Of a stretch of 64,000 bases of DNA, positions 1 through 64,000 are shown piece by piece. The position numbers were made by a program, and so were the translations under genes. The notes beneath the pieces were generated by a model. It was not told where the DNA came from, did no database searches, and was given only the letters and a program-made list of their open reading frames with translations. Within the stretch, counting starts at the first letter, position 1, and every line of letters starts with the position of its first letter. The stretch is from positions 186,001 to 250,000 of the IMG/VR virus record IMGVR_UViG_3300028829_003504; one strand, written 5' to 3'.

Positions 1-255
1 GAAGAGGCTCAGACTCTAGACTTTGAACGTGATATAACCTCAGGCAACCCCACTGTTATCTTACCTGCCCGTATAGGCGTATTAAATGTAGGAGATGTCA
101 TTATTATACCCGATAGAAACTACTCGTTGAAAATTACGGATGCTCCGCGTAAGCAATTAGCTGACCGAGTAATAATTGAATGGGCTGTTAATACTAGGAC
201 ATTGCAAACCAATGAGGCGTTACGGAATATCCATAAGGGATATAAGCTAAAGTAA
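1..255 (+). CDS. 3' end of a gene entering the window (hypothetical, possibly virion protein)
   Basis: Frame 1 open from base 1 to TAA at 253-255 (EEAQTLDFERD...HKGYKLK*). Confidence 0.75.
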   Translation, partial: EEAQTLDFERDITSGNPTVILPARIGVLNVGDVIIIPDRNYSLKITDAPRKQLADRVIIEWAVNTRTLQTNEALRNIHKGYKLK

Positions 256-573
256 ATCTAGATAATAAGAAATGATCTACAATAAACTGGTCATTTTTTG
301 GACGGTCAGGTTAAATAATTTTAGTTTGAAAAACCCCCACGCTTAGATTGAGCATATACGTACGCCTGTGTAGCATATAGGGCAGTATAGGTCGACTAAA
401 ACTAAATGGTTAATGTAATCAACCACTTACGATTTATTTTACACTAAAATTCAGGAAAAAGCCAACCCGGAATTGGCAGATATAGCATTCTACGTGGTTT
501 AGGGTATAGCAGAGTACTTCTACCGTACGCCGGGGTCTAGATCGAGGTTTCTAAAAAGTTGGTTTAGGGCATT

Positions 574-580
574 CTGTAAA
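574..580 (+). promoter_or_regulatory. CTGTAAA motif, putative phage promoter element upstream of the candidate ncRNA
   Basis: Same heptamer recurs 38-111 bp upstream of many gene starts in the window. Confidence 0.45.
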
Positions 581-589
581 GTGAGTGCA

Positions 590-960
590 ACGAGTATGAT
601 GTTCTAAGCCATCAGAAACAAAAGACCACAAGGGTCCAAAGAGAGAAAAAAGAAAGCACGATCAGAACGTCGAGCGGGGAACCCGCTTGACGACAAACGC
701 GATTAACAAAGAAACAATGCAAAACCCCGCAGACGATTACAACGATGCAAAGACCCTTGAGAAAACGGCGAGAAGGACCATTGCGCCCTTAAAAGGACCT
801 TCGGTTTTACCTATTAAAAGGAGATCTAAGTACCTTGGTTCTCAATAGACTAATGGATCGTTTTCGGTAATAGGTTTATTGTTTATTGGGAGGTTTAGTT
901 AAGAAAGAGATCGACCAAAGGTCTCCTCTTCCAACGGAGGTACCCTCCGACTATTATCTT
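590..960 (+). ncRNA. Candidate large structured non-coding RNA (boundaries approximate)
   Basis: No ORF >=60 aa. Hairpin 668-692 (11 bp, one G-U). Nested pairings 712-718/878-884, 722-726/873-877, 736-740/867-871, 741-746/857-862, 757-763/839-845. Hairpins 913-923 and 935-949. Confidence 0.5.
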
Positions 961-961
961 T

Positions 962-968
962 CTGTAAA
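962..968 (+). promoter_or_regulatory. CTGTAAA motif followed by GTATAAT, putative promoter of ORF 1009
   Basis: Recurring motif 47 bp upstream of the ATG. Confidence 0.5.
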
Positions 969-1008
969 GTATAATCATTAATATGATAATGATAATAGAG
1001 ATCTCCTT

Positions 1009-2115
1009 ATGGCTATTTCCCGCGAGCCCCGCGCTGCCTTCCCAAAACTCACACTGCAAGCAACACGCTCCCAGATTAAAGTACTACGCAGTATGATAAA
1101 GCGTGCCTCTGAAATATACGTATGGACTATTGAGAAACACCAGTCTAACTACTTCACTGATGATAGCCAGCTACCTATTTACATCGACAGACTCTACGCT
1201 AATGATCCACTTGAATGGTTTCCCAGAGAACTTTTCTTAAACATCTTACGTCGAGGTAGAATGCACTACTTATCCTCGCCTGATGCAAAAGCCCAAGTCC
1301 CCAGAGGCTGGAGCTTACCTTTCCAATTCAAAGACTTCAAAGTACGGTCATTAGGTATAGACTTTACCTTACTGGAAGAAGTTCCCCACCTTGAGAAAAC
1401 CTTTATACCCTCAACTAATACAAACAAACAATTAAAGTTAAGCGAAGCCATGACCACTGGTTGGTGTCTTTTAAAGTACACTAAATTTAATGACCAGCTC
1501 CGTATTACACACGAACGATTCCGTAATATGGGCATGCGCTCCGACGTAGTTGCAGAAGATACTATGTGTTACGGATCTATCTCAATAAGCACCAAGGAGC
1601 TAAAGCTACTGGAGGACACAGCTAAGATAATAGGACCTGTCCGTAAGATTATTATTAATAGTATGTTCGACCACCACGAAGCAACTGGTAAATACCCAAC
1701 ATGGAATACTATTAAGAAAGAGTTACCCTTGATTAAGCACCAACTAGACTCGTCCCAGTTAGAGTTGTACTCTGCGGCCATCAGTGCCTCTTTCTATCAT
1801 ACGGCTATGCAGGCCTTACATAAATTTCATACTGAGGGCGATGCTAAGTTCTGGTACAGCGCCTTGGATAGAGTTAGCTTGTTAGTCGAGACCCCTGCCA
1901 AATACCTAGAGCGCGGTTCTATACACATACCTAAATTTGCACGTAGACCCTACATGACCTATAAGCGCCAGCTCTACTTAAACATAGAGGAAACTGTAAA
2001 GATACCCCATGTTATCTGCTTGTATCTAAGTAGATCTAATAATGATATAGATCGCCACCGTATTAGGTTTGGTGTATATCCAACTGACCCAAATAGGTTT
2101 AATAATGTCATATAG
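1009..2115 (+). CDS. Tandem TnpB/Cas12f-like N-terminal (HTH_OrfB/WED-REC) domain protein lacking RuvC
   Basis: Half 1 KLTLQATRSQIKVL...ASEIYVW...Y and half 2 LLEDT...HEATGK...KELPLIK...GSIHIPKF match the spacing of the IS605 OrfB N-terminus. No zinc finger or RuvC II/III motifs. Confidence 0.5.
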   Translation: MAISREPRAAFPKLTLQATRSQIKVLRSMIKRASEIYVWTIEKHQSNYFTDDSQLPIYIDRLYANDPLEWFPRELFLNILRRGRMHYLSSPDAKAQVPRGWSLPFQFKDFKVRSLGIDFTLLEEVPHLEKTFIPSTNTNKQLKLSEAMTTGWCLLKYTKFNDQLRITHERFRNMGMRSDVVAEDTMCYGSISISTKELKLLEDTAKIIGPVRKIIINSMFDHHEATGKYPTWNTIKKELPLIKHQLDSSQLELYSAAISASFYHTAMQALHKFHTEGDAKFWYSALDRVSLLVETPAKYLERGSIHIPKFARRPYMTYKRQLYLNIEETVKIPHVICLYLSRSNNDIDRHRIRFGVYPTDPNRFNNVI

Positions 2116-2260
2116 AGAATGGCTAAATGAGTTAGGAACGCTCATACGAAAAAATACTACGAATAATCGTGGTTGGAAAAAGTGGGCTGACTGGAGAGAA
2201 TACTTTGATAATGATGCCTCACCTGAAGAAGCACTTGAAGACGCAGGAGTAATATCTTAA
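2105..2260 (+). CDS. Small hypothetical protein
   Basis: ATG at 2105 overlapping the end of the previous gene; TAATG coupling to the next. Confidence 0.65.
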   Translation: MSYREWLNELGTLIRKNTTNNRGWKKWADWREYFDNDASPEEALEDAGVIS

Positions 2261-2655
2261 TGAATACCGCAAAACTTTTAGTCGTAATCGATATCCATGA
2301 CTTGGTCGCCGACACACCTAGACTTGTCACAAGCGCTGCTGACTTAGTTGAGACATACGGAGGCACTGCACCTAAAGACAACCGTAGTTTCTGGGGTGCT
2401 ATCGAGGTCATCAATCATATCTCACCTGCCAGTATGATGTTTGTTATCAGCAGCGATAAGTTTGTTGACTACATGAATGACTGTAACAATAAACGTGAAA
2501 TGGAATTTACTTCCATCATGGCTCAGAACTTGAGTTACGATTATGGACAGAAGCAGAATCTTATTAGCTGCGTAGCCCGACTGGATGCAACCCAGTCACT
2601 ATTAAGTGATTTCGTATTAATGATAGACCTACCTGAGGAAAACCAAAATGGCTAA
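2260..2655 (+). CDS. Hypothetical protein
   Basis: 131-aa ORF coupled on both sides. Confidence 0.75.
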   Translation: MNTAKLLVVIDIHDLVADTPRLVTSAADLVETYGGTAPKDNRSFWGAIEVINHISPASMMFVISSDKFVDYMNDCNNKREMEFTSIMAQNLSYDYGQKQNLISCVARLDATQSLLSDFVLMIDLPEENQNG

Positions 2656-3718
2656 GACACAAGAGCTTTCAACCATAAAGAAGAAAACTAAGTTAACCAA
2701 GAAAGCTAAAACCTCTTTAGCTAATCAGGGTCCTTCTATTAAATACAGCAAAGACGACTACGTTATTATCAAAGCAAATGGTAAATATAAGTTAGGTACA
2801 GCGTTTGCTAAAGGCCGTTTGTTACTTGAAGAAGGCGTAGAGGATGATGATACATCTATTACTCTCGACTTTGAAGAAAACGATGTTGTGGCATGCCTAG
2901 GTAAGAATCCTCCAGTAGGCAAAGATGCCTTTGGATGTAAGCTTGAATTCTACGATCAGACATTTACCGATAAGCATTGGGGTCCCATTCATTTCTTCCG
3001 TAAGATTGAAGACGAACGTGAGATGAAATACCTCAAACAAGTTCTGAATAAGGCCTATAGCGTTTTATCTGAACATAAAGCCAGCAGATTCTTACCTCTT
3101 ACACGTACGGATCTGCGAATGGCTAAAGGTAAATATGCAGGTATGTATAGCTTCAATTACAAACGTGGTGACAAGATGACATTACGTCCTGTCGATATGA
3201 AAGATCGTAAGTATATGCTGTACGTTATCATCCATGAAGCTGGCCATGGTGTCTGGTACCGTTGTGTTCCATCTGACGTTAAAGTTATTTGGACTGACTT
3301 GTTCCACAAACGTGTTCGTCTGCATACTTCTACCGAGAAGCAGTTGAAGGCGATGGCTAAAGCCTTGGTTAGCTACGATGATTTTAAATCGTATGCCAAA
3401 GATGAATGTGACGAAGACGATAAGAAGGTTCTTAAAGAAGCTTTCGCCTACGTTAAACGTGTCCATAAGTTAAATGAGAAGCAGCTTGAAGCCTTAGTTA
3501 AAACTAAAGGCGGTAAAGCAATTCTAGATTATTGGCCTAAGAGTGCGGATGTTGGTTTAGTAAGCCCGGACGTAACTGAGTACAGTATGGAATCTGTTGA
3601 AGAATTCTTTGCCGAATCATTCGCGTACTTCCTGACTAAGAAGTCTTTACCTAAAGACATCACTAAAGAAATGGAACACACGCTTAAGAACTTAATTAAG
3701 GATTCTGAAGGTGGATAA
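2648..3718 (+). CDS. Zincin-like metallopeptidase (anthrax lethal factor-like catalytic motifs)
   Basis: HEAGH (HExxH) plus downstream YSMESVEEFFAESFAYF. Confidence 0.65.
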   Translation: MAKTQELSTIKKKTKLTKKAKTSLANQGPSIKYSKDDYVIIKANGKYKLGTAFAKGRLLLEEGVEDDDTSITLDFEENDVVACLGKNPPVGKDAFGCKLEFYDQTFTDKHWGPIHFFRKIEDEREMKYLKQVLNKAYSVLSEHKASRFLPLTRTDLRMAKGKYAGMYSFNYKRGDKMTLRPVDMKDRKYMLYVIIHEAGHGVWYRCVPSDVKVIWTDLFHKRVRLHTSTEKQLKAMAKALVSYDDFKSYAKDECDEDDKKVLKEAFAYVKRVHKLNEKQLEALVKTKGGKAILDYWPKSADVGLVSPDVTEYSMESVEEFFAESFAYFLTKKSLPKDITKEMEHTLKNLIKDSEGG

Positions 3719-4349
3719 TTTAATCGAGCAATCAAATGAAGACTGGGTATCTACACCTGACGTCAATCTCCCTAAGGTAAGAAAACCGAACGTAACTTTT
3801 ACAGAGACCGACAAGTCCAGTGTTAGACCTTGCGGCATGGATTTTTCCACACTGGAGCAACGTGTACTTGAAAAGGGTATGGGCGACCTAGTCGCATCAG
3901 GACGACGTTGTGGTAAATCGATTACCGCTGTTATACACCAAGCGACACTACTTAATAATAAGTACCAGATGCTTTATCACTACGGTCCTCGTAAAACTCC
4001 TGAACTGACTTACGTAGCCCTGAACACTGCCTTCAATAATCTAAGTAAGAATAGATTGCCTCGGGGTGTTGCCCGTAAGATTGCTAAAATAGAACGAGCG
4101 CAGTCGGTTAAGGTTAAAGAGGACCTACGCGTTCTAGAATTCTTGACCGAACGTAGAAAACAATTCATGTTACAGAAACCTATCTGCATCTGCGGTAGTA
4201 ATCAAGTAGAACTCCTCTCGGTTTCTGAACACGGTTCGTGGAAGTGTCGCTCTTGCTTATCTAGATGGCGCACTACCATTACTGCTCGGCTTGTTGTTGA
4301 GCGTCCAGCTTACGAAATAATAGACGAGGTCCAAAAATGGTTAATATAG
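3711..4349 (+). CDS. Hypothetical protein with C-terminal zinc ribbon
   Basis: CICGS...WKCRSC. Confidence 0.6.
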   Translation: MDNLIEQSNEDWVSTPDVNLPKVRKPNVTFTETDKSSVRPCGMDFSTLEQRVLEKGMGDLVASGRRCGKSITAVIHQATLLNNKYQMLYHYGPRKTPELTYVALNTAFNNLSKNRLPRGVARKIAKIERAQSVKVKEDLRVLEFLTERRKQFMLQKPICICGSNQVELLSVSEHGSWKCRSCLSRWRTTITARLVVERPAYEIIDEVQKWLI

Positions 4350-5050
4350 ATATTCTTAATTGCAGTCCTTATGATCTATTTAGATACTATAGTGTGTTCT
4401 TTGAAACAAGTGACACTAAGATACCTTTAGTTGAAGGTAAACCTATGTTGTTGCTTTATATGGGTTCTCAATGTAAGATTGACCAAGCATTGCCTAGACC
4501 TATAACAGGAAAGCCTGGCGTGTTTACTATGGAACTACCTAGCATGAAAATCTTTGACTTACGTAAGCTTGCCGAAGAGTACTACATGTTCGGTATATTC
4601 TTTAGCAGGAACATAATGAATGCTCCCGAGGAATTGTTCGTCCGTAATCACACCGCCCAACTCGATAAATACTTAGAGGCATTCGCTGACTGCCCTCGCT
4701 GGACATACAACTCGGTACTAGGCCAAAAGAACATGACGCCTCCTATACTACCTGCAAATATGGCTTTAACTAGTACAAATAGACTTAAAGCCTTTGCTAT
4801 GTGTATGGAAGATGATAAACCTATGCACTTACAGGCTCAGGTTGGGGTTAATCAACACTGGCAGATGGGAGGACATATATTCAATTCTGACAAAGATGCT
4901 ATCTACGGCATAGCTTTAAGGCATCCACAAGCATCCACTCAACTTTCAGTACCTCTAAGTTGGTTATCCGATAAAACTAACCAAACCAACCCTGATAAAA
5001 TTATTGAGACTATTTCAATTGAAATGCAAGGAGGTATATGTGAAGATTAA
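4337..5050 (+). CDS. Hypothetical protein
   Basis: 237-aa ORF with GAGG RBS. Confidence 0.75.
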   Translation: MVNIDILNCSPYDLFRYYSVFFETSDTKIPLVEGKPMLLLYMGSQCKIDQALPRPITGKPGVFTMELPSMKIFDLRKLAEEYYMFGIFFSRNIMNAPEELFVRNHTAQLDKYLEAFADCPRWTYNSVLGQKNMTPPILPANMALTSTNRLKAFAMCMEDDKPMHLQAQVGVNQHWQMGGHIFNSDKDAIYGIALRHPQASTQLSVPLSWLSDKTNQTNPDKIIETISIEMQGGICED

Positions 5051-5600
5051 CGTAATAGTCGCCGTAAGTGAGGACGGCTATATAGGTAAACCCGATGGAA
5101 GCTTGCCGTTTAGACAAAAAGGTGATATGCTTCGTTTTAAATCTCTTACTAGCCTTCGTCCTATTATCCTAGGCCGTACTACATTTGATACGCTTCCTTT
5201 TGTTCTGCCTAAACGTGATCACTTTGTTATTACCTCTGACCCAAGGCGCTTTGATACTTCCTGCGTGAAGAAGGACGTAGAGTGGCCACAGAACGTATTT
5301 AGATCTGGCTCTTTCTTAAAGCTAGAGCAGCAACTATCTTACTACAGCGATAAGACTGAGTGTGACTATTCAGAAGTATGGGTAATTGGCGGCGGAGAAA
5401 TATACAAGCAAGCCTTTTATTTTCTAGACATCAACCAAGTAGAGCTTACTTTAATACATACAACGTTTCCCGAAGCTGATGGCACGTGGGCACGTTTTGA
5501 ACTACCTGAAGGTTGGGTGGAGCAGAAAAAACAAACAATGCCTGCCGATGCAGACAACGAACATCCCTATTCTTTTATTACGTACAGACGCGAGGTATAG
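5040..5600 (+). CDS. folA: Dihydrofolate reductase
   Basis: IVAVSEDGYIG, LPF, GD..RFK..T, ILGRTTF, LPKR, VIGGGEIY. GTG start at 5040 after GGAGG. Confidence 0.93.
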   Translation: MKINVIVAVSEDGYIGKPDGSLPFRQKGDMLRFKSLTSLRPIILGRTTFDTLPFVLPKRDHFVITSDPRRFDTSCVKKDVEWPQNVFRSGSFLKLEQQLSYYSDKTECDYSEVWVIGGGEIYKQAFYFLDINQVELTLIHTTFPEADGTWARFELPEGWVEQKKQTMPADADNEHPYSFITYRREV

Positions 5601-5601
5601 C

Positions 5602-5994
5602 ATGTCAGATTCAATCAATTATTTAAGAAGTAACATAAACGAAGTACTGTGTTTCAAGTTAAAGAATGGACGTACCATTTTCGGTAAGCTTGAATCAATT
5701 TTAGATAAAAGTAAAATTAATAAAGAGCCAGAATCACCTGATCTTAAAGTTGTTGAAGATTTCGAGATAATAATAGCTGCTCCTATTGAGATGGTTACTG
5801 CTATTATGCCTACTCAACAAGGTCCCGCTCCTATTGAAATGCCACTACCTTATTTCTCGGTGTCTCCATCGTCATCTATTCCGTTTATGAAAGATGAATT
5901 GTCTATGATGGCCGAGGCAACTAAAGAACTTGCGGATACGTGGTTGAGAGCTAATACTCCTATTGACTTAGAATCAAAAATACAGTTGACATAA
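5602..5994 (+). CDS. Hypothetical protein, possible Sm/SH3-like beta-barrel
   Basis: ATG 5602 after GAGG; FKLKNGRTIFGKL resembles an Sm1-type motif. Confidence 0.5.
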   Translation: MSDSINYLRSNINEVLCFKLKNGRTIFGKLESILDKSKINKEPESPDLKVVEDFEIIIAAPIEMVTAIMPTQQGPAPIEMPLPYFSVSPSSSIPFMKDELSMMAEATKELADTWLRANTPIDLESKIQLT

Positions 5995-5995
5995 T

Positions 5996-6604
5996 ATGGA
6001 ACTATATTTCACAGGTTATAATGGTGAGCTTCCTGTAGCCCTTTTTGATTTAGACGAAACGTTAGGTTCTATATTGCCTCAGCTTATTTCTGTGGTTAAC
6101 GAGAAGTATAATGCCTGTCTTGTTTATGAAGATATTACGGATTTAATATGCTTCGAGGAAATACTAAACATACCTAGACCTATCATCCTAGCTGAATTCA
6201 ATAGAGTCGGTCTATTAAGAATGTTCAATTGGTACGAAGAAGCCCGTGAGTTTGTACTAAGAGTCCGTAACGGATATGTGTTTGATGAACGTTGTCATAT
6301 TGCCATAGTGACTAGTAGAGGTAACTACTGGGAAAACTCGGTGTACCATACAATTAAGCAGATTGAACGTAATTTAATACCGAATGATTCTATAGCCATT
6401 CTTGATTTCCACATGGACAAGATTGATTGGGCGAAAGCGACATTCGGATCAAACTTAAAGTACGTGTTTGAGGATTCCCCAAAAGCACTCACGGACAGTT
6501 TTAATTCAGATATACTTACGTTCAAGAGTGTGACACCTTACAACAGGCACATTCGGACACATGGAGAATTCTGTGCGTCTAAGAACACCTTTACACTGTA
6601 CTGA
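5996..6604 (+). CDS. HAD-family 5'(3')-deoxyribonucleotidase-like protein
   Basis: FDLDETL motif I, VTSR motif II, K, FEDSP motif IV, PYNR. Confidence 0.8.
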   Translation: MELYFTGYNGELPVALFDLDETLGSILPQLISVVNEKYNACLVYEDITDLICFEEILNIPRPIILAEFNRVGLLRMFNWYEEAREFVLRVRNGYVFDERCHIAIVTSRGNYWENSVYHTIKQIERNLIPNDSIAILDFHMDKIDWAKATFGSNLKYVFEDSPKALTDSFNSDILTFKSVTPYNRHIRTHGEFCASKNTFTLY

Positions 6605-6990
6605 TGCAAGTACGAATACTAGTCACAGGTTCCCGGGATGTACATCCCAATTGTATTGGGAAAGTGTGGCGAACACTAGATAGTTTAGTTACAAAAGCTG
6701 CTTTAAGGGAAGGTACGACGGCTAAAGATGTGCTGATGCTCGTAGGTGACGCCAGAGGTATAGACACTTGGACAATAATGTGGTCTAGATCTCGTGGTAT
6801 AAAATACAAAAAGTACGTAGCAGATTGGGACACTCACGGTGATGCCGCAGGTTGTCTGAGAAATACAGACATGGTAAGACGGGCGCATTACTGTATAGGG
6901 TTCTGGAATGGCATATCAACAGGGACTGCCGACGCCATTATATCCTCCCGTAGTAAACGAATACCTGTTAAGGTAATTGATATTTATTAA
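6604..6990 (+). CDS. SLOG-family protein (DUF2493/YspA-like)
   Basis: ILVTGSRD, GDARGID, ADW..HG.AAG..RN..M, FWNG.S.GT. Confidence 0.85.
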   Translation: MQVRILVTGSRDVHPNCIGKVWRTLDSLVTKAALREGTTAKDVLMLVGDARGIDTWTIMWSRSRGIKYKKYVADWDTHGDAAGCLRNTDMVRRAHYCIGFWNGISTGTADAIISSRSKRIPVKVIDIY

Positions 6991-7000
6991 GAGGCAACAC

Positions 7001-7636
7001 ATGACTAAATTCACCACTCCATTGATAGTAGAGCACTTAGCTGACGGTAAAAACTTTAGAGTACATGAACCTTTTAAGTTTTGGTTCATGTGGCCTTTAG
7101 AGGCTGCACCTGAAGATCAGCAAAAAGTTGAGCTTGAAGTCCACGAGAACTTTATTACTGATTTTGCATCTATACCTAGACCTTTATGGTGGTTATACAA
7201 TCCCACCGGGCCTTACGGTAAAGCTGCTGTTATTCATGACTATATCTACAGGAACGTCTTCCTTCTACGGCCGGACGGTAAGCGTTATACAAAACACGAG
7301 GCTGACTTAATATTCAAAATAGGTATGTCTGTCCTCCCTGTTAGTAAGTTGACGAATACCCTAATGTATTACGCAGTCGACCTATGTGGATACTCTACCT
7401 TTGATAGTTACCGTAATTTTCAGTACGCTCACCTATGTCCTATGGATAAAGTAGTACGTAGAGATAATGTATATGAAGACCAGCGTGACGCTGAGCTAAC
7501 TGTAAAGTATATAGTAGGCGACCAGCTATCTTTCGAAGAGGTCCCTGGTTTCTATCTACGATCCTCCTACAAAAAGGTAAAAAGACATGAAAACATTATT
7601 AATATTAAAGAACGCAGTAAGCGGGGACAATTGTAA
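7001..7636 (+). CDS. DUF1353 domain protein
   Basis: FITDFASIPR.LW...P.G.Y.KAAVIHDYIY...ADLIF; ATG 7001 after GAGG. Confidence 0.8.
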   Translation: MTKFTTPLIVEHLADGKNFRVHEPFKFWFMWPLEAAPEDQQKVELEVHENFITDFASIPRPLWWLYNPTGPYGKAAVIHDYIYRNVFLLRPDGKRYTKHEADLIFKIGMSVLPVSKLTNTLMYYAVDLCGYSTFDSYRNFQYAHLCPMDKVVRRDNVYEDQRDAELTVKYIVGDQLSFEEVPGFYLRSSYKKVKRHENIINIKERSKRGQL

Positions 7637-8375
7637 CTTACAGTTCTCCGGTGCTCAATTACGTGAGATTATTAATCTTCAAGGTGAAGCCAATGATGTA
7701 ATGTCAACGGCATGGCGCACAAGTACTAACAACGAAATCCCATACTACCGCGCAGGTCATGTGGAGGTAAGTGAGTTGCTTATGCACATTGGTTTCAAAT
7801 GGTGGAAGAACGAACACCCCACCGAAGAAGCCTACAAAGCAGCGCATGACCAAGCAGTTATGGAACTTGTTGATATTATGCACTTTGCCGCTTCTGATAC
7901 CTCCCGTACGTTAGGTGATACTGAAATCCAAGACGAAGACGTAGAAGTATTCTATCCACCAATCTATAACATTGGCCGTTTTTCTAATAGACAAGTAGAT
8001 GACGCTAATCCTGTTACTTACTCTGAGATGACTATACAGGACCTTTGTGAGCAGATGATCTACTCATATTTACGTGATGGTATTTGTTATTGGGCCTACG
8101 TTAACGTTATGGGTGAAGCTCTTGGAGTTACTGCCGATTACTTATACGGCGTTTACTTAGGTAAGAATACTTTAAACAAGTTCCGTACTTCTAACGGCCA
8201 GAGAGAAGGCACGTATAAGAAGATATGGAATGGCGTTGAGGATAACGTTTACTTAACTGGATACTTACGTACGAAGGAATTAGAAGGCGTACCTGTGACG
8301 GCTGAATGTATAACTACTTATATGACTGGCACGTATAATGCTTATAAAGAACGTAACCTCGTAACTTTAGGGTAA
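7587..8375 (+). CDS. dut: Dimeric (all-alpha) dUTPase
   Basis: E..EL...FKWWK, ELVDIMHF, Y.GKN.LN.FR...G...GTY.K.WNG.EDN. Confidence 0.88.
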   Translation: MKTLLILKNAVSGDNCNLQFSGAQLREIINLQGEANDVMSTAWRTSTNNEIPYYRAGHVEVSELLMHIGFKWWKNEHPTEEAYKAAHDQAVMELVDIMHFAASDTSRTLGDTEIQDEDVEVFYPPIYNIGRFSNRQVDDANPVTYSEMTIQDLCEQMIYSYLRDGICYWAYVNVMGEALGVTADYLYGVYLGKNTLNKFRTSNGQREGTYKKIWNGVEDNVYLTGYLRTKELEGVPVTAECITTYMTGTYNAYKERNLVTLG

Positions 8376-8523
8376 CTTACATTTAAGTTTTATAATTTGA
8401 TACTAATAGTCCAGACAACGGAGTGTCTGAATTTGAAGCTGTGGCTTATTGCTACAAAGTCTGATTATGGCAATGCTTCATATTGAACCGTTTTAGCTTT
8501 TGTGGGTTCAATTAAACAAATAC

Positions 8524-8545
8524 GGTAGGGACCTAGGTCCCTACC
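8524..8545. repeat. Perfect 22-bp palindrome GGTAGGGACCTAGGTCCCTACC
   Basis: Read directly from the sequence. Confidence 0.9.
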
Positions 8546-8549
8546 CATC

Positions 8550-8581
8550 AACCACTTACTTATTAGTATAGTGGTTTTTTT
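8550..8581 (+). terminator. Rho-independent terminator
   Basis: AACCACT...AGTGGTT stem followed by T tract. Confidence 0.6.
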
Positions 8582-8602
8582 AGGTCTCCAGCTCGACTCA
8601 AA

Positions 8603-8609
8603 CTGTAAA
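8603..8609 (+). promoter_or_regulatory. CTGTAAA motif upstream of clamp loader
   Basis: AAACTGTAAATATAAG, 44 bp before the ATG and just after a terminator. Confidence 0.55.
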
Positions 8610-8646
8610 TATAAGATACGTTAGACTATATCTGAGTGACAAATAC

Positions 8647-9855
8647 ATGACCACTAAAAAGAAAATCAGTACTTCCAAAACACCCAAGCTTAGAATTACT
8701 AAGAAAGTCCCTTCCCGTAAATCACCAAAGTCAATTAACTTTCATGAAAAATATAGACCGCCAAACATAGGTGGATTACTAGGCCAAGATGCTATTCAAA
8801 AGACCGTTAATGGTTGGCAGAAATCTGGCAACTACCCTAGCACTATTATGATTACAGGCTGTACGGGCAGCGGTAAAACTACTACAGCGCGAATGATACA
8901 CTTTGCCATCAACTGTGCGGACGACGAAGCAGGTCAAGCATTAGGTAAGTCACACCCAGATTACAAAGAACTTAACATGGGTGAGCTTGGTCGAATTGAG
9001 GACGTACGTAACATGTTAAGTACGGCAGACGTTGCTCCTCAGATAGGTAAGAAGCGGATTATCGTTCTCGATGAATCACACTTGATGACAAAAGCAGCAA
9101 GCTCCGCATTACTTAAACCCCTTGAAGAACCTGCGCCTGACACCATTTGGATATTGTGTACTACCGACCCGGAGAAGATGTTACCTACTGTTCTTAATAG
9201 ATGTACCCAACTTTCAGTCAAGCCTATAGCTTCTAGTATCATTAAGAAACGTTTGCAGCAGATTGTGATTAAAGAGAAAGTACCATTCGAGTCTAAGAAG
9301 AAAGCAGGCGAAGCTTTAGGCATGATCGCCAACTTCTCAGAAGGCCAGATGCGTAAAGCATTATCACAACTGCAATCCTTAGTAGGTGCAGTCGATAGTG
9401 GTGAAGCCTTTGACTCTAAATCGGTGTTGTCTCTTTATGCCTCGACGGGTGAAGCGAGCTTAGATGCACAGGCAGTTGATTTGCTTATAGCTATGTTATC
9501 TTACAACTTATCGGGTGCTATTACTCTATGTAACACCAACGATAACCCTAGAGGTCTTGTTGCTAAGATGCAGTGGTTGGTTGATTGGGTTATCCAAAGC
9601 AATACGGGTACTATGAAGTTTAGTCCTTATATTGGTAAGCTTTTCAATCAAGAGAAAAAGAAAGCTCTTTCTGATAAAGAAACTAAGAAAGAGTGGGACG
9701 ATAGCTTCCAGTTACCTAACTTGATTAACATCATGGACGTACTCCTTCAAATAACTATTACGTGGAACACGGCTGGTATCAGTGAGCGTATGCTACTTAC
9801 TACTTGGATTGCTAAAGTAATTGCTAATGATTATGACTACACGGTGAATCGCTAA
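8647..9855 (+). CDS. dnaX: Clamp loader ATPase, DNA polymerase III gamma/tau-like
   Basis: EKYRP, GQD, GCTGSGKTTTAR Walker A, LDESH Walker B, LLKPLEEP, LCTTDPEK, NRC arginine finger. Confidence 0.88.
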   Translation: MTTKKKISTSKTPKLRITKKVPSRKSPKSINFHEKYRPPNIGGLLGQDAIQKTVNGWQKSGNYPSTIMITGCTGSGKTTTARMIHFAINCADDEAGQALGKSHPDYKELNMGELGRIEDVRNMLSTADVAPQIGKKRIIVLDESHLMTKAASSALLKPLEEPAPDTIWILCTTDPEKMLPTVLNRCTQLSVKPIASSIIKKRLQQIVIKEKVPFESKKKAGEALGMIANFSEGQMRKALSQLQSLVGAVDSGEAFDSKSVLSLYASTGEASLDAQAVDLLIAMLSYNLSGAITLCNTNDNPRGLVAKMQWLVDWVIQSNTGTMKFSPYIGKLFNQEKKKALSDKETKKEWDDSFQLPNLINIMDVLLQITITWNTAGISERMLLTTWIAKVIANDYDYTVNR

Positions 9856-10577
9856 TGACTGTTCAATTAGGTAATATATTAGAAGCTGGTCTAACTAAAG
9901 ACCATCTCGCAACAAACGCAGAAACGTGGAGACATATTTGGTTTGTCCAACGTTTTATTCAACATGGTCTTAAGTCTATACTGGACAAACATTGTGGGGG
10001 TGAGGATATTATATCCTTGATCAATAGAGCTATAGATGATCCTATATCTTATCTTAAGCTCACTCCTAATAGTGATCTGTATGCTATATCCGTCAACACA
10101 GAACTGATGTTCCGGGGATGTAACCGTAATGCTAGAATGGGAGTTGTACTAAAGTCTCTACTTGACCGCTGCATTACTCACGACCAAAGTAAACTCGTTG
10201 ACCCTGAGGTACACACATTTGTTGAAGTAACTCCTAAGTTAAAATTAACTACCTTTAATAGTCCTGAGTACAATCAGTTACGTGAAGAAATGAAACCTGC
10301 ATTGGACAATCATTATAGACAGAACAGGCATCATCCTGAGCACTATGAGAATGGTGTCCGTAGTATGACTTTGATTGACGTACTTGAAATGCTTTGTGAT
10401 TGGTTAGCTAGTTCCTTGAGGCAGCCTGAAGGCTGTATTGAGAAATCAATCCTCTTTTGCCAAGAACGTTTCAGCTTCGATGACGGCTTAGCCGAGGCAC
10501 TTCGACTTACTGTAAACTATCACTATAGTCTTGAATATCATAGAGACCCTCGGGACTTCTACGCGCAAACCCTTTAG
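9855..10577 (+). CDS. HD-like protein (DUF5662-like)
   Basis: HDQSK...HY..NRHHPEH...EMLCDW. Confidence 0.7.
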   Translation: MTVQLGNILEAGLTKDHLATNAETWRHIWFVQRFIQHGLKSILDKHCGGEDIISLINRAIDDPISYLKLTPNSDLYAISVNTELMFRGCNRNARMGVVLKSLLDRCITHDQSKLVDPEVHTFVEVTPKLKLTTFNSPEYNQLREEMKPALDNHYRQNRHHPEHYENGVRSMTLIDVLEMLCDWLASSLRQPEGCIEKSILFCQERFSFDDGLAEALRLTVNYHYSLEYHRDPRDFYAQTL

Positions 10578-10585
10578 GAATAATA

Positions 10586-11146
10586 ATGAGCGATCCAATC
10601 CAAAAGATTATCAATCACATAGACCATGACAAGACTTTCTGTTGGAGCACGAATGATCTTATTAAAGGCTTCGATCCTAGCATCTTTGTCCAAGAACACG
10701 TAGGTAAGTCTTCTCCCTCGGTAATTAGCAGGATTCTACATACTGCTGGATACACTTCGGTTGAGTGCCGTGACCTAGATCGAGGTGACCCCATCATTAT
10801 AACTAATGGACGTAGTATACTACATGGTGTAATTGTACTAGTGACTCCTGAAGGAGACCAGCATATTGACCTCCATAGTGACTGGACCTACTCGAACGAT
10901 GTGGGCACCTTTGGTTTCCCTAAAGGCACTCGCATACTTAATCCTTTTCAGTACTCACCTCTCAATAAACCACCCCTCGGAGTTATGCCTCGTTGGATGG
11001 TTTTGCAGAACAGGAACAGATGTATCTTAGACGCCCTTGGTAATTACAATGATTCTAGTTGGTATAGTTCTGCTACCGAAGAAATGCTTACGGAGTTCAG
11101 CTTGAATACGAAAGAGCTCCATGGGATTAAGCACGGAGCTACTTAA
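10586..11146 (+). CDS. Hypothetical protein
   Basis: 186-aa ORF with AGGA RBS. Confidence 0.7.
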   Translation: MSDPIQKIINHIDHDKTFCWSTNDLIKGFDPSIFVQEHVGKSSPSVISRILHTAGYTSVECRDLDRGDPIIITNGRSILHGVIVLVTPEGDQHIDLHSDWTYSNDVGTFGFPKGTRILNPFQYSPLNKPPLGVMPRWMVLQNRNRCILDALGNYNDSSWYSSATEEMLTEFSLNTKELHGIKHGAT

Positions 11147-13485
11147 TGATTAATCTACACAACATACGTTTGACTGATGTTGTTTTGTTTGAGCAGGAAA
11201 GTATTCCTATCGACCAGAACAACGGGCTAGTTATAATTCAAGGTATGAATTATGATAGTGACGAACCGGACAACACTAACGGCGCAGGTAAGTCACTTGC
11301 ATTTAGTGCCTTAGCCAATATCAGGTTCGAAAGTACACCCATCAGTAATAAAAAGAAAAGCAAGAAGGAAGTCTTACTAGGTAAGAAGTCCAGTATCGGC
11401 ATTGAATATACTGCCAGTGACAATAACAAATATTTAGTTGAGCAGTTCCCTGGTTCATATAGCGTTTGTATTAACGATAACGACCAAAGCATAGCTAAGC
11501 AAGAAGTAGCTAAGAAGTTCTTAGAGACAACGTTCCCTATATCGGAACATGAATTCTATTCTACGTGTTACGTACAGAACTTAAAGCCGCTTTACTTTCA
11601 GGTAGAGACTGATACTAACCGATTGAAGTTTGTTACCGATGTGTTTGAATTGGAAGTATATGATAGAATCCGTAAACACATGTCTGTTAAAAAAGGCGAG
11701 ATTAAAGATAAGGAGATTGAGTATACCACGCTTGCTGGTCAGCTTGATGCTTGTCTACAGCAGTTGAAACGTCTTGACTGGAATCCTGATAGTACTAAGA
11801 GAGCTAAGACCTTATCCTCAGATATTAAAGAACTTAAATCCAAGTTATCTAGGTTATATAAGAAGCAGCAGAAGATTGAAAGTCTACTTGATGATATTGA
11901 TGACCTCAAAATACTGCAAAAGAAAATAACCAAACTCAAGAAACAATTACCTGATCGTAAGAATTTGAAGGATTACTTGGAACGTCAAGCATCGTTGCAT
12001 GTAGAGTATGCCAAGTACTCTGACCGCAAAGAAAACTATGACCAGTTAAGTTCCTCAATTACAGAACGTATCGCCTTACTTAAGGAGGAGCTCGGAGATA
12101 CCCCTCTAGTCGATATAGATGTACTGCGTAAAAAGTACGATACCGTTGATAATAAGCTAGATAGCATTGAAGGCAAACTTAAAAAGGCTCGTAAACATAA
12201 CGCCTTACTTAAGGAAACGCGTGAAGCATTAGATGACCAAAAAGAAAGTCTCAAGAAGTACGGGTATAAGAGCGCCAAGGCAGTTCCTAAAGATGCAGAT
12301 GGTTTTGACCTGTCTTTAGCCAGCCATACTATTCGTATTGCTGAAAACTTAGAGCACCATGAACATGCAGGCGGAGAGAAGTGTCCTACATGTGATAGTA
12401 CTATAGACGTCGATTCTATTCTTAGCCTGGCCGATAAAGCCCGCGAGCAGCTTAAGAAGCACGCCAACTTAATAAAAGCTATCGCACATGCCACTGAGAT
12501 TAAAGCATTGGTTAAGATGCTTAACGGGTGGGAAGGCCCTATTGATACAGTCGGACTCAAAGATACAGAGAAGAAACTACAGAAGAAACTTAAGGCCATC
12601 GAACAGCAAGGCAAGTTAGTTAAAGATTGGAATCATCAACAGGAAATGCTAGGACAGTTGACTAAACCTAAACGCCCTAAGCAGAACCCTAGTAGTAATC
12701 ACAATGCCGATGAAGTGGAGGCTTTACTGGATACTTTAGATAAACTTACTTCTACTCGTAAAGAGTTGGCTACACTTGAGAAGCGTTTTGATGGCATTGA
12801 TATAGGAGACATCGATGGAGAGTCCGCTAAACTAATTAAGAAGATTGACGGGTATAACTCGACGCTAGACGAAGCGCAAGATCAATACAGTGCTATCTCA
12901 ATTAAGAAACGGGAGTATGAAGTCCTGTTCGCCCAACAAACTCAGTTAGAGAGTAAGCTTAAAAAGATTAAGCCTATTATAAAACAGAAGAAGTTGATTG
13001 AGTACTTGTATAAAATGTATGGCGCAACTGAGTTCAAGCTTCAAGCCGCAGCGCAAATATTGAAACTTCTTGAGAGTGCCCTAAATCAATACAGCGGTTT
13101 AATATTCCCCGAAAAGGTTAAGTTCAAACTCGAACCGTCTTCTCGAGGCATCAGTGCTACGTATAGAACTTCTAAAAACGGTATATGGGCCGACATACGA
13201 CACATGAGTGGCGCGGAGCGTAATTGTTTTAGATTGCTATTCGTTGTGGCCTTACTTCCTATGATTCCTGAATCAAGACGTACCAATTTCATTGTACTAG
13301 ATGAACCTGATGCAGCATGTTCAGCCGCGGTTAGACGTAGAATGATAGAAGACTTTTTACCTAAGCTACGTCAGATTGTTCCTCACATATTCTGGATAAC
13401 ACCTAAGCCTGCCAACGTGTTTAAAGATGCCGAGGTTTGGGTAGTTGAGAAACGTGACGGTAAGAGTACTATCAATATAAATTAA
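11146..13485 (+). CDS. sbcC: SbcC/Rad50-like ATPase
   Basis: NGAGKS Walker A, coiled coils, CPTC zinc hook, MSGAE signature, LDEPD Walker B. Confidence 0.9.
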   Translation: MINLHNIRLTDVVLFEQESIPIDQNNGLVIIQGMNYDSDEPDNTNGAGKSLAFSALANIRFESTPISNKKKSKKEVLLGKKSSIGIEYTASDNNKYLVEQFPGSYSVCINDNDQSIAKQEVAKKFLETTFPISEHEFYSTCYVQNLKPLYFQVETDTNRLKFVTDVFELEVYDRIRKHMSVKKGEIKDKEIEYTTLAGQLDACLQQLKRLDWNPDSTKRAKTLSSDIKELKSKLSRLYKKQQKIESLLDDIDDLKILQKKITKLKKQLPDRKNLKDYLERQASLHVEYAKYSDRKENYDQLSSSITERIALLKEELGDTPLVDIDVLRKKYDTVDNKLDSIEGKLKKARKHNALLKETREALDDQKESLKKYGYKSAKAVPKDADGFDLSLASHTIRIAENLEHHEHAGGEKCPTCDSTIDVDSILSLADKAREQLKKHANLIKAIAHATEIKALVKMLNGWEGPIDTVGLKDTEKKLQKKLKAIEQQGKLVKDWNHQQEMLGQLTKPKRPKQNPSSNHNADEVEALLDTLDKLTSTRKELATLEKRFDGIDIGDIDGESAKLIKKIDGYNSTLDEAQDQYSAISIKKREYEVLFAQQTQLESKLKKIKPIIKQKKLIEYLYKMYGATEFKLQAAAQILKLLESALNQYSGLIFPEKVKFKLEPSSRGISATYRTSKNGIWADIRHMSGAERNCFRLLFVVALLPMIPESRRTNFIVLDEPDAACSAAVRRRMIEDFLPKLRQIVPHIFWITPKPANVFKDAEVWVVEKRDGKSTININ

Positions 13486-13510
13486 ATACACTAACCACAA
13501 AGGAATCTAT

Positions 13511-14329
13511 ATGCAATTAATAGGTGTTGGCAATCATAGTCCCGAGCAGGTCATTAGCTGGCTGACCCGAAAAGGACATAAGTCTGTAACTGTAGTACCG
13601 AGCGGAAAGATATTAATCCCAGATGACTCTAGGAAGTACAAGCGCATTATGATATTTTCCACATATCGCGATTTTAGACGCAACTGGAAGTTAGTAGGTT
13701 CTTCTTCCTTTTCTTCGAAAGTATTCTTTGTACATGGTACTCCTAGTAAGCTTCATGAGTTCGACCAGATGTTCTATTCGGACTTCGACCCAATTCGCGG
13801 ACAGCGTAGTTTTGGATTTAAACTACATAGTAAGTTTAAAGAAATTAACTTGAAGAAGATAGGTAAGGACGAACCTACTAGGTCTAAAACTAGATACTTT
13901 ATGCCAAATCTAATAGAGGCCGTAAAGCAAGGAAGCCTACTAAACAAGTTAATGAGCGCCATCTATACTGTAAAAGGTTCAAGTAACCAAAAGTTGTTAA
14001 CGCTTACAATATGTCAGTGGTTGTACGGAGGGGAAAGTCCAAACCTACTGCGTAAGCGCATCCAGAATTATGGAGGTCAGCTCCGTATTACCGAACTTAT
14101 GTGTAATCGCTTTGATGATATCCTTTTAACTGAAATAGGTTTTAGCTTCCAAGAAGCATTCGAAGAAGTTATCGACTATAAGAAGAGAGGAAAGGATGTA
14201 CCTTTCAGGGAGATAGGTCAGAGCTACGGTATTCCTGATTTTGAGCTTAGATACATTAACGTTAAACTGGATAATGAAAGGACCAACAAAACCACTATAG
14301 ACCAACGCACACAGAAGTCCATTAAATAG
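13511..14329 (+). CDS. Hypothetical protein
   Basis: 272-aa ORF with AAGGA RBS between sbcC and sbcD. Confidence 0.75.
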   Translation: MQLIGVGNHSPEQVISWLTRKGHKSVTVVPSGKILIPDDSRKYKRIMIFSTYRDFRRNWKLVGSSSFSSKVFFVHGTPSKLHEFDQMFYSDFDPIRGQRSFGFKLHSKFKEINLKKIGKDEPTRSKTRYFMPNLIEAVKQGSLLNKLMSAIYTVKGSSNQKLLTLTICQWLYGGESPNLLRKRIQNYGGQLRITELMCNRFDDILLTEIGFSFQEAFEEVIDYKKRGKDVPFREIGQSYGIPDFELRYINVKLDNERTNKTTIDQRTQKSIK

Positions 14330-14398
14330 GCATATAGGGGGCACTGTGACAGTACATATAAATAAGGACGTATATTAAATGAAAAGAGATTTAACCTG

Positions 14399-15445
14399 AT
14401 GCTACACTTCTTATCAACAAGTGACTTCCATCTTGATGGTTTAAAAAAGTTATTCCCTAATGACCATATACAAAGGCAGATTGCGGAAGTTGAAAAAATA
14501 TTCCAATACGCGATGAAGAACGGGATAAAGCATGTGTTTATACCGGGCGACATAGCAGACTCCTATAGCATGTCATGGGAAGCTTACTTCGGTTTAGTTA
14601 ATCTGCTTACCAAGTATGACGGCCTACTAAACATTTACTATCTACACGGTAACCATGACTGGGAAGCTGAGAAGAAAACAAGTTTAGACTTATTAAACTT
14701 GATGTGCCTAAACAACATGTTTAAGACTGTATTCTTATATGCTAATCCTGAGCAGATTGAAATTGACGGCATCGTTATAAACATGTTATCCTTCCCAGCA
14801 AAGAAAAGTATTAAGAACAAGAAGCCCTGCCTAAACTTTGTCCATGCCTCATTCGACGGAGCTGTCGGAGACAACGGCAGGACGTTACGGGTGAAGACTG
14901 AAATTGAATGTAACCCGCGCGACTTCACTATAAGTGGTCATATACATCAGTACCAGTACTTGAAGACTAAGCGTGTTTTATACAACGGTAACCCCTACCA
15001 GAAAAACTTCGGTGAGTCATTACCTAAAGGATTTATTGAGTGCAAAGCTAAGTACGTCAATAAGAAACTGGTAGTCAAGCACAAGTTTATTAACAACCAT
15101 CCTGACTTTACTTTGGAGTCCCGCATCATTAGCAGCCAGAAAGATTTTACGGAGTTGAGTACCAGTGACTCTGTTCGCTATCGTCTGTACGTTGACCCTA
15201 GTGTTGTAGTACCTTCCGACTTAATGGTGAAGTATCCAAACATCAGGCAGTTGTTTGATTCGCAAGGTAAGACTAAAATTAAAGAGCTTGATTGTGCGGA
15301 CGAGTTTAAGCAGCAGTCCGTTGACATACCTAAGATAGACCCTACATTCAAGTTAGCTTCTTCTATGAAGAGTGCTGGTTGGAAGAAGAGAGACTTCGAC
15401 AAAGCGAAAGCCTTAGTTAAAGAGGCAATGCAAACTAACTATTAG
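14399..15445 (+). CDS. sbcD: SbcD/Mre11-like metallophosphoesterase nuclease
   Basis: SDFHL, GDIAD, GNHD, SGHIH, NFGE..KGF. Confidence 0.9.
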   Translation: MLHFLSTSDFHLDGLKKLFPNDHIQRQIAEVEKIFQYAMKNGIKHVFIPGDIADSYSMSWEAYFGLVNLLTKYDGLLNIYYLHGNHDWEAEKKTSLDLLNLMCLNNMFKTVFLYANPEQIEIDGIVINMLSFPAKKSIKNKKPCLNFVHASFDGAVGDNGRTLRVKTEIECNPRDFTISGHIHQYQYLKTKRVLYNGNPYQKNFGESLPKGFIECKAKYVNKKLVVKHKFINNHPDFTLESRIISSQKDFTELSTSDSVRYRLYVDPSVVVPSDLMVKYPNIRQLFDSQGKTKIKELDCADEFKQQSVDIPKIDPTFKLASSMKSAGWKKRDFDKAKALVKEAMQTNY

Positions 15446-15453
15446 TTTATTTT

Positions 15454-15490
15454 AAAAAGCCTAGCCTTCGAAAGTTGTCTAGGCTTTTTT
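15454..15490. terminator. Bidirectional Rho-independent terminator
   Basis: AAAAAGCCTAG...CTAGGCTTTTTT. Confidence 0.8.
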
Positions 15491-15709
15491 AGGTGAGCGG
15501 CATGATATTAGAATACTCTAGTTGGATGATTAATGTGCGCTCAATTCTTCCGAATCTTTTTTAGCAAATGCCTCTTAATTTTCGTAAATAGTAGTACACC
15601 TATGTAATTTCATACTAGACAAGACGAAGATCAATCCCGGCTTAATGAATGGGATTTCGGATTGTCGTTAACTCATTCGTTAAACTACAAATACTTAAAG
15701 GAGCCTATC

Positions 15710-16375
15710 ATGGCCGTTAAAAAGAAAGCAGCACCTAAGAAAGCAGCACCTAAGAAAACCGCAACTAAGCGAAAAGCAGGCGTTGGTTCAAAATTCAAAA
15801 CTACTAATGCACCTACAATGAAGAAGAAAAAACCAGCTAAGGCAGCCACTAAACCTGCTGCTCCGAAAAAACCAGGTACAAGAAAACCGAAACTTTCTGC
15901 TGCCGATCAGAAGAAAAAAGCAGCACGCGCAAAAGTAACAGGTGATCGTCTTAAAGGTAAGAAGACTAAAACTATTAAACAGAAATTAGCTGAACGTGTT
16001 GCTAAGCATGGCGAAGCAATGGCTAATGCTAAAGAAGCTTTTGCTAAGAAAAAAGCTTTAGTTGAAAAAAGCCAGAAGGTAGCTCAAGGTAACTTAGTTA
16101 AAAAGCAAAAAGCTGCATTAATTAACCTTACCCGTGCCTACAACGCTCGCATGAAAGCTAAGAAATCTAGCAAGCCTAAAATCAAAGATGGTAAGATCGT
16201 AGTTGCTAAAGCGGAAAAGGCTACTTTCAAGAAAGTAACACCTAAGTTAACTAAGCTTCCTTCTTTACGTACTACTAAAGGTGCAGTTAAGAAACGTTCT
16301 GGCGCATCAGCTGGCGCTAAGAAAGCAGGAAAGACTAGAGCTAAAAACAAGAACAAAGCTACTAGAGCGGCTTAA
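15710..16375 (+). CDS. Histone H1-like Lys/Ala-rich DNA-binding protein
   Basis: KKAAPKKAAPKK, PAKAATKPAAPKK; extremely basic; ATG 15710 after AAGGAG. Confidence 0.75.
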   Translation: MAVKKKAAPKKAAPKKTATKRKAGVGSKFKTTNAPTMKKKKPAKAATKPAAPKKPGTRKPKLSAADQKKKAARAKVTGDRLKGKKTKTIKQKLAERVAKHGEAMANAKEAFAKKKALVEKSQKVAQGNLVKKQKAALINLTRAYNARMKAKKSSKPKIKDGKIVVAKAEKATFKKVTPKLTKLPSLRTTKGAVKKRSGASAGAKKAGKTRAKNKNKATRAA

Positions 16376-16403
16376 TTCTTCAATAGCGTTTAGCAAGTAA
16401 AAT

Positions 16404-16428
16404 AAAAGCGGACTTAGGTCCGCTTTTG
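16404..16428. terminator. Rho-independent terminator
   Basis: AAAAGCGGAC-TTAG-GTCCGCTTTT. Confidence 0.8.
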
Positions 16429-16468
16429 TCGTATATAATATATAATTGAATTCGTAGGATATTCTGAT

Positions 16469-17764
16469 ATGTTTCGAGTGAATCAAAACTCCGACAATAT
16501 GAAAGCCATCCGTGACGCCAGAAGCGTTAAGGATATTCAAGCCGTAATAGGTATAATTGAGGCTGACCTGTCTGAGATATCAAAGCACACCTCTGCACTT
16601 GAGAAGAGTGTTAGCGGTTCTATAAAAATATCTATTAGCGCACAAGACATAGAGTTGGGCGATTTAAGCCGAACTAAAGGTAAAGGCCCTTCAGGTGTTA
16701 TTTCAGATTACAAAGCACCTAACACTAAAGACCTAGTAAAGAATAGTCGTGAGCTTAATCGACTAGCACAAAAGATTGCTGAACTGGAATCGGCCAAGCA
16801 AGTTATACTAAGCGATGCCTTTTCTCCGTATGCCGATCTCCAGAAGAAGACTATCAAGGCTATTAACGACTTAGTAAAAGTTGCCGCACGTGATCGTGAC
16901 CGCCAAGTCAGAGCGATGGCTAAAATTGGCCGCGAAAGTAAACCTAAAGAACACGTCAAGTTTGTTAAAGGTATTACTGCACATATTAAAAAAGTACTGT
17001 CGGAAGATAATTATTCAGGCACTACTGTTAAGTTGTTCGTACTTAATCCAGTCCCCGATAAGATTTGGTACCAGACTATTATAATTATTAACGACCTAGT
17101 CAATGACGAAGGTTATAGTTACGACTTCTATTCGGTAGTGGTGACAGCTATTGTTGACCTGGATTCAGGCGAGTTTAATCACTCACTGACTACTATAAAT
17201 CTTAATCGTATACCCGGAAGCTTTGACCCAGGTAAACAGGTAGGCTCAACAGCAGAAGCTAAGCGCCGCATTAACGGATTTTTAGCTGGCGATAACTTTG
17301 TCGCTAAGCATGGGCGTAAGACCCTTAAAGGGTTCCCTCTGAATAAGACACATGACTTCCGTAATTCCGCACTACCTGATTCATCTGATCATATCGATGG
17401 ACTTAGAGTTCAGAACGGCAAGATATACTGTAGACTCGAAAAAGGCGCTGACGCCTCTATTATAAAGACTGCCGTGGACGAAGCCCGCTCTATACTTAGT
17501 ATACTGGTTCGTCGTAGAGAGGTCGTAATTAATGACCGAAAGTATGACCGATATCTTAAAGACACTATTGCACATAAAATTGTCAACGGCAAAAAAGGTC
17601 GTAAGTGGATAGAGTTCGTTATTACTCCGTCAGAGCGTGTACAAAAAGGTGACTTGACTCCTAAGATACTTGAGCAGGCAGTTGAGCGTATGGTTCACAT
17701 GGACGGTATTTCTAAAGACGAAGCACGACGAGCTATGCAAGCGCTGAGACGGGAATTCATCTAA
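16469..17764 (+). CDS. Hypothetical protein, probable virion component
   Basis: 431-aa ORF; virion role from context only. Confidence 0.6.
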   Translation: MFRVNQNSDNMKAIRDARSVKDIQAVIGIIEADLSEISKHTSALEKSVSGSIKISISAQDIELGDLSRTKGKGPSGVISDYKAPNTKDLVKNSRELNRLAQKIAELESAKQVILSDAFSPYADLQKKTIKAINDLVKVAARDRDRQVRAMAKIGRESKPKEHVKFVKGITAHIKKVLSEDNYSGTTVKLFVLNPVPDKIWYQTIIIINDLVNDEGYSYDFYSVVVTAIVDLDSGEFNHSLTTINLNRIPGSFDPGKQVGSTAEAKRRINGFLAGDNFVAKHGRKTLKGFPLNKTHDFRNSALPDSSDHIDGLRVQNGKIYCRLEKGADASIIKTAVDEARSILSILVRRREVVINDRKYDRYLKDTIAHKIVNGKKGRKWIEFVITPSERVQKGDLTPKILEQAVERMVHMDGISKDEARRAMQALRREFI

Positions 17765-18873
17765 TGACACATAGACAAATCCAATCTAACTTCCGATTAA
17801 ACTCATGGAGAGGCGTTAAGGGTTCGGCATCTGCCGTATTTAGTGCTGCTGCGGTTAGACAGGAATTGTCTCCTGTCCTAGAGTATATCTTACAAGAGTT
17901 ATATGACGCAGGACATCCAGCGGTTAAATCAGGACTATTTAGTTTAGTTAATATATACAATCCTGATACGCAACACTCTGTCGGTTATTCGGAGCGTCCT
18001 CACGAAGACCTTGTCAAACCTATGACAGGACTAACGTTGACCTTTAGTATGGTCTCAAGACCTATTATCAAAACTCCTGTCTCAGTCTATCAAAATCATT
18101 TATCTGATTATACTTTGATGTGGGGACGATCCATAACTAGTGCTACTGATAATCTTATCATATCAGTTCCAAAAGAAATATTGAAAGGCAGTAAAGTAGC
18201 GTGGGGACTAACCAACGACATACTCGCCTTGTATAATCTCATTGGTATTGTTACAAAGAACTATGTTATACATGAATATAACCCTAAAGCCACATCAGTA
18301 TTTAAAGTACCTAATACTCCTGAAGGTATCTTAAAGACTAGGTATTTAGAAACATCATTACCTAATCTAATGAAGTCTACACATCCTATGTACTGGCCCT
18401 TCAACATAGACTTCTGGAATCAAGCAAGTCAATTACTTATGGCCAGGCATTTTAGCACAAAGTTAGATTTATATTTCTGTGTACACATGCTTGACCTACT
18501 AGGGCCTAGACTTTCACCTATCGCAACTAATTACGTATATGGAGTAGGCGTAGGTACGTTGTCCTACTTTATAATGGACGGTATACGCGGGTTACTTCAA
18601 ATACTTAAATCTAAGAGTTTACCCTCAAAAGTAGAAGACTCTGTCTATGGCACATTGCACTTGCTTTATGCTTTAGTAGTACCTGGAGGTATAGGAGAGA
18701 CGGACGATTACTTAGAAGTCACCATTGTATTACAAGGAGTCTTAGATAGATTTGAACTAAGACCTGAACTTGAACAGGATTTCATACAAATGTTTTCATC
18801 TATCCAGCAAGCATCTAAACTTATTATTAAGGAAGATGATAGAATGCGAAAATTCCTCGAGGAGATATTCTAA
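17764..18873 (+). CDS. Hypothetical protein
   Basis: 369-aa ORF, TAATG coupled. Confidence 0.7.
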   Translation: MTHRQIQSNFRLNSWRGVKGSASAVFSAAAVRQELSPVLEYILQELYDAGHPAVKSGLFSLVNIYNPDTQHSVGYSERPHEDLVKPMTGLTLTFSMVSRPIIKTPVSVYQNHLSDYTLMWGRSITSATDNLIISVPKEILKGSKVAWGLTNDILALYNLIGIVTKNYVIHEYNPKATSVFKVPNTPEGILKTRYLETSLPNLMKSTHPMYWPFNIDFWNQASQLLMARHFSTKLDLYFCVHMLDLLGPRLSPIATNYVYGVGVGTLSYFIMDGIRGLLQILKSKSLPSKVEDSVYGTLHLLYALVVPGGIGETDDYLEVTIVLQGVLDRFELRPELEQDFIQMFSSIQQASKLIIKEDDRMRKFLEEIF

Positions 18874-20033
18874 TGTCACAATTTAGAGTCGTTGAAGGCG
18901 AAACGCTTTCTATAAAAGAAGAATTCTTAGACAGTATGGATGATCCACTACAGCCTGCTGATGGCTCCGCGGGGCCAGAAGTAATTCTGTATGACATACG
19001 TGGGGAAAAACCTGCCGTAGTCGCCCAAGTCACGGCTACGCCTGATGCCATGCCTGGGCTGTGGGCTGTCGACTTAGGGGTACCTGTACTGGACTTAAAG
19101 GACTTAACTACTTTCTCTGTGGTGTGGAGATTCGTAGATGACGACCTGGATACGCACACTCTTAAGCACCCATTACTAGTAGAACCTAGCGCACAGAACC
19201 GTGTGACGGATATTGTTATACAGTCGAGGACGGGCGCTAAGATTAACTTCTTTCTACCCTTCCCTTATAACAAAGATGAACACTTGGTTACTATGACATT
19301 ATCGAAGGGTAATTCTTATCTTATTGACCAGCTCGATATAACGGACGTCTCCGTTAAGACTAGAGTTGGTGAAGAGATGACTAAGGTAACAATGCCTGCT
19401 GTCCTGGATGATAAAAATTTAGAACCTCATGTTCTTATTGTTGACTATGAGCATATAAATACTAATCGTCTTGAATCTATGACCTATAAGGTTTGGGCCG
19501 TGACTCCTCAAGTTCTTATGGCCGCCAGTATGATAGAAGACCATATTAACAAGGCTCGATTGCAGAACGTTATTCCTGAATTAGAATACACACAACAGGA
19601 TATACTGACGTATCTACATAGAGGCTTAATGTTGTTTAATCAAATTGCTCCTCGTTTGACCGCCTTTACTGGTATGAACATGCAAGGCGTTATATTGCAA
19701 GCTTGGATTACATGCTCTACATACTACGCACTATCTGCCCAGCTTCAAGCTGAGGGTGCTATGGCCTTTGATTTCTCAGGCCAGACTGTGAATCTCAATG
19801 TAGACCGTTCGCCTTCTATAGAAGCAGCTCTTGGACGAATAGAAGGACAGATAAGTGACCAAGTTAAAGAGACCAAGAAGCTATTAGCTAAAGCAGGCGT
19901 TATATCAGGTGATGGCTCACAAGGCGCCCGTTTAATTTCAGGTGCTATGACTTTCGCTAAACTTGGTATCACTAACTCACCTGTAACTAAGTACAATTTG
20001 ACAGCAAGGTCTCCTCTTGTACGTAGAGGTTAG
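18873..20033 (+). CDS. Probable virion structural protein (possible head-tail adaptor)
   Basis: Beta-rich N-terminal region and helical C-terminal part with FDFSGQTVNLNVDRS; function inferred. Confidence 0.45.
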   Translation: MSQFRVVEGETLSIKEEFLDSMDDPLQPADGSAGPEVILYDIRGEKPAVVAQVTATPDAMPGLWAVDLGVPVLDLKDLTTFSVVWRFVDDDLDTHTLKHPLLVEPSAQNRVTDIVIQSRTGAKINFFLPFPYNKDEHLVTMTLSKGNSYLIDQLDITDVSVKTRVGEEMTKVTMPAVLDDKNLEPHVLIVDYEHINTNRLESMTYKVWAVTPQVLMAASMIEDHINKARLQNVIPELEYTQQDILTYLHRGLMLFNQIAPRLTAFTGMNMQGVILQAWITCSTYYALSAQLQAEGAMAFDFSGQTVNLNVDRSPSIEAALGRIEGQISDQVKETKKLLAKAGVISGDGSQGARLISGAMTFAKLGITNSPVTKYNLTARSPLVRRG

Positions 20034-20131
20034 TACGCTAGACGATGTACTAACTATAAAGTAACAAGACATACCCAAATACTAATTTACTACCACGTAA
20101 ACAAACAATCCTTATTAATGGAGAGATACAA

Positions 20132-20953
20132 ATGTCTATCACCGCACACGTAAAACAATCAACTGTATTGGACGGATCAACAGCAATGGTTACAGCTATT
20201 ATCACTCACGGTAGTCGTGAAGGTGTTGATGGTAAGTCTGCCGCTTTTGCTCTACAGGCCTCTGTCGATAGCAACTTAATTCCTATTGAAGGATCTATGC
20301 GTGTTATTGAAAATACACCTTACAGAACATCTGTAAGATTAGCGATGTCTGCTGCTAACGAAGTCATACCTTTCGAAGACGGTATGGCCGGCTTCTCAAG
20401 CGTTAGCTCTAATATCTATATGGATAGTAAAGAGAATATCTGGTCACTTCGACAAAACGAAGCAGGTAAAGTTCTTGTTCGATCAAATGCTATAGATGAT
20501 GCCTCAGAAATTGGCCAACTGTTAGAAAGTTGCTCCAATGTAACCGAAGCAACAGCTAATAGCCGAGACCGTCAATTCTTCCAATCTGTTGCTTCTGCCG
20601 GAGTACTTCGAGGCATCAACAAAATAGATAGCCAGGACTTCGTATCTTTTGCACACGCAGGTAAGATGCACAACGGCTTTGTAGTCACTGCATTAGTAAA
20701 TGACCAACATCAACCTACAGGCCATTTATCAGTTATCGCATTTAATGATAATCCCGATCAACAACCTGTTACTATTAGAGAAGAAGCTATTGTGCAGAAT
20801 CACGGTATTCCGGGCTACGAAGAACCTGAATCTATGGAAGTATCTACTTCATCTGCAAATGATTTGATTTCTTACTACCGCAAAATCTACGGTCATAACG
20901 CTCAGTTCTTCCGTGAGCTGGAAAAACAGATCCGTGGCTACGCCTTCTCGTAG
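20132..20953 (+). CDS. Hypothetical protein, probable virion component
   Basis: GGAG RBS, upstream CTAATTT motif. Confidence 0.6.
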   Translation: MSITAHVKQSTVLDGSTAMVTAIITHGSREGVDGKSAAFALQASVDSNLIPIEGSMRVIENTPYRTSVRLAMSAANEVIPFEDGMAGFSSVSSNIYMDSKENIWSLRQNEAGKVLVRSNAIDDASEIGQLLESCSNVTEATANSRDRQFFQSVASAGVLRGINKIDSQDFVSFAHAGKMHNGFVVTALVNDQHQPTGHLSVIAFNDNPDQQPVTIREEAIVQNHGIPGYEEPESMEVSTSSANDLISYYRKIYGHNAQFFRELEKQIRGYAFS

Positions 20954-20963
20954 AGGGTATGCT

Positions 20964-21188
20964 ATGATGGATGCAAAGATGCAACGACGCATTACAGCCG
21001 TTGCAAAAACTTTACGTGTAAACATCACAGATCCTGTCGAGTTCGAACTAGCAAAGGGCTTTATCAGCCCTTTAGTTATGGACTTCGAGAATGCGGATGT
21101 TATACGGCACGTTAGGCCTATCTGGTATTTATACGAGAAGGCCCTACAGGAAATCCGTCTATCTATTGGTCAGATTCCTAAAAAATAG
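20964..21188 (+). CDS. Small hypothetical protein
   Basis: ATG 20964 after GAGGG. Confidence 0.65.
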   Translation: MMDAKMQRRITAVAKTLRVNITDPVEFELAKGFISPLVMDFENADVIRHVRPIWYLYEKALQEIRLSIGQIPKK

Positions 21189-21227
21189 GGCGCTTGTCGC
21201 CCTATGGTCGTTTCAAGGCGGTACTTT

Positions 21228-21962
21228 ATGGCAGAAGCAATTGAGCTTGGTGATATTCCTAAAAAGAAGAAGCCAGTTAAAAAGAAAAAGATTTTGAAGA
21301 AGGTATCAAATAAGGAAGATACTATTCGTAAACGACCTAGTGCGGAGTCGTTATCAAAGAAAAAGAAAAAGAAGAAACCATCATCTAGTATTTCCGATAT
21401 TGACGATGTAATTAAGAAAAAGAAAAAGAAGAAACGTAAGCCTGTTACTCAAGGCGAGTTAATGGTAAGAGCCGAAGCCAAGTCCGAAGCCATTAAAGGT
21501 ATGGATGGAATCATTGAGCAGATTGAGAACGAACGTCCTCAAGTAAAAGAGAATGCTCAGTTCCAAGAATACGTCACGATGTTTGAGACACTGAAATCTA
21601 TAGCACGCGTTAAAGAAGGACATTGCTTAAAAGGAGCAGACAGTAAGGATATATATGCTTTGATGCAGGTTTATAACCAGATGCGAGATATCATTGCCGA
21701 CCTACGAGCACTGAAAGATATTACAATGGCCGCTGAGGATTTAGAAGCCAATGTTATGCAGCCTTTTGGACAGCAGTCAGCCGCTGCATTAATGAAGTTC
21801 TTCCAGAGTGTGAAGAATCAAGCTCAGAAAGATCTTAGTGACGATAAGCTGATTACCTTCCTCAACCAGACTAAGAAGTTTGCCAAAGAGAGTGGTCTTG
21901 ATTTACAGGATGCTTTAGACAATGCTTCTGACTCAATATTTAGGGTGTTATCAGAACAATGA
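21228..21962 (+). CDS. Hypothetical protein with poly-lysine N-terminus and helical C-terminus
   Basis: Two K7 runs; ATG 21228. Confidence 0.7.
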   Translation: MAEAIELGDIPKKKKPVKKKKILKKVSNKEDTIRKRPSAESLSKKKKKKKPSSSISDIDDVIKKKKKKKRKPVTQGELMVRAEAKSEAIKGMDGIIEQIENERPQVKENAQFQEYVTMFETLKSIARVKEGHCLKGADSKDIYALMQVYNQMRDIIADLRALKDITMAAEDLEANVMQPFGQQSAAALMKFFQSVKNQAQKDLSDDKLITFLNQTKKFAKESGLDLQDALDNASDSIFRVLSEQ

Positions 21963-22411
21963 CAAATCGAAGACGTACAGGTGCTCCTCGTGGCGGTGTG
22001 GCTTCACGCGGAGGCAATCTATCCGGCCGTACTAGGACAGGTGAGCGATTACGTAGAACTAATTCTAGCCAGTCAGATAACTCTAGGGGCCTTAGATTGA
22101 GGCAGCTAAAGGAAGATAGACTAGAAGTTAATGGATGCACCTGCGATAACTGTAAACGTAGCTTAGATAGACAGCACTATACGGGTACTATATATGGTGA
22201 TCACATAGTACCCGTAGCACAAGGAGGTACTACCTCCAGAGGTAACATACAAATCCTATGTGAACGTTGTCATGAAAACAAAATAGGCAGTATAAACAGA
22301 AAAGGCAGAAACTTACTTAAGGCTAACGCTAAACGAGCTAATGCCCAAAGGAGAAACTCACACGAAGGGACTAAAACTAAACGTGGCGAGTCTTGGAGGA
22401 ATTACGAGTAA
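21959..22411 (+). CDS. HNH endonuclease
   Basis: CDNC...DHIVPVAQGG....NIQILCERCH. Confidence 0.88.
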   Translation: MTNRRRTGAPRGGVASRGGNLSGRTRTGERLRRTNSSQSDNSRGLRLRQLKEDRLEVNGCTCDNCKRSLDRQHYTGTIYGDHIVPVAQGGTTSRGNIQILCERCHENKIGSINRKGRNLLKANAKRANAQRRNSHEGTKTKRGESWRNYE

Positions 22412-23280
22412 TGAAAATAACACTAACAAGACCCAAGTCAGTTGACGTAGTTAAAGAACTCGACCGAATGGGCGTATCAAAGACGGATAGGTCAAAACCT
22501 CCTAGTATCACTATGTTTCCACAGGTAGTTGATTTAGATTATCATGATGTTTGGGAGAAGTTCCTTAGTACTCAGACGAGTAATGACCTATACACTCAGG
22601 GTGACTTCCCTGAGCACGGCCTTTATCTGGTATGTTGTGGTTTTATATCATACATGGATAATCAAGCCTCCAGTGCCTACGACAAGTCTAAGTTTAATTT
22701 ACTGGATAACTCAAGAAGGCAACTGCATCATAAGTTACTAGGATTCAAGCAAGACCTCGGTACATTTCTTAGGCAGAAAAACTTAAACCGCACGTTGTCT
22801 ATTTACAAAGACGATATATCTATACTTAATCCTGATACTAATGCTTTCATTAATGCCAATATTGATATACAGGCGCAAGTAACTTTATTTATGGTACCTA
22901 GAAAAAAGTTTATCTTAAAGAAAACAGACTTTGGTAGTACGTCAGAACGCACCTCGTTGGACCCTATATTATATTCCCTAAAGAACTATCTATATAGGAA
23001 TGAATTGCCCTCTCAGATGCAAGGCAAGAAACGTAATTTAAACTCGAACTTATCGAAGACCCGATATCTAACTGAATCCGAAGTATTAAAAAAGCCAAAC
23101 CGACAGTGGGCTAGAGTAGATACTAAAGGTATTCATGTACTTGCTTATAGGGCAGGTCGTGACTTATTGGCTCTGAGATTTATTTTAGATATACCTATCA
23201 TATTCTTTGGAGGCAACTTAGGACAGAAAGATGTCTTAGTTGAAATCAAGAAAGTAATTAAAAGAAGTCTACCTATGTGA
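22411..23280 (+). CDS. Hypothetical protein
   Basis: TAATG-coupled start after GGAGG. Confidence 0.7.
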   Translation: MKITLTRPKSVDVVKELDRMGVSKTDRSKPPSITMFPQVVDLDYHDVWEKFLSTQTSNDLYTQGDFPEHGLYLVCCGFISYMDNQASSAYDKSKFNLLDNSRRQLHHKLLGFKQDLGTFLRQKNLNRTLSIYKDDISILNPDTNAFINANIDIQAQVTLFMVPRKKFILKKTDFGSTSERTSLDPILYSLKNYLYRNELPSQMQGKKRNLNSNLSKTRYLTESEVLKKPNRQWARVDTKGIHVLAYRAGRDLLALRFILDIPIIFFGGNLGQKDVLVEIKKVIKRSLPM

Positions 23281-23287
23281 GGAACGT

Positions 23288-23836
23288 ATGGTTTTTTTAA
23301 AACGAACACAAGAAGCTTTATCTAAGACGCTACAAGACGATCCTAGATTAAAGCCCATTATAAATAATATCATAAGTACGTCCAGTGTAGACGACATAGA
23401 ATACAGTAACAAGTTCGAAGCTGTTATGTCAATTTTACGTAGTCGTGGCTTGTCTGTGGATTCTCTTGATCCATCAGACCTTGAGGAGACTATAGGTCTT
23501 CTTATGGGTGCAGTTCTATCTATGAACATGGAACTTACTAGTGCCAAATCCGACGAATTGGATATACCTTTGGATGTAAATCCATTTAACGAAGACGATA
23601 TTTTAGTTTCTATGTACATAGAACGTTGTGAGAATACGTTCCTTGAGAGACTAGGTAAGCTTAAAGCCTATGAACTTAAAGATCTCTTTAAATCTACCAA
23701 CTATTGGAAGTCCCTACCTCAGCTTGATAGATGGGTTCAAGCTAAACTACTAATAAATCAATCGGCCTATAGTGAGTATGAACCTCTAGCTATTTGGACA
23801 AAGCTAGCTGACTCTTACGGTTTAATAAAAGGATAA
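23288..23836 (+). CDS. Hypothetical protein
   Basis: GAGGA RBS, 182 aa. Confidence 0.7.
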   Translation: MVFLKRTQEALSKTLQDDPRLKPIINNIISTSSVDDIEYSNKFEAVMSILRSRGLSVDSLDPSDLEETIGLLMGAVLSMNMELTSAKSDELDIPLDVNPFNEDDILVSMYIERCENTFLERLGKLKAYELKDLFKSTNYWKSLPQLDRWVQAKLLINQSAYSEYEPLAIWTKLADSYGLIKG

Positions 23837-23840
23837 AAGA

Positions 23841-26800
23841 ATGTTCGAATCTAATGACGATAATCTGGAACTCTTCTCCTATGCGCAGGGTTTAATCTCG
23901 ACATCTAAAGACGCAACCTCCGATGTTGCCGACCCTATAGCGGCCTCAATGGCACCAGTGCAGTTGGCTCCTGAAAGCATGAAAGACTTTATGGGTCACT
24001 TCTTTCCTACACGTAAGAAGTCTGCTGCTGCGGGAGGCCCCACAGGTAATGACCTACAAAGGCTCGTACCTGAATTATCTAAAGTCTCCTACGGTATTAG
24101 CAAGTTTTTTGCCTTTGCCCAATACTGTTTAGCTAACGGTAGTACGTTGGAAGACATGGAACGTGGAGATATGATCTCTAACCTAACTTCTATAGCCAAT
24201 GCGTTAAATCAAGAAGTCCATAAAGATGAAATGAAACAGCACCTGAGTACTGTATTCGGTGTGCTGAGTCAAGGTCAGCACCACGTAATTAAAGACAGTG
24301 AGCGTTTTAAGAAAGGTAAGGATATTATCTTTTCTGGCATCCCGGGTTCACAGAAAGCTCTTAAAGGCGGTATTCATTTTCGTGCCCAACCTATTGCTGA
24401 GATTCAAGTTAACCGTAACCCATCGACTGAAGGTTTCTACGAAAACGAACGTCTTGGTAATTATAGCACTGAACTAAGTCTAGGTGTAATAAAAGCGTGT
24501 GAGTTTTTACACAAAGAATTGTTCGGTGAGGCTACTACCTTTTCTAAGCAAGACATGCGTAAAGTTCACCAGAAGCGCTGGACTTGGGACTTTGAAGCTT
24601 TAAATCAAAAGATGGCCGATTACATGGGCCTTCCTCTTAAATTTGAATTCTTCGTCAACCCTGATAAGGACCTTGTTAGCAAGTTTGACAAGTATATGTC
24701 TTTGGCTTGCATACGGGAAGTAAACAAAAACGTTGCAAAGGAATGGTCATACTATCTAACCCACCAAGACGGCACGGATAAGCCTGACAATAGTAAATTG
24801 ATTACTAAAGAAGGTATGTTGGCGTCGGTTAACTTTGGTATTACTTATTGCTTAAACCTGCCTACAGAATTCGTCAACTACATCTCACAGTCTGAGAGCG
24901 GTGACCTATCACTATACGCATTGCATACTTGGATAACTACGTGGGGTAAGTACTATATACGACCTGCAGGTTCTTCTACTGGTGGTATTACTCGTAAGTT
25001 CCTACCTCGATATATCGTTCCAGCTTCACGTACCTCTAATTTGGTTGAAGAACGTAAGAAAGCAGGTTACTATGTCGATGGAGGTAGAAGTGACGAAGAC
25101 AGTTTGACTGTTGGACCTATCGGTAGTTTGATGTATGTGCCTAAGCAAGACGCAGCCGACTTTGATAATGCCAAAGCGTACGAGTCTTCGATGGAAGAAT
25201 TGATTCGTTTGTCTTATGAACACGGAGTTCCTGTAACTGATAATGTGACGTTGACTGACGAACAAATTGTTGCTTCGGGTTCCGCTGATGCCCAAGGGAG
25301 CATACGTGCTCAGAAAGAGAAGTTGGAAGAATACAAGGGTACTGTACTTAGTTACTCTTGGGACTACAACACCATCTTAACTGTAGGTGCTAACAATAGT
25401 TTCAAACAAAACAACATTGACTTACAAGGATCTACTGTACCTGATGCGTTGACTGTATCTGATTACTTAGGCTTTGACTTCTCAGAAGAAGGCGAACTTC
25501 CTATAGTTAAAGATTTTGCAGACAGCCTGGCGATGATGATGATGCACATCAAACCCGACGGTACTGACATGCACGTTACTCCAGAATCAATCAAGTTTGG
25601 TTACTGGAAAGATGACGCAGAGAGTGGTTTCTTAGGATTCCCACCGTTCGCTTCATTGCTACGTACTTATACATACATGGCCATAAGAAAGAAAGTCCCA
25701 ACCTTGAGTAAGTTGATTGAGGAGGCTGCCGAAGAGCTATCCTTACCAACTCTTGATTCTAATGACTTCGAGCTCGGTTTATATAAATCTGTTATCCGTA
25801 ATGACCTAAGTCTACAAGCTTCCGATGTGATTAAAACAGGTGAGGTCATTAAACGATTAATAACCTATGCTATTAAAGATGCCGAAGCAGGCCCTGGTAG
25901 TAATTTACGTACCCAAGTAATGCGTGAGATTGGCCCTGAGTCTTTCGATGTAGAAATCAAAGATCATCCTCGATTCTTTAATAAAAGATCGAGCACACTG
26001 GCAGACTTTGGTAATGTTTACGCCTACCTTGGTGGTCGTGTATTCCAGAAGGCTTGTATGGCTCTTACTAAAGTAAGTAGCAAAGACTTGATGACACAGA
26101 ACTTCGAAGGCGTAGAAGGCCTGCTAAAAGATGTGACGTTGCCTAGTTTCCAAACTATTAGTATGGAAGTTATGCCTCTTGCAATCATGCTTGGTAAGAT
26201 GGTTCCTCAAGCTACTGAGTACTTTGAGAAAGCAGAAGTCATTATCGATTCATTCCGTAAGGATGACTCCCTAGATGCTGACGACATCGTTATGCCTGGT
26301 CTTGCCGAAGGCAGTCAGATGTTTCCACACCAAATAGATATTCATCGTACATTACGTAAACGCCCTAAGTTCGCTACTATTGATGTTGCACCTGGTGGAG
26401 GTAAGACAATAGCGTTACTAGTCGATATAGGTTGTGTGCAGAACGAAGACCCAGACGGTATACGAGCCCTTGTACTTTGCCCAGACCATTTAGTTGGTAA
26501 CTGGTGTGAAGATATGGTTAAGGTTACTAAAGGTAGTTGGAACGTAGTACCTCTTAAAACAGAAGTATGGAAACGTTGGGGTGACGAGAAGTTAGCTGCG
26601 ATGATTCAGGGCGCACCACCTAATACGATATTTGTTGCTGGTTTGAACTTCGTTAAGTCTAAGCCTTTCCTGATGTCTTATGGTACTAAGTCAATCCATG
26701 TTTCTGGTATGGTAGAGTTCTTAAAGCGTTTTGGCTTTAACTACATCGCATTGGACGAATCCCACAAGTGTAAGAACTTAACAAGTATTACACATAAAGC

Positions 26801-29675
26801 AACTAAGCAACTTACCACACTAAGTAGCGTAAAGTACGTCCGACTGGCTACAGGTACGTTGGTGCATAAAGACATTACTGATGTTGTCGGCCAAGCAGCC
26901 TTATATAGTTCACATATATTCCGTACTACTAACCTTTTTAACTATGAGTTTGATGCTTCTTCTAATGATAGTGCTGCCCGTGTTAGGTCTAAGCTGGCTA
27001 ACCATAGTGCTGTTATAACTAAAAAGAAAAAGGAATGGGCATTCATGTTGCCTAACCCTGTTGATATACTTGTTAAGACTTCTATTGCTGACCCATCTAA
27101 CCCTGGTTCAGAGATTCACTATGAAGTTTACAACGCCGTACTTAACGATGTTGTAGAGCAATTAGAGAAAGAAATCAATGACAAGAAACGAGCCAATGCT
27201 ATGGACCGACAAGAAGCAGACGATGACGGTATCGACGCTATGGGTGCTGATTCTGATCCGGATTCAATAGGACAGATCGAAGATTTTGGTTTAGAAGAGG
27301 ACGACGACGACGAATTATCCAAAGTCGATCCGAACCAGCTTAAGTACTACATGCAACGTTTAGAGCAACTAGTAACAGATCCTTGGGGCGACCCTTCCGG
27401 TCGTGAAGCTTTAGAGAAAGCAGGTATAAAAGAGTTCGTACCGACTAAAGTTAAAGATGTTATAGGCCGTATCGATAATCACTTTACTACTTACAAACCA
27501 GAAGACCTTAGTGCATTAAATACCTCACATGCTATCGTTTATTGGAACAAAGGTATGACTCATAAAGAATTGGATCTTGTAGAAGATTCCAATGGTGATA
27601 CCTATATGGCTCGTAAGTTTGGTGATACTCGTAAACGTTTAGAGTATGACACACCATCTATTAAAGAACCATCGAAAGACCCTGAACGTTGGAAGCTTGA
27701 GATTAGAGGCAAGGTACTTATCTTCTGTCGCTATACACGATCGGTTAACGCAATCTTTGAAGGGTTACCTCCTAAGTACAAATCCATGGCTAAGAGATTC
27801 CATGGATCACTAGATGGTGAAGATAAGTGGGATAACTTAGAAGCGTTTAAAACTGACCCTAACTGTAAGATATTAATTGCTAATGAGCAATCAATAACTG
27901 AAGGTCAGAACCTGCAGATGGCATCACGTATTATCCGTGTAGATAGTCCTTGGTCTCCTGGTGATTACGATCAGTCTACTGCTCGTATATTCCGACCTGA
28001 CCCTGCTGCTGCAAACATCGGCGAAGACGGTAAGCCTGGTGATATGCCACGTGAAGTAATCTTTATTGACTGGATTATGACTAGTGGTACTTCGGAAGTT
28101 GCGAAGATCGCCCGACTAATGTGGCGTACAGTAGAGAAAACAAAGTTCGATGAAAAAGGGAATAAGCGCTACGAAGAACTTAATGAATTTGACCTAACGC
28201 CTATATCAATGAGCCTTGAAACCTTACGTGAGCGTTCGACTATTGAGGACTTCATGGAATACTTTGAAGCCAAGGCAATGCTGAATGACATTGAAGGTAA
28301 CGAGTTTAGTGAGATGCGTAAGACGACCGTTGCTGCAATGATTCCTCTTACTCCTGCTCCGGCAAGAGACGACTTTGCGCTAATGGACAGCGTTCCTATT
28401 GTAGGTAGTCAACGTATTGCTGACCCTCACGGTTTTGGTTTAAATAGAATGGTTGATTATATGTCGCAACATACAATCGATGACTCACGTAAACCTGACG
28501 AAATCGCCGATATGATTAAAGGACTTCCTGTTAAAACTGAATTCGGCAACGGTACAGTTGTTGGCGTCAAATTTAGATACAGTAAAGGCCGTGACTCGGA
28601 GGGTAACCGCCGTCTTGAGAAAAGACCTATTCGTTCTGTAGTTGTACGACTTGCTGGTAGTGAGGAACTTGAGACATTCGATGTTTCTTTAGTTCACATA
28701 GCCACTAAGCTTTCTGATAAACAGTTTGATGAATTCTTCCGCGTTGAAAATACTTGGGGCACCGCCAAAGAAAAGAAAGCATTAGATCGTGCTCAGAAAG
28801 AAATCGATGATGCTAGTCGCAAGGAAGCGGACCGCCGTGAGAAAGAAGACGCACGTATTAGCTCAGCCTCTGCTAAAGAAAGTGCAAAATCTAAGAAGGC
28901 CAAGAAGCGCAAAGAAAATATCGCAGCAGGTAAGCCAATTAATGAAGGTGTTAAGATCATCAAGAAAGGTGAGAAGATGCCTAAGCCGGCTAAAGACCAG
29001 GTTAAGATCATCAAAGCTGATGACAGTAAGACTACTGCTGATAGACGTTTACGTATTATCCCAAGTGTGTATGATGGCTTCATTGCCATCCATGCTAACT
29101 TGAGAGACCCGGATGCCCATGATATGAAACAATTTAGTTTTGTACCTTTCGGCGATTACTTGTACATTGAAACTAATCGTTATGAAAGATTCTGGACCAT
29201 TGTAGAGTGGATTGAAGCACAGGCTAAGCAGATGAAGATTAAGCTGGACGCTAAATCTGAGAAACGCCTTGAGGTTATCCAAGATGCTTTTGAAGAACGT
29301 AAAGTTATAAATTTTAATGCTCGACTTGCGGCTAAAGTTCAATCTGAGCTTCCTCAGTTCCATAGACAGAGACATATAGAAGCACGCGATAGAAAGTCTA
29401 TTAAAATCTATCCAATGGTTATGCAAGACCGTGTTCGTCTAGCAATTGATTTACGTACTAATCCACTTGTACGTAAATTCATGGACCGATCTGTACCAGG
29501 TGCTGCATCTAAATGGAAACATCATGAAGGAATGAACATCTTCTTCGCGGTGAACAAAACGGAAGCTAAACGTAAACTTAAGGAGCTTGTTGAAGCTGGT
29601 TATACGATTACCAACATAGACAAAGCGCTTGATTCTATAAGTCAGCTTAAAGTAACTCGTAGCAAATCTAAATAG
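23841..29675 (+). CDS. Giant SNF2-family (SF2) helicase/ATPase with long N- and C-terminal extensions
   Basis: FPHQ, APGGGKT, LVLCP, LDESH, LATGT, KVLIF, EGQNLQ.A..II..D.PW.P....Q...RI.R. Confidence 0.85.
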   Translation: MFESNDDNLELFSYAQGLISTSKDATSDVADPIAASMAPVQLAPESMKDFMGHFFPTRKKSAAAGGPTGNDLQRLVPELSKVSYGISKFFAFAQYCLANGSTLEDMERGDMISNLTSIANALNQEVHKDEMKQHLSTVFGVLSQGQHHVIKDSERFKKGKDIIFSGIPGSQKALKGGIHFRAQPIAEIQVNRNPSTEGFYENERLGNYSTELSLGVIKACEFLHKELFGEATTFSKQDMRKVHQKRWTWDFEALNQKMADYMGLPLKFEFFVNPDKDLVSKFDKYMSLACIREVNKNVAKEWSYYLTHQDGTDKPDNSKLITKEGMLASVNFGITYCLNLPTEFVNYISQSESGDLSLYALHTWITTWGKYYIRPAGSSTGGITRKFLPRYIVPASRTSNLVEERKKAGYYVDGGRSDEDSLTVGPIGSLMYVPKQDAADFDNAKAYESSMEELIRLSYEHGVPVTDNVTLTDEQIVASGSADAQGSIRAQKEKLEEYKGTVLSYSWDYNTILTVGANNSFKQNNIDLQGSTVPDALTVSDYLGFDFSEEGELPIVKDFADSLAMMMMHIKPDGTDMHVTPESIKFGYWKDDAESGFLGFPPFASLLRTYTYMAIRKKVPTLSKLIEEAAEELSLPTLDSNDFELGLYKSVIRNDLSLQASDVIKTGEVIKRLITYAIKDAEAGPGSNLRTQVMREIGPESFDVEIKDHPRFFNKRSSTLADFGNVYAYLGGRVFQKACMALTKVSSKDLMTQNFEGVEGLLKDVTLPSFQTISMEVMPLAIMLGKMVPQATEYFEKAEVIIDSFRKDDSLDADDIVMPGLAEGSQMFPHQIDIHRTLRKRPKFATIDVAPGGGKTIALLVDIGCVQNEDPDGIRALVLCPDHLVGNWCEDMVKVTKGSWNVVPLKTEVWKRWGDEKLAAMIQGAPPNTIFVAGLNFVKSKPFLMSYGTKSIHVSGMVEFLKRFGFNYIALDESHKCKNLTSITHKATKQLTTLSSVKYVRLATGTLVHKDITDVVGQAALYSSHIFRTTNLFNYEFDASSNDSAARVRSKLANHSAVITKKKKEWAFMLPNPVDILVKTSIADPSNPGSEIHYEVYNAVLNDVVEQLEKEINDKKRANAMDRQEADDDGIDAMGADSDPDSIGQIEDFGLEEDDDDELSKVDPNQLKYYMQRLEQLVTDPWGDPSGREALEKAGIKEFVPTKVKDVIGRIDNHFTTYKPEDLSALNTSHAIVYWNKGMTHKELDLVEDSNGDTYMARKFGDTRKRLEYDTPSIKEPSKDPERWKLEIRGKVLIFCRYTRSVNAIFEGLPPKYKSMAKRFHGSLDGEDKWDNLEAFKTDPNCKILIANEQSITEGQNLQMASRIIRVDSPWSPGDYDQSTARIFRPDPAAANIGEDGKPGDMPREVIFIDWIMTSGTSEVAKIARLMWRTVEKTKFDEKGNKRYEELNEFDLTPISMSLETLRERSTIEDFMEYFEAKAMLNDIEGNEFSEMRKTTVAAMIPLTPAPARDDFALMDSVPIVGSQRIADPHGFGLNRMVDYMSQHTIDDSRKPDEIADMIKGLPVKTEFGNGTVVGVKFRYSKGRDSEGNRRLEKRPIRSVVVRLAGSEELETFDVSLVHIATKLSDKQFDEFFRVENTWGTAKEKKALDRAQKEIDDASRKEADRREKEDARISSASAKESAKSKKAKKRKENIAAGKPINEGVKIIKKGEKMPKPAKDQVKIIKADDSKTTADRRLRIIPSVYDGFIAIHANLRDPDAHDMKQFSFVPFGDYLYIETNRYERFWTIVEWIEAQAKQMKIKLDAKSEKRLEVIQDAFEERKVINFNARLAAKVQSELPQFHRQRHIEARDRKSIKIYPMVMQDRVRLAIDLRTNPLVRKFMDRSVPGAASKWKHHEGMNIFFAVNKTEAKRKLKELVEAGYTITNIDKALDSISQLKVTRSKSK

Positions 29676-29681
29676 TATGCC

Positions 29682-29702
29682 GGAGGCCTCGGCCTCCGCT
29701 TA
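29682..29702 (+). terminator. Hairpin / weak terminator after the SNF2 gene
   Basis: CGGAGGC-CTCG-GCCTCCG. Confidence 0.5.
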
Positions 29703-29719
29703 ATTTAAGGAAATTTGTA

Positions 29720-30202
29720 ATGAAACAATTTGATACCAACCCCGACCGTCTTAGACGGCAACAGGCTGTTATGTCTCACTTAAAATTCTATCGTGGTGAG
29801 CTAGATGGTATTTGGGGACCGGCTTCTATTAGTGCTAAGAAAGCATTTGAGGTCAGTGGGTCATTCACTGGTGGGCTTCCTAACCAAGGACTTCCATTTA
29901 ATCCGAATGCCCAACTGCCCTCAATACTTTATCGTGACCCACAGACAGGACTTGTTTGTCATCCTGAACTAAGTGACGAGAAACTAACAGAGATGTTCCG
30001 CAGCCGTGGCAATGTTAGTGTAACTAAAGTGTCGGAAACTCAAGTATCTAATGATACTAAGAAAGTTGAACAACCGCATGTGCCTACGCAGCAGGAACCT
30101 CAGCGACAAGAGAACCGTAAGCAGGAACCTCAGCGACAAGAGAACCGTAAGCAGGAACCTCAGCGACAAGAGAAGCTTAAGCAGAAACATCGCCAAGGAT
30201 AG
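29720..30202 (+). CDS. Peptidoglycan-binding domain protein with repetitive C-terminal tail
   Basis: Q..L....Y.GELDGIWGP.S..A.KAF (PG_binding_1-like). Confidence 0.65.
   Translation: MKQFDTNPDRLRRQQAVMSHLKFYRGELDGIWGPASISAKKAFEVSGSFTGGLPNQGLPFNPNAQLPSILYRDPQTGLVCHPELSDEKLTEMFRSRGNVSVTKVSETQVSNDTKKVEQPHVPTQQEPQRQENRKQEPQRQENRKQEPQRQEKLKQKHRQG
30091..30180 (+). repeat. 30-bp tandem repeat x3 (QEPQRQENRK)
   Basis: GCAGGAACCTCAGCGACAAGAGAACCGTAA at 30091 and 30121, variant at 30151. Confidence 0.95.
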
Positions 30203-30299
30203 TGTACCCATGTGGACTAATAATCGACCAAGGTAGCATAATACAACTTCTATTCCATGAAAAGTGGCCTAAGTAGTTGGAAACAAGCAAACTGTAAAG

Positions 30300-30336
30300 A
30301 TACCCTATATGACTAATTGCTATATAGGGTATTTTT
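30300..30336 (+). terminator. 11-bp hairpin plus T tract overlapping the RBS of the HD gene
   Basis: ATACCCTATAT...ATATAGGGTAT TTTT. Confidence 0.6.
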
Positions 30337-30338
30337 GT

Positions 30339-31157
30339 ATGCAACACCAGTACATCGATTATGTTTATTCTTACGCCGTTAAGAAACGTGAATTACTCAT
30401 TCCATATTTAAAAGGCGATAAACACCACATCCCTGAACACTTCCTCTATCCCAATCACCTGATGACTACCTCTGACACCAAAGCATACTGTGACTTTATG
30501 CTGATGTCCATCAATGACGAAATAGATTTCCACCACTACGATGTAATCAATCGCGTAGACGCAGAACTTCAAAACATATTCGGCGTTGACTTTCACCAAC
30601 ACATGATTATGTTCGCACTCGCATTGGCTACATACTTACACGGTGACCCAGAAGCCGTTGACCATGCTCGTAATACAGGCGAACCTTATATTGAACATCC
30701 TCTTGAGGTGTATTACATTATATCACAGGTCACTAACCGTTATGCCGACCTCAACGAGTTTGAAACAGTAATGGTACTATCTGCTACGTTACTTCACGAT
30801 ACAATAGAAGGTACTAAGGCAACGGTAGAGCTTTTAGAGATAATATTCGGTAGAGACACTGCCTACTTGGTATGTGGCTGCTCAAAGACTGAGTCCCTTA
30901 TCGATTATCCGTTACCTCTTAGTGTGTTAAATCCTGATCATAGTACCACTGAACACTATGTTAATGGTTCGGAACATGTACAGAATATCAAGACAGCCGA
31001 TGCCATACATAACATAAGTTGCTTCGAAAGAGATAACCCAAAGTACGCACCTGTCTACGCAGAACGAAAAAGTAAGCTGCACGTACAATTTCTTAAGGCC
31101 GATAAACACTTAATGTCCAAGCTAATGAATTTGATTCACGGTAAAGTATTGGCTTAG
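30339..31157 (+). CDS. SpoT/MESH1-like HD-domain (p)ppGpp hydrolase homolog (start may be 30309)
   Basis: R.TGEPYIEHP.EV, ATLLHDTIEGT, IFG...A.LV...SK, IKTAD.IHN. Confidence 0.75.
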   Translation: MQHQYIDYVYSYAVKKRELLIPYLKGDKHHIPEHFLYPNHLMTTSDTKAYCDFMLMSINDEIDFHHYDVINRVDAELQNIFGVDFHQHMIMFALALATYLHGDPEAVDHARNTGEPYIEHPLEVYYIISQVTNRYADLNEFETVMVLSATLLHDTIEGTKATVELLEIIFGRDTAYLVCGCSKTESLIDYPLPLSVLNPDHSTTEHYVNGSEHVQNIKTADAIHNISCFERDNPKYAPVYAERKSKLHVQFLKADKHLMSKLMNLIHGKVLA

Positions 31158-31196
31158 TGTGAAAAGGCCTTAACATGCAATAATTAAGGATGCCGA

Positions 31197-34100
31197 ATGA
31201 GTGGAATTAAGTATGCCCCTTTCGATTTTAAAATTTCATCTAAGTTCTCCGATGGAGACGACGATGGATATAGTTATATTGAACTGCCTAGGCATAGAAA
31301 GAAAGGAGCCCCTAAAGTAATGTTTGTTCTCGATCATGTTCCTACTGAGGATTTGGTGAGAGGCAAGTTACTTCAAGGCTTTACAGGCGAGACTCTTATG
31401 GCTATGTTTGACGTAGCGAGAGACGTTTACGGATGCAAAGTATCGGAGAGAGATTTAGATTGGCTGGGTTTTAATTTTAATGCCTTCAAGACGTATAATA
31501 AGTCCCAAGAGTTTATCGAAGAGTCAGAGGAGCTTTTCAAGAAAAGATTAAACTCCGCTATTGTTCAATATAAGCCTGATGTCGTGATAACCTTTGGACC
31601 TAAGCCCTTTGCCGCGTTGAACAGTACTAAGCTACATTGGGCAAAAGGAAATGTCAGTAACTTCTTAGGCACTTCTATTAACACTAGTATTAAGTACAAG
31701 GGTAAACGACATTCGTTCAAAAATGTCCCAACGTTGAGCTTAAATTCACTGCTTGGAGGCAAAAGCCAGTTCAATTTAGGGGTGTCTTCTTATCTTCTAG
31801 GGTATGTAACACGAAACCTGATTACAGGCATTGAAGGTAAGATGCGCTACAAAATACCTTCACTTTACCGTAAAGTAGGCGGTGTTAGAAAGCCTAAGTA
31901 TAAAACGATTCTCACTGACACAGTAGGTAAGGTTAAGAAGTGTTTAGATCGAATGGCAAAAGCCAAAGTCGTTGCTATAGACACGGAGACCGAAAACTTA
32001 GCGCGAATTGTGAATAACGTCCTAACGGTTCAAATGAGTGACGATGGCAAAAGTGCCTTTATCATTCCGATTCACCATAAAGACAGCCCGTTCACGACTA
32101 AAGAAAAGAAAATCGTTATTCGGATGCTTAGGGAATACTTTGAGTATGGTAATAACAATGACGTTCAAATCTATGTTAATGGTAAGTTCGATTTAAACAT
32201 AATGCGGACTAACTTCAAAATCAAATACTACAAGTCAAACGTATGGGACTTGATTGCTGGCGAATATGTTCTTGATGAAAACATGAAGATACTCACCACT
32301 ATGACTGGCTACGGTTACTACAACTTAGGTAACATGGCAATGCAGTACGGTTGTACCGCGTTTCTTGAGAGTGATTTTGGTAAAGAGAACCGAGCTACTA
32401 TTAAAGATACGGATTTAGATAGACCTCTGTTGGAATATTGTGCGCTTGATGTTATTGTCCCTTTCCATATCTATAAGCAACAACTTAGGCGGGCTGAGGA
32501 TGAAGGATATGATTACTATTACCAAATGGTCGCTAATCAAATCAGCGATCAGATTAATGTGTTTAGTACCCTTGAGTGTACCGGAGCCTTAGCAGATATC
32601 GAATACCTGTTCAGACTTAAACTACCTGACAGTCCTATTAACGTAGAACTCAAGAAAGCCGAAGATAGATTGTATAAGTCTAAAGCTGTAGCTAAAGCGA
32701 ATGCAATTCTAGGCGCGGATAATAAAGTTCCGACTGAAGGTCTATGGGGGTCATTCAAAGCTACACTGTTTGACCTTACTAAATCCGAACATAAGCAAGT
32801 ACTGTTCTTCGATGTACTTGGATTAAAACCTTTGAAGTTAGGTAAGAACATACGACCTAACGGGGAGAAAGAAGGTGCTATAGGTAAAGACTTCCAGAAA
32901 GCATATAAGGAAGTTAAAGAAGTTTCTTGGTTTGATAAGATAACCAAAGTTAAGAAACTCCGTGACGCCTATGTAAAAAGCTTAATCAAACTTTGGGGTA
33001 GTGACGACGACCTCAAGACTGATAAACGAATCCGACCGACTTACAACTTTAGTAAGATCGTAACGGGTCGTACATCGGCTGAGAAGCCGAATCTACAGCA
33101 GATACCAAGCCGCTCAGAACTTGGTAAGCACATTAAACGATTGTTCATTGCAGGCAAAGGTAAGATACTTATCAAAGTGGATTACTCTGCACATGAAGTA
33201 CGTTGTTGGTCAATCATATCTGGAGACCAAGCTGTTGCTGACGTATTCCAAGTAGGTGCCGACTTCCGTAACCGCTATAAGTTATTCCCAGATCCATTAA
33301 TATGGAGAAAGATTGATTTAGAAGGTGATGTACATAAAATCAATGCTGCATACTTCTTTGGCGTTGACGTATCTGCCGTTACTAAGTTCTTACGTGACTC
33401 CGTTAAGACCGTAATATTCGGTTTGATATACGGACAAGGTGATAACGGTCTAGCTGCCGCTACCGATAACACGGTTGCTAAGATTGTTGAGTTAAAGAAA
33501 CGATTCCTCGAACGATTCCCTGTTGGTGTTAAATGGTTCTCTAAAGTACATGACATAGTTAATAAGTACTTCTTCTGTGAATCACCTATCGGCCGTCGCC
33601 GTCATCTTTGGGGCTTAGCTTTACCTAAGTCAGTTCCAAACTTAGATGGTATTAATGCAAGGTGCCTAAGGCAGTCTGTTAACTCATTAGTACAGGGTTT
33701 CGGTTCTGATTTAATGATGGTAGGTATCCGTAACGTTGACCGAATGAAGTATGAGCACTTCGAAGAAACTGGACATTATCCTGATATGGACCTATGTGTA
33801 TCGGTGCACGATAGTTTAACAGTCGAAGTTGCCTACGAAGATTTCTGGTTAGCGTTAGATTTCATAGATAGAGGCTTAACCTCCGTAGTTGAAGATAAGA
33901 TCAAAGAGCGTTATGGTTACAGCTTTGTATCTTCACCTGAAGTTGACTTTGATATTGGACCTACTGAGCGTGACGTTAAAGGTTGGGATTTCTCGTTTGA
34001 GCAGATGAAGAAGCATGTACGTACCTCCCTTGAATTTCAGAATGAGGAATGGGACCACGAGATAGATATTGATGATGTCATGAATAATATCTTTGAGGAA

Positions 34101-34367
34101 CAATACGATACAATGCCTGAGTTTATGAAGAAGCAACTTTGGGCCACACGTACCAAGATTGATTCTATGGGTGATACAGACCCTCGTTCTAAGAAAGAGA
34201 GAAAGCTTTCTAAGAAGTACCGTTCAGAACTTTCTGCAAACACACGCCAGTTCATTAAGGAAGAGCGTGAAGAGAAAGAACGTAAGAAAAAAGAAGAAGT
34301 TAAGAAACTTCGTAAAGCCGAGAAAGCTAAAGCCAAGAAAGATAAACGGGCTAAGGAAGCAGCGTGA
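31197..34367 (+). CDS. polA: Family A DNA polymerase with N-terminal uracil-DNA-glycosylase-like domain and 3'-5' exonuclease
   Basis: IDTET exo I, NGKFD exo II, YCALD exo III, TGRTS..PNLQQIP, DYSAHE motif A, R...K...FGLIYG motif B, VHDS motif C. N-terminal PKVMFV...P...D...G....G.TG and KPDVVITFG. Confidence 0.92.
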   Translation: MSGIKYAPFDFKISSKFSDGDDDGYSYIELPRHRKKGAPKVMFVLDHVPTEDLVRGKLLQGFTGETLMAMFDVARDVYGCKVSERDLDWLGFNFNAFKTYNKSQEFIEESEELFKKRLNSAIVQYKPDVVITFGPKPFAALNSTKLHWAKGNVSNFLGTSINTSIKYKGKRHSFKNVPTLSLNSLLGGKSQFNLGVSSYLLGYVTRNLITGIEGKMRYKIPSLYRKVGGVRKPKYKTILTDTVGKVKKCLDRMAKAKVVAIDTETENLARIVNNVLTVQMSDDGKSAFIIPIHHKDSPFTTKEKKIVIRMLREYFEYGNNNDVQIYVNGKFDLNIMRTNFKIKYYKSNVWDLIAGEYVLDENMKILTTMTGYGYYNLGNMAMQYGCTAFLESDFGKENRATIKDTDLDRPLLEYCALDVIVPFHIYKQQLRRAEDEGYDYYYQMVANQISDQINVFSTLECTGALADIEYLFRLKLPDSPINVELKKAEDRLYKSKAVAKANAILGADNKVPTEGLWGSFKATLFDLTKSEHKQVLFFDVLGLKPLKLGKNIRPNGEKEGAIGKDFQKAYKEVKEVSWFDKITKVKKLRDAYVKSLIKLWGSDDDLKTDKRIRPTYNFSKIVTGRTSAEKPNLQQIPSRSELGKHIKRLFIAGKGKILIKVDYSAHEVRCWSIISGDQAVADVFQVGADFRNRYKLFPDPLIWRKIDLEGDVHKINAAYFFGVDVSAVTKFLRDSVKTVIFGLIYGQGDNGLAAATDNTVAKIVELKKRFLERFPVGVKWFSKVHDIVNKYFFCESPIGRRRHLWGLALPKSVPNLDGINARCLRQSVNSLVQGFGSDLMMVGIRNVDRMKYEHFEETGHYPDMDLCVSVHDSLTVEVAYEDFWLALDFIDRGLTSVVEDKIKERYGYSFVSSPEVDFDIGPTERDVKGWDFSFEQMKKHVRTSLEFQNEEWDHEIDIDDVMNNIFEEQYDTMPEFMKKQLWATRTKIDSMGDTDPRSKKERKLSKKYRSELSANTRQFIKEEREEKERKKKEEVKKLRKAEKAKAKKDKRAKEAA

Positions 34368-35284
34368 TGAAGATTAGATATGTAGGTATATATGCCGCGC
34401 CTTATAAGTATGGACCTCTAGCCGGGCTCCCTACTATACATCTAGAATTATTTGGATGCAATCTTACCTGCTCCGCTATGAATAATCCTAAGAACGAAGA
34501 CCTTATCTTTATTGACACTCAAGAAGGTAAAGCTGATAGGACTAGATTTACTGTTGGCTGTAGCCATAGATTTGCATGGGATACTGATTATTTCCATGCT
34601 ACTACTATGGGCGATGCGTACCACATAGCAGATGCAATACTTAAGCTTGTAGGACCTAAGGGCTTCTTCAACCGGAGTTCAGTAGTTCTAAGTATAGGTG
34701 GAGGCGAACCTTTACTACAGCAAGAAAGTATAGTCGAGATTCTTAAGGCCTTAGATAGACGATGCGCGGTAGCTAGACTAATTCCACCTTCTGTTGTTTC
34801 CATAGAAACCAACTCTACACAACATCTTAAGTCTAGTTTTAAATCCTATCTAACAAGATGGCGCGACCGTTACTCGGATATTGAGCAAGCTCAAAGGACG
34901 GTACACTTCTTGAATTCACCTAAGCTTTCCATATCGGGTGAGGATACGGACATGAGTATAATGCCTAGTATTATATTAGAGCAGTTTACGTCGAACTTCG
35001 GCGTTAGTTTGGTATTCCCTACAAGATACAAGACCCAAGATTTCGACGATATTGTTTCTTACTTTGATGTGTGTAAGGAGTACATTAAAACTATGGGGAC
35101 TACGTGGATTAATAGCGGTGACACTTCGGACTACATGACACGTCTTCTAAGTATCGTTCCTTACGTATTTCCCGTAGGTATTACACCTCCTACCGAGAAG
35201 GCACACGAGCACATGGCTATGCGATATGGCTTTATATATAACAGGAACTACCAAGTTAGCGAGGTGACAGATTGTCTGAGCTAA
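34364..35284 (+). CDS. queE: QueE-like radical SAM enzyme (7-carboxy-7-deazaguanine synthase-like)
   Basis: G.L.G.P.....FGCNLTC...GC, GGEPLLQQ, IETN, SPKL. Confidence 0.65.
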   Translation: MMKIRYVGIYAAPYKYGPLAGLPTIHLELFGCNLTCSAMNNPKNEDLIFIDTQEGKADRTRFTVGCSHRFAWDTDYFHATTMGDAYHIADAILKLVGPKGFFNRSSVVLSIGGGEPLLQQESIVEILKALDRRCAVARLIPPSVVSIETNSTQHLKSSFKSYLTRWRDRYSDIEQAQRTVHFLNSPKLSISGEDTDMSIMPSIILEQFTSNFGVSLVFPTRYKTQDFDDIVSYFDVCKEYIKTMGTTWINSGDTSDYMTRLLSIVPYVFPVGITPPTEKAHEHMAMRYGFIYNRNYQVSEVTDCLS

Positions 35285-35640
35285 AAATAAAAGAAGGCAT
35301 GGCAGAAAGATTAAGTCAATTGCTTCTCTTAGACCCACTGAACACCGTGTCTATGGTACGTCAACTTAGTATGTTTAGCTTTGACGTGGCTATGCACCCT
35401 ATCGAAACAACACCATTGAATGCTCGGATTCTGATTTCAGATTCCCTCGGCATCATCAATGGACTTGTAGGCGATAATAAATACCAGATAGTTGCCGTAT
35501 ACAATAAACAAGGTTCTATTGCTTGCTTCGAAGTTAAGCCTACGGATCGTACTAAGATAGCAACTGTAAAACAACTAGAAGAACTACAAAAACGCAAAGA
35601 GGTTGATGATGGCATTAAAGCCCTTGAAGATACAGAATAA
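35272..35640 (+). CDS. Hypothetical protein
   Basis: TTG start after GAGGTG. Confidence 0.6.
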   Translation: MSELKIKEGMAERLSQLLLLDPLNTVSMVRQLSMFSFDVAMHPIETTPLNARILISDSLGIINGLVGDNKYQIVAVYNKQGSIACFEVKPTDRTKIATVKQLEELQKRKEVDDGIKALEDTE

Positions 35641-36793
35641 AGGCAGCGGTTTCTCGTTCACGGTCCACGCTAAGAAGATGGTGGAGAAGATCCAACGTAT
35701 AATGGAAGTGACAGGCTACAGTAGTAAATCCGATGTAGGTCGTTTCCATTTAATCGTTAGTGACGGCGAAAGTGCTTACGTGGTAGGATATAGCGACGAG
35801 ACTCATGGAGTTCTTGAGTTACCTGACGTTGAAGTTGAAGGTAAGGGTTCATTTATTATATCCGAGCCGGAGGTATTCGTTAAGTTAATGAAAACCCGGG
35901 AGGCTATGTCGTTCGCTTACAATGGCGGTAGCTTAAACTATAAAGCGGTTAAAGGTAAGTTTACAGGTGACGTAAATACGGTTAAGATTGCTGATGATCA
36001 GGTCATTCGTGTTAACTCCATGTTTAAAGGTGTGGACGGCGGTAGTAAGTTAAGCCCTGAACTTATGATAAAGATACGTGAAGGTGTCAAGCGTACTCGT
36101 ATCAATGACCTATATCAAAACAAAATAGTTTTAAGCTGTGTTCGTTTCTCTGATAATGTACTGACAGTTAGTACTGCGGATGAACTACACCTAGCCCACT
36201 ACGAAGCTAAGTTGAAAGTTAAAGATAGGCCATTTCAGTTGGCTCTACCTGCTCAGTTGTTTACTACCGTTGACAAGTTCACAGGCGATACGGAATCAAA
36301 CTTCTCAATGACCAGTAAAGGTTTTGCGGTATACGGAGATGATTACCTGATCGGATTCCCTCCTCTACAGGCTGATGACGAGTTGTACCGTAAAGTACCT
36401 ATGTATATTGCAGCGCTGGATAAACCTGTTTGCATGTTTGAGACAGGAGCCAAGTTAATTGAGACACAGAAGAGCATTAGCTCTCTTGCCCACAAAGGTA
36501 GCCGATACATATTCAACATCGTTAAAAAAGGTCTCGTTAAGATTAGTTTGAAGACTGATAGCGGTAGTGGTAGCGATTCATTTAAAGTATCAAACCTAAA
36601 AATGAAAGCCTCTAAGCTTGAAATTCGAATCGATCCAATTATATTTGAAGATTTAATTACTTTGGCTGATAAAGATTGTATACCCATGTCTCTTTACACA
36701 CGTAAAGGTGGACTTGATGTTAAAATGTATACCGTGAAAGCAACCCCTAGTAAAGGCTCTAAATTAACTCTTATGGGAAGTGTGAGTCAGTAA
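35609..36793 (+). CDS. dnaN: Sliding clamp, DNA polymerase III beta-like
   Basis: ~390 aa, three-domain beta/alpha pattern, STADELHLA resembling ATDGHRLA; replication context. Confidence 0.6.
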   Translation: MALKPLKIQNKGSGFSFTVHAKKMVEKIQRIMEVTGYSSKSDVGRFHLIVSDGESAYVVGYSDETHGVLELPDVEVEGKGSFIISEPEVFVKLMKTREAMSFAYNGGSLNYKAVKGKFTGDVNTVKIADDQVIRVNSMFKGVDGGSKLSPELMIKIREGVKRTRINDLYQNKIVLSCVRFSDNVLTVSTADELHLAHYEAKLKVKDRPFQLALPAQLFTTVDKFTGDTESNFSMTSKGFAVYGDDYLIGFPPLQADDELYRKVPMYIAALDKPVCMFETGAKLIETQKSISSLAHKGSRYIFNIVKKGLVKISLKTDSGSGSDSFKVSNLKMKASKLEIRIDPIIFEDLITLADKDCIPMSLYTRKGGLDVKMYTVKATPSKGSKLTLMGSVSQ

Positions 36794-37263
36794 TGGAACT
36801 GCCTAATAGTATATCCCCAATACGAAACTTAGGTAAGAGTTTTGCCGTTAATGGTGACATGGTCGCATTAGATACATTTACTGCTCTAGGTAAGGCTACT
36901 AAAGGAAGATACCATATAGTATTATTCCATAGGGATACTCTAGACTGGAGAGACCTAAAGGTTGATGTGGAGTCAGAGATAGCCCATAGTGGATCATTGA
37001 CCCAGTACTTAATAAAATCAATTGAAGGGGTATACATAGGCAGTCTACTAGTAGTTAACCCTAGACTATGCCTATACGCGCCCTACAGAGTATCAATTAA
37101 GGACAAAGATACGGCCACCGAATTTAACTGTAAAGGTGAAGGCGGTACGGGCGGCGTATTGGTATACAACGACGACTCTAGTAATTCTGTGGCAATAGCA
37201 CTGAGTACGAAACGTAACTCATTCTTAGTAACCGTAGGTAATGAAAGTCGTGGAGATTCATAA
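36793..37263 (+). CDS. Hypothetical protein
   Basis: TAATG coupled. Confidence 0.7.
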   Translation: MELPNSISPIRNLGKSFAVNGDMVALDTFTALGKATKGRYHIVLFHRDTLDWRDLKVDVESEIAHSGSLTQYLIKSIEGVYIGSLLVVNPRLCLYAPYRVSIKDKDTATEFNCKGEGGTGGVLVYNDDSSNSVAIALSTKRNSFLVTVGNESRGDS

Positions 37264-37808
37264 TGGCTAGCAAAGAAGAAATATCCAGAGTTAGAAGAAA
37301 GATAAAGAAAGATAAACGGTACAAGCAGATGGATGCGGCGCTTGAGCTGAATCGGGACAAGATACAAACAAAGGCTTGGCGAAACGAGATGAAAGTAAAT
37401 CATCAGACTCGCTCCGTAGGCAAGCTTCGTGTTAAAGACCCGAACTTCTTTAAGAAGATGGCTAAGGCTTGTGCCTTCGAAGTAGCTGCACGTTCCCGTC
37501 TTGCCGAAATGGCCGTTGTGTGTTCTGAGATAGAGCGCTCGTTGAAGTCGCACTTAGACCATTTTAGCGACTACGTAATGTTAACATACAGCGCCGACTT
37601 AAAACTGTTTAGTACAATTAAAGAGCGAACCAAACTTATCGATACCATCCTTAGGGATTTTCATACGTACCTCGATGATATTACGTCATTACGTACACAG
37701 ATTTATATCTACATTGAAGATATTGATAAGACAGGTTACGCAGTTAAAAATATGGTTAGTGTCTTCGAAGTTGTTATACGCAACGAAGGCCGCATCAACA
37801 TGAAATAG
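37263..37808 (+). CDS. Hypothetical helical protein (possibly UvsY-like)
   Basis: All-helical coiled-coil pattern near the SF2 helicase; UvsY role is a guess. Confidence 0.45.
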   Translation: MASKEEISRVRRKIKKDKRYKQMDAALELNRDKIQTKAWRNEMKVNHQTRSVGKLRVKDPNFFKKMAKACAFEVAARSRLAEMAVVCSEIERSLKSHLDHFSDYVMLTYSADLKLFSTIKERTKLIDTILRDFHTYLDDITSLRTQIYIYIEDIDKTGYAVKNMVSVFEVVIRNEGRINMK

Positions 37809-37816
37809 GAAACGTT

Positions 37817-38500
37817 ATGCTACAATATCCGAAGAATACAAATCGTCCAGAAGTATTTGAACACCAACAGAAAGAAATTAATGGTATTACGGCAATGCGT
37901 ACAGGTATTGCAGAATGCAATCCACACTCAGGTAAAACTAGGTCAGGCAGTGTGACTGGAGCTAAAGTAGAAAATCCATTGCACAAGGCGGGCCGCAAGT
38001 TGATAGACACTCTCGTGGCGCACCACGGTAAAGAAGGCGCACAGCGAATACTTACCCAACGCATTAAAGAATCTAAAGCAAAACAGTTGATGGAATCTGT
38101 TACACTTATTGCTAAGGTAGTACGTACCTTTGCTCCGCCTACCCCTCAGCAAGTTATCGACTTTGAATTACATCAAAAGGTTGTTCGCTATTTGCAGCAC
38201 TACCAAGTACAGCAAAGAATACGTGAACGTAGAATCGAACGTGCCGATGCTGCCGTGCAAGATGTTTCAGATGCTTTTGTACCTACCAACGAGCAGCTAT
38301 CCCACTTAAAGGATATGGTTTCTAGCGGCAGACCTCGTGGTATGGCTACCTCAATGGTTCATATGGACACGGTGGGTTTTCAGAATGGCAATGCTTCCTC
38401 CGATATAGATGATGATTATGGAAGCAATGCAGGTACTAACAGCGATGACCTTGACGATGAAGAAGCTGCCTCCGATATAACGTATGCGCTAAAAGTGTAA
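37817..38500 (+). CDS. Hypothetical protein with acidic tail
   Basis: 227-aa ORF, AGGA RBS. Confidence 0.7.
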   Translation: MLQYPKNTNRPEVFEHQQKEINGITAMRTGIAECNPHSGKTRSGSVTGAKVENPLHKAGRKLIDTLVAHHGKEGAQRILTQRIKESKAKQLMESVTLIAKVVRTFAPPTPQQVIDFELHQKVVRYLQHYQVQQRIRERRIERADAAVQDVSDAFVPTNEQLSHLKDMVSSGRPRGMATSMVHMDTVGFQNGNASSDIDDDYGSNAGTNSDDLDDEEAASDITYALKV

Positions 38501-38634
38501 TTTAGTTCCTAAAATATTGTAGGTTCATTACGATTATTCAAATTTACTGATAGTGATACGCACTTAATCCCGTCCAATGATAGACTGTGGCCTATAGTGT
38601 AAATGCAAGTAACGTAGAATAACCCGGGAGTATA

Positions 38635-40314
38635 ATGGCTAAAATCATTCTTCGTGAAGGTATCTTCATACCCACGAAATTTATAGATGAAGAAGAGGCC
38701 GTTGAAGCCTACACTAATCACATGTATGAGGAAAGTATTTGTAAGAATTGCGAATACAGGCATCAACGCCATTCTTCCGTATGCGACGAGTGCGAGCATG
38801 GCGGATATAAAGGTAGTATATGTACGGCCAAAGAAGTTAGGAGACAAGGCAAATCATTCTACAAGTTCCCTATCGGTGATAGGCTGAATCTTGAAAAGAA
38901 AGTAGGCATTGACTTCGAAGACTTCACAATAAAAGATTTACGTTCACAGCCTAAATTCAAGCATAAGGTTAAGTTTACAGCCGAACTTCGTGATTACCAA
39001 GAACCAGTGTTCTCTAACTGGCTAAAGTTCGGCTACGGACTTACAAAGTCTGCACCCCGCACAGGCAAAACCGTTATGGGAACTGCCGGAGGTATTGCCC
39101 TAGGATGTAGAGTACTGATAGTAGCCGATCAGAAAGACTTCTTAGATGGTTTCTACGAGACTATCATGGGTGGTGATAACAATCCTCCTATGACTAACTT
39201 ACCTGAGCTTGAAGAGAAAGCAGGTAAACCTCTTTGCGGCTTTCTCAAGAAAGAATCAGACTTCAAGAACTTTGAGATAGGCCTATGTACTATTCAGAGT
39301 TTCTATGCAGGTACTTCGGGCGCTAAACGAGTTAAGTGGGCGAATGAAAACTTCGGTACGTTAATTATAGATGAAGTACACCGCGGTAATGCCAGTGAGT
39401 TCTCCCGTACTATATCAAAGTTAGCCATGCGTTATAAGTTTGGGCTTACGGCCACACCTAAACGTAAAGATCGTAAGGAGTTTTTAATTGAACAATTAGT
39501 AGGTCCTGTCACCGCTGAGACTTCGGTTAAAGCCATGAGTCCTAAGCTTTATATCTATGAGACTGAGGGTGTAAAGAGTAAGAGTGCTTACTCTGGTCCT
39601 GCGGGCTTCGTTTATTGTGAAAACTTTTTAAGTGGTCATGAGAAACGAAACGAACAAATTATGTCATGTGTTATGCGAGATGTCAAAGCAGGGCGAAGTG
39701 TTGTAGTAGCCTTGAAGCGTAAGAACCATATTCTTGATTTTGTAGCTGAGTTGAATCTTAGAGCAGGGAAAGAGATTGCGGCAGAGTTTGTCGGTGGTGC
39801 TAAGTCCAAGAACAGACGTAAAGATGTTGTAGGCCTCGCACGTTCAGGTAAGATTAAAGTTGTGGTCGGATACAGACCGCTACTTCAATTAGGTATTAAT
39901 ATACCTCGTTGGGACACACTATACTATTGTATGCCTATGGCGAATGAACCTAACTGGGAACAAGAGTCCAATCGAGTATGTACTCCAATGCCCGGCAAGA
40001 AGCAACCTATAGTTAGAATGTTTGTTGACCCAGACATAGGACTTAGTATTGGCTGCTTTAGAAAGACAGTCGGCTTTAGTAAAAATCTGGGACATAAGTT
40101 CAGTAAGCAGGCAATAAAGAAACTAAAAGGTCTAATGGCTGGTAGCCGTGACGCCTATAAGTTTAATGACATGTCACACATAGAACAAGGCGTTGATACT
40201 AAACTAACATACGGTAGAAAGAAACAAGGTGATGGTGATTTACCTTATGAAGGCTTAGGCGTCTCTACTAAGTCTATAGGTAATGTAGGCGGCAGACGCT
40301 TCGGGAGAAAATAA
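38635..40314 (+). CDS. SF2 DNA helicase (UvsW/XPB-like) with N-terminal zinc finger
   Basis: CKNC...CDEC, LRDYQ, PRTGKT, IIDEVH, GLTATP.R.D, GINIP. Confidence 0.88.
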   Translation: MAKIILREGIFIPTKFIDEEEAVEAYTNHMYEESICKNCEYRHQRHSSVCDECEHGGYKGSICTAKEVRRQGKSFYKFPIGDRLNLEKKVGIDFEDFTIKDLRSQPKFKHKVKFTAELRDYQEPVFSNWLKFGYGLTKSAPRTGKTVMGTAGGIALGCRVLIVADQKDFLDGFYETIMGGDNNPPMTNLPELEEKAGKPLCGFLKKESDFKNFEIGLCTIQSFYAGTSGAKRVKWANENFGTLIIDEVHRGNASEFSRTISKLAMRYKFGLTATPKRKDRKEFLIEQLVGPVTAETSVKAMSPKLYIYETEGVKSKSAYSGPAGFVYCENFLSGHEKRNEQIMSCVMRDVKAGRSVVVALKRKNHILDFVAELNLRAGKEIAAEFVGGAKSKNRRKDVVGLARSGKIKVVVGYRPLLQLGINIPRWDTLYYCMPMANEPNWEQESNRVCTPMPGKKQPIVRMFVDPDIGLSIGCFRKTVGFSKNLGHKFSKQAIKKLKGLMAGSRDAYKFNDMSHIEQGVDTKLTYGRKKQGDGDLPYEGLGVSTKSIGNVGGRRFGRK

Positions 40315-40490
40315 TGTACAGATTAATTCAAGTAGTGTGCCTAGGCCTCTCAATCGTAGCCGCAATTTTAGCTTTAGACCCGGGCATACTACCCTACCAG
40401 TTGTCTACTATTATGGGTCTAGTGACGTTCCTTCTACTAATAAATTTATTGATGGATAGATATGGCAGAAAAACAACAAAGTGGCAATGA
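40314..40490 (+). CDS. Small two-TM membrane protein (58 aa; below ORF-track cutoff)
   Basis: MYRLIQVVCLGLSIVAAILALDPGILPYQLSTIMGLVTFLLLINLLMDRYGRKTTKWQ*, TAATG coupled. Confidence 0.65.
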   Translation: MYRLIQVVCLGLSIVAAILALDPGILPYQLSTIMGLVTFLLLINLLMDRYGRKTTKWQ

Positions 40491-41124
40491 GATTGACTTA
40501 ATTAACACTAAGTTCAATTCCGATACGTTAAAGCGTATGAAGACTCACGGTCTGGATAGATCGGTACTAGGGGGACGGAATAGTTTCCGCTTGGAGGATG
40601 CTATCATAGCTTTCAAGCCTAAGTTTGAAGCTATGAAGACTTCCCAGATTTCATCAAGTAAGCAACAAACTTCACTTGAGAAGATTTTCGACAATCCTCT
40701 TAAGGGGAGCGGCTTAACTGTCATCACTAGTTATCCTACAGACACTAGGAGTAAAATGCTTGCTGCAAATATATTCGCCGCAGCTATTGAGGAGTATGAT
40801 GGTATGTCAGCCAGGTCCAAGATAGGCAAAGCATCTCCTGTATGGCATAGACTTACAGGAAGTTACCAAGACCCCTATCGTGACGGCAAAAAAGACAAAC
40901 CTTCAATGTTGATAATGTCTAACATCGTGGAGACCTCCTCACATGTTAAGTTAGAGAAGCTTAGGGACTTGCTTGAGATTTATAGTGATATACCTAGGAT
41001 AGTGGTAATGGGTAGTACAATGGACCCTGTTACTTTTATCGGCACTAAGCTGTATTGCTCAGTGGACAATGCTATTTACTTAACTGGACAGAACGTGGTA
41101 CAAAAGACCTTACTGGATTTATAA
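40462..41124 (+). CDS. Hypothetical protein, possible degenerate DnaC/IstB-like P-loop fold
   Basis: GLTVI...KMLAANI...MLIMSNI...LRDLLE.Y..IPRIVV pattern without an intact Walker A. Confidence 0.4.
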   Translation: MAEKQQSGNEIDLINTKFNSDTLKRMKTHGLDRSVLGGRNSFRLEDAIIAFKPKFEAMKTSQISSSKQQTSLEKIFDNPLKGSGLTVITSYPTDTRSKMLAANIFAAAIEEYDGMSARSKIGKASPVWHRLTGSYQDPYRDGKKDKPSMLIMSNIVETSSHVKLEKLRDLLEIYSDIPRIVVMGSTMDPVTFIGTKLYCSVDNAIYLTGQNVVQKTLLDL

Positions 41125-41184
41125 TGAATACTATATTCTATGTAGGCACTTTGATTTAAAATATAAAGCAAGGAAAAATCTCGG

Positions 41185-41340
41185 ATGGAAGTTGAATCTA
41201 TTCTTTACCAACCACATAGAACCTTAGAAGCGCTTGAGGAAGCTAGTTCTAGTTTTCAATTTGAGGACGTACATAGAACTCGTAAAGCTCGATTGAAAAG
41301 AAGTAAAGCCAGAGCTAAGCGTAAGCGAAGGAGTAGGTAA
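41185..41340 (+). CDS. Small basic protein (51 aa)
   Basis: MEVESILYQPH...RKARLKRSKARAKRKRRSR*, TAATG coupled to the next gene. Confidence 0.55.
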   Translation: MEVESILYQPHRTLEALEEASSSFQFEDVHRTRKARLKRSKARAKRKRRSR

Positions 41341-41624
41341 TGTCTAACTTTGAATACCAAGGTAAAGGGTTCTATATGGCAAGAACTCAAGCTGGTTTGA
41401 AGAAAGCTATTAAGCATGCCGTCGGTGACGATGATTTTAGGAACCTTGCTATCGAGGGTTACCCTGAGAGTTACCCTTGCTTGGTTCACATATACATTGT
41501 GTACAGAGGCTCTAGGTCAATAGTTGTTGATGCCTTACACTTCAACACTTTACGTAAGGCAATGGATGAATCAGATGCTAATCATATTGCTAATTCAGAA
41601 ATCGTAAATAACCATTTTGGCTAG
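41340..41624 (+). CDS. Hypothetical protein
   Basis: 94 aa, GGAG RBS. Confidence 0.7.
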   Translation: MSNFEYQGKGFYMARTQAGLKKAIKHAVGDDDFRNLAIEGYPESYPCLVHIYIVYRGSRSIVVDALHFNTLRKAMDESDANHIANSEIVNNHFG

Positions 41625-41649
41625 ACTCAGTAGCCGCACGGAGAAAATA

Positions 41650-42093
41650 ATGACCGGAACTTACATAGGATTGAAACCTACCAAAGAATCAAAAGACGAT
41701 ATTAAGAAATTCGCTGAAAGCTTAGGCATCAAAAATTTACTACCCTCCGACAAGTACCACGTCACCATGTTATACGCTCCTGATGACGAAATAAAGTATA
41801 CTGCTAAACCCAATCGCAAGTTTACTGCTCAGGTTACTGGAGCGGCGGTCTTAGGAGAAGGTAAATGGCAGGGTCTTGTATTGAAGATGCGGAGCGCAGA
41901 ACTACATCGACGACACATGGCTATCAAGAAACTATACGGTGAGATTCATTCATACCCTGATTTCACTCTGCATATTACGCTTAAGTATAAGCCTGATACT
42001 AAGGACATCGAAGTACTCAAAGCACAACTGCCTGGAAGTATGAAGCTATCCTTCACAGGCGAGTACGTAGAGGAGCTTAAAGGCGATGGTTAG
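41650..42093 (+). CDS. acb1: Anti-CBASS 2H phosphodiesterase, Acb1 (T4 gp57B)-like
   Basis: Two HxT motifs (YHVTMLY, LHITLKY), GTY..., LVLK..S.EL.RRH, H.Y.DF as in T4 57B. Confidence 0.8.
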   Translation: MTGTYIGLKPTKESKDDIKKFAESLGIKNLLPSDKYHVTMLYAPDDEIKYTAKPNRKFTAQVTGAAVLGEGKWQGLVLKMRSAELHRRHMAIKKLYGEIHSYPDFTLHITLKYKPDTKDIEVLKAQLPGSMKLSFTGEYVEELKGDG

Positions 42094-42116
42094 CCTAATT
42101 GCTACTAAATTTGAAA

Positions 42117-42123
42117 CTGTAAA
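42117..42123 (+). promoter_or_regulatory. CTGTAAA motif
   Basis: AAACTGTAAA in intergenic gap before ORF 42190. Confidence 0.5.
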
Positions 42124-42189
42124 TAAGTAGTATACAAGCATTCTAAGGATAACCTTAGGTACGATTAACTAAAGTAGAGAAATACCACC

Positions 42190-42594
42190 ATGCAAAAAAT
42201 TATAAGAACTGTTACTAAAAACCGATGGTTTGTTAAACGTGTCTGGGTCCCAATGACCTTCATACAGGAAGCTGAGGTATTACAAACCTCCACCGACCTC
42301 CCCTTAGCTACGTTACAGGAACCTACTTTCGAAGAAATAAGAGTAGGTTATGGACAGCGTGTTTGCTGTATGGTTGCCTTGAATCTTAAAAATCCAACAC
42401 CTGTATTAAAGTACATGACTATAGATAGAGCGGAAAGTCTGTGGATCCGAGAAGCTACTAATTTAATTATTCAAAATAATCTTGCTTCATCGGATGATGG
42501 TGCTAGTCACGATGCTATGTTGTTACTCCGACGCTACTCCCTTGAGTACACGGCTGCTGAGGCTATTAACGATTTTTATAAAGATGCCTTATAG
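42190..42594 (+). CDS. Hypothetical protein
   Basis: 134-aa ORF. Confidence 0.7.
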   Translation: MQKIIRTVTKNRWFVKRVWVPMTFIQEAEVLQTSTDLPLATLQEPTFEEIRVGYGQRVCCMVALNLKNPTPVLKYMTIDRAESLWIREATNLIIQNNLASSDDGASHDAMLLLRRYSLEYTAAEAINDFYKDAL

Positions 42595-42606
42595 GGGAAT
42601 AATATA

Positions 42607-42795
42607 ATGTTAGACGAATTGAATACCTTGTTAGAGGATAGAGACTTAGATTTACCGTTTCATAAACGCCAAGTCAGTCGCTCTGGTAATAACTTAGCTT
42701 GGTTGAAGAAACATGCCGCAAAACGCAATCAAATAAGTGTAAGGTTAAAACAGTTACTTGATATGCCAATACAACAGCTAGTTGCGCAACAATAA
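42607..42795 (+). CDS. Small hypothetical protein
   Basis: 62 aa with GGGG RBS. Confidence 0.65.
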   Translation: MLDELNTLLEDRDLDLPFHKRQVSRSGNNLAWLKKHAAKRNQISVRLKQLLDMPIQQLVAQQ

Positions 42796-42843
42796 ACAGA
42801 CGGGGGCCTACGTCCCTTAGTCTTCGATAGGAACCCTAACCCT

Positions 42844-43740
42844 ATGTTCAATATTATGAAAAATCCATTATTAATCCCTTGCACGTCCCTGGTAGTTTAC
42901 GAAGACCCTGAGACTGAGCAAAACTTACAGACTCAAATCGAGAAGATAAAGACTGACATTAACTACCTTCGGGATGCTTTGGACAAGGAGCAAGAATTCC
43001 GCGACACCATGTTCGGGGAACTTAATCCATCTTTATACGAAGAGATTGCAAAACTAGATGCCTTGACTGCAAGACATGAAGCTTACTTACACGAAGCTAA
43101 ATCCCAAGTGACGGAAGGTACCTTCCGTCCTGACTTACTGGACGATGAGGATTTTATTGGCTGTGGCTCTGATAAAGACTTTATTGAAGGAACTGGTTCT
43201 CAAGAGCCTGACTTAGGTGGTAGGGAAACAAGAAAAGCCTGTGCTCGACTGTTTAAAAAGATCAGTAACTTGTGCCACCCAGATAAGAACGGTGGGAGTA
43301 CGATACTTACTGATACATTCCATACGGCGTATGGAGCGTACAAATCCAATGACCTTGAAACTCTTGAATCCTTATGGGTTACTCTACAGGACTCTAAGTC
43401 TAAAATTAAGAGCAGGTCAAGCAAGGCTAAAGAGCGCCTATTGCTTTTACTGTCTGAGTACAAAAAGGTATATGCTTCGGTTGAGCGTGACTGGAGAGAC
43501 TTCATGCAAACGGAAGATGCCTTAATCACTTCTATTTATAGGAAGTCTGGTACAGGTCCTGCTACTGATGCTTATCGTAGAATGATACTACTAAGTATAG
43601 GGGAATTTGAAAAGGCCATTGAGAATATTCGTGCCGCTTCAAGTAACCGCAGCGTCTACGATGATATAGATACTTCTTTTCAATCCGAGGGAGATGGAGA
43701 TGGAGATGACGACTGGGATTGGGATTTGAATGAATCTTAA
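42844..43740 (+). CDS. J-domain (DnaJ-like) coiled-coil protein
   Basis: LFKKISNLCHPDK with HPD motif. Confidence 0.75.
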   Translation: MFNIMKNPLLIPCTSLVVYEDPETEQNLQTQIEKIKTDINYLRDALDKEQEFRDTMFGELNPSLYEEIAKLDALTARHEAYLHEAKSQVTEGTFRPDLLDDEDFIGCGSDKDFIEGTGSQEPDLGGRETRKACARLFKKISNLCHPDKNGGSTILTDTFHTAYGAYKSNDLETLESLWVTLQDSKSKIKSRSSKAKERLLLLLSEYKKVYASVERDWRDFMQTEDALITSIYRKSGTGPATDAYRRMILLSIGEFEKAIENIRAASSNRSVYDDIDTSFQSEGDGDGDDDWDWDLNES

Positions 43741-43793
43741 GAAGACCTACAAACAGTCTACTGTTTATTGATATATAAAATACGTACTCTAAG

Positions 43794-43819
43794 AAAGCCT
43801 GCACTTTGCGGGTTTTTTT
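43794..43819 (+). terminator. Rho-independent terminator
   Basis: AGCCTGCA-CTT-TGCGGGTT followed by T tract. Confidence 0.75.
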
Positions 43820-43914
43820 GTGTCTCCTTTCCCTCAAAACTGACCTCCCTGTGTCTTTTTGCTAATTTAACTTTATGTTTAATAGGCTAAACACATCCAA
43901 AGGAGGAAGGTATA

Positions 43915-45570
43915 ATGCCAATTGCATCACCAAACGCTTCTGCAGGCGTCTACACCCAGACTATAGATTTATCTCAGCGAGTTGCTGCGGTTTCTACTAG
44001 TATAGGTGCTATCGTCGGCGAAGCTCCAAAAGGGCCTGTACTAAAGACAACTTTAGTGACAGACCACGTAGAATATACTAGTAAGTTTGGTCACGGTACT
44101 CCAGGCAAGTTTGGATTTATGGCACAATGCGTAGACCCTTTCCTAGATGTTTCGAAACGCCTTCAAGTTGTCCGTGTAGTTAACGGTGCTTTAAGTGCAG
44201 GTGCTTATTGGACAACCGATGATCCAAATGCACATAACCCTAAGTTCGCCTTGAACAACTTCGATGACGGATCTAACAGACCTTTAGGTATTGAAGCTCC
44301 TGAAGACAACTTAGAATTTACGCCAGCTACACCGGGTGTAAGCTTAATACTGGCTGCATTTTATTCTATCGATCCAGGCAAGTGGAACAACAGTATATCT
44401 GTACGCATCCGACCTGCTAATCCTGATGGGGTTGCCTTACGTGGCAATGGGCACGATGCTAAATGGTTTTACGTCGAAGTGTTCTTAAACTACCAAGGAG
44501 GTGAATTTGAAGCTCCTTTAGAGAAGTTCCTGTGTTCTCGTGAGGAACAGGTTGACGGCGAAGGTAACCAACTATTTATCGAAGACGTTATTAATAACCC
44601 AACAAGCGGATCTAAACACATCCGTGTCCTTAATAACCCTTATTGTGAAAATCTTGATGTCGTTACAGATGCTTTCGAGCGTTTTGATGGAGGCTCTGAC
44701 GGATTAAGAGTGACACAGGACCAAATAGCTTTAGCCTGGGAGTTGTTTGAAGACATAGATTCAATTGATGTAAACATTCTTATCAATGCAGGTTATGCTA
44801 ATCCTACAGTACATCGTTCTATGGAAAGACTGGCAAGATTACGTGGTGACGCGTTTGCTGTGTTGGATATGCCATCAGATAAACAAGAGACCTCTGCCGC
44901 AAACGTATACAAGGTTAATGAACTTAACCTTGATAGCTCCTACGCAGGCTTATATACTCCTAATGTAAACGTTACGGATTCGAATAGCGGCAAGAAACTA
45001 AGTGTACCACCGTCGGGATTCATTGCGGGTGTAATGGCCTATACTGATCAACAACGGGGTGTGTGGTTTGCACCGGCAGGTATTAACCGAGGCCGCCTGA
45101 GTGTTGGAGGACTAGCCGTTCATTACGGCCAAGGTCACCGTGACTCTTTATCCGAAGTCCAAGTCAACTGCATAAGAAACATACCCGGCCAAGGTTTTGT
45201 TGTATGGGATCAGCAGACTACTCAGCGTATGGCTAGTGCTTTGCAGTGGGTTAACGTGCGCCGTTTAACAAACTACATACTTAAAGCAACAAGCTTAGCA
45301 GCACGTTACAAACTGTTTGATCCAAATGATAACCGATTGCGTACAGAATTACGTATGATGGTTGAGAAGTTCATGGATCCTATACGTACAGGACGTGGCG
45401 TATACGAGTACAAAGTTGTTTGTTCTGAGGTAAACAATACACCTGACATCATCGCCAACGGCGATTTAGTTATTGATCTATACTATACGCCTACGATTGC
45501 AGTTAAGCGTGTGCATGTCGCCTTCAACATAAACCCTACTGGTTCTCGCGTAACGGCCGACGAACTTTAA
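43915..45570 (+). CDS. Contractile tail sheath protein
   Basis: GVY...IDLS, AIVG...KGP, PG.W.N, PPSG..AG, WFAPAG.NRG, NVRRL, LFDPN. Confidence 0.92.
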   Translation: MPIASPNASAGVYTQTIDLSQRVAAVSTSIGAIVGEAPKGPVLKTTLVTDHVEYTSKFGHGTPGKFGFMAQCVDPFLDVSKRLQVVRVVNGALSAGAYWTTDDPNAHNPKFALNNFDDGSNRPLGIEAPEDNLEFTPATPGVSLILAAFYSIDPGKWNNSISVRIRPANPDGVALRGNGHDAKWFYVEVFLNYQGGEFEAPLEKFLCSREEQVDGEGNQLFIEDVINNPTSGSKHIRVLNNPYCENLDVVTDAFERFDGGSDGLRVTQDQIALAWELFEDIDSIDVNILINAGYANPTVHRSMERLARLRGDAFAVLDMPSDKQETSAANVYKVNELNLDSSYAGLYTPNVNVTDSNSGKKLSVPPSGFIAGVMAYTDQQRGVWFAPAGINRGRLSVGGLAVHYGQGHRDSLSEVQVNCIRNIPGQGFVVWDQQTTQRMASALQWVNVRRLTNYILKATSLAARYKLFDPNDNRLRTELRMMVEKFMDPIRTGRGVYEYKVVCSEVNNTPDIIANGDLVIDLYYTPTIAVKRVHVAFNINPTGSRVTADEL

Positions 45571-45589
45571 AACTAAAAAGCATTAGTAG

Positions 45590-45620
45590 TACCACTAGGG
45601 GAAGTACCTTCTAGTGGTAT
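45590..45620 (+). terminator. Hairpin after the sheath gene
   Basis: TACCACTAG...CTAGTGGTA. Confidence 0.5.
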
Positions 45621-45656
45621 CTTCGTTCAACATAAAGAAAAAGAGGTTTTAAAACT

Positions 45657-46304
45657 ATGGAACTTTTACTCCAGAGATATATAGCAGGACTTGAAGTAGT
45701 TTCTGATGCAGCTAACTTATCAGAAGAAACACCGCAGGTAATGCGTCGAACCAATACAAGCATAGGCAAAACTAGTACGTTCGTTTGTGCTTTAAAAGAA
45801 CCGTGGAATATGATTCTTCCACTAAACGTTATTTGGATTGACTTTAATCCAAATAGTTCTACTTACCGCCATGCACTAAAGCGTGTCAGTAAAGATGCCG
45901 ATGGACTTAACGCAGAGTATAATCATACTTGGGAAGTTCTTTATTACTTAGAGAATATATGGGACGAGCAGTTTTACGATACCGACGATTTATCTTCTAT
46001 AGGTAGTGGTGAGACTGCGGGTGCCGCATCTACGACAGAGATGGGAATTGTACTTATTTCACATGATGCTCCCGATGGGTCTACACCTGTAGCCGTAGTT
46101 CAGGGTGACCCGCGTTTAGACGATGCGCGTGAGCCTTTACCTCATGAACATGCAGAGATTCCTGCAACTGAATTGCAACATGCGACAGGTGTTGTCGCTA
46201 TTTCTAACGGTACTCCTGCCGTAGGCTCAGTACTTAAAGCTACTAGCTCTACAAGCGCAGGCTGGGGCAAGTTAATGGCAGCAGATATTACCGCTGCTCC
46301 TTAA
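45657..46304 (+). CDS. Tail/fibre-associated structural protein
   Basis: Paralogous to the N-terminus of the next gene; DPRLDDAREP.PHEH motif. Confidence 0.6.
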   Translation: MELLLQRYIAGLEVVSDAANLSEETPQVMRRTNTSIGKTSTFVCALKEPWNMILPLNVIWIDFNPNSSTYRHALKRVSKDADGLNAEYNHTWEVLYYLENIWDEQFYDTDDLSSIGSGETAGAASTTEMGIVLISHDAPDGSTPVAVVQGDPRLDDAREPLPHEHAEIPATELQHATGVVAISNGTPAVGSVLKATSSTSAGWGKLMAADITAAP

Positions 46305-46327
46305 TTTAATTAATTCTGTAGGAGATT

Positions 46328-49300
46328 ATGATGGCAGATGAACAGTTAAAGAGTTTCATTTCGAACTACTTGTATTTATCAGATCTACGTAATGTAGACA
46401 AGACTAATCCACTAACTTTCGAACTTGAACCAGATCACAGAACATTTTTGATGGTAAGTTCTTATGACGAACCTACTTTTTCGCAATTACCTTACAACGT
46501 ATTATGGCTTGTGTGTGACCCAGAAGACCCTTGGTATAATACAGTATATCGTCGTACTAATCATACTAACGCTGATGGTAGAAAGAGTACGTGGGAAGAA
46601 ATCACTACCTTTGATATGCTTTACGTAGTAGACCAATACTATCAAGCAATTAGTGATGCTGACCCATTTGAATTAGGTATTGAAGGTGAGTTCTCTTTAG
46701 GGCCTGCCTCAACTCTGAAAGCAGGTCTTATATTGATACCTGAAGTCCAAGGCGGCGACCCTGTTGTTGTTACTTTTGACTACCCTGGATTTTTAGGCGC
46801 CCGCACACCTAAAGAGCATACACATCCTGATAAGCCACGGACTATGGTACACATCGACGGAGAATACTCTATCGATGAAAACTATCCTGACTCTGTAGGC
46901 GATACAGACACCTTCGTTTCATTTGATTACTCTCAGCTTCCAGAAGAAGGTTCCGTGTTCTTCTTAACTGGGAATAACCCTGATCGTACGAACGAATGGT
47001 TCGGTGAGTGGCGTCTTCCCACAGAAGATGATGTAACGTACTTCATTCCTACTCTCATAGCTGTTGATGCGAGGCTAGCCTCAGGTGCAGTTGAGCTGGG
47101 TGATAACGCTACAGGTCAAGTAGAGGCCGACGGCGTATTCGATGATAACACTAGGGATATCAATCCTTCTGACATTGTTTGGACAATTGAAAATAACGCA
47201 GAAGGTATTACTATTGATCAGAGCGGTGTAATTACTATTCCTGACATAAGTTCTGATACTACTATAACCGTTAACGCTAAACTTGAGGATAAGTACCATC
47301 CTGGGACTTTCGTTAATGGACTCTTAGTTATCAATGTTAAAGACCTATTTACCCCAGTGGTTCCACAATCACTTGCAATCATAGGTAACGAGACGCAACC
47401 TGAGCAAACTACAGGCAGCTACGTGTTCCGTGTGACGTACTCCGATGGAGCAACTTCGGATATAACACCAGATACCGCTAGTAGCTCAGCACCTATTGCC
47501 ACATTTGGTATTAACGGTGACTTAACTGCAATGGACATTACTAATGACACCCCTACAGTTTTAAGTGCGTCATCAGCTATCGAAGGTATTATACTTAGTG
47601 CCTCATTACCTGTTACCATACTGGCGGAAGTAATTCCAGTTAGTTTGACCATCACAGGTCTTGCTACTGTACAGGAAGAAGGCACTTACACCTACGATTT
47701 CGTCGTTTCTTACTCTGATGGAACTACTCAGGATATATCTATGGTAGACGGCGCTACTTCTAGTGACGTTACATCAGGTATATTTAATACGGATGGTGAA
47801 TTAACTACTTTAGACATAGTTAATGATACGTCTATTGTCCTAGAAGCCTCATTTGCAGTTGACGGTATTCTACTTGATGCTTCACTAACTGTTAATATTG
47901 TTGCCGACTCAATTCCTTCGAGCATAGAGATTATAGGAGCCAGTAGCATTGACGAAGGTGAAACCGAATCTTATACATTCCAAGTTACTTATTCGGATAG
48001 CACAACTCGAATGTTAGATTTAGAGGACCTGGACTCATTCATTTCGGACAGTGTTGATTTGGTAGTCGCAGGTTCAGTTGCCTCAGTAGGTGATATTAAT
48101 GCAAATGGTTCAGCCATACTGACTGTTAGTTATACGGAGTTAGGCCATACTATTACAGATACTCACAACGTTACTTTGGTAGCAGACCCCGTCCCTCAGT
48201 CATTAGTTATACTAGGAGCCAGTAGTATTAGAGAAGGTGAAACCGAATCTTATACGTACCAAGTTACTATGACAGATGGAAGTACCAAAATGGTTACTGT
48301 ATCTGATTTAGCCTCTGATAATGCGGACTTGACAGTAGTAGGCGATGATGCCACAGTAGGTTCAATACTAGCTGATGGTGCCGCTGAACTATCCGCATCT
48401 TACACGGAAGATGGCATTACGGTTAACGCTACGCACCCTGTAGGTTTAATTGCTGCCTCAGCCCCTCAGTCATTAGCCATACTAGGAGCCAGTAGTATTG
48501 ACGAAGGTGAGACCGAATCTTATACATTCCAAGTTACCTATTCAGATGGAACTACGTCATTGGTTACAGTCTCGGACTTCGCCTCTGATAATGTAGACTT
48601 AGTTATTACGGATTCTGACGCCACTGTAGGTTCAATACTGGTTAACGGTTCAGCTGGCCTAACTGCTTCTTATACGGAAGACGGTGTTACAGTCAGTGCA
48701 TCCTTACCTGTGGATTTAGTAGCTGCGCCTGCACCTCAATCTCTGGAGATTCTAGGTTCTTCGACATCGATTGAGTCTGGTGTAGAGCTATATACGTTTA
48801 AGTTAACTTATTCAGATGGAACTACGTCTTTAGTTGATGTAACGGACTTCGCCTCTGATAATGTGGACGTTTCTATATCAGGTAATAATACGGCGACTGT
48901 GGGTTCTATTACTTCTGACGGATCGGCTATTCTATCTGCTTCTTACACGGAAGACGGTGTCACTGTTAGCGACACTCATGAATTGACCTACGTGGCTAAT
49001 GCGGCTCCTACGTCCCTTAAGATCATAGGTGCAGACACTATACAGGAAGGTGACCAAGAAACGTTTACGTTTGAAGTTACATACTCTGATGGTTCTACTT
49101 CATTAGTCTCAGTGGCTGACTTTTCTTCTGATGGAGCTGCAGGCGTAGTCTCAGATAACAGTGTGGTTACTGGTGGTGATATTGACGCAGATACTTCGGT
49201 GGTACTCTCTGCTTCTTATGAGGAGGATGGGGTCTCTGTTACGGACACACACAACCTTAATATTGAAGCATTACCTGTACCTACAAGTATGGAGATATTG

Positions 49301-50782
49301 GGCACAGACTCTATAAATGAGAATGACTCCAGTACGTATACTTTCCAAGTTACAATGAGTGACTCAACTACTAAAATGGTTACGGTTACTGATTTTGCTT
49401 CGGACGATGTATCTAAAGCTACGGTATTAAATAACACTACTGTTAATACAATGGACATTTCATCTGACACCACAGTATCCGTATCCGCTTCGTATGAAGA
49501 AGAAGGAACCACTGTTAGTGCTAGTAAGACAATTAACATTGTTGCTGATGTAGTACCTACCTCGATTGAAATTACAGGTCCTATTAGTGTGGATGAGGAG
49601 TCTATAACTTCTTATACGTTCCAAGTTACAATGAGTGACTCAACTACCAAAACGGTTACGGCCAGTACGGCAAGTGCCGACACAGGTGCCTTCTCAACGG
49701 CAGGTAGTTTTACTGCACCTACTGTTACCGGTCCTAGTAGTGTTGTCCTTTCCGCTTCTTACACGGAAGGCGATGTTACTGTAGATGACACACATGTAGT
49801 TAGTATAGGAAACACACTGAACCCATTAATCAGTATTTCGTTATCAGGTCTAGCTCAGTTGGATGAAGGAGGTAACACTACACCTCTGACTGTAACGGCA
49901 ACATTTGAAGACTCCACTACGTCTGTCGTAACAGGTTCTTCTGACTACGTGATTTTATCTGGAGGTACTTACGGATCTATATCAGATAACATTGTTACCT
50001 CAGGTAACGTGACAGAAAACTCGAACATGGTGTTAGAAGCAACTTATACTATAGGTGGGGTTACTAAGACGGCCGAACACACTATATCAATTAGAGCTGT
50101 AGCGCCTATTCCTGTTAGCGTTGAGATATCAGGGCCTTCTGAGGTAGATGAAGGTCAGACTGGTAGTTTAATTGCTGTGGTAACTTACGATGATAACTCT
50201 ACTGCGGCAGTAACTACTTCGGGTACCTGGTCATTTGCAGGTCCATCCGAAGGAGCTAGCGTGGATTCCAGCGGTATATTTTCTGCTCCTGCTGACGTAG
50301 GAAATGATACATCGGTTACTGTTAGTTTTACGTACACTGAGAACGGCACCACACTAGATGATAGTCACTCTATACTAGTTAAAGATATTCCAGTTAGTGG
50401 ACTTTCTGCTGCTTGGGGTTATGACGAGTCAGGTGCTGATATTTGGCCATACACGCAAGCGTTTATAGAAGCTCTACCTAATAAGTTAGCTTCGCCTGTT
50501 ATAGGTCAGACGTTGACGTTTGGTACTAGTGGACACACCTACTTGGCTATACCTGAATCGGAATTATCCCCAGGTAAAGCCTTGTGGTACTATTGGAACG
50601 GAGGAACAAATCCTAGTATTTTGGGTGGAGCTACGTGGCCTCTTGTTGGGTTCTTGGGCTCCAATAAACCTGCTATCATTAGCATTGCTGGCGAGAACTG
50701 GCATATCTATCGTTCTGACTTCGCGGGCGTACTTGGACCTGATACTTACGCCTTTTTTGAAGACAATATGCCATCATTCTAA
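46328..50782 (+). CDS. Ig-like repeat tail fibre/adhesin (about 11-12 repeats of ~90 aa)
   Basis: Repeats P.SL.I.G...I.EG....Y.F.VTYSDG; DNA-level repeats at ~270-bp spacing. Confidence 0.85.
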   Translation: MMADEQLKSFISNYLYLSDLRNVDKTNPLTFELEPDHRTFLMVSSYDEPTFSQLPYNVLWLVCDPEDPWYNTVYRRTNHTNADGRKSTWEEITTFDMLYVVDQYYQAISDADPFELGIEGEFSLGPASTLKAGLILIPEVQGGDPVVVTFDYPGFLGARTPKEHTHPDKPRTMVHIDGEYSIDENYPDSVGDTDTFVSFDYSQLPEEGSVFFLTGNNPDRTNEWFGEWRLPTEDDVTYFIPTLIAVDARLASGAVELGDNATGQVEADGVFDDNTRDINPSDIVWTIENNAEGITIDQSGVITIPDISSDTTITVNAKLEDKYHPGTFVNGLLVINVKDLFTPVVPQSLAIIGNETQPEQTTGSYVFRVTYSDGATSDITPDTASSSAPIATFGINGDLTAMDITNDTPTVLSASSAIEGIILSASLPVTILAEVIPVSLTITGLATVQEEGTYTYDFVVSYSDGTTQDISMVDGATSSDVTSGIFNTDGELTTLDIVNDTSIVLEASFAVDGILLDASLTVNIVADSIPSSIEIIGASSIDEGETESYTFQVTYSDSTTRMLDLEDLDSFISDSVDLVVAGSVASVGDINANGSAILTVSYTELGHTITDTHNVTLVADPVPQSLVILGASSIREGETESYTYQVTMTDGSTKMVTVSDLASDNADLTVVGDDATVGSILADGAAELSASYTEDGITVNATHPVGLIAASAPQSLAILGASSIDEGETESYTFQVTYSDGTTSLVTVSDFASDNVDLVITDSDATVGSILVNGSAGLTASYTEDGVTVSASLPVDLVAAPAPQSLEILGSSTSIESGVELYTFKLTYSDGTTSLVDVTDFASDNVDVSISGNNTATVGSITSDGSAILSASYTEDGVTVSDTHELTYVANAAPTSLKIIGADTIQEGDQETFTFEVTYSDGSTSLVSVADFSSDGAAGVVSDNSVVTGGDIDADTSVVLSASYEEDGVSVTDTHNLNIEALPVPTSMEILGTDSINENDSSTYTFQVTMSDSTTKMVTVTDFASDDVSKATVLNNTTVNTMDISSDTTVSVSASYEEEGTTVSASKTINIVADVVPTSIEITGPISVDEESITSYTFQVTMSDSTTKTVTASTASADTGAFSTAGSFTAPTVTGPSSVVLSASYTEGDVTVDDTHVVSIGNTLNPLISISLSGLAQLDEGGNTTPLTVTATFEDSTTSVVTGSSDYVILSGGTYGSISDNIVTSGNVTENSNMVLEATYTIGGVTKTAEHTISIRAVAPIPVSVEISGPSEVDEGQTGSLIAVVTYDDNSTAAVTTSGTWSFAGPSEGASVDSSGIFSAPADVGNDTSVTVSFTYTENGTTLDDSHSILVKDIPVSGLSAAWGYDESGADIWPYTQAFIEALPNKLASPVIGQTLTFGTSGHTYLAIPESELSPGKALWYYWNGGTNPSILGGATWPLVGFLGSNKPAIISIAGENWHIYRSDFAGVLGPDTYAFFEDNMPSF

Positions 50783-50792
50783 GGAGGTTGCT

Positions 50793-51554
50793 GTGCCTGT
50801 ATTTTTACAATCGTTCCTGTTGCCCTCGTTTCCTCAGCTCCCCTTCTTACTTGAAGATAAATATTTACGTGGTGGCTTTCAATCTCTGACTACGTTAGTC
50901 GAACGTGATGATATGCACATAGTTAAGAAGAAGCCCGGTATGTTAGTCTACGTAAAAGAGACTAGCGCCTACTACCAAATGTCTGATGACCTCTCAGAGT
51001 GGCTTGACGCTTCTCTGGGAGGGGGCATCGGAGAAGTTGTTGCTCCGATGCTAATTAACGAAGACGGCGCCCTTGCCATCGACATCAATCGTATTTTACC
51101 CTCTGGAGGTTCGCCAGGGCAACTGGCTCAGAAACAGCTTGATGGTTCTATACAATGGGTTGACGCTGCGACTAATGCCGGAGCCCGGGGGACTTCCGAG
51201 TTGGAGTGTCCCTTACAGTTATCAACGGGTGAGGTATATGACTTTGAGCTACCTTTAGCTAAAACGTTAATGTTACTTAAAGTCATACTGAATGCCCCTG
51301 ATATACAACTAACGGGATACACCACGTCCATGCGTGATGATAAGAACCCTTTCACCTTCATTAGTCACATAGACTTTATGCAGGATGAGGGTGTTCTTCT
51401 AGTCGATGCAAGCACTAAAGAGTACAAGCGTAGATTCTCGTTTATGGCTAACTTAGAAACACCTGTTAGTGATAAGCTTTATTTTACGTTTAAGAACTTG
51501 GGCGTGGCTCCTGTCACTCCCAAAGTAATTATAGACTATCTGGCCATGCAATAG
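50793..51554 (+). CDS. Tail-associated structural protein
   Basis: GTG start after AAGGAGG; LRGG......ERD....K.GMLVYV.E....Y motif seen in fibre proteins. Confidence 0.6.
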   Translation: MPVFLQSFLLPSFPQLPFLLEDKYLRGGFQSLTTLVERDDMHIVKKKPGMLVYVKETSAYYQMSDDLSEWLDASLGGGIGEVVAPMLINEDGALAIDINRILPSGGSPGQLAQKQLDGSIQWVDAATNAGARGTSELECPLQLSTGEVYDFELPLAKTLMLLKVILNAPDIQLTGYTTSMRDDKNPFTFISHIDFMQDEGVLLVDASTKEYKRRFSFMANLETPVSDKLYFTFKNLGVAPVTPKVIIDYLAMQ

Positions 51555-51571
51555 GTCGAGGAGAACCCATA

Positions 51572-52633
51572 ATGGGTATTAGTATTGAACGTAATAACTT
51601 TGTAAGCTTACAGCTTATGTGGAAATCCATAGTAGACGCTATGGTATCAGGAGGCTTCGAAGTGGAACTAGCAGCCGATGCAACAGGAGGTGTACTTAAT
51701 ATAAGTAGTGCAGGGACGTCCTACTCCGATAGTACTGTGTTGTACGTCCTTAAACCTACTACTGATGTTGATGCTCTTGCTGATACCCAACCTTGGCGTA
51801 TAGTGATTCGCATCGAGAATATATCTGACGAGGTGGCTAACTCTTATTCAGTTAACGTAGTAACGCCAACTCAGATAATGTATGTACCGGGGTCGTCATT
51901 TGCTATAGCAGCACCTGATGAAGACAAGGAGCAAGGCTTACTTAACGTGGACGGGGATTCTACGGATTATAATCGTAGTTTCTTCCACAGAGAGCCTGGT
52001 TCTTCTACTTGGAGTTGTTTTCCCTCAGAAACAAATGTAGAAGCAGTACCTCTATCGTATCGTATATCCGTATCCGATCATGGTATTGTATTGTTTACTT
52101 GGGCGGAAGCGCAAGATAGAGCAGGCGATTGTTTTAACTGGTTCTGTATACAGAGAGCCGTAGATTCAGATGGTGTAGTTCTTGTAGACGGCCATGCCCC
52201 TTTATGGTGCGTGTTCTCTCAGGATGGGGGAGGCGGCTCTAACCTTGATACAGTTGACGCTGAGGGTATACGTAAGTTTGTAGTACGTGAAGACGATGTA
52301 AACGCACCTACAGAATCGGTTAGCGCTGTTGTACCTACAGCCGATTCCAGCCCTATAATAAATCCTATCCAGCAGGTCGCTATTAGCGAGAGTAATAAGT
52401 ATATGTTGAACTTTCCACAAGGAATAAATACTCAACGTTACGCATACCCGCACCAACTGGATATGATATGCTATACGTCCGCAGATGTAATATCGCAGTA
52501 CAGTGAGCCTTCGCTCCTTATCTACGGTGAAACACAGCCGCGGACGTATAAGGCTATGAATGCCAACTTCAAGGATAACAAAGGCATGCGAATGCTTATG
52601 TTGATCGTGGGTTCAGGTATTTCTGCCACTTAG
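51572..52633 (+). CDS. Virion structural protein, paralog A
   Basis: Shares QPWR, WFCIQR, NTQRY.YPH.LD, YKAMNAN with the next gene. Confidence 0.65.
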   Translation: MGISIERNNFVSLQLMWKSIVDAMVSGGFEVELAADATGGVLNISSAGTSYSDSTVLYVLKPTTDVDALADTQPWRIVIRIENISDEVANSYSVNVVTPTQIMYVPGSSFAIAAPDEDKEQGLLNVDGDSTDYNRSFFHREPGSSTWSCFPSETNVEAVPLSYRISVSDHGIVLFTWAEAQDRAGDCFNWFCIQRAVDSDGVVLVDGHAPLWCVFSQDGGGGSNLDTVDAEGIRKFVVREDDVNAPTESVSAVVPTADSSPIINPIQQVAISESNKYMLNFPQGINTQRYAYPHQLDMICYTSADVISQYSEPSLLIYGETQPRTYKAMNANFKDNKGMRMLMLIVGSGISAT

Positions 52634-52723
52634 TATTTGCATGCCTCAAACATGTAATTTTTAGTATGATATCTTGAAGTGGGATATCTAAATTTAATTC
52701 TAAATAAATTAGGAGTACCCGTA

Positions 52724-53884
52724 ATGGCTACTATTGAAAAACGTAATCTGGTAGGAATGGAAGCAGTTGTCCAATCACTAGTGACAGACTTGGCCGCTAA
52801 TGGCTTTGAGATAATGAACGTGAACGACAATGATAGCAATTTAACTATTGACGGTGAGTCGAAGCGAATTTTAATGCGACCTACAACGGCAGTAGATCCT
52901 CTTGCTATTGAAGAGTCTGATTCGGGGAATGCGTCTTATGACTCTAGACAACCTTGGCGTTTAATGTTTGAAGTAGATAACGATGAAGGTGGCTTTCGTA
53001 TTTGGGCTAATACACCTACAAACGTTATGGTTGATAGTGCTACTAAAGAAGTAACTATGTCTAAGAGCGTAAGCGTAGGTGATACAGACTTCGCTACATC
53101 AGGTTTACTTACATATAAATCGTTAGACAAATCCGCGCAGAACACCAGAAAGGTTTTAGCGCCTGAAGGTGATTTAGCCTCAGCAGCTCAGAGTAAGTGC
53201 TACACAATGAACGTTGCTTATTGGGGAATCGATCTAACTAAAATAGATTACGAATCATTTCCTATGTCGTACCGTCTAACTGTTACGCCTCGAGGTATAA
53301 TGGTAATGGTATGGGTAGAATCACGCGATAATCATGGTGCATCTTACGGTTGGTTCTGTATTCAACGTATGGTTGACGTTACAGGCGGAGCGGTATTGGA
53401 CGGTAAAGCTCCTCTATTTTGTGTATTCTCTGAGAATGGTGGTGGTGGTGCTAGAGCTGATGGTACAGGAACTATAGCGTTAGACGGTACTACCTATGAC
53501 GCGTTAAACGCTCCTGAGCCTGATGGTATTAACCAGTTTGTTATACGTGAAGGCGATATAAATGCACCAGATATTCCGCACAGTGCGGTAATTGACACAG
53601 CAGATGCAACCCGTATTATTAACAGTACTCAGCAAGTAAGTACGTCGGAAGATAACCAGTTTATCCTTAATTTCGCAAAAGGTTTAAATACTCAACGTTA
53701 CTCTTACCCTCATGAGCTTGACCTATTCGCTTATACTTCTGCGGATGTTATTTCTCAATGGTCAGAAACTGAGGTAACCGTATACGGCGAATCTACACCA
53801 CGTAAGTACAAAGCAATGAATGCCAACCACATTAACAACAAAGGTATGCGTATCTTAATGTTAGTAGAAGGCGGCGGCGTTTAA
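52724..53884 (+). CDS. Virion structural protein, paralog B
   Basis: ATG 52724 after AGGAG; paralog of 51572. Confidence 0.65.
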   Translation: MATIEKRNLVGMEAVVQSLVTDLAANGFEIMNVNDNDSNLTIDGESKRILMRPTTAVDPLAIEESDSGNASYDSRQPWRLMFEVDNDEGGFRIWANTPTNVMVDSATKEVTMSKSVSVGDTDFATSGLLTYKSLDKSAQNTRKVLAPEGDLASAAQSKCYTMNVAYWGIDLTKIDYESFPMSYRLTVTPRGIMVMVWVESRDNHGASYGWFCIQRMVDVTGGAVLDGKAPLFCVFSENGGGGARADGTGTIALDGTTYDALNAPEPDGINQFVIREGDINAPDIPHSAVIDTADATRIINSTQQVSTSEDNQFILNFAKGLNTQRYSYPHELDLFAYTSADVISQWSETEVTVYGESTPRKYKAMNANHINNKGMRILMLVEGGGV

Positions 53885-53905
53885 TTAGGTAGTACTTTGA
53901 ATAGG

Positions 53906-53942
53906 GGGTGTGTCTTTTAGTGAGGCACGCCCATTTCTTGTT
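53906..53942 (+). terminator. Putative terminator
   Basis: GGGTGTGTCTT...GAGGCACGCCC followed by T-rich tract. Confidence 0.55.
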
Positions 53943-53959
53943 TCCATAGGAATTTAGCT

Positions 53960-56900
53960 ATGCTATACGAATTAGGTTATAGGTCAGGTGTGTCTCTCGG
54001 AGAAGAGGTAATTGGTCTTGAGTTCAAGGTAACTACTCAGTCACTTTCATCAGAAACTATGAGCGTAGACCTTGGTGGCCTGTCTGTCAATGGATCCAGA
54101 AAAGGGCCTAGCGCAGAAGTATATGCAGGTGATACGGTAAGCGTATACGTAAGCGCTTCTACTACTAAAGGGACCCCAGTCTTCGTTAACGTACTGCAAG
54201 ACGGAATATTAGCAGGGACTTTTGTTGTAATATCCGAAGCAGTTTCAGGGTCTATCTTCGATGAAGAATATTTAGATCTAGAGCCTTATGAAGTTTTACC
54301 TGATAGTAACTGGACGGCATCACCTTTAAGGGGGATTTCTGTCTACGATAAAGTAGACTTAACCTTAAAGACTACGGTACCTCTCTCAGACTCACCTATA
54401 TTAGATTTACCTGAATATAGAACACATATCCATGACTACCATAGAGATATGACGTATGTCTTGGACAGTACTGCCTATTTTAGGGATGAACCAATATTTA
54501 AGGGTATTATACCTACTGATTTATTAGGCCCAGTATCAGACTTTACCTTATTTGACACGGCTGGTGTACGCTATGGATTCGCAGTAGCCTACCGTAAAAG
54601 TAATAAGATAGTCATATTTGATGAATCTTATAATGTGAAATTGGAAATTGAATCTCAGGATCCTTTGAAAGTTTCAGGTACCGATGGTACTATTTTCATT
54701 TTAGAGAAAGGCGCTACCAGTTTAAGAAAGATTGAATTCGATGATGTTTTTGCCTATACAGAAACACCATTGGAGTACGGAATTGTCATTAAAGATTTCG
54801 TAGTGAACACCGAGACTATTAGTGCGGCCATTGTATCAGGTACTACAGTTGTCGATTTCGACGGTACTGTTTACTCAGGTATGTCACGTAACGCCTTCAA
54901 AGTTTACTATGAGCCTGTGTCGGACGTAATACTAGTTAACCATGGTCTTGAAGGTGGTCAGACTTATTTCAGAGGTGAGACAGGTCTTAGGACTAGAACT
55001 CTGAAAGAGACTAATATTAAATACCATACTTATACTGAGATTCGACGCGATGGAGGTACGGAGGTTATATACGTAGATGACGTAGGTCATAATCTGTATA
55101 CCCAGGACATAGTCGACCCCCCAGGATTGGTTAAACAGGCCGCTACTACGGAAGGACCTTCCTACGGTATAGCGATACTAGGCAATTTAGTATTCATACC
55201 TAACCTTTACGCAGACATTGATTTAAAGATTCTTGATTATGATACCGAGCCTGACTTATACAATTTAGGTGAAAGCCAGTTAGGTTATGTAGGTACTGTA
55301 GTAGACTCCATCCCTGTCACGTTAGAGGGCATTAATGTAGATACCCAAGTATTTTTACCTGAAATAACCACGCAAGAGACTGAACTACTTGTAAACGGAG
55401 TCCCCTCAGGTAAGAGCGCCACAGTTGTGGCAGGTGATACGCTGGCTATACGTACAACATCTATACGAGAAACAGGTCAGGATGATTTAATTCCTGTTGT
55501 GATAGGTCAAACGATATATAGCTACACACTACTACCTAACACACCTAACATACTGCCCAGATATACAGTGTTCTTACCTAAGGTAGTAGCAGCAAATACT
55601 GAGATTTGTTTGGATTCAAATACAGTATTCGGACTAGGTTTAGGTGTAACCCAGACGGTAACTACGGATAATGGTTTACTCATGGTGAACGGAGATGCGG
55701 ACTCTAAGGCCGCATCTGTGGATATCGAAGACGGAGATAGTCTGTCCTTATGTTTGACCTCAGGGCCGGATGCTTATGATGTAGTATCAGCCAACATTAC
55801 ATACGCGGATATATTCACGTCCCCTGTCTATATAACTACAGTTGATACTACAGTAGAGCCAAATCCTGTAGTAGCTGACTTGGACTTCCAAGACCCTGAC
55901 TCTTTAGATATAATGAATAGAGTCCTCAATGTTAAATTAGGGCAATCTGTTATAAGCTCACCTGCTATAGTGGAGCTTACTGACTTTGATGCAGAAGTCG
56001 ATGTAAAGATACCTGACATATATGATTCGTTCTTGGTAATTAACGGTATTCAGTTACCTGGCCATACAGCAAAAGTTAAACATGGTGATACTATATCCAT
56101 AGGATTAACCTCTACGTTTAACTACCTGACTGACCATTCCATTCCAATGGTTCTAGGTAATAGTACATTTTATTTTATCGCCCAGACAATACCAGATTAC
56201 GTACCTAATGGTTTTTACTTTGGTTTCAAGGAAAACCTGCACATAGCAGATAGAGTTTTATCTGATATAGTTACGGTAAGTGGTTTAATGGAGGGTACTT
56301 ATGTCCCTCTTGTAATACCTTACGGAACTGTACCTATTATAGACGGCGTTAGACTTGATATAGCTAACCACCTTCTAGACTATAGAGGTGTCCTTACAGA
56401 CGATTTCCATCATATAATTTCTAATGGATCTACCTTACAGCTTGAAGGATTCGCTAGACCTACTTACGGTGACCGTAATGTACTGGAAGTAACTATCGGC
56501 TATAGGACAGGCCTATGGGAATTATCTACTTTTGAAGTCGAAGAGTATGAAAGTAATATTCTGCCTGATGTAGTCTCAATAGACCGTCCTGATTATGCTA
56601 CTACTTTCATGAGAAAGCCTGTTTTAGTAGAAAGAACTCTAAATACGTCTATTGTAAGTGTTAGTACACGACCAGTTTTGACACCCCTAAGAGTGGCGTC
56701 TATACCCTCCAAGGGCGCCACTATTAAAGCCTCAAAAGCTATCTCAGTCGTCAACCCATCAGTAAGTACGTATGCTGATACTTCACCTATATCAGCCTTA
56801 GTAGGCTCAAGTTCCGTACTAGTAGACAGACAGGGATCTATACTAGGATCTCTTTCATCGAGCAAGGCATTATCTTCAATTGCTTACGGCAAGAATAAGT

Positions 56901-57928
56901 CAACTTCTCTAGTTTCAAATAACTTGAGAAGAGAGACTCATGGCAGTAACGATGTGATGTCTCTTTTTAGAGGCGCACATAGGGAGCTAGTGAATGGGTA
57001 CGAGGCATTTAAGTCAGAAGGGTCCGCGCCTAAGATAGGAACTAGGCACGACGGTGTGACTGTGTTTATCCATAACCCTGTAAGCTTTAGTGCGTCTGAT
57101 ATACGTGACCTACAGGCAGTTATATTTCCGGATAGTCCTGCGGCATTAATGCCGGCCATACCTTGGGCTAAAGACGAGCTTAGACAGCCTGTACTTGTCA
57201 GCTATAACTCGGATTCAACTATATATCCTAGAGCGGAAACTATTAAGTTTGAACGTTCTTTTGTTGTATATCAGGAGACACCTAATAACATTAAGGCTTA
57301 CAGACCTGAAGCCATAGCCTACGATAACAGCGGATATAAGCGTGCAGCTAGGCAGGATACTATAGTAAACGTACATCCTGAAATCAAGTGGGCTACTCCA
57401 TATAAATTTAATGCACCTGTTCCTCCTGCACTGGCAGAAAGAATTTTTAAAGTAATAGCCCCTAAAAAACCTGTCGCAGGACCTAGGTTATTTAAAGTAT
57501 TAAAAAATAGTACAGTAGTAGTTGGAGCTAGACCTTCGATCCAATCTTACAACGTACATCCTGTAGTAGTAACCAGGTCTCCTATAGTAGTACCTATACC
57601 AGTACCTGTTAAATGGACTAGGCCTGATACCATTGTGCCTGATTACTCAAGACTTACAATATCGCGCCCTGACACAGTAGTCATTACTAACCCTACGGTT
57701 TATATGTCTTCTAAGTCAGAGGTCTTCTTTGATAAATTTACTGACAGCTATTTGGACGGAACATTTGAGACTGCCGAAATTGCAGAACAGGCAGCGGAAG
57801 CGAAAGGCCTTGTCGATAACGACTATTCAATAGTTCCGTATGGCGGTAGATTTATTTGGATTAGAGTTTTGCCCTGTGAAAATATGTGTTATGATTGTCC
57901 TCCAGCAGGATATATACAAGGCGGTTAA
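53960..57928 (+). CDS. Large tail/baseplate or fibre protein
   Basis: 1322 aa, beta-rich, repeated L.VNG....V..GDT modules, Pro-rich C-terminal stalk. Confidence 0.6.
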   Translation: MLYELGYRSGVSLGEEVIGLEFKVTTQSLSSETMSVDLGGLSVNGSRKGPSAEVYAGDTVSVYVSASTTKGTPVFVNVLQDGILAGTFVVISEAVSGSIFDEEYLDLEPYEVLPDSNWTASPLRGISVYDKVDLTLKTTVPLSDSPILDLPEYRTHIHDYHRDMTYVLDSTAYFRDEPIFKGIIPTDLLGPVSDFTLFDTAGVRYGFAVAYRKSNKIVIFDESYNVKLEIESQDPLKVSGTDGTIFILEKGATSLRKIEFDDVFAYTETPLEYGIVIKDFVVNTETISAAIVSGTTVVDFDGTVYSGMSRNAFKVYYEPVSDVILVNHGLEGGQTYFRGETGLRTRTLKETNIKYHTYTEIRRDGGTEVIYVDDVGHNLYTQDIVDPPGLVKQAATTEGPSYGIAILGNLVFIPNLYADIDLKILDYDTEPDLYNLGESQLGYVGTVVDSIPVTLEGINVDTQVFLPEITTQETELLVNGVPSGKSATVVAGDTLAIRTTSIRETGQDDLIPVVIGQTIYSYTLLPNTPNILPRYTVFLPKVVAANTEICLDSNTVFGLGLGVTQTVTTDNGLLMVNGDADSKAASVDIEDGDSLSLCLTSGPDAYDVVSANITYADIFTSPVYITTVDTTVEPNPVVADLDFQDPDSLDIMNRVLNVKLGQSVISSPAIVELTDFDAEVDVKIPDIYDSFLVINGIQLPGHTAKVKHGDTISIGLTSTFNYLTDHSIPMVLGNSTFYFIAQTIPDYVPNGFYFGFKENLHIADRVLSDIVTVSGLMEGTYVPLVIPYGTVPIIDGVRLDIANHLLDYRGVLTDDFHHIISNGSTLQLEGFARPTYGDRNVLEVTIGYRTGLWELSTFEVEEYESNILPDVVSIDRPDYATTFMRKPVLVERTLNTSIVSVSTRPVLTPLRVASIPSKGATIKASKAISVVNPSVSTYADTSPISALVGSSSVLVDRQGSILGSLSSSKALSSIAYGKNKSTSLVSNNLRRETHGSNDVMSLFRGAHRELVNGYEAFKSEGSAPKIGTRHDGVTVFIHNPVSFSASDIRDLQAVIFPDSPAALMPAIPWAKDELRQPVLVSYNSDSTIYPRAETIKFERSFVVYQETPNNIKAYRPEAIAYDNSGYKRAARQDTIVNVHPEIKWATPYKFNAPVPPALAERIFKVIAPKKPVAGPRLFKVLKNSTVVVGARPSIQSYNVHPVVVTRSPIVVPIPVPVKWTRPDTIVPDYSRLTISRPDTVVITNPTVYMSSKSEVFFDKFTDSYLDGTFETAEIAEQAAEAKGLVDNDYSIVPYGGRFIWIRVLPCENMCYDCPPAGYIQGG

Positions 57929-57965
57929 TCTAATTTATAGTTATATATAAAAAAGGAATATTTCT

Positions 57966-59783
57966 ATGTTAAGCGAATCCGCTAAGTTTGAAAACTTAGA
58001 CCAATTCAAATGGTACACCTATACAGGTCGTAATAAGAATCTGGTAGCAAGAAAGCATGAGAGACTATTAGTGAAAGGTGCCGTATACGGCATGAAAGCC
58101 ATTAGGGGTGATAAATTCTATATAGTCTTTCCTGAAGACTACCACATTGACTTTACGGTTACTAAGCGTGTAGGCCTTAATATATCTAAAAACTCTAAAC
58201 TTAAGCGTAAGCCACCTCCACTGACTAATAACAAGGGAGAGGGAGGTCGTGCTTCTCGCACACTAGGGCCTAAAGGCCTTGGTAGAGTCCAAAAGGCCCA
58301 AGAGAAGTCTAAGTGGGATGCTACTTACTTCAAGCCGCAAGCTCGGGTAGGGGATGAATTGAAGAACGGTATAAGTTTCGAGAATTACCAATGGCGTAAT
58401 TTTACGGACATAACTCCCATTAGGAAGCGTAATGGTACCAAGGTTGTTCACTCATTCCCAAAGAAGTCTATTGTAGGTGTCCGCTTCTTACGTGATAGTA
58501 AAGGAGCTAAACTAGTTACTACTGATGGTAAAGTACTTACTATAAGTAAAGAGCAGTTTGATATGGTACTTAACGCATCGAAAGTAATGCCTAAGAATAA
58601 ATGGCCTGAAGGGACCATCTCTGTTGAAGAAATGGCTGAGAACCTTCAGTACGAAAAAGAATCGGACAAGGCCCGACGCATTTCTGATAGAAACCTAGCC
58701 AGAGCCGATAACGAAGCAGCTAGGCGTGAAAAGAAGAATCAGGAGCGTAAGAAGAGACGGGAGGATCAAGAAGCCATTAGGTCCGAACGCGAGAGATTGA
58801 AGCGAAGACTTGAGGGCCGTAAGAAAGAAGTCAATCTTACTATGAAACCTAAGACCAGTAAAGAGCTTGCGGATATATTAGTGCAGGGTAAAAAGCCTAA
58901 AGAGGACGAGGGCGTATTATCTGATATGGATCTGCAAGAGAATCTAGACGCCCTTAAGCAGATGGACTTGGATTCAGATGATACTCAGGACTACGATGAC
59001 GAAGAGTCTGGAGGGGAAGGTGGTACTTCTAATGACTTCGATGATAGTGACCTGTCGGACGCAGATATGCCTGACCCTGAAAACCGTGACTTCGATGATA
59101 ACGAATCCGATAAACTTATGGACGACCTTGACGAATTAATCGAGCAGCGACACGAGCAGGCATTTAGTTTAGGTGACCTTGACGGCGAAGACGAAGAGGA
59201 AGACCTTGACGAAGAGGAAGACCTTGACGAAGAGGAAGACCCGGACGAAGAGGAAGACCCGGACGACCTTGACGAAGAGGAAGACCCGGACGACCTTGAC
59301 GAAGAGGAAGACCCGGACGACCTTGACGAAGAGGAAGACCTTGACGAAGAGGAAGACCCGGACGACCTTGACGAAGAGGAAGACCCGGACGAAGAGGAAG
59401 ACCCGGACGTCGCTATTGCTGAGGAGGAGCTAGGAGAAGAAGGAGAAGAGGAAGACCTGGACGAAGAAGGTGACTCTAATCCTAAAGACTATGTATCAGA
59501 AGAAGGTGACGTGGTTTTATTCCTAAGTGATGATAGCGATAAACGTGAGTACGTACTACTTGACATATTCCCACTACCTGCAAACAATAACATCACTGTG
59601 TATAAGGTGTACGATGTAACCAACAAGCCTGACGTGTTCAATACTGTCCGTGTAGCAAAAGGCTCTCGTAATAAGTTTGAGAATATGGTTAAGTTCCTGC
59701 GCAAAATGAATCCAAAAGAATATAGTGGCTACTATACCTCAGCCGAACTTATGGATAGGTCTAAGAGTCCTATTAACAGCTAA
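57966..59783 (+). CDS. Protein with basic N-terminal half and long Asp/Glu repeat region
   Basis: DLDEEE/DPDEEE/DPD repeats. Confidence 0.75.
   Translation: MLSESAKFENLDQFKWYTYTGRNKNLVARKHERLLVKGAVYGMKAIRGDKFYIVFPEDYHIDFTVTKRVGLNISKNSKLKRKPPPLTNNKGEGGRASRTLGPKGLGRVQKAQEKSKWDATYFKPQARVGDELKNGISFENYQWRNFTDITPIRKRNGTKVVHSFPKKSIVGVRFLRDSKGAKLVTTDGKVLTISKEQFDMVLNASKVMPKNKWPEGTISVEEMAENLQYEKESDKARRISDRNLARADNEAARREKKNQERKKRREDQEAIRSERERLKRRLEGRKKEVNLTMKPKTSKELADILVQGKKPKEDEGVLSDMDLQENLDALKQMDLDSDDTQDYDDEESGGEGGTSNDFDDSDLSDADMPDPENRDFDDNESDKLMDDLDELIEQRHEQAFSLGDLDGEDEEEDLDEEEDLDEEEDPDEEEDPDDLDEEEDPDDLDEEEDPDDLDEEEDLDEEEDPDDLDEEEDPDEEEDPDVAIAEEELGEEGEEEDLDEEGDSNPKDYVSEEGDVVLFLSDDSDKREYVLLDIFPLPANNNITVYKVYDVTNKPDVFNTVRVAKGSRNKFENMVKFLRKMNPKEYSGYYTSAELMDRSKSPINS
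59175..59408 (+). repeat. Mosaic tandem repeat of 18-bp and 9-bp units
   Basis: GACCTTGACGAAGAGGAA, GACCCGGACGAAGAGGAA and GACCCGGAC units. Confidence 0.95.
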
Positions 59784-59802
59784 ACTGTAAGGATTCCTTA
59801 TA

Positions 59803-59809
59803 CTGTAAA
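59803..59809 (+). promoter_or_regulatory. CTGTAAA motif upstream of ligase (partial copy CTGTAAG at 59785)
   Basis: 38 bp before the ATG. Confidence 0.5.
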
Positions 59810-59840
59810 TCACGTATTATGCGAATTACGGAAGTATACT

Positions 59841-61802
59841 ATGACACAAAGGTTAAGTAAAAGACAATTGATTGCAGACCCAGTAGGGTACGCACAATCA
59901 CTAGAAAAGCCATTACTAGAAAGTCTGTTGGATAGATTGGACAAAGCTTTCCACAATGATATGGACCCCTTAATTTCCGACTATAGCTACGAAGAGATTA
60001 TGGACTGGTATAGAGATAAGTGGCCTAAAGCTAAAAGGTTAAAGCAGACAGGTATTAGGCTTGGTAATAAGCAAGAGGAGGTAAAGCTTCCTAACTTCAT
60101 GCCTAGTTTATTGAAGGTTAAACCTGATACAAAAGAGTTTTCGTCCTACGTAGATAACTATATAGGTCCGTACGTACTAACTGACAAACTCGACGGCATT
60201 AGTCTTCAAATTATATACGAAGGCGGACGCCCTACTAAAGTTTATACGCGCGGTAACGGACTTATGGGTAAAGACGTTTCTCGTCACATACCGAACTTTA
60301 AGATACCTAAACGTATTAGCACTAAATCACGTATTGCCGTTAGAGCCGAAGCTATTCTTAATGAAAGTACGTTCCAGCGTAAGTTCAGTAAAGACAGTGG
60401 CGGTAAGTATACCGCAGCACGTAATACAGCGGGTGGGTTTATTAATAACACCAAAGGCGATAGCACTGGTCTAAAGTCAGTTGATGTTATTGTCTATGAA
60501 ATGCTCGAAGGGCCGAACGCCAATAAGAAGCTTAGCACGCAGTTGAAGTATATGGAGAAACTTGGATTCAAAGTAGTCCATCATCGGACAGTTAAATCAA
60601 TTGATAGCGCCAAGCTCAGTAAGTACTACGCAGATCGCGTTAAGAACAGCAAGTACGAAATTGACGGTATAGTTGTAGCCAATAATGCGCCCTATGTGAG
60701 ACGTTCCTCGTTACCTAAACACGCTAAAGCCTTTAAAGAAAACTCACGTTCTGATATGAAAGACGTTAAGGTACTTAAAGTATCTTGGGAGTTATCTAAA
60801 GGCGGTAAGATTATCCCACGTATATGGTATGCTAAGACCACATTAGGAGGTGTCAGTAATGATAAAGCTACAGGACATAATGCGTTCTTCGTTATTAATG
60901 GCTTTAGGCAAAAAGAGATTAAAGATAACAAGCCAGTTATGCCGCTCGGACCTGGCGCTGTTGTCCGAATCGTCCGTAGTGGTAAAGTTATACCACATAT
61001 TGTTGAAGTCGTTAAAGCTGCTCGTGGCCGCAAGCCTCAAATGCCTGATGTACCTTATGTTCTTCGTGGTGCTGATGCTTATTACTCTGGTGAGCGTCAC
61101 GGTGATACTTATGCAAAGCAGATTACACACTTTTTCGTTACGATAGGTGTTGACGGATTGAAGCTTACTTCGGTTAAGAAGCTAATAGACGCAGGTCTAG
61201 ATTCAGTTAAGAAAATAATTGAAGCCACCGAAGAAGATTATGCCTCTATTGATGGTATCGGTGAAGTTAAAGCTAAACAGTGGTCCCGTCAGATTAAGAT
61301 TAAACTTAAACAGACGGATGCAGCCACATTGGCGGATGCCTCTGCAATTTTCATAGGCTTTAGTAAAAGTAGGCTAGATACTCTGTTTAGTATATTCCCT
61401 AGTACTTTAGCTATGAGCAAGTGGACTAAATCTAAGGTTCTAGCTAGGATACACGGTTCAACTACAGGCTTTAAGAAACTTGCCGATAACTTCGTTGATA
61501 TGCTACCTAAGTTTATAGACTTTGTAGAAGATAACGAGTTGATTTTACGTAAACCTAAGAAAGCACCTAAGCCTAAAGGTAATAAGTTCAGTACTTATAA
61601 GATTACGTTCACTGGTGTTAGAGATAAAGACCTGCAGCATTATATTGAGGAGCAGGGAGGTATTGTTCAGAACATGAAGTCCGATACTAACATGCTGCTT
61701 ATTAAAGATGATTCATATACTTCAAGTAAGATAGATAAAGCCAATGCTAAAGGTATACCTGTTCTTACCTTGATTCAGTTCAAAAAGAAATTTAAAATGT
61801 AA
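59841..61802 (+). CDS. ligA: NAD-dependent DNA ligase
   Basis: PLISD, MPSL.K, KLDG motif I, TRG.G..G.DV, RN.A.G, IDGIVV, AFK, VIP, HhH, C-terminal BRCT (ITFTG). Confidence 0.9.
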   Translation: MTQRLSKRQLIADPVGYAQSLEKPLLESLLDRLDKAFHNDMDPLISDYSYEEIMDWYRDKWPKAKRLKQTGIRLGNKQEEVKLPNFMPSLLKVKPDTKEFSSYVDNYIGPYVLTDKLDGISLQIIYEGGRPTKVYTRGNGLMGKDVSRHIPNFKIPKRISTKSRIAVRAEAILNESTFQRKFSKDSGGKYTAARNTAGGFINNTKGDSTGLKSVDVIVYEMLEGPNANKKLSTQLKYMEKLGFKVVHHRTVKSIDSAKLSKYYADRVKNSKYEIDGIVVANNAPYVRRSSLPKHAKAFKENSRSDMKDVKVLKVSWELSKGGKIIPRIWYAKTTLGGVSNDKATGHNAFFVINGFRQKEIKDNKPVMPLGPGAVVRIVRSGKVIPHIVEVVKAARGRKPQMPDVPYVLRGADAYYSGERHGDTYAKQITHFFVTIGVDGLKLTSVKKLIDAGLDSVKKIIEATEEDYASIDGIGEVKAKQWSRQIKIKLKQTDAATLADASAIFIGFSKSRLDTLFSIFPSTLAMSKWTKSKVLARIHGSTTGFKKLADNFVDMLPKFIDFVEDNELILRKPKKAPKPKGNKFSTYKITFTGVRDKDLQHYIEEQGGIVQNMKSDTNMLLIKDDSYTSSKIDKANAKGIPVLTLIQFKKKFKM

Positions 61803-61811
61803 GGTACACTA

Positions 61812-62258
61812 ATGGACATATTTGTTTCAAATAACCAAACACTAGACAGCGCCTTCGAGTCCCATTTAATAAAGGATGCGGAGCGTATGAGCAGGAACAA
61901 AAGGAGTCGTGAGACTTTAATTTATCTTAATCCAAAGGACTTTCTAAAACTAGCGGAAGGAGTAAGGCACTATGACGAAGCTAAGCACGATACGGTAAAA
62001 GGGGTCTTATCTAGAGGTGAGAGCTTCGACGCACTTCCCTACCTAAAGACTAAATTAATCAATGGCCGTGAGTTTAAGGTGACAGGTCATGAGGGTCGTC
62101 ATCGTAGTATTTACTTACATCAAAAGTTCCCTAATAAACTAATACCGATTAGACTTATAGATTCATCAATGCGTTGGGGTGAAGACGGTCTAAGTAATTC
62201 TGAGATTACTCTAGAAGCCGAATCTTCTAGACTCAGAATTAACGTAATAGTTCCTTAA
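61812..62258 (+). CDS. ParB/Srx-like domain protein
   Basis: P..FLKLA, LPYL, VTGHEGRHR, IPIRL. Confidence 0.55.
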   Translation: MDIFVSNNQTLDSAFESHLIKDAERMSRNKRSRETLIYLNPKDFLKLAEGVRHYDEAKHDTVKGVLSRGESFDALPYLKTKLINGREFKVTGHEGRHRSIYLHQKFPNKLIPIRLIDSSMRWGEDGLSNSEITLEAESSRLRINVIVP

Positions 62259-62273
62259 GGCAGAGGATTTAAC

Positions 62274-63434
62274 TTGATACTTATGAATGGGATACTCCTA
62301 GGGACTTTAATCGCACTGCATGGAATTCTAGCAGTAGGACTAGGTGTATTGTTAAATGGCGATTTAATAAAAGCAAAATCATTAAGGCAGTTTCAGTTAT
62401 ACTTCGTATCTGTAGCCTTAACTTGGACAGTTCTTTATTTAAAAGGTCCAATCGTACAAGAAGGATGGATAGGTACACTAGGGTATTTACCTTTCTTTCT
62501 GAGTTATATACTTCTATTAGCGGCAGTATGTTTACATGCAGGACATAAAGCACCTGTTAGACGGAGTCTTATAGCATCTGCGTTAATTGCCTTCTATCTA
62601 GCCTTACTATACTGCTCACGAAGTTCAGTAATACATATTACGGATATGTATCAAGTATTAGCTTTAGGTTATTGTTGGAATCTATGTAGATTGAGGTATG
62701 AAAGGACGCATAACATCGGAGACCATTACCTATCTAACTTTATGTTACTTGGCATCATTACTTTAAGTGCCCGAACTCTGTATGTTTATGTTAACGGGAA
62801 CCTCGGATCGGGTTTTGTATACACAGCCGTAGCATTTACATTAGTTAACGTAGGTATATGCTTATCTATAATGGCTAGTTACTTCCTAGAAGTAAAAGTG
62901 GCTCTTGAGAAACAGGCAAATACGGATAGTCTCACAGGAGTGTATAATCGACGGTACTTTACGTCTAGCTTGGAGCAAACACACGCGTCCTGTAAGAGAC
63001 GCAATTCCACATACTCTATTATTATTTGTGATATTGATTTATTTAAGAATGTTAATGATACTTATGGTCATATTTGTGGAGACTTAGCTTTAATTAAAGT
63101 CGCTCGATGCTTAGACAAAATTAAAAGATGCGAGGATACCCTATCTAGGTATGGAGGAGAGGAGTTTGTATTTCTGCTTCCTGATACAAAGCTTGAAGAG
63201 GCTACTAAGTTGGCTGAACGCTTCCGTCGCAAAGTAGCGGATCTGACAATCGACCTGGGTCAGAAGTCCCTATCATTGACCATGAGCTTTGGAGTAGCCG
63301 GAGTGTACGGTATGTCGGATCCCTCTGATGTAGTCGGAGACGCGGACATAGCCCTTCTGTATGCTAAAGGTGACGGAAGGAATGGAGTCTATTACTCGGA
63401 TCGTGGAGTGCTTCATTCAGGAAAGACCCTATAA
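62274..63434 (+). CDS. Membrane-anchored diguanylate cyclase (GGDEF)
   Basis: Multiple N-terminal TM helices, TDSLTGVYNRR, DIDLFK.VNDTYGH..GD, RCED I-site, SRYGGEEF, T.SFGVA, K..GRN. Confidence 0.92.
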   Translation: MILMNGILLGTLIALHGILAVGLGVLLNGDLIKAKSLRQFQLYFVSVALTWTVLYLKGPIVQEGWIGTLGYLPFFLSYILLLAAVCLHAGHKAPVRRSLIASALIAFYLALLYCSRSSVIHITDMYQVLALGYCWNLCRLRYERTHNIGDHYLSNFMLLGIITLSARTLYVYVNGNLGSGFVYTAVAFTLVNVGICLSIMASYFLEVKVALEKQANTDSLTGVYNRRYFTSSLEQTHASCKRRNSTYSIIICDIDLFKNVNDTYGHICGDLALIKVARCLDKIKRCEDTLSRYGGEEFVFLLPDTKLEEATKLAERFRRKVADLTIDLGQKSLSLTMSFGVAGVYGMSDPSDVVGDADIALLYAKGDGRNGVYYSDRGVLHSGKTL

Positions 63435-63543
63435 GCACCTTGTTCTAGGAACATAATAAACCTTGCTGTGTTCACATGGCGAGGTCTTTGGTATCTAATG
63501 TCAATAATTGGTACCAAATTTAACCTTTTTAGTAGGACATAAT

Positions 63544-64000
63544 ATGTATAAGAAACATATGGTAGGCACTGAGAGCTGGAGGGACTTCATAGCGGAAGCA
63601 CCTAACTTTAGACTTGAAATATACTCAGGCATACCTTTCTATTTGGACCTGCAGCAACTGCTGATACAAGGGGCTGTAAGTTTTGAAGGTGAGAGCCCTA
63701 TACCAGATTTAAGTACCCATATTGGGGATGACGGCCAACCGTTAGGAGACCCTCTTCTATATACCGTAGAAGAGCTCCCCTTACGTGGATGGAACTATAT
63801 ACCTATAACGATTATGGACCCAGTTAATGCCATAGTCAGAAACACTAGAGACCGACGCGGCTGGGTGATAACGGCCGCTCCAGGATATGAAGGTGAAGAC
63901 TGCTTTAACTACTTTCTAACAAACGGCTTTCAGGCATCCGGGTATGGTAAAGTAGAACTTATAATACTTCCTTGGTATGAGTTACTTGTCGAGATACAAT
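63544..64000 (+). CDS. 5' part of a gene running out of the window, possible Ig/cadherin-like virion protein
   Basis: ATG 63544 after AGGA; open to the end; PGYEGEDCFNYFLTNG motif. Confidence 0.65.
   Translation, partial: MYKKHMVGTESWRDFIAEAPNFRLEIYSGIPFYLDLQQLLIQGAVSFEGESPIPDLSTHIGDDGQPLGDPLLYTVEELPLRGWNYIPITIMDPVNAIVRNTRDRRGWVITAAPGYEGEDCFNYFLTNGFQASGYGKVELIILPWYELLVEIQ

Follow-up and report, generated by a model that had tools for sequence, protein, structure and literature searches.

A few uncultured jumbo phages encode a protein predicted to consist of two copies of the nucleic-acid-recognition half of the RNA-guided nuclease TnpB/Cas12f, with no cutting domain, and its gene is placed directly behind a conserved non-coding stretch of about 390 bases that appears to fold. 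We found no description of this architecture, and it may be a new kind of non-cutting regulator. All coordinates refer to the window, i.e., the whole 64,000-nt stretch of DNA that was analysed. A sequence-only reading had proposed here a tandem TnpB/Cas12f-like protein without RuvC, preceded by a structured non-coding RNA, both forming an RNA-protein system. What that reading had seen in the sequence was confirmed. Its interpretation was only partly supported, since the evidence favours the protein part whereas the partnership with the RNA remains unproven.

A predicted tandem of TnpB-like recognition modules

The open reading frame (P0001) and its parts are as follows.
1009..2115 (+): ORF of 368 aa starting with ATG, basic (K+R 53 against D+E 39), a predicted tandem of two TnpB-like WED+REC modules with no RuvC domain and no zinc finger.
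1009..1563 (+): half 1 (aa 1-185), strand, three helices, four strands, one helix, two strands; a WED+REC-like module.
1516..1560 (+): predicted disordered linker (aa 170-184) between the two modules.
1564..2112 (+): half 2 (aa 186-368), strand, four helices, three strands, one helix, two strands with a short helix between them; a WED+REC-like module that ends where RuvC-I would begin in TnpB.

The motifs on which the sequence-only reading was based are all present with the proposed spacing: K13..L16..T19..Q22...L26......A33...Y37.W39........Y48 in half 1, and LLEDT (200-204), EATGK (224-228), KELPLIK (237-243) and GSIHIPKF (303-310) in half 2. The ORF is a real gene, with five homologues at 38-62% identity, and identity at the three codon positions between the window and the related phage contig L003 is 0.68/0.81/0.43, as expected for a coding sequence under purifying selection. 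The family is small: searches of 5.8 billion and 1.8 billion proteins found only three members, two more came from the genomic contexts of the upstream neighbour, and a scan of IMG/VR with the family profile added none. Neither tblastn of the ORF nor megablast of window positions 1-4000 against 50,697 phage records gave a match.

HMMER searches of the protein and of all family members against Pfam, PHROGs, NCBIfam and PDB sequences found no known family. No Pfam or NCBIfam family was returned at E up to 10 for any of the five members, including PF12323, PF01385, PF07282 and the NCBIfam TnpB models, and the PDB sequence profile search gave no TnpB, its best hit being TrmL at E 0.14, which we took as chance. 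ESM Atlas look-alikes of the whole protein and of both halves scored 0.39 or less and were uninformative, and the ESM Atlas model itself was poor (pLDDT 0.37).

We turned to structure prediction. The AlphaFold2 model of the whole protein (pLDDT 77.2) shows two domains of the same topology joined by the linker, whose pLDDT is below 50, although the relative orientation of the domains is uncertain (pTM 0.52). Half 1 modelled alone reached pLDDT 83.5 and pTM 0.81. When the whole model was compared with the PDB by Foldseek, the top 33 hits were all TnpB, Cas12f, Fanzor2, Cas12k, Cas12n, TranC, Cas12l or Cas12p; the best was 8ex9_A, ISDra2 TnpB with RuvC unresolved (E 1.3e-4, TMt 0.61). With half 1 alone the top 19 hits were all Cas12f, TnpB, Fanzor2, Cas12k, Cas12n or TranC (TMq 0.5-0.62). 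Across these searches the top chains had probability 1.0 and TM 0.5-0.62 over about 185 columns. Since the whole-model hit to 8ex9_A is better than the one given by half 1 to the same chain (E 1.4e-2, TMt 0.56), we infer that it comes from half 2. Foldseek against BFVD put viral TnpB/Fanzor "transposases" at the top, and uncharacterised proteins of Dickeya phage JA11 and Erwinia phage Yoloswag also gave BFVD hits.

Profile-profile alignment with hhalign placed each half in register on the TnpB N-terminus. Residues 13-71 align to TnpB 8-71 (score 31.9) and residues 194-311 to TnpB 14-133 over 118 columns, ending at the I.IPK.G / ri.LpK.G strand (score 31.1), whereas 150 column shuffles gave a mean of 13 and a maximum of 24, none of them reaching either score. 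In contrast, the two halves are not detectably similar to each other in sequence (hhalign probability 0.06% or less), and an internal repeat at that level was rejected.

It could be argued that the TnpB resemblance is spurious, the protein being an unrelated alpha/beta phage protein modelled from a very shallow alignment, with profile matches that reflect a common strand-helix pattern. Indeed there is no HMMER hit, the models rest on only five sequences, the Foldseek E-values are modest (1e-4 to 1e-2), and one unrelated ORF of the window (4337-5050) reached an hhalign score of 29 on a 32-column stretch, meaning that the real-protein null has a tail. However, two independent methods agree for two independent halves, the Foldseek lists contain only this superfamily before dropping to probability 0.05 or less, and the alignments are in register from the first strand of TnpB. 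We therefore consider this possibility unlikely.

The nuclease parts are missing. The protein ends right after the WED strands, the alignments stop at or before TnpB column 134, and no RuvC-like segment was found in the ORF or in the nine ORFs downstream, which rules against a split TnpB with RuvC encoded separately. There are only 3 Cys and no CxxC motif. No Y1 transposase (TnpA) family is on record for the neighbouring genes, no IS ends were seen, the 3' end of the gene abuts coding genes, and no Rfam family matched in 1000-2700, where a 3' omega/reRNA would be expected. TnpB genes are common in phages (430 records match insQ), but a decaying IS605-type tnpB that has lost its 3' half is very unlikely, as the ORF is conserved full-length, without frameshifts, at the same genomic position in five diverged phages with a coding pattern of substitution, and its recognition module is doubled; neither variable truncations nor intact tnpB copies with IS ends were seen at this site in relatives.

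The non-coding region upstream of the ORF

The elements found upstream of the ORF are the following.
398..445 (+): conserved upstream block (AAACTAAAT.GG ... TATTTT), a possible promoter or other DNA site.
557..948 (+): candidate structured RNA, either a separate ncRNA or the folded leader of the ORF mRNA.
557..566 (+): 5' arm of a long-range helix, inside the conserved block 559-600.
668..692 (+): hairpin H1, 11 bp with a GAA loop in the window.
785..798 (+): small hairpin h4.
854..865 (+): small hairpin h5.
890..900 (+): 3' arm of the long-range helix, just 5' of hairpin H2.
902..932 (+): hairpin H2 (GGAAAGAG.TCGACCAAAGGTCTCCTCTTCC), with positions 911-932 invariant in four phages.
934..948 (+): terminator-like hairpin CGGAGG-TAC-CCTCCG followed by a U-rich tail.

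Four of the five phages with the ORF (the window and the contigs L003, L010 and L011) keep this non-coding region with conserved blocks. The conserved structured part runs from about 557 to 948, slightly wider than the 574/590-960 of the sequence-only reading. No ORF in it is conserved at the protein level, including the small ORFs 687-848 and 886-981. The region folds better than shuffled sequences on the + strand (z -3.0, 0 of 100 shuffles), compared with z -1.5 on the - strand, and RNAalifold gave 46 pairs, 11 of them with compensatory changes. The 22-nt run 911-932 is the only four-way invariant run of 8 nt or more, although third codon positions of the ORF are saturated (three-way invariance of only 18%). 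It is unique in the window; scans of public collections with parts of this block found only copies of this same phage plus one chance hit in a Planctomycete MAG, and, taken together, the DNA scans of the collections with the invariant blocks returned only the same phage plus two chance hits (records L007 and L023).

We then looked at each helix in the four-phage alignment. In the long-range helix (557-566 with 890-900) 38 of 40 cells are paired, with 12 extra pair types and four different pair types at one column, whereas slid controls gave 10-25 and none of 56,736 ungapped 10-column helices in the alignment reached 37 paired cells. Sixteen of the paired cells are G-U, which would be A-C mismatches on the - strand. 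A related 5' block is found in contig L013. H1 is kept in the four phages (32 of 36 cells paired, 6 extra pair types); L003 changes the top pair G-C to U-A and L010 has a longer hairpin at the same place. For h4, 18 of 20 cells are paired with 4 extra pair types, and for h5, 15 of 16 with 6 extra pair types, many of them G-U. The role of the terminator-like hairpin is uncertain: L003 has a C-G to A-U change, but the hairpin is not kept in L010 or L011.

Block 398-445 is conserved in the four phages, and its core is also present in L015, a relative that lacks the ORF; no sigma-70-type promoter was called on the + strand. The block 559-600 was considered as a repeated phage promoter, but it is unique in the window, CTGTAAAG occurs 7 times against 3.5 expected, and the block instead forms one arm of the covarying helix. 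No iterons and no CRISPR-like array or other multi-copy direct-repeat family were found within 200-1100. Rfam 15, which includes HEARO and the IS605-orfB motifs, gave no hit at gathering score in the 64-kb window, only chance-level hits at E of 1 or more in 200-1100, and none in L003, L010 or L011.

Nothing shows that this candidate RNA is a ligand or a guide of the protein. No guide-like match to the rest of the window was found; shared 13-mers between 256-1008 and the rest of the window are at chance level (3 found, about 1.4 expected). The fifth phage, that of member P0003, has only about 350 nt upstream and lacks the 3' domain with the H2 block, and relatives without the ORF, L015 and L016, also have a large gap at this position (893 and 1143 nt, respectively). 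In addition, the guide RNA of TnpB-type proteins is bound largely through RuvC plus WED (bioRxiv 10.64898/2026.09.22.753285), which makes canonical guide binding by a protein without RuvC doubtful.

These observations are also compatible with a protein that works without any RNA, each WED/REC module reading a short double-stranded DNA motif as the TAM is read in TnpB, by WED+REC (PMC10097598). The tandem would then act like a covalent dimeric transcription factor or replication-origin binder, and the upstream region would be the promoter, leader or origin region of the gene block. The gap lies 1.3 kb from the switch of gene orientation, phage NCTB has its record origin just downstream of this position, and the invariant blocks could equally be DNA sites. 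However, the compensatory changes and the many G-U pairs in the long-range helix and H1 fit a + strand RNA better than a DNA site, and iteron-like repeats are absent. We regard this alternative as possible but less likely than the one given below.

Relation to known systems

Like ISDra2 TnpB (PDB 8ex9, 8exa, 8h1j, 8bf8), each half has the WED+REC topology and aligns from the first strand and helix (K.rl.Pt..Q...l......R..yN), the alignment continuing for half 2 to the A.k.FF helix and the ri.LpK.G strand, but the lobe is present twice in one chain, and the RuvC and zinc-finger (TNB) domains are absent. Cas12f, an asymmetric homodimer on one guide RNA (PDB 9i8y, 8dzj, 8j12, 7wju), gave the best TM-scores for half 1 (TMq 0.61-0.62); by analogy only, the two recognition lobes of its functional unit would here be joined covalently, with no nuclease lobe, no repeat array within 200-1100 and no Rfam hit for a tracrRNA next to the gene. 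The nuclease-dead TldR repressors (bioRxiv 10.1101/2023.11.30.569447 and 10.64898/2026.09.22.753285) are domesticated TnpB relatives, some of them phage-borne, that regulate without cleavage. They keep a degenerate RuvC domain that holds the guide RNA together with WED, losing at most RuvC-III (PMC10691335), whereas here the whole lobe is gone, WED+REC is duplicated and no guide was identified. As with the IscB omega-RNA (HEARO), a long structured RNA candidate lies immediately 5' of the protein gene, but the protein is unrelated to IscB.

The closest cultured relatives of the genome are Alexandravirus-like jumbo phages (Phage NCTB, Erwinia pEa_SNUABM_3, Dickeya AD1/JA11), with a DNA polymerase 50-53% identical and an upstream protein 34-36% identical. 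The order primase, upstream protein, gap, then peptidase and clamp loader is shared with AD1, and only parts of it were seen in the others. None has a sequence homologue of the ORF. The gene at the same position in AD1, gp214, has no detectable similarity to the family or to TnpB, and its annotated 968-nt gap is mostly an unannotated in-frame extension of that gene.

A possible nuclease-free regulator

Our preferred explanation, to which we give a probability of about 0.45, is that the ORF encodes a protein derived from the TnpB/Cas12f lineage that has kept only the recognition lobe, has it twice in tandem, and has completely lost the RuvC nuclease and the zinc-finger lobe. The analysis itself establishes the fold and profile similarity of both halves to TnpB/Cas12f, the absence of the nuclease parts, purifying selection on the gene, its fixed position at the head of the replication and nucleotide-metabolism gene block of a small clade of jumbo phages, and the conserved 5' non-coding region folding on the + strand. 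It is by inference that we propose a nuclease-free nucleic-acid binder acting as a regulator, whose two WED/REC clefts would hold nucleic acid much as the two protomers of a Cas12f dimer do; WED+REC read the TAM and hold the heteroduplex, and in Cas12f a second protomer contacts the guide RNA scaffold (PMC10097598 and the PDB entries of the whole-model search). In this view the most likely ligand would be the structured RNA encoded directly upstream, either as the leader of its own mRNA (autoregulation) or as a separate scaffold RNA, short TAM-like DNA motifs being the second possibility.

An anti-defence decoy, in which the recognition lobes would soak up guide RNAs of host TnpB/Cas12-type systems or occupy their TAM/PAM sites, the upstream RNA being unrelated or an RNA decoy, would fit the position among early or replication genes and the similarity to the guide- and TAM-binding lobe without the nuclease. 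This idea rests on inference only, no host system having been identified, and it is unlikely, as the family is tiny (five phages) and its fixed syntenic position looks more like that of a core regulator. A more far-reaching hypothesis, doubtful but not excluded, is a new RNA-protein system of jumbo phages, in which the covalent pseudo-dimer would bind its own dedicated RNA of about 390 nt and use it as a scaffold or guide to occupy nucleic-acid targets without cutting them, an RNA-dependent regulator that arose by a route different from TldR and Cas12k.

Every exapted TnpB/Cas12 relative that we found described, such as TldR, Cas12k, Cas12m and the sigma- and SpoIIE-associated TnpBs, keeps at least a degenerate RuvC lobe (PMC10691335; bioRxiv 10.64898/2026.09.22.753285). 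A natural protein that keeps only the recognition lobe, in duplicate, would show that WED+REC is a self-sufficient, evolvable nucleic-acid-binding module and would add a new end-point to TnpB domestication; if it binds RNA or short DNA motifs specifically, it could also offer a very small scaffold for nuclease-free targeting. The conserved upstream element is also a candidate new structured RNA of jumbo phages, in which almost no non-coding RNAs are known.

The phage and the conserved ORF

All genes in the window lie on the + strand, and the window belongs to a contig of about 262 kb (IMGVR_UViG_3300028829_003504). Its genes include a clamp loader, SbcCD, DHFR, a family A DNA polymerase, SNF2-type helicases and a tail sheath, and it is therefore a jumbo myovirus-type phage. 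The closest cultured relatives are Phage NCTB and the Alexandravirus phages of Erwinia and Dickeya, whose DNA polymerase is 50-53% identical, whereas no DNA-level match exists in 50,697 phage records.

The ORF under study (1009-2115, 368 aa) is as the sequence-only reading had described it, and every motif reported there was found at the spacing it had given. Searches of 5.8 and 1.8 billion proteins found only two homologues, P0002 (62% identical, on a 311-kb contig) and P0003 (38%). We followed the better-conserved upstream neighbour, a 406-aa protein with 11 homologues, to its contigs, and this gave two more members: one in contig L011 (4436-5551, 46%) and a partial one in contig L010 (51%). 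The substitution pattern is that of a coding gene. Compared with the related phage contig L003, identity at codon positions 1, 2 and 3 is 0.68, 0.81 and 0.43, and third positions are near saturation. The protein is basic and has no CxxC motif.

Both ends of the ORF show further DNA-level conservation. The first 26 nt (1009-1034, ATGGCT.TT.CCCGCG..CC.CGC) are unusually conserved in all four phages that align here (window, L003, L010 and L011) and can form a small CGCG/CGCG hairpin just after the start codon, which might affect translation initiation. At the other end (window 2075-2114; L003 7067-7260), the last 13 codons and the ATG (2105) of the overlapping 51-aa gene are 98% identical to L003, with no synonymous change. 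L003 carries two copies of that small gene, the first of them apparently degenerate.

Predicted fold and comparison with TnpB

HMMER searches against Pfam, PHROGs, NCBIfam and PDB sequences, with single sequences and with family profiles, returned no family, and PF12323, PF01385 and PF07282 did not match. By that standard the proposed relationship to TnpB fails. In contrast, the predicted structure points to this superfamily. An AlphaFold2 model built on the five-sequence alignment has a mean pLDDT of 77.2 and shows a disordered stretch at residues 170-184 between two domains of the same topology (one strand, three or four helices, a small sheet with an inserted helix, and two final strands). 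When this model was compared with the PDB by Foldseek, ranks 1-33 were all TnpB, Cas12f, Fanzor2, Cas12k, Cas12n, TranC, Cas12l or Cas12p. The best hit is 8ex9_A, the ISDra2 TnpB structure in which only WED+REC is resolved (E 1.3e-4, probability 1.0, TMt 0.61, 185 columns). Against BFVD, viral TnpB/Fanzor 'transposases' come first. Two uncharacterised proteins of cultured jumbo phages from the related group, A0A386K639 (Dickeya phage JA11, 362 aa) and A0A1S6L3E0 (Erwinia phage Yoloswag, 325 aa), also give weak fold matches to the model in BFVD (E 0.03-0.09, about 195 columns) and may be further nuclease-less TnpB-like proteins in tractable phages.

Half 1 was then modelled alone (pLDDT 83.5, pTM 0.81), and again only this superfamily appears in its top 19 hits, with TMq values of 0.61-0.62 to SpCas12f1 and 0.51-0.52 to ISDra2 TnpB, after which the probability drops to 0.05. 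The whole model hits 8ex9_A about 100 times better (E 1.3e-4, TMt 0.61) than half 1 alone does (E 1.4e-2, TMt 0.56). We therefore infer, from this comparison only, that the whole-model hit comes from half 2.

As an independent profile test, a TnpB alignment was built from E. coli insQ and eight phage TnpBs taken from annotated records. In hhalign, half 1 residues 13-71 align to TnpB columns 8-71 and half 2 residues 194-311 to columns 14-133. Both alignments start at the first strand and helix of TnpB, and that of half 2 runs through the A.k.FF helix to the ri.LpK.G strand, which corresponds to the GSIHIPKF segment that the sequence-only reading had singled out. The scores are 31.9 and 31.1, whereas column shuffles give a mean of 13, a standard deviation of 2.4 and a maximum of 24; none of 150 shuffles reaches the real score. 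Ninety real 185-aa segments of other window proteins give a mean of 12.4, with one outlier of 29.1, so the null distribution has a tail. This outlier is a 32-column match (P 5e-4) in a 237-aa ORF four genes downstream (4337-5050), where residues 101-132, FVRNHTAQLDKYLEAFADCPRWTYNSVL, align to the TnpB N-terminal strand-helix motif; it is either a second OrfB-N-like element in this phage or a chance match that calibrates the null. The two halves do not match each other, and no RuvC or TNB match exists in the ORF or in nine downstream ORFs. A 212-aa protein (3711-4349, phrog_1474) with a C-terminal CxC...CxxC zinc-ribbon-like motif aligns only trivially to the TnpB zinc finger (hhalign probability 0.7%). 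Taken together, these data lead us to put a probability of about 0.8 on the protein being a tandem of TnpB-type WED+REC lobes without the nuclease lobe.

The upstream non-coding region

Between the upstream gene, which ends at 255, and the ORF lie 753 nt with no conserved ORF. Four phages (window, L003, L010 and L011) align over this region, and although most of it is at near-random identity, there are sharp islands. The elements considered on the + strand are as follows.

557-566 with 890-900 (+): candidate long-range helix
668-692 (+): candidate hairpin H1
785-798 (+): candidate small hairpin h4
854-865 (+): candidate small hairpin h5
902-932 (+): conserved block, candidate hairpin H2
934-948 (+): terminator-like hairpin

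The block 902-932 contains a 22-nt run invariant in all four phages. It is the only such run, while only 18% of third codon positions in the ORF are 3-way invariant. RNAalifold on the + strand finds 46 pairs, 11 of them with compensatory changes. We also counted pairs directly. In the long-range helix, 38 of 40 cells are paired, with 12 extra pair types; slid controls give 10-25, and none of 56,736 ungapped 10-column helices is as good. The counts are 32 of 36 cells for H1, 18 of 20 for h4 and 15 of 16 for h5. H2 is fully paired but invariant, and thus says nothing either way about pairing. Sixteen G-U cells in the long-range helix and the G-U pairs of H1 favour the + strand, as do the single-sequence z-scores (-3.0 against -1.5); however, the alifold energies of the two strands are similar (-28.3 and -27.8). 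No Rfam family matches. A conserved, folded + strand RNA of about 390 nt is therefore likely, although four sequences are too few for a formal covariation test.

Relation of the upstream region to the protein

We next asked whether this RNA belongs to the protein. All four full-length loci with the ORF have it, and the fifth phage keeps the 5' block. The locus of this fifth phage was obtained by joining two contigs from the same JGI sample, L013 (8311-8699) and L006 (1-60), which overlap through a 27-nt tandem repeat that includes the start codon of P0003; this explains the assembly break. L013 also has three 27-nt tandem repeats right after the upstream gene. However, the fifth phage has only about 350 nt upstream and no H2, and two relatives that lack the ORF, L015 (1743-2636) and L016 (9402-10545), still have gaps of 893 and 1143 nt at the same position, with almost no shared sequence. 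The terminator-like hairpin 934-948 is not kept in L010 or L011, so a separate transcript is not established. No guide-like match to the window was found, and in TnpB/TldR the guide scaffold is held by RuvC plus WED.

A large non-coding gap after the conserved upstream protein and a small ORF is a feature of the whole phage group, including members without the ORF family. In Phage NCTB (L035, 7030-7606) the depositors put the record origin there, and the gap may mark an origin of replication or a major regulatory region. In Dickeya phage AD1 (L037, 13426-14394), the annotated 968-nt gap upstream of gp214 contains a stop-free, in-frame stretch of 195 codons; gp214 is therefore probably annotated too short (compare the 525-aa gene at the matching position in Erwinia phage pEa_SNUABM_3).

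Altogether, the observation made from the sequence alone is confirmed. The interpretation attached to it, a tandem of TnpB/Cas12f-like recognition modules possibly partnered with the adjacent structured RNA, is supported in part: its protein side rests on two independent kinds of evidence, and the RNA is probably real as a structured element, but the partnership of the two and any guide function are inferred and remain hypotheses. Full-text literature searches, in a library that is incomplete so that their silence is only absence of evidence, found nuclease-dead and C-terminally truncated TnpB derivatives (TldR and others) but no RuvC-less or tandem WED+REC protein. Exapted TnpBs are thus already known, and what is new here is one predicted to lack the nuclease lobe and to carry the WED+REC lobe in tandem, which would be of interest for the evolution of RNA-guided systems.

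What the first reader, a model, noticed from the sequence alone, without database searches (positions are those of the whole stretch)
590..960. Long nested rod fold in the largest ORF-free region
Seen: 601-780 is very T-poor (17 T in 180 nt) and 841-900 is T/G-rich. The two pair in strictly nested order: 712-718/878-884, 722-726/873-877, 736-740/867-871, 741-746/857-862, 757-763/839-845, capped by small hairpins within 767-836. An 11-bp hairpin with a G-U pair (668-692) and hairpins at 913-923 and 935-949 flank the rod. CTGTAAA copies at 574 and 962 bracket the unit, suggesting its own transcript. Inference: a ~370-nt ncRNA. Alternatives to a guide/scaffold role are a 6S-like RNA polymerase decoy (the irregular rod is ~200 nt) or a single-stranded replication origin.
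Basis: partly seen in the sequence, partly recalled or inferred. Interest (0 to 1): 0.7.

Follow-up and report, generated by a model that had tools for sequence, protein, structure and literature searches.

The report
Phage noncoding RNA beside TnpB-like protein
The largest gene-free gap of this 262-kb marine jumbo phage holds a conserved, probably transcribed noncoding RNA (not the long rod first proposed) that sits directly upstream of a rare protein built from two copies of the RNA-binding lobes of TnpB/Cas12f RNA-guided nucleases, so it may be that protein's partner RNA.

Summary
The stated base complementarities, the T-poor stretch and both CTGTAAA copies are present. The + strand folds better than shuffles (z -3.06) and the - strand does not. 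The long nested rod is not conserved. In three homologous phage contigs its pairs survive at chance level, and the window's own minimum-energy long-range helices also fail.

These features are conserved:
- a promoter-like block around 574;
- a T-poor 180 nt;
- a hairpin at 668-692 with compensatory and G-U changes;
- a closing helix 629-636/752-759;
- a 30-nt block at 903-932, 29 positions invariant, that forms a hairpin.

There is no conserved ORF and no Rfam match.

CTGTAAA proved to be a genome-wide promoter-like motif: 31 of 66 copies lie in the 6.8% intergenic DNA, consensus aAAACTGTAAAtA. The unit therefore probably starts near 590 as its own transcript or long leader.

The gene just downstream (1009-2115, 368 aa) models confidently as two tandem WED-REC modules of TnpB/Cas12f (Z 12-13) with no RuvC nuclease.

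My best reading is a new noncoding RNA or leader that serves this nuclease-less TnpB-derived protein. Transcription and binding are not shown. A 6S-like decoy is not supported.

The parts
271..299 (+). Terminator-like hairpin plus T6 run that ends the upstream 406-aa gene
   Evidence: Read from the sequence. The T-run and a different but still pairing stem are kept in L003 and L010.
395..450 (.). Upstream DNA block B0: ACTAAA repeats and AATCAACCACTTA at 417-429, which fits the IHF consensus WATCAANNNNTTR. Probably a protein-binding DNA site, outside the RNA.
   Evidence: Conserved even in distant relatives (NCTB, L023, L024). It occurs in the opposite orientation in L021, L023 and Y3. In L013 it is replaced by three 25-nt tandem repeats that carry a related motif.
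559..593 (+). Conserved block B1 with the promoter-like CTGTAAA at 574-580 (P_A). The inferred transcription start lies near 588-595.
   Evidence: Conserved in 5 homologs. CTGTAAA is enriched in intergenic DNA (31 of 66 copies, binomial P 4e-19). One copy ends 23 nt before a tRNA-Lys.
590..960 (+). Candidate noncoding RNA or long leader; Rfam has no family that matches it
   Evidence: + strand z -3.06 against - strand z -0.96. No conserved ORF, and a 1-nt indel in L010 breaks the only shared frame. No Rfam hit.
601..780 (+). T-poor, A/C-rich segment, including the polypurine run 639-657
   Evidence: 17 T in 180 nt. The same T-poverty is kept in L003, L010 and L011, at 2-7 T per 50 nt.
629..759 (+). 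Domain I: closing helix 629-636/752-759 around hairpin 668-692
   Evidence: In L010 two G-C pairs become U-A and C-G. L003 forms the helix with G-U pairs in a register shifted by one. On the 3-sequence model alignment 86.9% of cells pair, with 5 double-sided changes against 2.1 in shuffles (8 of 500).
668..692 (+). Hairpin HP1 (11 bp, one G-U)
   Evidence: G678-C682 becomes U-A in L003. U670-A690 becomes C-G in L011. The G-U at 672/688 becomes G-C in L010 and A-U in L011. The top of the stem is replaced by a different pairing sequence in L010.
841..890 (+). Hairpin 841-850/881-890, whose 3' strand is a conserved block
   Evidence: Paired 10/10 in the window, 9/10 in L003 and 7/10 in L011, with one-sided changes only.
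902..932 (+). Hairpin HP2, containing the 30-nt block 903-932 that is invariant at 29 positions in four phages
   Evidence: alignment; pairing probability 0.6-0.85 in all four. No covariation is possible because nothing varies. The flanking proteins are only 46-81% identical.
935..949 (+). Hairpin HP3 followed by a U-rich tail: a weak terminator-like site
   Evidence: C935-G949 becomes A-U in L003. The hairpin is absent in L010 and L011.
962..975 (+). Second promoter-like site P_B: CTGTAAA directly followed by TATAAT, 34 nt before the ATG
   Evidence: Kept in L003 and L010, absent in L011 and L013.
1009..2115 (+). 368-aa protein: two tandem WED-REC modules of the TnpB/Cas12f fold, with no RuvC or zinc-ribbon (TNB) part
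   Evidence: AF2 model with pLDDT 82. Residues 182-358 match ISDra2 TnpB residues 2-173 at Z 13.0, and residues 8-170 match AsCas12f at Z 12.1. In an unbiased scan of 48,161 PDB chains the top 27 hits are all TnpB/Fanzor/Cas12.

Best explanation
Window 590-960 is the body of a + strand noncoding RNA, or long 5' leader. It is probably launched from a phage-specific single-element promoter (CTGTAAA at 574). That promoter is likely read by host RNA polymerase carrying the phage's own sigma-like factor.

The RNA is not a long rod. It is a T-poor, largely open 5' half organised by one closing helix and one strong hairpin. This is followed by a 3' half with two or three hairpins, one of them almost invariant in sequence.

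Its most likely role is as the cognate RNA of the protein encoded immediately downstream. That protein consists only of two copies of the guide-RNA/heteroduplex-binding WED-REC lobes of TnpB/Cas12f and has no nuclease domain. I infer that the protein binds the conserved hairpins of this RNA, in cis on its own leader or after processing. The complex would then act as a nuclease-free RNA-protein regulator at the head of the replication-gene cluster.

Shown here: conservation, strand-specific pairing, the promoter motif and the protein fold.

Inferred: transcription, binding, and any guide function.
For: Promoter:
- 31 of 66 CTGTAAA copies lie in the 6.8% intergenic DNA (P 4e-19). 24 lie within 150 nt upstream of a same-strand start, and one ends 23 nt before tRNA-Lys.
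- The motif is also intergenic in all relatives.
- The genome has a homolog (42% identity, E 4e-87) of the PaBG gp118 sigma factor (PMC7412058).

RNA:
- Strand-specific folding.
- No conserved ORF.
- HP1 shows compensatory and G-U changes.
- Domain I has 5 double-sided changes against 2.1 in shuffles.
- A 30-nt block with 29 invariant positions forms HP2, although the neighbouring proteins are only 46-81% identical.

Protein:
- pLDDT 82.
- Z 13.0 and 12.1 to TnpB and Cas12f WED-REC for the two halves.
- The top 27 hits of an unbiased PDB scan are all in this superfamily.
- AFDB and ESM-atlas neighbours carry PF12323, PF01385 and PF07282.

Linkage:
- Every contig that holds a homolog of the protein (L003, L010, L011, L013+L030, L031) has a long ORF-free stretch directly upstream of it. 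L011, L013 and L031 have a clean CTGTAAA-type site 250-450 nt upstream. L003 and L010 carry only variant forms there (GTGTAAA, ATGTAAA).

Precedent: nuclease-dead TnpB/Cas12f relatives with dedicated guide RNAs act as transcription factors, some of them in phages (PMC10705468, PMC13472631).
Against: - No transcript evidence: no RNA run was listed.
- Only 4-5 homologous sequences exist, so covariation support is thin. The tested structure was derived from the same sequences.
- Covariance models of both halves find nothing in the more distant relatives, including L011 and L013 for domain I.
- L013 lacks the whole 3' half with the invariant hairpin.
- No guide-like match of the RNA to the phage genome beyond chance.
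- Known TnpB guide RNAs lie downstream of the gene and are 130-250 nt long; this RNA is upstream and longer.
- The protein lacks the RuvC domain that all described relatives retain, and the similarity is in fold only.
- Both CTGTAAA copies in the gap have TT instead of the consensus AA upstream.
- Relatives without the protein (NCTB, PaBG, Y3) also have a large gap at this position.
Confidence: 0.4

Rival explanations
1. An ordinary long 5' untranslated leader of the first gene of the replication-module gene array. It would have a few cis-acting hairpins for stability, processing or translational control, and no dedicated RNA-protein partnership with the TnpB-like protein.
For: In L011, L013, L031 and NCTB the only CTGTAAA-type site lies 250-450 nt upstream of the next gene, so a long leader looks like the ancestral state. 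There is no canonical GC-stem plus T-run terminator at the 3' end, unlike other terminators of this genome. HP3 is not conserved.
Against: 29 of 30 positions are invariant over 903-932, and HP1 is nearly invariant among the three closest sequences. That is stronger constraint than the flanking proteins show, which suggests a specific ligand. A second promoter-like site at 962 in three phages makes the leader dispensable for expressing the gene.
Confidence: 0.3
2. Part of the phage's lytic replication origin. The upstream protein-binding sites would control a promoter whose purine-rich, T-poor transcript forms a persistent R-loop or primer, as at ColE1 RNA II or T4 oriF/oriG, next to an AT-rich unwinding region at 970-1000.
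For: - The locus is unique in the genome and lies between the primase/resolvase genes and the replication-gene array.
- An IHF-like site is conserved in either orientation across the clade, and L013 has three tandem repeats at that place.
- GATC is enriched: 7, 7, 6 and 4 sites in the four gaps, against 0.7-1.5 expected from each locus's own density. This is one of the two densest 750-nt windows of the genome.
- A polypurine run at 639-657 is conserved as a feature.
Against: Most of these features lie upstream of 560, outside the finding. No DnaA-box or iteron set is conserved. The upstream 406-aa protein gave no initiator-like fold. Conserved hairpins with G-U pairs point to RNA structure rather than mere hybrid formation. 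Cumulative GC skew only follows gene direction.
Confidence: 0.12
3. DNA-level element only. The conserved blocks would be binding sites for phage or host proteins, and the apparent RNA structure would be incidental.
For: B0 is clearly a DNA motif, because it works in both orientations. B0 and B1 are single-copy in the genome. GATC is enriched.
Against: Pairing is kept through G-U intermediates that would be C-A mismatches on the other strand. The strong strand asymmetry of composition is conserved. A promoter-like motif points into the region.
Confidence: 0.1
4. A 6S-like RNA polymerase decoy formed by the ~200-nt irregular rod.
For: The phage relies on host RNA polymerase with its own sigma-like factor (PMC7412058), so a decoy for the host holoenzyme would make biological sense. 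The rod helices do exist in this one sequence.
Against: The rod helices are kept only at chance level in homologs. RNAalifold and the pairing-probability projection recover local hairpins only. There is no 6S match in Rfam even at E<=10.
Confidence: 0.03

Closest known systems
TnpB omega/reRNA, IscB omega RNA and Cas12f single-guide RNAs (OMEGA / type V-F systems)
   Same: A structured noncoding RNA of a few hundred nt is encoded next to, and on the same strand as, a protein with the TnpB/Cas12f WED-REC fold. The upstream position resembles IscB, whose omega RNA lies 5' of the gene (my own knowledge). The tandem modules recall the asymmetric Cas12f dimer on one ~200-nt RNA (PMC12255294).
   Different: The protein has no RuvC or zinc-ribbon domain at all. 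Instead it has two WED-REC modules in one chain. TnpB guide RNAs lie at or after the 3' end of the gene. There is no Rfam match, no identifiable guide or target, and no transposon ends.
TldR and dCas12f-sigmaE: nuclease-dead TnpB/Cas12f relatives used as RNA-guided transcription factors (PMC10705468, PMC13472631, PMC13418256)
   Same: These are domesticated, non-cutting members of the same superfamily. Some are phage-encoded, each works with a dedicated guide RNA, and they act on transcription. Here the locus sits among phage-specific promoters, and the phage encodes its own sigma-like factor.
   Different: Those proteins keep an inactivated or truncated RuvC and are recognisable by sequence. 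This one is detectable only by fold and lacks the domain entirely. Their guide RNAs have a 3' guide with a known target; no target was found here.
6S RNA
   Same: Similar size class. A phage that uses host RNA polymerase would be a natural user.
   Different: No conserved rod with a central bubble and no covariance-model match.
ColE1 RNA II and T4 oriF/oriG origin transcripts
   Same: A promoter is followed by a purine-rich, partly structured transcript beside replication genes, with an AT-rich region downstream.
   Different: No evidence of hybrid formation, RNase H processing or origin activity, and no sequence similarity.

Membership tests
6S RNA (Rfam RF00013 and relatives) | Match to the family covariance model | tested here: not met
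   No Rfam hit at gathering score in the window. No 6S hit at E<=10 in 230-1030.
6S RNA (Rfam RF00013 and relatives) | Conserved long irregular rod with a central bubble | tested here: not met
   Rod pairs are kept 14/30, 9/30 and 9/30 in the homologs. The consensus folds contain only local hairpins.
6S RNA (Rfam RF00013 and relatives) | Binds the sigma-70 holoenzyme | not testable with these tools
   Needs biochemistry.
TnpB/IscB/Cas12f guide RNA (omega RNA / sgRNA) | Encoded next to a TnpB-superfamily protein | tested here: met
   The adjacent 368-aa protein consists of two WED-REC modules, Z 13.0 and 12.1. The adjacency holds in all 6 lineages that carry the protein.
TnpB/IscB/Cas12f guide RNA (omega RNA / sgRNA) | Partner protein has a RuvC domain (active or inactivated) with a zinc-ribbon insertion | tested here: not met
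   All 368 residues are accounted for by the two WED-REC modules, 8-170 and 182-358.
TnpB/IscB/Cas12f guide RNA (omega RNA / sgRNA) | Match to a known omega RNA family, as far as Rfam curates any | tested here: not met
   No hits.
TnpB/IscB/Cas12f guide RNA (omega RNA / sgRNA) | A terminal guide segment complementary to a DNA target beside a TAM | tested here: inconclusive
   Only chance-level matches to the phage's own genome. The host genome is unknown. The segment ~595-628 is variable among homologs.
TnpB/IscB/Cas12f guide RNA (omega RNA / sgRNA) | The RNA is bound by the protein | not tested
   No complex prediction was run, because the tool gives no verdict for RNA. Needs RIP-seq or EMSA.
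Independent small or noncoding RNA gene | Own promoter | tested here: met
   The CTGTAAA motif at 574 belongs to a genome-wide, intergenic-enriched class. It deviates from the consensus in the upstream AAA.
Independent small or noncoding RNA gene | Own terminator | tested here: inconclusive
   A weak terminator-like hairpin at 935-949 plus a U-rich tail is present in the window and L003 only.
Independent small or noncoding RNA gene | A discrete transcript is observed | not testable with these tools
   No RNA run was listed. Only DNA contigs hold the sequence.
Replication origin | Iterons or initiator sites, an AT-rich unwinding element, methylation-site cluster | tested here: inconclusive
   An IHF-like site is conserved. 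Tandem repeats occur only in L013. GATC is enriched. An AT-rich stretch lies at 970-1000. No conserved iteron set or DnaA box was found.

The most novel reading that the evidence does not exclude
A jumbo-phage lineage has reduced a TnpB/Cas12f ancestor to a single-chain 'pseudo-dimer' of two RNA-binding WED-REC lobes without any nuclease domain. It would use the ~370-nt RNA encoded just upstream as scaffold and guide to open or mark specific DNA, for example an R-loop at its own origin or promoters at the head of the replication module. That would be an RNA-guided, cleavage-free DNA-recognition system of a new architecture.
Probability: 0.2. Interest if true: 0.9.

Novelty: new variant of a known kind. 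Interest (0 to 1): 0.68.

Why it matters
If the RNA and the tandem WED-REC protein form a complex, this would be the most reduced natural derivative of the TnpB/Cas12 lineage yet seen: an RNA-binding core with no nuclease, fused as a pseudo-dimer, in a virus. It would extend the recent findings that these nucleases are repeatedly domesticated as RNA-guided regulators. It would also offer a very compact scaffold for programmable DNA or RNA binding.

Two results stand whatever the RNA does. The work defines a previously undescribed single-element promoter motif (aAAACTGTAAAtA) for the PaBG-like jumbo phages. It also defines a new conserved noncoding RNA or leader that Rfam does not cover.

Tried and rejected
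- **Rfam.** No family matched the window at gathering score, the gap at E<=10, eleven related loci, or five other gaps of the genome, apart from one tRNA.
- **DNA searches for more homologs.**
  - INPHARED gave no DNA hit and no hit to the 368-aa protein.
  - Exact-pattern scans of IMG/VR and JGI metagenomes returned only the same phage or chance hits (L004, L015-L019).
- **Reads.**
  - No RNA runs were listed.
  - Logan contigs simply span the region, so they show neither a physical end nor a coverage step.
- **Coding.**
  - The only shared frame is the translation of the invariant block.
  - It lacks a conserved start and is broken by a 1-nt indel in L010.
- **Upstream 406-aa protein as a possible initiator.** The AF2 model is poor (pLDDT 53) and the fold hits are uninformative.
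- **Covariance models.** Models of the 3' domain (R1) and of domain I (R2) found no further members in distant relatives.
- **Sigma-70 consensus promoters.** None on the + strand of the gap.
- **Sigma domains by Pfam in the genome.** No hit. The sigma-like gene was found only through the PaBG protein.
- **Antisense or guide-like matches** of the gap to the rest of the genome were at chance level.
- **Sequence-level link of the 368-aa protein to TnpB.** None in Pfam or in a PDB profile search.
- **Genes after the gap in distant relatives.** The gene in NCTB and the 364-aa gene in L023 are not homologous to the 368-aa protein by hhalign.
- **Complex prediction** was not run, because the tool gives no verdict for protein-RNA pairs.

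Full report
**Context**

The window is bases 186001-250000 of a 261,788-bp IMG/VR phage genome from a marine metagenome. The finding lies in a 753-nt ORF-free gap at window 256-1008. This is the largest gap in the window and the second largest in the genome.

The gap sits between two + strand genes. Upstream is a 406-aa gene of unknown function (phrog_21298). Downstream is a 368-aa gene that heads a ~75-kb array of + strand genes, including DNA polymerase A, helicases and nucleotide-metabolism genes.

By the 406-aa protein, the phage is a distant relative (about 34% identity) of the PaBG / Erwinia Y3 / NCTB group of jumbo phages. That group is reported to use host RNA polymerase with phage sigma-like factors (PMC7412058).

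**The observation**

601-780 has 17 T, and both CTGTAAA copies are there. Such T-poverty occurs in 0.24% of the 180-nt windows of the window.

Folding of 590-960 gives these values:
- + strand: -98.5 kcal/mol, z -3.06, 0 of 100 shuffles as good.
- - strand: z -0.96.

It pairs 604-627 with 873-898.

**Relatives**

DNA and pattern searches found only identical copies or chance hits. Protein-anchored look-ups gave syntenic loci:

| Locus | Source | Gap coverage |
|---|---|---|
| L003 | ENA, 311-kb contig | full |
| L010 | Logan | full |
| L011 | Logan | full |
| L013 + L030 | JGI, one phage split inside the gap | partial |
| L031 | NCBI | distant relative |
| L021, L023, L024 | Logan | distant relatives |

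The cultured relatives also have an unannotated gap at this position: 712 nt in NCTB, 1477 nt in PaBG and 388 nt in Y3.

**What is conserved**

The four close gaps align with a patchwork of near-invariant blocks. Within 560-1008 these are:
- B1 (559-593, around the first CTGTAAA).
- A polypurine block near 629-650.
- 655-703, which contains hairpin 668-692.
- 728-739.
- A GGAC/GTCC block near 775-800.
- 878-893.
- A 30-nt block at 903-932 with 29 invariant positions.
- GGTACCCTCC (939-948).
- The second CTGTAAA.

The neighbouring proteins are only 46-81% identical, so several blocks are under stronger constraint than the genes around them.

There is no conserved ORF. The only frame shared by all four is the translation of the invariant block. 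It has no conserved start and is broken by a 1-nt deletion in L010.

**Structure**

RNAalifold and a projection of each sequence's pairing probabilities onto the alignment agree that only two hairpins are common to all four sequences: HP1 (668-692) and HP2 (902-932).

HP1 shows these changes:
- G678-C682 becomes U-A in L003.
- U670-A690 becomes C-G in L011.
- The G-U at 672/688 becomes G-C in L010 and A-U in L011.
- In L010 the upper stem is replaced by an unrelated sequence that still pairs.

HP2 cannot covary because nothing in it varies.

A closing helix 629-636/752-759 around HP1 is kept in L010 through two double changes (G-C to U-A, G-C to C-G). L003 keeps it through G-U pairs in a register shifted by one. 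On the model-fitted three-sequence alignment of this domain:
- 86.9% of cells pair.
- 5 pairs show double-sided changes, against 2.1 in shuffles (8 of 500).
- Slid controls show 2 or fewer.

This is suggestive only, because there are just three sequences and the structure was derived from them. A further hairpin, 841-850/881-890, is kept with one-sided changes.

That is chance level. z-scores across homologs are uneven.

So the rod is not a conserved feature. The G-U pairs, the conserved T-poverty and the strand-specific folding all point to the + strand.

**Promoters**

CTGTAAA proved to be the most informative detail of the finding.
- The genome has 66 copies on both strands. 31 lie in the 6.8% of DNA that is intergenic (binomial P 4e-19).
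- 24 lie within 150 nt upstream of a same-strand start, often just after a canonical terminator.
- The consensus is aAAACTGTAAAtA, with no -35-like element.
- From my own knowledge, this differs by one base from the T4 late promoter core TATAAATA.
- One copy ends 23 nt before the 5' end of the phage's tRNA-Lys, which places the start close behind the motif.
- The motif is intergenic in every relative examined, including NCTB, Y3, PaBG and the metagenomic contigs.
- The genome encodes a homolog of the PaBG gp118 sigma factor (42% identity, E 4e-87).
- I found no paper that describes this motif.

The copies at 574 and 962 are therefore two promoter-like sites. Both are off-consensus in the upstream AAA.

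The second, fused to a perfect TATAAT, would serve the 368-aa gene. It is absent in L011 and L013, and in L031 and NCTB the only such site lies about 280-370 nt upstream of the next gene. A long leader therefore looks ancestral. The 3' end is uncertain, because the weak terminator-like hairpin 935-949 is present only in the window and L003.

**The neighbour**

The 368-aa protein has no Pfam, PHROG or PDB-sequence match. It has only three related clusters among 1.84 billion representatives.

Its AlphaFold model is confident (pLDDT 82, pTM 0.62). The structural comparisons all point the same way:
- Foldseek returns only TnpB, Cas12f, Cas12k, Fanzor and related chains from the PDB.
- AlphaFold DB gives IS605 OrfB / 'transposase HTH' clusters, matched by two separate query ranges.
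- VIA-align gives Z 13.0 for residues 182-358 against ISDra2 TnpB residues 2-173, with 159 of 166 residues aligned. That chain has only the WED and REC domains resolved.
- VIA-align gives Z 12.1 for residues 8-170 against AsCas12f.
- In a scan of 48,161 PDB representatives that does not rely on Foldseek, the top 27 hits are all from this superfamily. Scores then drop to 5.8 or less.
- ESM-atlas neighbours carry PF12323, PF01385 and PF07282.

The protein is therefore two tandem copies of the guide-RNA/heteroduplex-binding lobes of TnpB/Cas12f, with no room for a RuvC or zinc-ribbon domain.

Described domesticated relatives (TldR, dCas12f-sigmaE, Cas12k) keep a crippled RuvC and work with a dedicated guide RNA. 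Some are phage-encoded transcription factors (PMC10705468, PMC13472631, PMC13418256). Cas12f itself acts as a dimer on one ~200-nt RNA (PMC12255294), which a fused tandem could imitate.

**Interpretation**

The most economical reading that uses all of this has three parts:
- P_A launches a + strand noncoding RNA or leader of about 370-430 nt.
- Its conserved hairpins, above all the invariant 903-932, are protein-recognition elements.
- The protein that recognises them is the TnpB-derived product of the very next gene.

Every contig that carries the protein also has a long ORF-free stretch in front of it.

The link is inferred from adjacency and fold, not shown, and several points count against it:
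- L013 lacks the 3' half.
- No guide or target could be identified.
- The RNA is upstream and larger than typical TnpB guide RNAs.
- Relatives without the protein also have a gap at this position.

I give this reading 0.4. A plain regulatory leader gets 0.3.

**DNA-level features**

The upstream half of the gap (256-560, outside the finding) looks like a DNA-level control region.
- A block with ACTAAA repeats and an IHF-consensus site (417-429) is conserved across the whole clade. It occurs in either orientation.
- In L013 it is replaced by three 25-nt tandem repeats abutting B1.
- GATC is enriched four- to six-fold in all four close gaps.

The gap also lies next to the primase and resolvase genes and holds a polypurine run and an AT-rich stretch at 970-1000. 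Together these features keep an origin or primer-RNA reading alive (0.12), but nothing specific supports it.

**What it is not**

It is not a member of any Rfam family. It is not 6S-like, it contains no tRNA, and it is not a repeat or a genome end.

**Verdict**

- The ncRNA inference is partly supported.
- The rod and the 6S idea are rejected.
- The 'guide/scaffold' idea is raised by the discovery of the TnpB-like neighbour.

Novelty: a new variant of a known kind (a domesticated TnpB/Cas12f system), if the link holds. If it does not hold, this is a new phage leader RNA together with a new promoter motif.

Noticed in passing
Whole genome. In the window, e.g. 8603, 30292, 42117 and 59803 (+ strand): A genome-wide promoter-like motif aAAACTGTAAAtA. 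31 of 66 CTGTAAA copies are intergenic, and most lie 20-90 nt upstream of starts and just after terminators. The motif is shared by NCTB, Y3, PaBG and the metagenomic relatives. It resembles the T4 late promoter core. I found no description of it in the searchable literature.
   Followed up: partly
window 395-450, and window 8547-8559: The motif AATCAA-N4-TTA (IHF consensus) with ACTAAA repeats is conserved across the clade, in either orientation. An identical 13-mer, ATCAACCACTTAC, recurs in the 271-nt gap at 8376-8646, where its last seven bases form the 5' arm of the second of two terminator hairpins.
   Followed up: partly
window 256-1008; L003:5260-6000; L010:6400-7164; L011:3696-4435: GATC is 4-6 times denser in the gap than in the rest of each locus (7, 7, 4 and 6 sites). 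Genome-wide, GATC is under-represented: 1.87 per kb against about 3.6 expected from composition.
   Followed up: partly
L013:8311-8397 and L013:8659-8699 / L030:1-57: A related phage has three 25-nt tandem repeats directly upstream of the B1 block. It also has a 27-nt tandem repeat that includes the start codon of the TnpB-like gene, and this repeat split the assembly into two contigs. Several other assemblies also break inside this gap (L012, L020, L021, L022).
   Followed up: partly
genome 163296-164775, 41614-42573 and 50778-51135 (outside the window; loci L025, L026): Other CTGTAAA sites are followed by long ORF-free stretches on the - strand (1480, 960 and 358 nt). The first holds the only tRNA (Lys, UUU), plus more than 1 kb with no Rfam match. 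These may be further noncoding RNAs.
   Followed up: partly
L010:7165-7268: In L010 the sequence homologous to the first ~10 codons of the TnpB-like gene is conserved at the nucleotide level, but it runs into a stop. The called gene restarts 104 nt later in another frame. This may be a leader peptide, a sequencing error, or nucleotide-level constraint on the start region.
   Followed up: no
genome 167510-168526 (- strand; L033): A homolog (42% identity) of the PaBG gp118 sigma-70-like factor. The Pfam sigma domains do not detect it.
   Followed up: partly
window 46328-50782: A 1484-aa protein with a HORMA-domain match above the Pfam cut-off (PF02301, 28.8 bits, E 1e-6) and a weak Rib-domain match.
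   Followed up: no
window ~59226-59405, inside ORF 57966-59783: This is the most T-poor 180 nt of the window (10 T). It lies inside a 605-aa ORF, and the surrounding 2 kb has AT skew 0.22 and GC skew 0.15. It is probably a purine-rich coding repeat.
   Followed up: no
genome 185035-186255 (window 1-255 is its 3' end): The upstream 406-aa protein is conserved across the PaBG-like clade, with invariant CxC (64, 66) and CxxC (186, 189) motifs and a beta-rich C-terminal half. Its function is unknown, and its neighbours are the primase and resolvase genes.
   Followed up: partly
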